Shown piece after piece: positions 1 through 11,772 of a stretch of 11,772 nucleotides of DNA. The translations under genes were made by a program, and so were the position numbers. The notes below the pieces were generated by a model. The model saw only the letters and a list, made by a program, of their open reading frames with translations, was not told where the DNA came from and did not search any database. The stretch is from Clostridia bacterium. GTDB taxonomy: Bacteria; Bacillota; Clostridia; Lachnospirales; CAG-274. Numbering within the stretch: position 1 is the stretch's first letter; every line of letters begins with the position of its first letter. The DNA lies in contig JAUNPM010000026.1 in the NCBI GenBank assembly GCA_030536675.1, positions 1 through 11,772 on the forward strand, given 5' to 3'.

Positions 1-127
1 AGAAAAAAGGTTCATAATGGGATAGTACCTCCTTTGTGGAAAGATATTTAAAAAGTGCCTTAAAAAATTTAAGTTAAAATATATATTAACTTAAGTATAT
101 CACAGATAAAAGTAAATTCAATTAAAA

Positions 128-158
128 AAATTAAGTATTTCTAAAAAATACTTAATTT
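128..158. promoter_or_regulatory. Perfect 13-bp inverted repeat AAATTAAGTATTT-N5-AAATACTTAATTT. It is part of an array of TTAAGTAT/ATACTTAA 8-mers (approximately 69-76, 91-98, 131-138, 149-156 and 177-184) just upstream of the glt promoter. Candidate operator for an unknown regulator.
   Basis: Read directly: aaattaagtattt (128-140) and its exact reverse complement aaatacttaattt (146-158). The same 8-mer recurs as TTAAGTAT at 91-98 and near-matches at 69-76 (TTAAGTTA) and 177-184 (ATACTTGA). It is AT-only, so it reads as a protein-binding site rather than a terminator. Confidence 0.3.
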
Positions 159-182
159 AATAAATAAATTTTAAAAAAATAC

Positions 183-211
183 TTGATTTTTTAATTGGTA
201 TGTAGTATTAT
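183..211 (+). promoter_or_regulatory. SigmaA-type promoter candidate for the glt operon: -35 TTGATT (183-188), 17-nt spacer, -10 TATTAT (206-211).
   Basis: Hexamers and spacing read directly. The predicted TSS at about 218 gives a roughly 90-nt leader before the gltB start. A second, weaker candidate, TTGGAA(269-274)-17-TATATA(292-297), would give a leaderless transcript lacking the SD. Confidence 0.35.
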
Positions 212-225
212 ATATACAAGCAAAG

Positions 226-271
226 GAGCTCAAAGGTAATAGTGCGTCTATTTATCTTGGGCTCTTTTTTG
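226..271 (+). terminator. Hairpin plus U-tract inside the glt leader. Possible attenuator or conditional terminator.
   Basis: GAGCTCAAAG (226-235) pairs with CTTGGGCTC (257-265), an 8-bp stem with one G-U wobble. The loop is about 20 nt and TTTTTT (265-270) follows. It lies between the predicted -10 and the gltB RBS. The large loop makes it weaker than a canonical terminator. Confidence 0.25.
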
Positions 272-306
272 GAAAAGGCAATTAATCAATATATATAAAA
301 GAAAGG

Positions 307-3300
307 ATGAAAAATGTGATTTGTAACGGATTACCTGAAAAGCAGGGATTGTATGATCCTATGTTTGAGCACGATAACTGTGGTATAGGCTGTCTTGTAA
401 ATATAAAGGGCAGAAAATCTCACAAAATTATTAATGATGCTATTGAAATTCTTAAAAACCTTACCCACAGAGGCGGCGTGGGAAGTGAACCCGATACAGG
501 CGACGGTGCCGGTATACTTATACAGATACCTCATAATTTTATGAAAAAGGTCTGTCAAAATGAAGGCATAAAGCTGCCTGCAGAAGGAGATTACGGCGTT
601 GGTATGCTTTTCTTATCTCCTGATGATGAAACGAGAGAGAGAAGCGTTTGCAAGCTCCGCAACATTGTTAAAGAAGAGGGTATGGAGTTTTTAGGCATAA
701 GAGAAGTGCCTACATATGCTAACTGCATAGGAAATACTGCAAGAGAGGCTATGCCTCACATTGTGCAGGTTTTTATAAAAAGACCCGATGAGGTTGATGC
801 AGGCATTGCTTTTGAAAGAAAACTTTTTGTTGTTCTGAAAAGAGCAGAAAAGGAAATAAGATATTGTGAACTTACAAATGACATATATAATGAAAGGGAC
901 AGCTATTTTTACTTTGCATCTCTTTCATCAAGAACTATGGTTTATAAGGGTATGCTTACTCCCGATCAGGTTTCTAAGTTTTATCTTGACCTTATGGATC
1001 TTGATATGACAACTGCAATAGCTCTTGTACACAGCCGTTTTTCAACCAATACATTCCCAAGCTGGGAAAGAGCTCATCCTAACAGATATATTATTCACAA
1101 TGGTGAAATAAATACAATAAGAGGTAATATAAACTGGACTAACGCAAGACAGCAAATGTTTGATACAGATATATTCGGTGATGATATTACTAAGATTTAT
1201 CCCGTAATAAATGAGGATGGTTCAGACTCTGCAATGCTTGACAATTATCTCCATATGCTTACATTGTCAGGCATACCTATACAGCAGGCTGTAATGATGG
1301 CTATTCCCGAACCATGGGAAAATGATAAATCAATGGATAAGGCAAAGAGAGCCTTTTATGAATATAATTCAACCTGTACGGAGCCTTGGGACGGACCAGC
1401 TGCAATTGCCTTTACTGACGGTGTTGTAGTGGGAGCTACTCTTGACAGAAACGGCTTAAGACCTGCAAGATATGTTGTTACAAATGATGATATGCTTGTG
1501 CTTTCATCTGAAGTGGGCGTAATTGACATTGATGAATCAAAGGTTATAAAGAAAAGCAGACTTGAACCCGGTAAAATGCTTCTTATAGATACAAAAGAGG
1601 GCAGAATCGTATCCGATGAGGAATTAAAGGGCGAGGTTGCTTCAAGGTATCCTTACGAAAAATGGATAAGTGAAAATCTTACTGATATAAATAATATTAA
1701 ATCTGGTAAGAAGGCTCTTGTATGGACTGACCTTGTAGATGCAATAAAAGAAAAAAATGCAAAAATGCATCACGGGGATATAATGATAAACAGGCTTATT
1801 GAGCTTGAAAACTTATTTGTAAACAAAGAAAATGATTTTGATACAAAGGAAACTTTGCTTACACAGCAAAAAGCATTCGGATATACGTGGGAAGATATAG
1901 ACGCTACATTAAAGGGAATGATGGAAACAGGAACAGATCCTATTTCTGCAATGGGAACAGATTCTCCTTTAGCTGTTCTTTCAGATAAGCCACAGCTTTT
2001 ATATAATTATTTTAAGCAGCTTTTTGCACAGGTTACAAATCCTCCTATTGATGCAATAAGAGAGGAGATAGTAACAAGTACTCTTGTATACCTTGGAGGA
2101 GAAAAGAATATACTTGATCCGAAAGCGGAAAATTGCAGAAGAATAAAGTGTGATACTCCTATACTTACAAATGAGCAGACGGCTTCAATAAAAGCTATTG
2201 ATGATGAAAATTATAAATCAGTAACTATTCCTATGCTTTACAATATTAAGGAAGAAAACGGCCTTGAAAGTGCTATTGACTGTATATTTGAGGCTGCGGA
2301 TATAGCTATAGATAACGGCTGCAACATTATTGTCCTTTCAGATAAGGGCGTTGATAAAAATAAGTGCGCTATTCCGGCTCTTCTTGCAGGTGCAGGACTT
2401 CATCACCACTTAATAAGACAGGGAACAAGAATGAAGGTTTCAATTGTTATTGAAACAGGTGAACCAAGAGAGGTGCATCACTTTGCAGTGCTTTTGGGTT
2501 ATGGCGTAAATGCCGTAAATCCATATCTTGTGTATGAAACATTAAAGGATATGGCTGAAAATGATTACATTACAAAAACAGCAGATGAGGCTGTAAAACT
2601 TTATATAGATGTTGTAACTCACGGTATTGTAAAAATTATGTCTAAAATGGGTATATCTACAATACAGAGTTATCAGGGTGCCCAGATATTTGAGGCACTT
2701 GGCGTAAGCGAGGCAATTGTAAACAAATTCTTTACGGGTACTGTAACAAGAATTGGCGGTATTGAGCTTTCTCATATTGACAAAGAGGCTAAAATGCGTC
2801 ATACAAAGGCCTTTGATCCTCTTACAAAGGTTGAAGCTCTTGAACCCGGCGGAGATTACAAGTGGAGAAAGAACGGGGAATATCATATGTTTAACCCACG
2901 TTCAATTTATCTTTTACAGAAAGCCTGCCGTGAAGGAGATTACAAGCTCTTTAAAGAGTTTACAAATATGCAGAATGACACAAGTGAACAGCTTTGTACA
3001 ATAAGAGGGCTTTTGGATATAAGAACTATTGACAAGCCTATAAATATAGATGAAGTTGAACCTGTGGAATCAATTGTAAAAAGATTTAAAACAGGTGCAA
3101 TGAGCTACGGCTCAATTTCAAAGGAAGCACACGAGTGTATGGCTATTGCAATGAACAGACTGGGCGGTAAGTCAAACTCAGGTGAAGGCGGCGAGGAAGC
3201 TGAAAGATTTACTCCCGATGAAAACGGTGATTTAAGACGTTCTGCAATTAAGCAGGTTGCTTCGGGAAGATTTGGCGTGACTATCCACTATTTGCAAAAT

Positions 3301-5076
3301 GCAATAGAAATACAGATCAAAATGGCACAGGGCGCAAAGCCCGGTGAAGGCGGTCATTTGCCTGGTAAAAAGGTTTATCCTTGGATAGCAAAGGCAAGAA
3401 ATTCAACTCCCGGTGTAGGACTTATTTCACCTCCTCCTCACCACGATATTTATTCAATTGAGGATCTTGCGCAGCTTATACACGATTTAAAAAATGCAAA
3501 CAGAGATGCAAGAATTTCCGTTAAACTTGTTAGTGAAGCAGGCGTTGGTACTATTGCAGTAGGTGTTGCAAAGGGAAGAGCCGACGTAATTCTTGTAAGC
3601 GGCTATGACGGAGGTACAGGAGCGGCTCCGAGAACATCTGTCAGACACGCAGGTCTTCCTTGGGAGCTTGGTGTTGCGGAAACTCATCAGGCGCTTCTTA
3701 TGAATAATCTTAGAAACAGAGTTGTTATAGAAACAGACGGTAAGCTTTTAACAGGAAGAGATATAGCGGTAGCTTGTCTTTTGGGTGCGGAAGAATTTGG
3801 ATTTGCAACAGGTCCGCTTATTACAATGGGCTGTGTTATGATGAGAGTTTGTAATCTTGACACCTGCCCTGTAGGCGTTGCAACACAAAATCCCGAGCTT
3901 AGAAAGAAGTTTAGAGGAAAGCCTGAATATGTTGAAAACTTTATGAGATTTATTGCACAGGATCTTAGAGAATGGATGGCAAGAATTGGCTGCAAGACAA
4001 TAAATGAAATGATAGGTCACGTTGAAAAACTTACTCCTAAGAAGCTTAGCCACTGGAAGGCTAAGGAGGTTGACCTTACAAGTATGCTTTATCAGCCTAA
4101 GATCTGTTCAAATGATTCCGAAAGATATTTTAATGTGAAGCAGGATCACGAGCTTGAAAAGTGCCTTGATGTAAATGCTCTTGTAAGACTTTGTACACCT
4201 GCTATCAAGGAAGGTAAGAAGATAAATGCTTCTCTTGAAATAACCAATATTGACAGAGTGTGCGGAACAATACTTTCAAGTGAAATTACCAAAAAATACG
4301 GAGTTGAAGGACTTCCCGATGATACTATAAATCTTGAATTTGAGGGCAGTGCAGGTCAAAGTTTCGGAGCTTTTCAGACTCATGGTGTAACTATGAAGCT
4401 TTCAGGAGACGCCAATGACTATATAGGCAAGGGCTTATCAGGCGGTAAGATAGTTGTTGTACCGTCCAAAAAGGCTAAATTTACGGCAGAAGATAATGTT
4501 ATCATAGGCAATGTGGCATTTTACGGTGCTATAAGCGGCGAGGCTTATATAAACGGTATGGCAGGAGAAAGATTTTGTGTAAGAAACTCAGGTATTACCG
4601 CAGTAGTTGAGTCTATAGGTCAGCACGGCTGTGAATATATGACGGGAGGTCGTGTAGCCGTACTTGGAAAAACAGGAAGAAACTTCGGAGCAGGTATGTC
4701 AGGCGGGGTTGCTTATGTTTATAATTACGGCGGAGATTTTGAGTCAAGATGCAATAAGGAATTGATACTTCTTGAAGAAGTTACAAGAGATAAAGATATT
4801 GCCGAATTAAAAACAATGATCGAAAATCACGTTAAGTACACAGGCTCTCAAAGAGGAAAGGAATTACTTGAAAACTTTGATGAGGAAATAAAGAATTTTG
4901 TTAAGGTTATACCTAAGGCTTATAAAGAAATGATTGAAGAAATTGACAGAGCAAAGGCAGCAGGATTAAGCGATGAGGACGCTTTGCTTGACGCTTTCAT
5001 TACAGTAAGCGGGTCAACAATAGTTAAAAGACCCGAAGCTGCCATTAAATCAGAAAGGAGTGCTGTAAATGGGTAA
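307..5076 (+). CDS. gltB: Glutamate synthase large subunit (GOGAT alpha chain). N-terminal class-II glutamine amidotransferase with catalytic Cys in EHDNCGIGC, a central domain, an FMN/3Fe-4S domain (CNLDTCPVG, GGTGAAP) and a C-terminal GXGXG beta-helix domain.
   Basis: Uninterrupted 1589-aa ORF. The hallmark motifs of the large GOGAT subunit are readable throughout the translation: HSRFSTNTFPSWERAHP, the PPPHHDIYSIEDL FMN-domain motif, and CVMMRVCNLDTCP. AAAGG (302-306) abuts the ATG at 307, so an in-frame GTG at 316 with 5-nt spacing is an alternative start. Confidence 0.95.
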   Translation: MKNVICNGLPEKQGLYDPMFEHDNCGIGCLVNIKGRKSHKIINDAIEILKNLTHRGGVGSEPDTGDGAGILIQIPHNFMKKVCQNEGIKLPAEGDYGVGMLFLSPDDETRERSVCKLRNIVKEEGMEFLGIREVPTYANCIGNTAREAMPHIVQVFIKRPDEVDAGIAFERKLFVVLKRAEKEIRYCELTNDIYNERDSYFYFASLSSRTMVYKGMLTPDQVSKFYLDLMDLDMTTAIALVHSRFSTNTFPSWERAHPNRYIIHNGEINTIRGNINWTNARQQMFDTDIFGDDITKIYPVINEDGSDSAMLDNYLHMLTLSGIPIQQAVMMAIPEPWENDKSMDKAKRAFYEYNSTCTEPWDGPAAIAFTDGVVVGATLDRNGLRPARYVVTNDDMLVLSSEVGVIDIDESKVIKKSRLEPGKMLLIDTKEGRIVSDEELKGEVASRYPYEKWISENLTDINNIKSGKKALVWTDLVDAIKEKNAKMHHGDIMINRLIELENLFVNKENDFDTKETLLTQQKAFGYTWEDIDATLKGMMETGTDPISAMGTDSPLAVLSDKPQLLYNYFKQLFAQVTNPPIDAIREEIVTSTLVYLGGEKNILDPKAENCRRIKCDTPILTNEQTASIKAIDDENYKSVTIPMLYNIKEENGLESAIDCIFEAADIAIDNGCNIIVLSDKGVDKNKCAIPALLAGAGLHHHLIRQGTRMKVSIVIETGEPREVHHFAVLLGYGVNAVNPYLVYETLKDMAENDYITKTADEAVKLYIDVVTHGIVKIMSKMGISTIQSYQGAQIFEALGVSEAIVNKFFTGTVTRIGGIELSHIDKEAKMRHTKAFDPLTKVEALEPGGDYKWRKNGEYHMFNPRSIYLLQKACREGDYKLFKEFTNMQNDTSEQLCTIRGLLDIRTIDKPINIDEVEPVESIVKRFKTGAMSYGSISKEAHECMAIAMNRLGGKSNSGEGGEEAERFTPDENGDLRRSAIKQVASGRFGVTIHYLQNAIEIQIKMAQGAKPGEGGHLPGKKVYPWIAKARNSTPGVGLISPPPHHDIYSIEDLAQLIHDLKNANRDARISVKLVSEAGVGTIAVGVAKGRADVILVSGYDGGTGAAPRTSVRHAGLPWELGVAETHQALLMNNLRNRVVIETDGKLLTGRDIAVACLLGAEEFGFATGPLITMGCVMMRVCNLDTCPVGVATQNPELRKKFRGKPEYVENFMRFIAQDLREWMARIGCKTINEMIGHVEKLTPKKLSHWKAKEVDLTSMLYQPKICSNDSERYFNVKQDHELEKCLDVNALVRLCTPAIKEGKKINASLEITNIDRVCGTILSSEITKKYGVEGLPDDTINLEFEGSAGQSFGAFQTHGVTMKLSGDANDYIGKGLSGGKIVVVPSKKAKFTAEDNVIIGNVAFYGAISGEAYINGMAGERFCVRNSGITAVVESIGQHGCEYMTGGRVAVLGKTGRNFGAGMSGGVAYVYNYGGDFESRCNKELILLEEVTRDKDIAELKTMIENHVKYTGSQRGKELLENFDEEIKNFVKVIPKAYKEMIEEIDRAKAAGLSDEDALLDAFITVSGSTIVKRPEAAIKSERSAVNG

Positions 5077-6532
5077 ACCAACAGGATTTATGGAATACGA
5101 AAGAAAACTTCCGGAGGACAGAAAGCCTGAAGTCAGAATGAAGGACTGGGGTGAATTCCATACACACTCCAATATTGATGAGCTTCAAACACAGGGCGCA
5201 AGATGTATGAACTGCGGTGTTCCTTTTTGTCACACAGGCGATCCCCTTGTAGGCGGCTGTCCTTTAAATAACCTTATTCCCGAGTGGAATGATCTTGTAT
5301 ATCACGGTAAAATTGAAGAGGCTTATAAAAGACTTTCAAAAACAAGTAACTTCCCGGAGTTTACGGGAAGGGTATGTCCGGCTCTTTGTGAAGGCTCCTG
5401 TACACTTGGTATGAATGAACCTGCGGTTACGGTTAAAAACATAGAGGTTCATATTATTGATACGATGTTTGAGCAGGGTAAGGTACAGCCCAGAATACCT
5501 AAAAAGTCTACTGAAAAGAGAGTTGCGGTTGTAGGTTCAGGACCTTCAGGTCTTGCCTGCGCCGACATTCTTAATCAAATGGGACATAAGGTCACTGTAT
5601 TTGAGCGTTCTGACAGAGTAGGCGGTTTGCTTATGTATGGTATTCCAAATATGAAGCTTGATAAGAAGATAGTTCAAAGAAGAGTGGACATTCTTGAAAA
5701 AGAGGGTATTGTTTTTGTTACAAATACAGAAGTGGGCAAAAATTATCCTACGGCAAAGCTTATAAATGAATTTGACGCTGTTGTTCTCTGCTGTGGTGCA
5801 ACTAAGCCTAGGGATTTGGTTTGTGAAGGCAGAAATGATGTAAACGGTATTTATTTTGCCGTGGACTTTTTAAAGGCAAATACAAAGAGCCTGCTTGATT
5901 CAAACCTTTCAGACAGACAGTTTATAAGCGCAGAGGGCAAGGATGTAATTATTGTAGGCGGCGGAGATACGGGTACAGACTGTGTGGGTACTTCAATAAG
6001 ACACGGCTGCAAGTCTGTTTTCCAAATGGAAATTATGCCTGAGGCTCCCGAGTGCAGAACTGCGGCAAATCATTGGCCACAGTGGCCCAGAATAAAGAAA
6101 ACTGATTATGGACAGGAAGAGGCAATCAAGCTTTACGGACGTGATCCGAGAGAATATCTTACAACAGTAACAAAGGTGGTTCCCGATGAAAAGGGAAATA
6201 TTAAGGAGGTCCATACTGTACAGGTAAAATGGAACAATGTAAACGGAAGAATGGTTTCTGAGTATATTCCCGGAACTGAAAAGGTTTGGCCTTGTCAATT
6301 GATGCTTTTGGCAATGGGCTTTACGGGTCCTGAAGATACATTGATAAAACAGCTTTCTCTTGAAACGGATCAGAGAAGCAATGTTAAAACACCTTTAGGC
6401 AAGTATAACACAAGTCTTAAAGGAGTTTTTGCGGCAGGAGATATGAGAAGAGGACAAAGTCTTGTTGTTTGGGCTATCCATGAGGGAAGAGAAGCGGCAA
6501 AGGCTTGTAATGAGTATCTTAATAAAAAATAA
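5069..6532 (+). CDS. gltD: Glutamate synthase small subunit (NADPH-dependent, GOGAT beta chain). N-terminal Cys clusters (CMNCGVPFCH, CPALCEGSC), an FAD fold (VAVVGSGPSGLACA) and an NADPH fold (IIVGGGDTGTDC).
   Basis: 487-aa ORF. RBS GAAAGGAG at 5050-5057. The ATG at 5069 overlaps the gltB stop by 8 nt (ATGGGTAA), which indicates translational coupling. The motifs are characteristic of the GltD/dihydropyrimidine dehydrogenase PreT family. Confidence 0.95.
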   Translation: MGKPTGFMEYERKLPEDRKPEVRMKDWGEFHTHSNIDELQTQGARCMNCGVPFCHTGDPLVGGCPLNNLIPEWNDLVYHGKIEEAYKRLSKTSNFPEFTGRVCPALCEGSCTLGMNEPAVTVKNIEVHIIDTMFEQGKVQPRIPKKSTEKRVAVVGSGPSGLACADILNQMGHKVTVFERSDRVGGLLMYGIPNMKLDKKIVQRRVDILEKEGIVFVTNTEVGKNYPTAKLINEFDAVVLCCGATKPRDLVCEGRNDVNGIYFAVDFLKANTKSLLDSNLSDRQFISAEGKDVIIVGGGDTGTDCVGTSIRHGCKSVFQMEIMPEAPECRTAANHWPQWPRIKKTDYGQEEAIKLYGRDPREYLTTVTKVVPDEKGNIKEVHTVQVKWNNVNGRMVSEYIPGTEKVWPCQLMLLAMGFTGPEDTLIKQLSLETDQRSNVKTPLGKYNTSLKGVFAAGDMRRGQSLVVWAIHEGREAAKACNEYLNKK

Positions 6533-6544
6533 TGTTAAGTTAAG

Positions 6545-6577
6545 CGGGTTTGGTTTAAAATCAGACCCGTTTTTTTG
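6545..6577 (+). terminator. Rho-independent terminator of the glt operon.
   Basis: CGGGTTTGG (6545-6553), loop TTTAAAA, then CAGACCCG (6562-6569). The stem is about 9 bp including G-U pairs and is followed by TTTTTTT (6570-6576). It sits 13 nt after the gltD stop. Confidence 0.7.
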
Positions 6578-6749
6578 TTTGAGCTTATAATAAAATGGTA
6601 ATTTTAAAAGTATAGAGAATAAAGAAAAATAAAAGGTCATAAAAATTATAGAAGCATAAAAATGATTTTGTATACGTATGAGTGCAAAAATATGATTAAA
6701 TTAAAAAATGCTTTAAATGGGTTTGTTTTGTGAATTTTGTAGAAATGTA

Positions 6750-6786
6750 TTGACTTTTAGTACAATAAAATGTAAAATATTTTACA
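6750..6786 (+). promoter_or_regulatory. SigmaA-type promoter candidate, -35 TTGACT (6750-6755), 17-nt spacer, -10 TAAAAT (6773-6778). It overlaps a perfect 16-bp palindrome TGTAAAATATTTTACA (6771-6786), a candidate operator.
   Basis: Read directly. The palindrome is exact: the reverse complement of TGTAAAAT is ATTTTACA. It covers the -10 element, the classic position for a repressor site. It resembles but does not match the 17-bp TnrA/GlnR box TGTNA-N7-TNACA, being 1 bp shorter. Confidence 0.35.
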
Positions 6787-7027
6787 GGATATTAAGCACA
6801 TTCCTTGTGCGTTGAAAAAGAATTTATCAGTGTCTTTTGTGGGTAACAGAGGTAAAAAAGAATATTTATACGGATAAGTAAATACAGAAATTTGTAAATA
6901 CGGAAGATAAAATTACGTGAACGAATAAGTTATAGATATAGTAAATTTATGGTATTTTTATCGGATAATTTACGGCAGCATATTACGTAAGAAAAATAAA
7001 CAAACTATAGCATTGAGGGGGATAACA

Positions 7028-8332
7028 ATGGCAGTAGCAGAAGTCGTTAAGTATAATGGTAGTCCAGATGTATTCGCATGGAAATATCCCAGTGAAGAAT
7101 TGGGGACTTGGACACAATTGGTTGTAAATGAATCACAAGAAGCGGTTTTAGTAAAAAGCGGAAAGGTTTTGGATGCCTTTGGCAGTGGACGCCATACGCT
7201 TGATACAGCAAACATTCCTATTCTTAATAATATTATCAATCTTCCCTTTGGAGGAAGAAGTCCGTTTACTGCAGAAGTTTGGTTCATAAATAAGGGATAT
7301 AATCTTGACGTTAAATGGGGAACTCCTACACCTATACAGATCCAAGACCCTAAGTATGGTATATTTGCTCCTGTTCGCTCAAATGGTGCCTTTGGTATTC
7401 ATATATCAGATGCTAAAAAATTTTTGATAAAGCTTGTAACAACGATGCCGACCTTTGATACGGCGACAATTACAAAGTATTTTAGAAGCCTTTATGTTAC
7501 AAAGGTAAAGGATGCAATTTCCACATATCTGGTACATAAACAAATAAGCATATTGGAAATCAATGCATATATTGATGAGCTTTCTAAGCATATGAAAGAA
7601 AGAATCCGACCTGTAATGGACGATTACGGCATTGAGCTTGTATCTTTTTATGTAAATGAGATAAGTGTTCCTGAGGACGATACGGCAGTTAAAAAGCTGA
7701 AGGATGCTTTGTCCAAGAGGGCAGAAATGAACATTATAGGATACAGCTATCAGCAAGAGCGATCCTTTGATACACTTGAAGGAGCTGCAAAGAATACAGG
7801 CTCTACAGCTGCTCCACTTATGGGTGCAGGTATGGGATTGGGAATGGGCTTAGGTATGGGACGAGGAGTAGGAAGAAGTTTCAGTAACATCACCCATGAA
7901 ATCCAAATAAACAATAATGAGGAATCAACGAAAGAATGTCCTAATTGTCATTCACGTATTTCCAATATGCAAAGGTTCTGCGGAAATTGTGGATTTGATA
8001 CGGAAAAAAAGCCTGAAGCAAAAAAAGAACAGTCTTTAATGTGTTCTGCTTGCGGAAGCGCAATAGAAAAAAATACAAAGTTTTGTCCCGAGTGTGGCAG
8101 GAAGATCAACCACTGTCCAAATTGCGGCAATGATATTGGGGATGATACAACAAGGTGTGATATCTGCGGTTATGAAAAGCCTCAGCAGTGTCCAAACTGC
8201 GGTGCCGAAATTTCCGCAAAGTCAAAATTCTGTCCCGAATGTGGGCACGTGTTGGTAAAGTTTTGCCCAAAGTGTAATTCTCCCATTGAGGGTGAGAGTA
8301 AGTTCTGCCCCGAATGTGGTGAGAAGCTGTAA
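7028..8332 (+). CDS. SPFH/Band-7 family protein of the COG4260 (B. subtilis YdjI-like) type. It has an N-terminal SPFH-like domain of about 265 aa, a Gly/Met-rich low-complexity linker (GAGMGLGMGLGMGRGVG), and a C-terminal array of five tandem zinc ribbons (CPNC..CGNC, CSAC..CPEC, CPNC..CDIC, CPNC..CPEC, CPKC..CPEC).
   Basis: The ORF track starts at a TTG at 7013. The more plausible start is the ATG at 7028 (MAVAEV...), 6 nt downstream of the RBS GAGGGGG (7015-7021). The N-terminal region (VFAWKYP...AEVWFINKGYNLDVKWGT...) matches my recollection of COG4260/Band_7_1 proteins. Twenty Cys are arranged as 5 x CxxC-N10-11-CxxC between nt 7937 and 8320. Confidence 0.8.
   Translation: MAVAEVVKYNGSPDVFAWKYPSEELGTWTQLVVNESQEAVLVKSGKVLDAFGSGRHTLDTANIPILNNIINLPFGGRSPFTAEVWFINKGYNLDVKWGTPTPIQIQDPKYGIFAPVRSNGAFGIHISDAKKFLIKLVTTMPTFDTATITKYFRSLYVTKVKDAISTYLVHKQISILEINAYIDELSKHMKERIRPVMDDYGIELVSFYVNEISVPEDDTAVKKLKDALSKRAEMNIIGYSYQQERSFDTLEGAAKNTGSTAAPLMGAGMGLGMGLGMGRGVGRSFSNITHEIQINNNEESTKECPNCHSRISNMQRFCGNCGFDTEKKPEAKKEQSLMCSACGSAIEKNTKFCPECGRKINHCPNCGNDIGDDTTRCDICGYEKPQQCPNCGAEISAKSKFCPECGHVLVKFCPKCNSPIEGESKFCPECGEKL
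7820..7876 (+). repeat. Short imperfect tandem nucleotide repeat (GGTATGGGA/TTGGGAATGGGC...) encoding the Gly/Met-rich linker MGAGMGLGMGLGMGRGVGR inside the SPFH gene.
   Basis: Seen directly in nt 7820-7876 as repeated GGNATGGGN units. This is low-complexity coding sequence. A similar Gly/Met-rich linker precedes the zinc ribbon in YdjI-type proteins, but that is from memory. Confidence 0.5.
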
Positions 8333-8344
8333 GGGGGCGATGTT

Positions 8345-9043
8345 ATGAATAGAAGAAGTATAACAATATTGATCAGCGGTATTATAACGTTATTTGTTAC
8401 GATTGTAATTGCCGCACTTTGCATTGACGATTGGTCAGGTTTGACAGGCTGGGCATTTAGCTCAATGCTTTTGTCTGAAATTATTTTATTTGGCGGATTT
8501 ATATTTGTTGAATGGATCGCTGAAAGAACAGAGCAAATAATTACACGCTCTGCTTTATATGTACTTTTTTCTGTATATGCAATTATTAACATACCTGTTT
8601 CTGTTCTTTACATTGCATTTTTTAAGGAGGCAACAACTTCATTTGTAATTATAGAGGTTATTCTCCTTGCTGTTGTTATCATTGCTGTTTTAATATGTCT
8701 TGTAACAAGTAAAAGTATTAATCAGTCTAATGAGATGACAATGAATAATGTGTTAAGCGTTGAGTCAATGATTGAGCGTTTGAGTAAATTGGCTGATTCC
8801 AATCGATGTGAAAAATATTCTTCTGCATTGAAAAAGGCAGGGGAAAATTTGAGATTTACAGATGTTTCAGTAATCGTTCCGGAAGATGAAGAAATAGACA
8901 AAGCTATTTCAGCTATTGAAATCGACGTGACAGGGGATAATGAAATGACTGAAGAAGTGCTTAACGGATATTTAGTTCGCCTAAACTCTTTAATTGCCAA
9001 AAGAAAGATAGCTGCGAGCTTTTCTAAGAAAGGGAGGGTGTAA
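8345..9043 (+). CDS. Polytopic membrane protein. About 4 predicted TM helices in residues 5-122, then a roughly 110-aa acidic, predicted-helical cytoplasmic C-terminal domain. Function unknown.
   Basis: 232-aa ORF. RBS AGGGGG 7 nt upstream of the ATG. It starts 12 nt after the stop of the SPFH gene. Four hydrophobic stretches begin at SITILISGIITLFVTIVIAAL, GWAFSSMLLSEIILFGGFIF, SALYVLFSVYAIINIPVSVLYIAFF and SFVIIEVILLAVVIIAVLICLV. There are no Cys pairs and no recognisable catalytic motif. Confidence 0.75.
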   Translation: MNRRSITILISGIITLFVTIVIAALCIDDWSGLTGWAFSSMLLSEIILFGGFIFVEWIAERTEQIITRSALYVLFSVYAIINIPVSVLYIAFFKEATTSFVIIEVILLAVVIIAVLICLVTSKSINQSNEMTMNNVLSVESMIERLSKLADSNRCEKYSSALKKAGENLRFTDVSVIVPEDEEIDKAISAIEIDVTGDNEMTEEVLNGYLVRLNSLIAKRKIAASFSKKGRV

Positions 9044-9046
9044 TAT

Positions 9047-9742
9047 ATGTTTCAAAAAAATGGTAGTAAAGCAAGCAAAGGTGCTTCGTGGGCAGTTATA
9101 ATTATTTTACTGATATTCTTTTGTTATGTGGGTATTCCCTTGATGCTTAGTAAGTTACATAAGGATACAGAAAATATGCTGTTCAATGCAAAGAGAACTA
9201 TTACAGTGGGTTGGATCTTTTTCGCAATTGGCTGTATGTATTTGTTCTTAGGGCTTACGGGAGCTCTTAATCCCAATGATGGAAGCAATTTTGTAGGCTT
9301 TCTTGTATTTATTGTAGTTTTGTTATGCGGCGGTGGTTATGCTATTGTAAGACACGCAAAAAAATACAGAAATTGGGGACTTATGTATGAACGTTACCTT
9401 CCTGTTTTGTCAGGCTTGCCTACGGGTTCTTTGGATGAGCTGGCAGAAACGGTTGGGGAAACTTATGATGTGACATCTAAGAATATACAGAACTTGATCG
9501 ATATTGGATTACTTGAAAACAGCTATATAGATAAAACCAGAAGAAGTCTTGTTTCTCCTGTTGTTTCAAGTACGTACAGACCTAAGCAAAGCTCTGACGA
9601 AGCGGAGGTCAAAAATACTCAGCAGGCAAAGCCGAGAGCATCAAAAGTACATACAATTAAGTGCCCAAATTGCGGCGGTGTGAACAATGTTACCGAAGGT
9701 GCGGTAAATATTTGTGATTACTGTGGTACTGCATTAGAATGA
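9047..9742 (+). CDS. Membrane-anchored protein with 2-3 N-terminal TM helices, a cytoplasmic winged-HTH-like segment (LDELAETVGETYDVTSKNIQNLIDIGLLENSYID), a linker and a C-terminal zinc ribbon (KCPNCGG-N14-CDYCG). It is a paralog of the next gene.
   Basis: 231-aa ORF. RBS GGGAGGG, 3 nt after the previous stop. The hydrophobic helices are WAVIIILLIFFCYVGIPLML, VGWIFFAIGCMYLFLGLTGAL and FVGFLVFIVVLLCGGGYAIV. Positive residues (RHAKKYR) follow the last TM, indicating a cytoplasmic C-domain. The Cys4 motif is encoded at nt 9662-9727. Confidence 0.75.
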   Translation: MFQKNGSKASKGASWAVIIILLIFFCYVGIPLMLSKLHKDTENMLFNAKRTITVGWIFFAIGCMYLFLGLTGALNPNDGSNFVGFLVFIVVLLCGGGYAIVRHAKKYRNWGLMYERYLPVLSGLPTGSLDELAETVGETYDVTSKNIQNLIDIGLLENSYIDKTRRSLVSPVVSSTYRPKQSSDEAEVKNTQQAKPRASKVHTIKCPNCGGVNNVTEGAVNICDYCGTALE

Positions 9743-9760
9743 TAGAAGTGAGGAAAAGAA

Positions 9761-10357
9761 ATGAATAATTCAAAAGTGACTATTGCTGTAAACAGAACTA
9801 TAAGCTTGATACAATTGATTGCAGGAATTTTCTTTGTATTTATTTTCGGTATTTGTACTATTGTGTACTTGTTTGACAAAACTATATCTGCGGATGCAGG
9901 TACAAGTTTCTTGATTTGCTGTTTGGTTTTTGATGCTTTGGGTATATGGCTGATAATATGCTCTAAAAAGAAGAAAAAACTTATAAATACCTTTAAAACA
10001 TATGTAATTGCTATTTCAAATGACGGCAGCAGTCACATACCTGATATTGCGGCTTCTGTGGGAACATCGGAAGATGTTGTGAGGAAAAATCTTGATATTA
10101 TGATCAAGAAAAAGTTTTTCCAAAATGCATATATTGACCAAAGCGCAAATTGTATTGTGATTTCAAGTAATAAGGCTGTGCAGAATGTAACAGCTTCAAA
10201 CGCTTTTGAAAACAAATCACAGGCTTCTAAAAATAATACGTCTGCATCGGCGGAAATGGTAACTGTTAAATGTAATGGCTGCGGAGCAGTTAATACTATT
10301 GAAAAGGGAAAAACAGGCGAATGTGATTACTGCGGTTCTGTAATTAAGGGAGAATAG
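9761..10357 (+). CDS. Membrane-anchored protein with 2 TM helices, a cytoplasmic winged-HTH-like segment (IPDIAASVGTSEDVVRKNLDIMIKKKFFQNAYID) and a C-terminal zinc ribbon (KCNGCGA-N14-CDYCG). It is a paralog of the previous gene.
   Basis: 198-aa ORF. RBS GTGAGGAAAAG, 18 nt after the previous stop. A KKKKK stretch after TM2 places the C-domain in the cytoplasm. The ribbon (I/V)KCxxCG(G/A)VN...CDYCG(T/S) is conserved with ORF 9047..9742, and the wHTH-like block ends in the same ..AYID motif in both. Confidence 0.75.
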   Translation: MNNSKVTIAVNRTISLIQLIAGIFFVFIFGICTIVYLFDKTISADAGTSFLICCLVFDALGIWLIICSKKKKKLINTFKTYVIAISNDGSSHIPDIAASVGTSEDVVRKNLDIMIKKKFFQNAYIDQSANCIVISSNKAVQNVTASNAFENKSQASKNNTSASAEMVTVKCNGCGAVNTIEKGKTGECDYCGSVIKGE

Positions 10358-10367
10358 GGTCAATCAG

Positions 10368-10417
10368 TGGTATAATATTTGGTGAAGTTTTTTACACCAA
10401 ATATTATACCATTTTTT
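10368..10417. terminator. Bidirectional rho-independent terminator between the convergent operons. It has a perfect 17-bp stem, a 10-nt loop and a T-run.
   Basis: TGGTATAATATTTGGTG (10368-10384), loop AAGTTTTTTA, then CACCAAATATTATACCA (10395-10411), an exact reverse complement, followed by TTTTTT (10412-10417). It lies 10 nt after the stop of ORF 9761..10357 and 24 nt beyond the stop of the minus-strand acetyltransferase gene. Confidence 0.7.
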
Positions 10418-10434
10418 AAATTAAATCCGTTTTT

Positions 10435-11019
10435 TTATTCTTTTTGTTCTGCAGGATCTTGATAGCGTATGACTTTTGCAGGAACACCTCCGACTACAGC
10501 ATAGTCGGGTACATCTTTTGTGACAACTGCTCCTGCGCCAACCACAGCGTATTTTCCAATAGTTACCCCCGGACATATGGTAACGTTCATACCGATCCAC
10601 GAATTCTTTTTCAGTGTTACTTTTCCATAGGTGTAAATGGAATGTCTTTCATTCATATTATGATTTATTGTGGCAATGCGTACCCCCGGAGCAAGCATAA
10701 CTCCGTCTTCAAATTCGATGCCGCCTGAAGCTGAAAGAATAGCGGAATGATTGATAAATACTCCCTTTCCGAATTTTACTCTGTTTCCGAAATCACAAAT
10801 GAAGGGTGTAAGTATTCTTATATCTTCAAGAGCTCTTCCGAATAATTCTTCCAAATATGTAATATATGACGGATCGTTGGGCAAAATTGCATTTACCTTT
10901 GCACAAAGTGTTCTGGCACGCATCATTTCATCAACTGCTTCCTTGAAATAATCTTCACGTACGTCTGTTGGTCCTCCCTGATCCATTAATTTATATACAT
11001 AGCCATTTTCATAATTCAT
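10435..11019 (-). CDS. Hexapeptide-repeat (left-handed beta-helix) sugar O-acetyltransferase of the maltose/galactoside O-acetyltransferase (Maa/LacA) family.
   Basis: The translation carries N-terminal Mac-domain-like motifs ([29 protein letters not shown]) and then hexapeptide repeats ([43 protein letters not shown]). The start is assigned to the ATG at 11019 (MNYENGY...), which has the RBS AAAGGTGG 7 nt upstream. The track's ATG at 11037 lacks an SD. Confidence 0.8.
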
Positions 11020-11521
11020 TTTGTAACCACCTTTCAATTATATTTTTTGATTTATCAACACTGCTTCCGTTTATTGCAAGACCTTTTGAAACTTTAGCGC
11101 CTTTAGTTGTGTTTGCAATATCTTTTTCTGTTGATGAAAGTCCGCTGCCCTCGTGGGTGCAGAATGGGTATATAGTCTTTCCGCTGAAATCAAATGCTTC
11201 CAGAAAGGTATATACTGCCATAGGCATAGTGCCCCAATAGTTGGGATATCCAAGATATATTTCATCATACATATCCAAATTATTGGGTAATTTAGTAAGT
11301 TCGGGTCTTGCGTTTGTTTGAAGATCTTTCTTCGCTTCTTCAATGCAAGTATTATAATCTTTTGAATAAGGCTTTATTTGTTCTATTTTAAACAAGTCTG
11401 CGCCTGTGATATTTGAAATTATTTTTGCTGCTTTTTCTGTATTTCCCACGGTTATATATTTCAGAGAGCCGCCGAAATAGTTTTCATCGGCTCTTGAATA
11501 AAATGCTACAAGTTTTTTCAC
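11009..11521 (-). CDS. Flavodoxin-family protein (flavodoxin-like fold, Flavodoxin_4-type), a probable FMN-binding redox protein.
   Basis: The translation ...[17 protein letters not shown]...[37 protein letters not shown]... is typical of the short flavodoxin-like family. The start is assigned to the GTG at 11521, which has the RBS GGAAGGAGA 9 nt upstream, and reads MKKLVAFYS. The track's TTG at 11548 is unlikely. It overlaps the acetyltransferase start by 11 nt. Confidence 0.65.
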
Positions 11522-11772
11522 TTTTCGTTTTCTCCTTCCTTGTTCCAAGTTAATTTTCCTGTTTCCAATGCCTTTTCATAAATTGAAATTTTATATGAAA
11601 GTCTTTCCATTGTTTCTTCTATATGCTTTTTTTGAGATTTCAAAACGTCCATTTGGTTTTTCAGAAGCTCTAATCTTGCAGGGATTGTTTGATCCCCTTG
11701 CTGAAACAGATTTACGTATTCTATCATAACTTCAATAGGCAAGCCTGAACTTCTCATACAAATTGCCAATTG
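11518..11772 (-). CDS. MerR-family transcriptional regulator. Only the C-terminal dimerisation and effector part is present. The N-terminal HTH lies beyond the window end.
   Basis: The translation ...MRSSGLPIEVMIEYVNLFQQGDQTIPARLELLKNQMDVLKSQKKHIEETMERLSYKISIYEKALETGKL has the MerR coiled-coil and linker signature (motif LFQQGD). The TGA stop overlaps the GTG start of the flavodoxin gene (GTGA), which indicates translational coupling. Confidence 0.7.
   Translation of the reverse strand, partial: QLAICMRSSGLPIEVMIEYVNLFQQGDQTIPARLELLKNQMDVLKSQKKHIEETMERLSYKISIYEKALETGKLTWNKEGENEK

Follow-up and report, generated by a model that had tools for sequence, protein, structure and literature searches.

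A Clostridia SPFH protein with five C-terminal zinc ribbons and its operon of membrane proteins

In all domains of life, SPFH proteins serve to organise microdomains of the membrane and to regulate the proteins in it. Work on the soluble YdjI/SamI branch has been confined to Bacillus subtilis, where it carries one zinc finger and is linked to PspA. YdjI is soluble and consists of an SPFH domain, a low-complexity region and one zinc finger; its membrane localisation needs YdjG and YdjH, and in the B. subtilis two-hybrid study it interacted with YdjH and PspA, with no interaction with YdjG reported (PMC8581546). SamI restrains SamGH signalling (bioRxiv 10.64898/2026.02.06.704340). The domain that defines the subfamily, PF13421, is also the commonest partner domain of SHOCT (PMC3581485).

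Here we describe a relative of YdjI encoded in a stretch of 11,772 nt from a gut Clostridia bacterium (contig JAUNPM010000026.1, hereafter the window). Like YdjI (SamI), the protein belongs to the PF13421 / COG4260 subfamily, has no anchor, runs through a low-complexity region into a C-terminal zinc-binding motif and is encoded together with integral membrane proteins, YdjG itself having zinc ribbons (PMC8581546, PMC11237479, bioRxiv 10.64898/2026.02.06.704340). By its description YdjI has one ribbon, whereas the Clostridia protein has five. The SPFH gene stands last in B. subtilis samGHI (pspA-ydjGHI) and first in the Clostridia operon, and no linkage to pspA was found at the Clostridia locus. 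The features of the protein are as follows.

7028..8332, + strand: five-ribbon SPFH gene, stop codon counted, encoding a soluble protein of 434 aa
7091..7681, + strand: SPFH / Band_7_1 domain, Pfam PF13421 (aa 22-218)
7682..7780, + strand: short helical extension past the SPFH core (aa 219-251), with helices at aa 219-237 and 242-251 by DSSP of the AF2 model
7781..7924, + strand: disordered linker (aa 252-299), pLDDT below 50 over aa 250-299 in the AF2 model
about 7820-7873, + strand: Gly/Met-rich stretch MGAGMGLGMGLGMGRGVG (aa 265-282), inside the disordered linker
7937..7990, + strand: ribbon 1, CPNCHSRISNMQRFCGNC (aa 304-321), basic, mean net charge +2.2
8042..8095, + strand: ribbon 2, CSACGSAIEKNTKFCPEC (aa 339-356), mean net charge +1.3
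8114..8167, + strand: ribbon 3, CPNCGNDIGDDTTRCDIC (aa 363-380), acidic, mean net charge -1.9, D369 invariant
8189..8242, + strand: ribbon 4, CPNCGAEISAKSKFCPEC (aa 388-405), mean net charge +0.8
8264..8317, + strand: ribbon 5, CPKCNSPIEGESKFCPEC (aa 413-430), mean net charge +0.2, with just 4 residues after it

The gene starts with the ATG at 7028, which has the ribosome-binding site GAGGGGG ahead of it, although the open reading frame as listed begins at an in-frame TTG at 7013; homolog P0001 is 100% identical to the 434-aa protein. The PF13421 profile matched aa 22-218 with an E-value of 1.3e-48 and a score of 165.8 bits (cut-off 24), the match taking in its positions 8 to 199 out of 211, and the AF2 model has a pLDDT of about 70-86 across the domain. 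The fold is borne out by a Foldseek search with this model, whose top PDB matches were stomatin, HflK/C, prohibitin, flotillin and QmcA, all at probability 1.0 and with E-values of 4.5e-9 to 1e-5 for the cage-forming SPFH structures. We looked for a hydrophobic segment or membrane anchor in the protein and found none, the maximum 19-aa Kyte-Doolittle mean being 1.02. Profile, fold, solubility and the low-complexity region with C-terminal ribbons all agree with membership of PF13421 / COG4260 (YdjI/SamI-type), and the COG name, 'contains C-terminal Zn-ribbon domain', agrees with the name supplied by the source for homolog P0088. The earlier note on this DNA had read the protein as an SPFH domain fused through a Gly/Met linker to five zinc ribbons. 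This was confirmed by Pfam, a regex scan, AF2 and Foldseek: in the 434-aa protein a PF13421 SPFH domain leads through a disordered linker rich in Gly and Met into five bona fide zinc-ribbon units. It should be noted that the family is widespread, that COG and Pfam already cover this architecture and that GenBank annotates it generically; it is a modest variant, no new kind of system.

The SPFH fold is shared with HflK/C-FtsH, QmcA-YbbJ, stomatin, flotillin, prohibitin and erlin, in which the oligomer organises membrane proteins that are often co-encoded. The cage-forming members have a membrane anchor, long coiled-coil walls and a C-terminal crown, whereas the Clostridia protein is soluble and continues for about 35 helix residues past the SPFH core, followed by the disordered linker and the ribbons. 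The Gly/Met-rich stretch of this linker is upstream of the ribbons as the earlier note had it, though not directly, with about 20 residues between it and ribbon 1. A 12-nt tandem repeat lies in the linker-coding DNA at 7828-7861, and among full-length relatives 63% have a Gly-rich window (at least 7 Gly in 20 residues, beyond aa 230).

Retranslation of 7028-8332 returned exactly the ribbon peptides that had been quoted, and the regex scan found exactly five CxxC-N10-CxxC units, within which all 20 Cys fall. The count of five therefore stands, but the units had been described as CxxC-N10-11-CxxC with 7-15 residues between them; all are N10, and from the last Cys of a unit to the first of the following one there are 17, 6, 7 and 7 residues. 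Zn_Ribbon_1 (PF13240) matched five separate stretches (E 1e-28, 98.7 bits against a cut-off of 25), and DZR (PF12773) scored 86.6 bits against a cut-off of 27.3, its best match being ribbons 4 and 5 (aa 388-431) over the full profile length. These scores, like that of PF13421, are far beyond chance. Structure prediction agrees with the ribbon reading of the Cys spacing, as AF2 places short beta-hairpins at each CxxC pair, with beta-strands at every knuckle, at moderate confidence (pLDDT 58-78). The ribbons presumably bind zinc; in proteins of the HVO_2753 type some of the Cys4 pockets are empty.

Those proteins, with four CPxCG motifs, and the DZR family PF12773 resemble the tail in having CPxCG-type ribbon pairs at short fixed spacing, but the HVO_2753 type are free-standing small proteins, some of them ribosome-associated. 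Ribbons 4-5 weakly match HVO_2753-like and DUF1610 chains at E-values of 5e-4 to 0.07, which may reflect the Cys pattern only. Relatives of the tail among solved structures were Cys-pattern matches (the designed C2H2 protein Aart, and RNF4) and marginal double-ribbon matches, and were uninformative.

Further we compared the spacing and identity of the ribbons among homologs. Across 115 homologs the R1-R2 spacer varies between 11 and 31 residues and is the sole variable linker, rich in K and E. Of these homologs, 107 have 6 residues between R2 and R3 and all have 7 between R3 and R4, and in the homolog alignment R4-R5 is fixed at 7 residues. The 'periodic K/E-rich spacers' described before come down to a single one, KKPEAKKEQ between ribbons 1 and 2. 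Between proteins, ribbons at the same position share an identity of 0.44-0.59 against 0.19-0.47 for different positions, and the non-Cys positions are also conserved by position. The charges listed above differ along the array, and the whole tail is mildly basic (mean +3, thiolates not counted). Judged by these alignments, the ribbons are individualised by position, each with its own signature, and ribbons 2-5 form a rigidly spaced block, which is not the array of equivalent repeats on K/E spacers that had been pictured. Based on fixed spacing and the DZR profile match, the block likely comprises two compact double-ribbon units. We also considered a recent repeat expansion and ruled it out: DNA repeats are confined to the segments coding for KFCPECG (70-88% over 17-27 nt by TRF and a repeat finder), and ribbon identity within the protein equals that between proteins. 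The duplications are thus old, and concerted evolution is absent.

All 20 Cys are invariant in an alignment of 57 homologs, and the organisms are strict anaerobes. These 20 Cys per subunit might be taken as a latch that responds to oxidation or zinc and lets the tail unfold under stress, or as a store that buffers zinc, and Cys4-Zn redox switches occur in other stress proteins, e.g. Hsp33 and the ZAS anti-sigma factors. We consider such a function very improbable, since none of the data are specific to it, invariant Cys are expected at any structural zinc site, and the conservation by position extends to non-Cys residues.

The five-ribbon form is the standard conserved form in its own clade and not an oddity. 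It was found in 111 of 120 close homologs and in 78 of 80 species-level genomes, Clostridia-wide (Lachnospiraceae, Oscillospiraceae, Clostridiaceae, Erysipelotrichaceae and others). Variants of 407-412 aa with four ribbons, lacking ribbon 5, are P0048, P0051, P0067, P0069, P0085 and P0113; ribbon 5 is also missing at locus L015. To cover wider relatives we searched with just the SPFH domain and took the closest 150 cluster representatives. Tree building was by UPGMA plus Fitch parsimony. Behind the same Gly-rich linker, 84 of the 150 have one to five ribbons (one in 13, two in 34, three in 24, four in 9 and five in 4), 21 have SHOCT and 9 have GYF_2. Ribbon number in homologs thus ranges from 0 to 5, the modular-repeat behaviour that had been predicted, and two or three are commonest among the SPFH-only relatives. 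The statement that YdjI-type proteins usually end in a single ribbon finds no support in these counts. The SHOCT- and GYF_2-tailed PF13421 proteins share 34-51% identity with the Clostridia protein in the SPFH region, and have the same Gly-rich linker and either a single small adaptor domain at the C-terminus or a short row of such domains. Since one to five ribbons, SHOCT or GYF_2 follow one and the same linker, the tail is an interchangeable C-terminal adaptor.

This bears on the possibility that the ribbon block joins SPFH subunits at the apex of a ring or dome and so replaces the beta-barrel crown of HflK/C, flotillin and stomatin. All of the nearest structural relatives in Foldseek are SPFH proteins that form cages closed by their C-termini, the fixed spacing and position-specific conservation of ribbons 2-5 would suit a self-packing structural module, and SHOCT, the alternative tail, was first proposed as an oligomerisation element, although the test of SHOCT oligomerisation was negative (PMC3581485). 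In the solved cages the coiled coil runs without a break into the crown, which a disordered linker of roughly 50 residues does not resemble, and relatives with 0-5 ribbons or unrelated tails are hard to reconcile with an essential architectural cap, hence we find a cap unlikely.

The SPFH gene is followed by three genes for membrane proteins, here called M1, M2 and M3, and the features of the operon are given below.

6542..6572, + strand: terminator-like hairpin, 14-pair stem then a T-run, after the glutamate-synthase small-subunit gene
6750..6778, + strand: best sigma-70-like promoter match ahead of the operon, TTGACT-17-TAAAAT, 10 of 12 consensus positions, a consensus match only
8345..9043, + strand: M1, 232 aa, four TM segments and a C-terminal soluble half
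9047..9742, + strand: M2, 231 aa, three TM segments, then a winged-helix-like region, with the ribbon CPNCGG...CDYCG at the C-terminus (about 9662-9727)
9761..10357, + strand: M3, 198 aa, two TM segments, a winged-helix-like region at aa about 75-134 (about 9983-10162), a disordered linker and a ribbon

The hairpin sets the SPFH operon apart as a transcription unit of its own. Transcription from the candidate promoter would give a leader of about 250 nt, but promoter-like sites in the region are no more numerous than the shuffled expectation; a search for regulatory RNA in the 495-nt upstream gap gave no Rfam match at gathering thresholds. The intergenic gaps from SPFH through M1 and M2 to M3 are 12, 3 and 18 nt. 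M2 and M3 are paralogs with 24% identity and the same layout, and in their alignment most invariant or nearly invariant columns fall in the C-terminal ribbon and the winged-helix-like region. The M3 ribbon is a CxxC-N13-CxxC unit (aa 171-191) that resembles Rpb12/RpoP (E 0.005). The AF2 model of M3 (pLDDT 71) gave weak Foldseek matches of the winged-helix region to DtxR, MntR, MepR and PCI domains at E-values of 0.1-0.7. None of M1-M3 had a significant match in Pfam or NCBIfam; M1 had none in PADLOC either, and all its homologs are named 'hypothetical'. YdjH is described with a TPM domain, for which M1-M3 gave no match in Pfam, and the layouts of M1-M3 also differ from that of YdjG, described as two N-terminal ribbons, an NTF2-like domain and a TM segment.

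The layout of an SPFH gene, a gene for a 4-TM protein and one or two genes for proteins that combine TM segments with a winged-helix-like region and a ribbon at the C-terminus recurs among 80 related loci. A homolog or positional equivalent of M1 is directly 3' of the SPFH gene in 69 of them, and the M2/M3 family is present in 76, with two copies in 23, so that the co-encoded membrane proteins with C-terminal ribbons singled out by the earlier note are indeed conserved partners. Antisense shadow ORFs aside, SPFH, M1 and M2/M3 are the only gene families found in more than 16 of the 80 loci. Neither the window nor any of the 80 related loci, searched to a distance of about 6 kb, has a pspA gene, and PF04012 was absent from the annotated locus contexts examined.

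The flanking genes differ in every genome among the 80 loci, and in the window they are housekeeping genes (glutamate synthase, acetyltransferase, flavodoxin). Two neighbourhoods could point to an anti-phage or abortive-infection membrane module, or to a mobile-element gene: the Inconstantimicrobium cassette adjoins genes for ApeA-HEPN, an AAA_15/21 ATPase and a DUF2726-helicase, and a distant relative is carried by a Butyrivibrio plasmid and has restriction-subunit and toxin-antitoxin genes next to it. The four operon proteins, however, hit zero PADLOC-DB 2.0 families at E <= 0.01, there were 5 weak phage matches and 157 plasmid matches, all of the latter below 38% identity, and no defence neighbour is conserved among the variable flanks. 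A defence system or mobile element was rejected on these grounds, and we hold it to be highly improbable.

As the reading that fits best, with a probability of about one half, we propose that the protein is a YdjI/SamI-like scaffold beneath the membrane, anchored by its operon partners, with the ribbon array as a differentiated protein-docking adaptor. The scaffold gene would head a self-contained membrane operon of three to four genes in Clostridia, and its SPFH domains would oligomerise beneath the cytoplasmic membrane like those of other SPFH proteins. As the SPFH protein lacks an anchor of its own, we suggest that the co-translated partners, i.e. the 4-TM protein and the TM, winged-helix-like and ribbon proteins, tie it to the membrane, in parallel with the recruitment of YdjI by YdjG and YdjH in B. 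subtilis. The tail would act as an adaptor on a disordered Gly/Met leash of roughly 50 residues, with a variable linker joining one basic ribbon to a rigidly spaced block of four ribbons that have distinct conserved surfaces, and would contact specific proteins, coupling the scaffold to partners or clients. SHOCT or GYF_2, at the same position in sister clades, would do an equivalent job. Because the partners are not YdjH homologs (no TPM) and pspA is missing from the locus, the analogy to B. subtilis is only architectural, and as no YdjI-YdjG interaction has been reported, ribbon-bearing partners are not proven docking sites even there. The mildly basic tail is also compatible with lipid or nucleic-acid contacts, which counts against an adaptor for proteins only.

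Among the classic modules for binding nucleic acids are zinc ribbons and winged helices, and the ribbons and winged-helix partners might together bind DNA or RNA at the membrane, in one version with a membrane-tethered transcription regulator being sequestered or released under envelope stress. Ribbons 4-5 weakly resemble archaeal double-ribbon proteins that are RNA-binding or ribosome-associated (NF011481, E 4.9e-4; PDB 9fhl, 6sw9 and 6ydh, E 0.005-0.07), the M3 cytoplasmic domain weakly matches the DNA-binding domains of DtxR, MntR and MepR, and some relatives are annotated as SPFH+HTH fusions. All of these similarities are below or near significance thresholds, the winged-helix matches equally include protein-protein PCI and methyltransferase dimerisation domains, and the tail is not strongly cationic, its ribbon 3 being conserved as acidic. 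We therefore regard a nucleic-acid tether as quite unlikely.

A scaffold docked through its tail raises the question of whether the tail ribbons bind the partner ribbons themselves. The two belong to different classes: partner ribbons follow VKCxGCG-x11-ECEYCGS (N12-13, Rpb12-like) and tail ribbons CPxCG-x7-KFCPECG (N10), and HMMs of the two gave only 9/197 and 8/86 cross-matches. The GYF_2 clade is informative here, as it shares the operon layout of SPFH, a small 4-TM protein and ribbon-bearing proteins, but differs in the type of tail domain and in having the partner ribbons at the N-terminus instead of the C-terminus. The small 4-TM protein comes first in 68 of 68 loci of this clade, a ZnR protein is within the next three genes in 57 of 60, and 73 of 93 N-terminal-ribbon ORFs match the partner (class-B) HMM. 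Homology of M1 to the 4-TM protein of the GYF_2 clade was tried and rejected, as hmmsearch gave nothing below E 0.03 and hhalign a probability of 23%, and we treat the two as positional analogs only. A neighbour with a partner-class ribbon, annotated as a TFIIB-type ribbon protein, is also found 3' of an SPFH+HTH protein of Comamonas.

The first of the binding targets that the earlier note named for the tail were the C-terminal ribbons of ORFs 9047 and 9761 (M2 and M3), on which five ribbons would give multivalent anchoring of an SPFH ring. Such pairing would agree with the presence of ribbon-bearing membrane partners at 76 of the 80 loci, in two copies at 23, with the place of the C-terminal ribbon among the most conserved M2/M3 columns beside the winged-helix-like region, and with the disordered tethers that carry both the SPFH tail and the M3 ribbon in the AF2 models. 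Comparison gives it no support, however. The partner ribbons are of a distinct class that also accompanies the ribbonless GYF_2-tailed SPFH proteins and the Comamonas protein, which argues against an obligatory pairing; ribbon number stays at five with one or two partner genes; and the two-hybrid study reported no interaction between YdjI and YdjG (PMC8581546). We would thus not expect homotypic docking, and rate it unlikely.

In Clostridia, including many lineages of the human gut, the YdjI/SamI branch has a conserved, differentiated five-ribbon adaptor and travels with different, wholly unannotated membrane partners. Family-wide the C-terminal adaptor is swappable (ribbons, SHOCT, GYF_2), and the operon layout and the partner-specific ribbon class are kept. 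The locus thereby supplies concrete constructs to ask how a soluble SPFH scaffold docks and what it regulates. Further, we speculate on an improbable but wider reading, in which the operon is a PspA-independent envelope-sensing module of Clostridia. The SPFH ring would restrain M2 and M3 as membrane-tethered winged-helix regulators in the way SamI does SamGH, the five ribbons would be an array for multivalent docking, which might respond to zinc or redox state and would free the regulators under stress, and the scaffold and partner ribbon classes would be a previously unrecognised pairing code in thousands of PF13421 operons.

We also looked for pspA beside relatives with fewer ribbons, P0164 and P0171 with one and P0122 and P0133 with two or three, where contigs were short or neighbours unrelated. 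Genes near such few-ribbon relatives encode LRR proteins, PmbA/TldD and a small DZR protein.

The SPFH protein is encoded by a single long ORF on the forward strand (7013-8332 in the ORF list and the raw sequence). The ATG at 7028, giving a product of 434 residues, is the likely start codon, as GAGGGGG is placed seven bases upstream and homologs share the same initial Met. Pfam detected Band_7_1 (PF13421) at aa 22-218 (E 1.3e-48), Zn_Ribbon_1 (PF13240) in five separate stretches (E 1e-28) and DZR, the profile for double zinc ribbons (E 1.2e-24), all far over the curated cut-offs. A pattern scan found exactly five CxxC-N10-CxxC units, the ribbons R1 to R5, which contain all 20 of the 20 cysteines of the protein:

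7937-7990, forward strand: ribbon R1, aa 304-321
8042-8095, forward strand: ribbon R2, aa 339-356
8114-8167, forward strand: ribbon R3, aa 363-380
8189-8242, forward strand: ribbon R4, aa 388-405
8264-8317, forward strand: ribbon R5, aa 413-430

From the pattern scan and the Pfam scores we therefore regard the array as real and no chance pattern, and its position agrees with the 7937-8320 read by the earlier note. The spacers, there described as 7-15 residues long and periodically K/E-rich, measure 17, 6, 7 and 7 residues, and the one between R1 and R2 is the only K/E-rich one. That so Cys-rich a tail acts as a redox or zinc switch seems very improbable to us.

An AF2 model built on a 57-sequence alignment (mean pLDDT 64.9) showed the SPFH core at pLDDT 70-86, two short helices directly after it (aa 219-251), a disordered stretch at aa 250-299 including the Gly/Met-rich part (pLDDT <50) and the ribbon region at pLDDT 58-78, where each CxxC knuckle is modelled with short strands. 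Foldseek against the PDB returned stomatin, HflK/C, prohibitin, flotillin, QmcA and erlin, all with probability 1.0. As no hydrophobic segment was found in the protein (maximum 19-residue hydropathy 1.02), it is a soluble SPFH protein, a property common to this protein and B. subtilis YdjI (PMC8581546).

Five ribbons were found in 111 of the 120 best database matches (66-100% identity); the other nine have four by regex, two of them with 21 Cys that are probably regex misses. Scanning one genome per species, a relative was found in 201 species; 80 loci were retained (59-85% identity), which come from Lachnospiraceae, Oscillospiraceae, Clostridiaceae, Erysipelotrichaceae, Peptostreptococcaceae-like and other Bacillota. 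The ribbon number was five in 78 of these, four in one and three in one, so orthologs do not generally lack the array, and five ribbons is the normal state of the protein's own clade. One locus, L007, is a five-ribbon operon (77% identical) in a MAG labelled Myxococcota, for which a binning or labelling error is the likeliest cause; all other matches are from Bacillota. Close homologs are named 'SPFH domain-containing protein' in GenBank, and one source has them under the COG4260 name 'Membrane protease subunit, stomatin/prohibitin family, contains C-terminal Zn-ribbon domain'.

Further, the SPFH domain alone (aa 1-257) was used as query against 1.84 billion cluster representatives, resulting in 3464 relatives. 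The copy number varies from 0 to 5 among the best 150 of these, with one ribbon in 13, two in 34, three in 24, four in 9, five in 4 and more than five in none; five is hence the top of the range, and the expectation that YdjI-type proteins usually end in a single ribbon fails in this section of the family. Ribbons have been gained and lost frequently: a UPGMA tree of the SPFH domains (122 leaves) requires a minimum of 50 changes in ribbon number, against 65.5 with shuffled labels. This count is approximate, given a crude tree and possible truncation of some metagenomic proteins. The 'ribbon-less' representatives P0137, P0168, P0188, P0191, P0212 and P0220 have Arg-rich nonsense tails, apparently from ribbon-coding DNA translated with a frameshift, and such tails inflate the number of ribbon-less proteins counted in metagenomic sets.

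Full-length relatives without ribbons mostly carry another module after a similar Gly-rich linker, such as one or two SHOCT domains (P0131, P0136), GYF_2 (P0163, P0157) or hydrophobic segments (P0219, P0264). The SHOCT and GYF_2 assignments were upheld by Pfam, and an earlier paper describes the association of SHOCT with PF13421 (PMC3581485). By local HMMs, the best 150 of the 3464 representatives comprise 84 zinc-ribbon, 21 SHOCT, 9 GYF_2, 19 other or absent (several frameshifted) and 17 truncated tails, and in Comamonas a relative bears the annotation 'SPFH and helix-turn-helix domain-containing protein'. The tail of PF13421 SPFH proteins is interchangeable and probably an adaptor.

Comparing the ribbons of 115 five-ribbon proteins one by one, each of R1-R5 was found to have its own conserved signature, with a mean non-Cys identity between proteins of 0.44-0.59 at the same position and 0.19-0.47 at different positions. 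Ribbon identity within one protein equals that between proteins, and there is hence no concerted evolution among the ribbons; repeats at the DNA level are restricted to the KFCPECG-coding segments. The R2-R3 spacer is 6 residues in 107/115 proteins, R3-R4 is 7 in all 115 and R4-R5 is 7 in 114, whereas R1-R2 varies from 11 to 31, and the net charges are +2.2, +1.3, -1.9, +0.8 and +0.2 from R1 to R5. Position-specific signatures, charges and fixed spacers rule out that the ribbons are equivalent repeats, and the tail is best described as one basic ribbon, a flexible linker and a rigidly spaced four-ribbon block. As the DZR profile matches R4-R5 over its full length, and R4-R5 weakly resemble archaeal double-ribbon proteins, this block is consistent with two double-ribbon units. 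Such a block could also cap an SPFH oligomer, an explanation we find rather unlikely.

Downstream of the SPFH gene, with gaps of 12, 3 and 18 nt, follow three membrane-protein genes, M1 to M3:

6542-6572, forward strand: strong terminator-like hairpin following the upstream gene
6750-6778, forward strand: promoter-like site upstream of the SPFH gene
8345-9043, forward strand: M1, four TM segments and a soluble C-terminal half
9047-9742, forward strand: M2, three TM segments and a C-terminal CxxC-N13-CxxC ribbon
9761-10357, forward strand: M3, two TM segments and a C-terminal CxxC-N13-CxxC ribbon

The hairpin and the promoter-like site lie within a 495-nt gap (6533-7027), in which no Rfam family was matched, and would together give the transcript a leader of some 250 nt. 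Neither M1, M2 nor M3 had a significant match in Pfam, NCBIfam or PADLOC, and their database homologs are all named 'hypothetical'. M1 (232 aa) is without family assignment; its relatives at L013, L016, L019 and L041 consist of the ~130-aa 4-TM core only. M2 and M3 are paralogous, each with a conserved cytoplasmic region, which in M3 is modelled as a helix-turn-helix with a beta-wing (AF2, pLDDT 71) and matched weakly by Foldseek to winged-helix domains of DtxR, MntR, MepR and PCI proteins (E 0.1-0.7), and the C-terminal ribbon of M3 resembles Rpb12/RpoP (E 0.005). M2 and M3 define an unannotated protein family, in which 2-3 TM helices are followed by a winged-helix-like domain and, past a disordered linker, a C-terminal Rpb12-like ribbon. 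M2 has an extra N-terminal TM segment, implying that it would be N-out, despite its Lys-rich N-terminus, if M3 is N-in/C-in. We consider nucleic-acid binding, or a tethered regulator, quite unlikely as the function of the system.

When all ORFs of the 80 species loci were clustered, the only recurrent families were SPFH (80 loci), M2/M3 (76 loci, 99 ORFs, often as two paralogs per operon) and M1 (69 loci). Flanking genes vary from genome to genome, and no pspA-like neighbour was recurrent in these loci or present in the annotated contexts. The operon is self-contained, of three to four genes, and with M1-M3 and no pspA it differs from the pspA-ydjGHI operon of B. subtilis, where the partners are YdjG (two ribbons, NTF2-like and TM) and YdjH (TPM domain) (PMC11237479).

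The earlier note proposed, as one of several possibilities, that the tail binds the ribbons of the proteins encoded at 9047 and 9761. If so, SPFH proteins with non-ribbon tails are expected to lack ribbon-bearing partners. Metagenome contigs, searched with aligned SHOCT- and GYF_2-tailed relatives as query, gave 80 loci (L091-L170), all GYF_2-tailed, with the same operon layout: a ~115-aa 4-TM protein comes first in 68/68 loci having a downstream ORF, and an N-terminal-ribbon protein is found within the next three genes in 57/60. These operons hold one to three such ribbon proteins with highly variable C-terminal parts. An HMM of the M2/M3-like C-terminal ribbons (class B, consensus VKCxGCG-x11-ECEYCGS) matches 73 of their 93 N-terminal-ribbon ORFs, the HMM for class A, the SPFH tail ribbons (CPxCG-x7-KFCPECG), only 28, and cross-hits between the classes were few (9/197 and 8/86). 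Hence there are two ribbon classes, with the partner class kept whatever the SPFH tail. The gene after the Comamonas SPFH gene is likewise annotated 'TFIIB-type zinc ribbon-containing protein'. Retention of the partner class across ribbon, GYF_2 and HTH tails speaks for recognition of something constant by the partner ribbon (such as the SPFH core, the linker or the 4-TM protein), and against homotypic docking, which we find unlikely; an additional tail-partner contact may exist.

We suggest, at a probability of roughly one half, that the protein is a YdjI/SamI-like sub-membrane scaffold with a five-ribbon docking adaptor. Its SPFH domains would oligomerise, as the fold family does, and the soluble protein would be recruited by its co-translated membrane partners, as the operon and the B. 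subtilis precedent (PMC8581546) suggest. The array on its disordered leash would serve as a differentiated protein-docking adaptor, a role SHOCT or GYF_2 would fill in sister clades, and the scaffold could, by analogy with SamI, which restrains SamGH (bioRxiv 10.64898/2026.02.06.704340), control how active its membrane partners are. The protein family, its solubility, the low-complexity linker and a C-terminal zinc ribbon are already known; Pfam and COG cover the multi-ribbon architecture, for which GenBank has a generic annotation. The papers found do not describe the five-ribbon state as conserved and position-differentiated in the clostridial clade, the PspA-less operon with three unannotated membrane-protein families, or the two-class ribbon pattern common to the five-ribbon and GYF_2 clades. 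The feature is real, tidy and open to experiment, and no surprise for a specialist.

The operon is flanked by the following genes:

307-5076, forward strand: 1589-aa product, candidate glutamate-synthase large subunit from its N-terminal sequence
5069-6532, forward strand: 487-aa product with Fer4_20 and Pyr_redox_2 (Pfam), as in glutamate-synthase small subunits
10435-11037, reverse strand: hexapeptide-repeat transferase, in a convergent block of three genes
11009-11548, reverse strand: Flavodoxin_4 protein, its 3' end overlapping the start of the transferase ORF
11518-11769, reverse strand: partial MerR-type regulator (MerR from the L001 annotation)

The upstream pair overlaps by 8 nt and is not conserved beside the SPFH operon in other genomes, and the convergent block has no link to it there. 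In one genome only, Inconstantimicrobium mannanitabidum (L084, 1-9758), the genes directly upstream of the five-ribbon operon are defence-like (AAA_15/AAA_21 ATPase, ApeA-HEPN and a DUF2726 helicase with AAA_11/AAA_12); we hold a defence role to be highly doubtful. Beside two unrelated SPFH relatives with one or two ribbons stand leucine-rich-repeat proteins (L086, 4606-5772; L171, 3703-5985), each time on a different side, which may be a coincidence.
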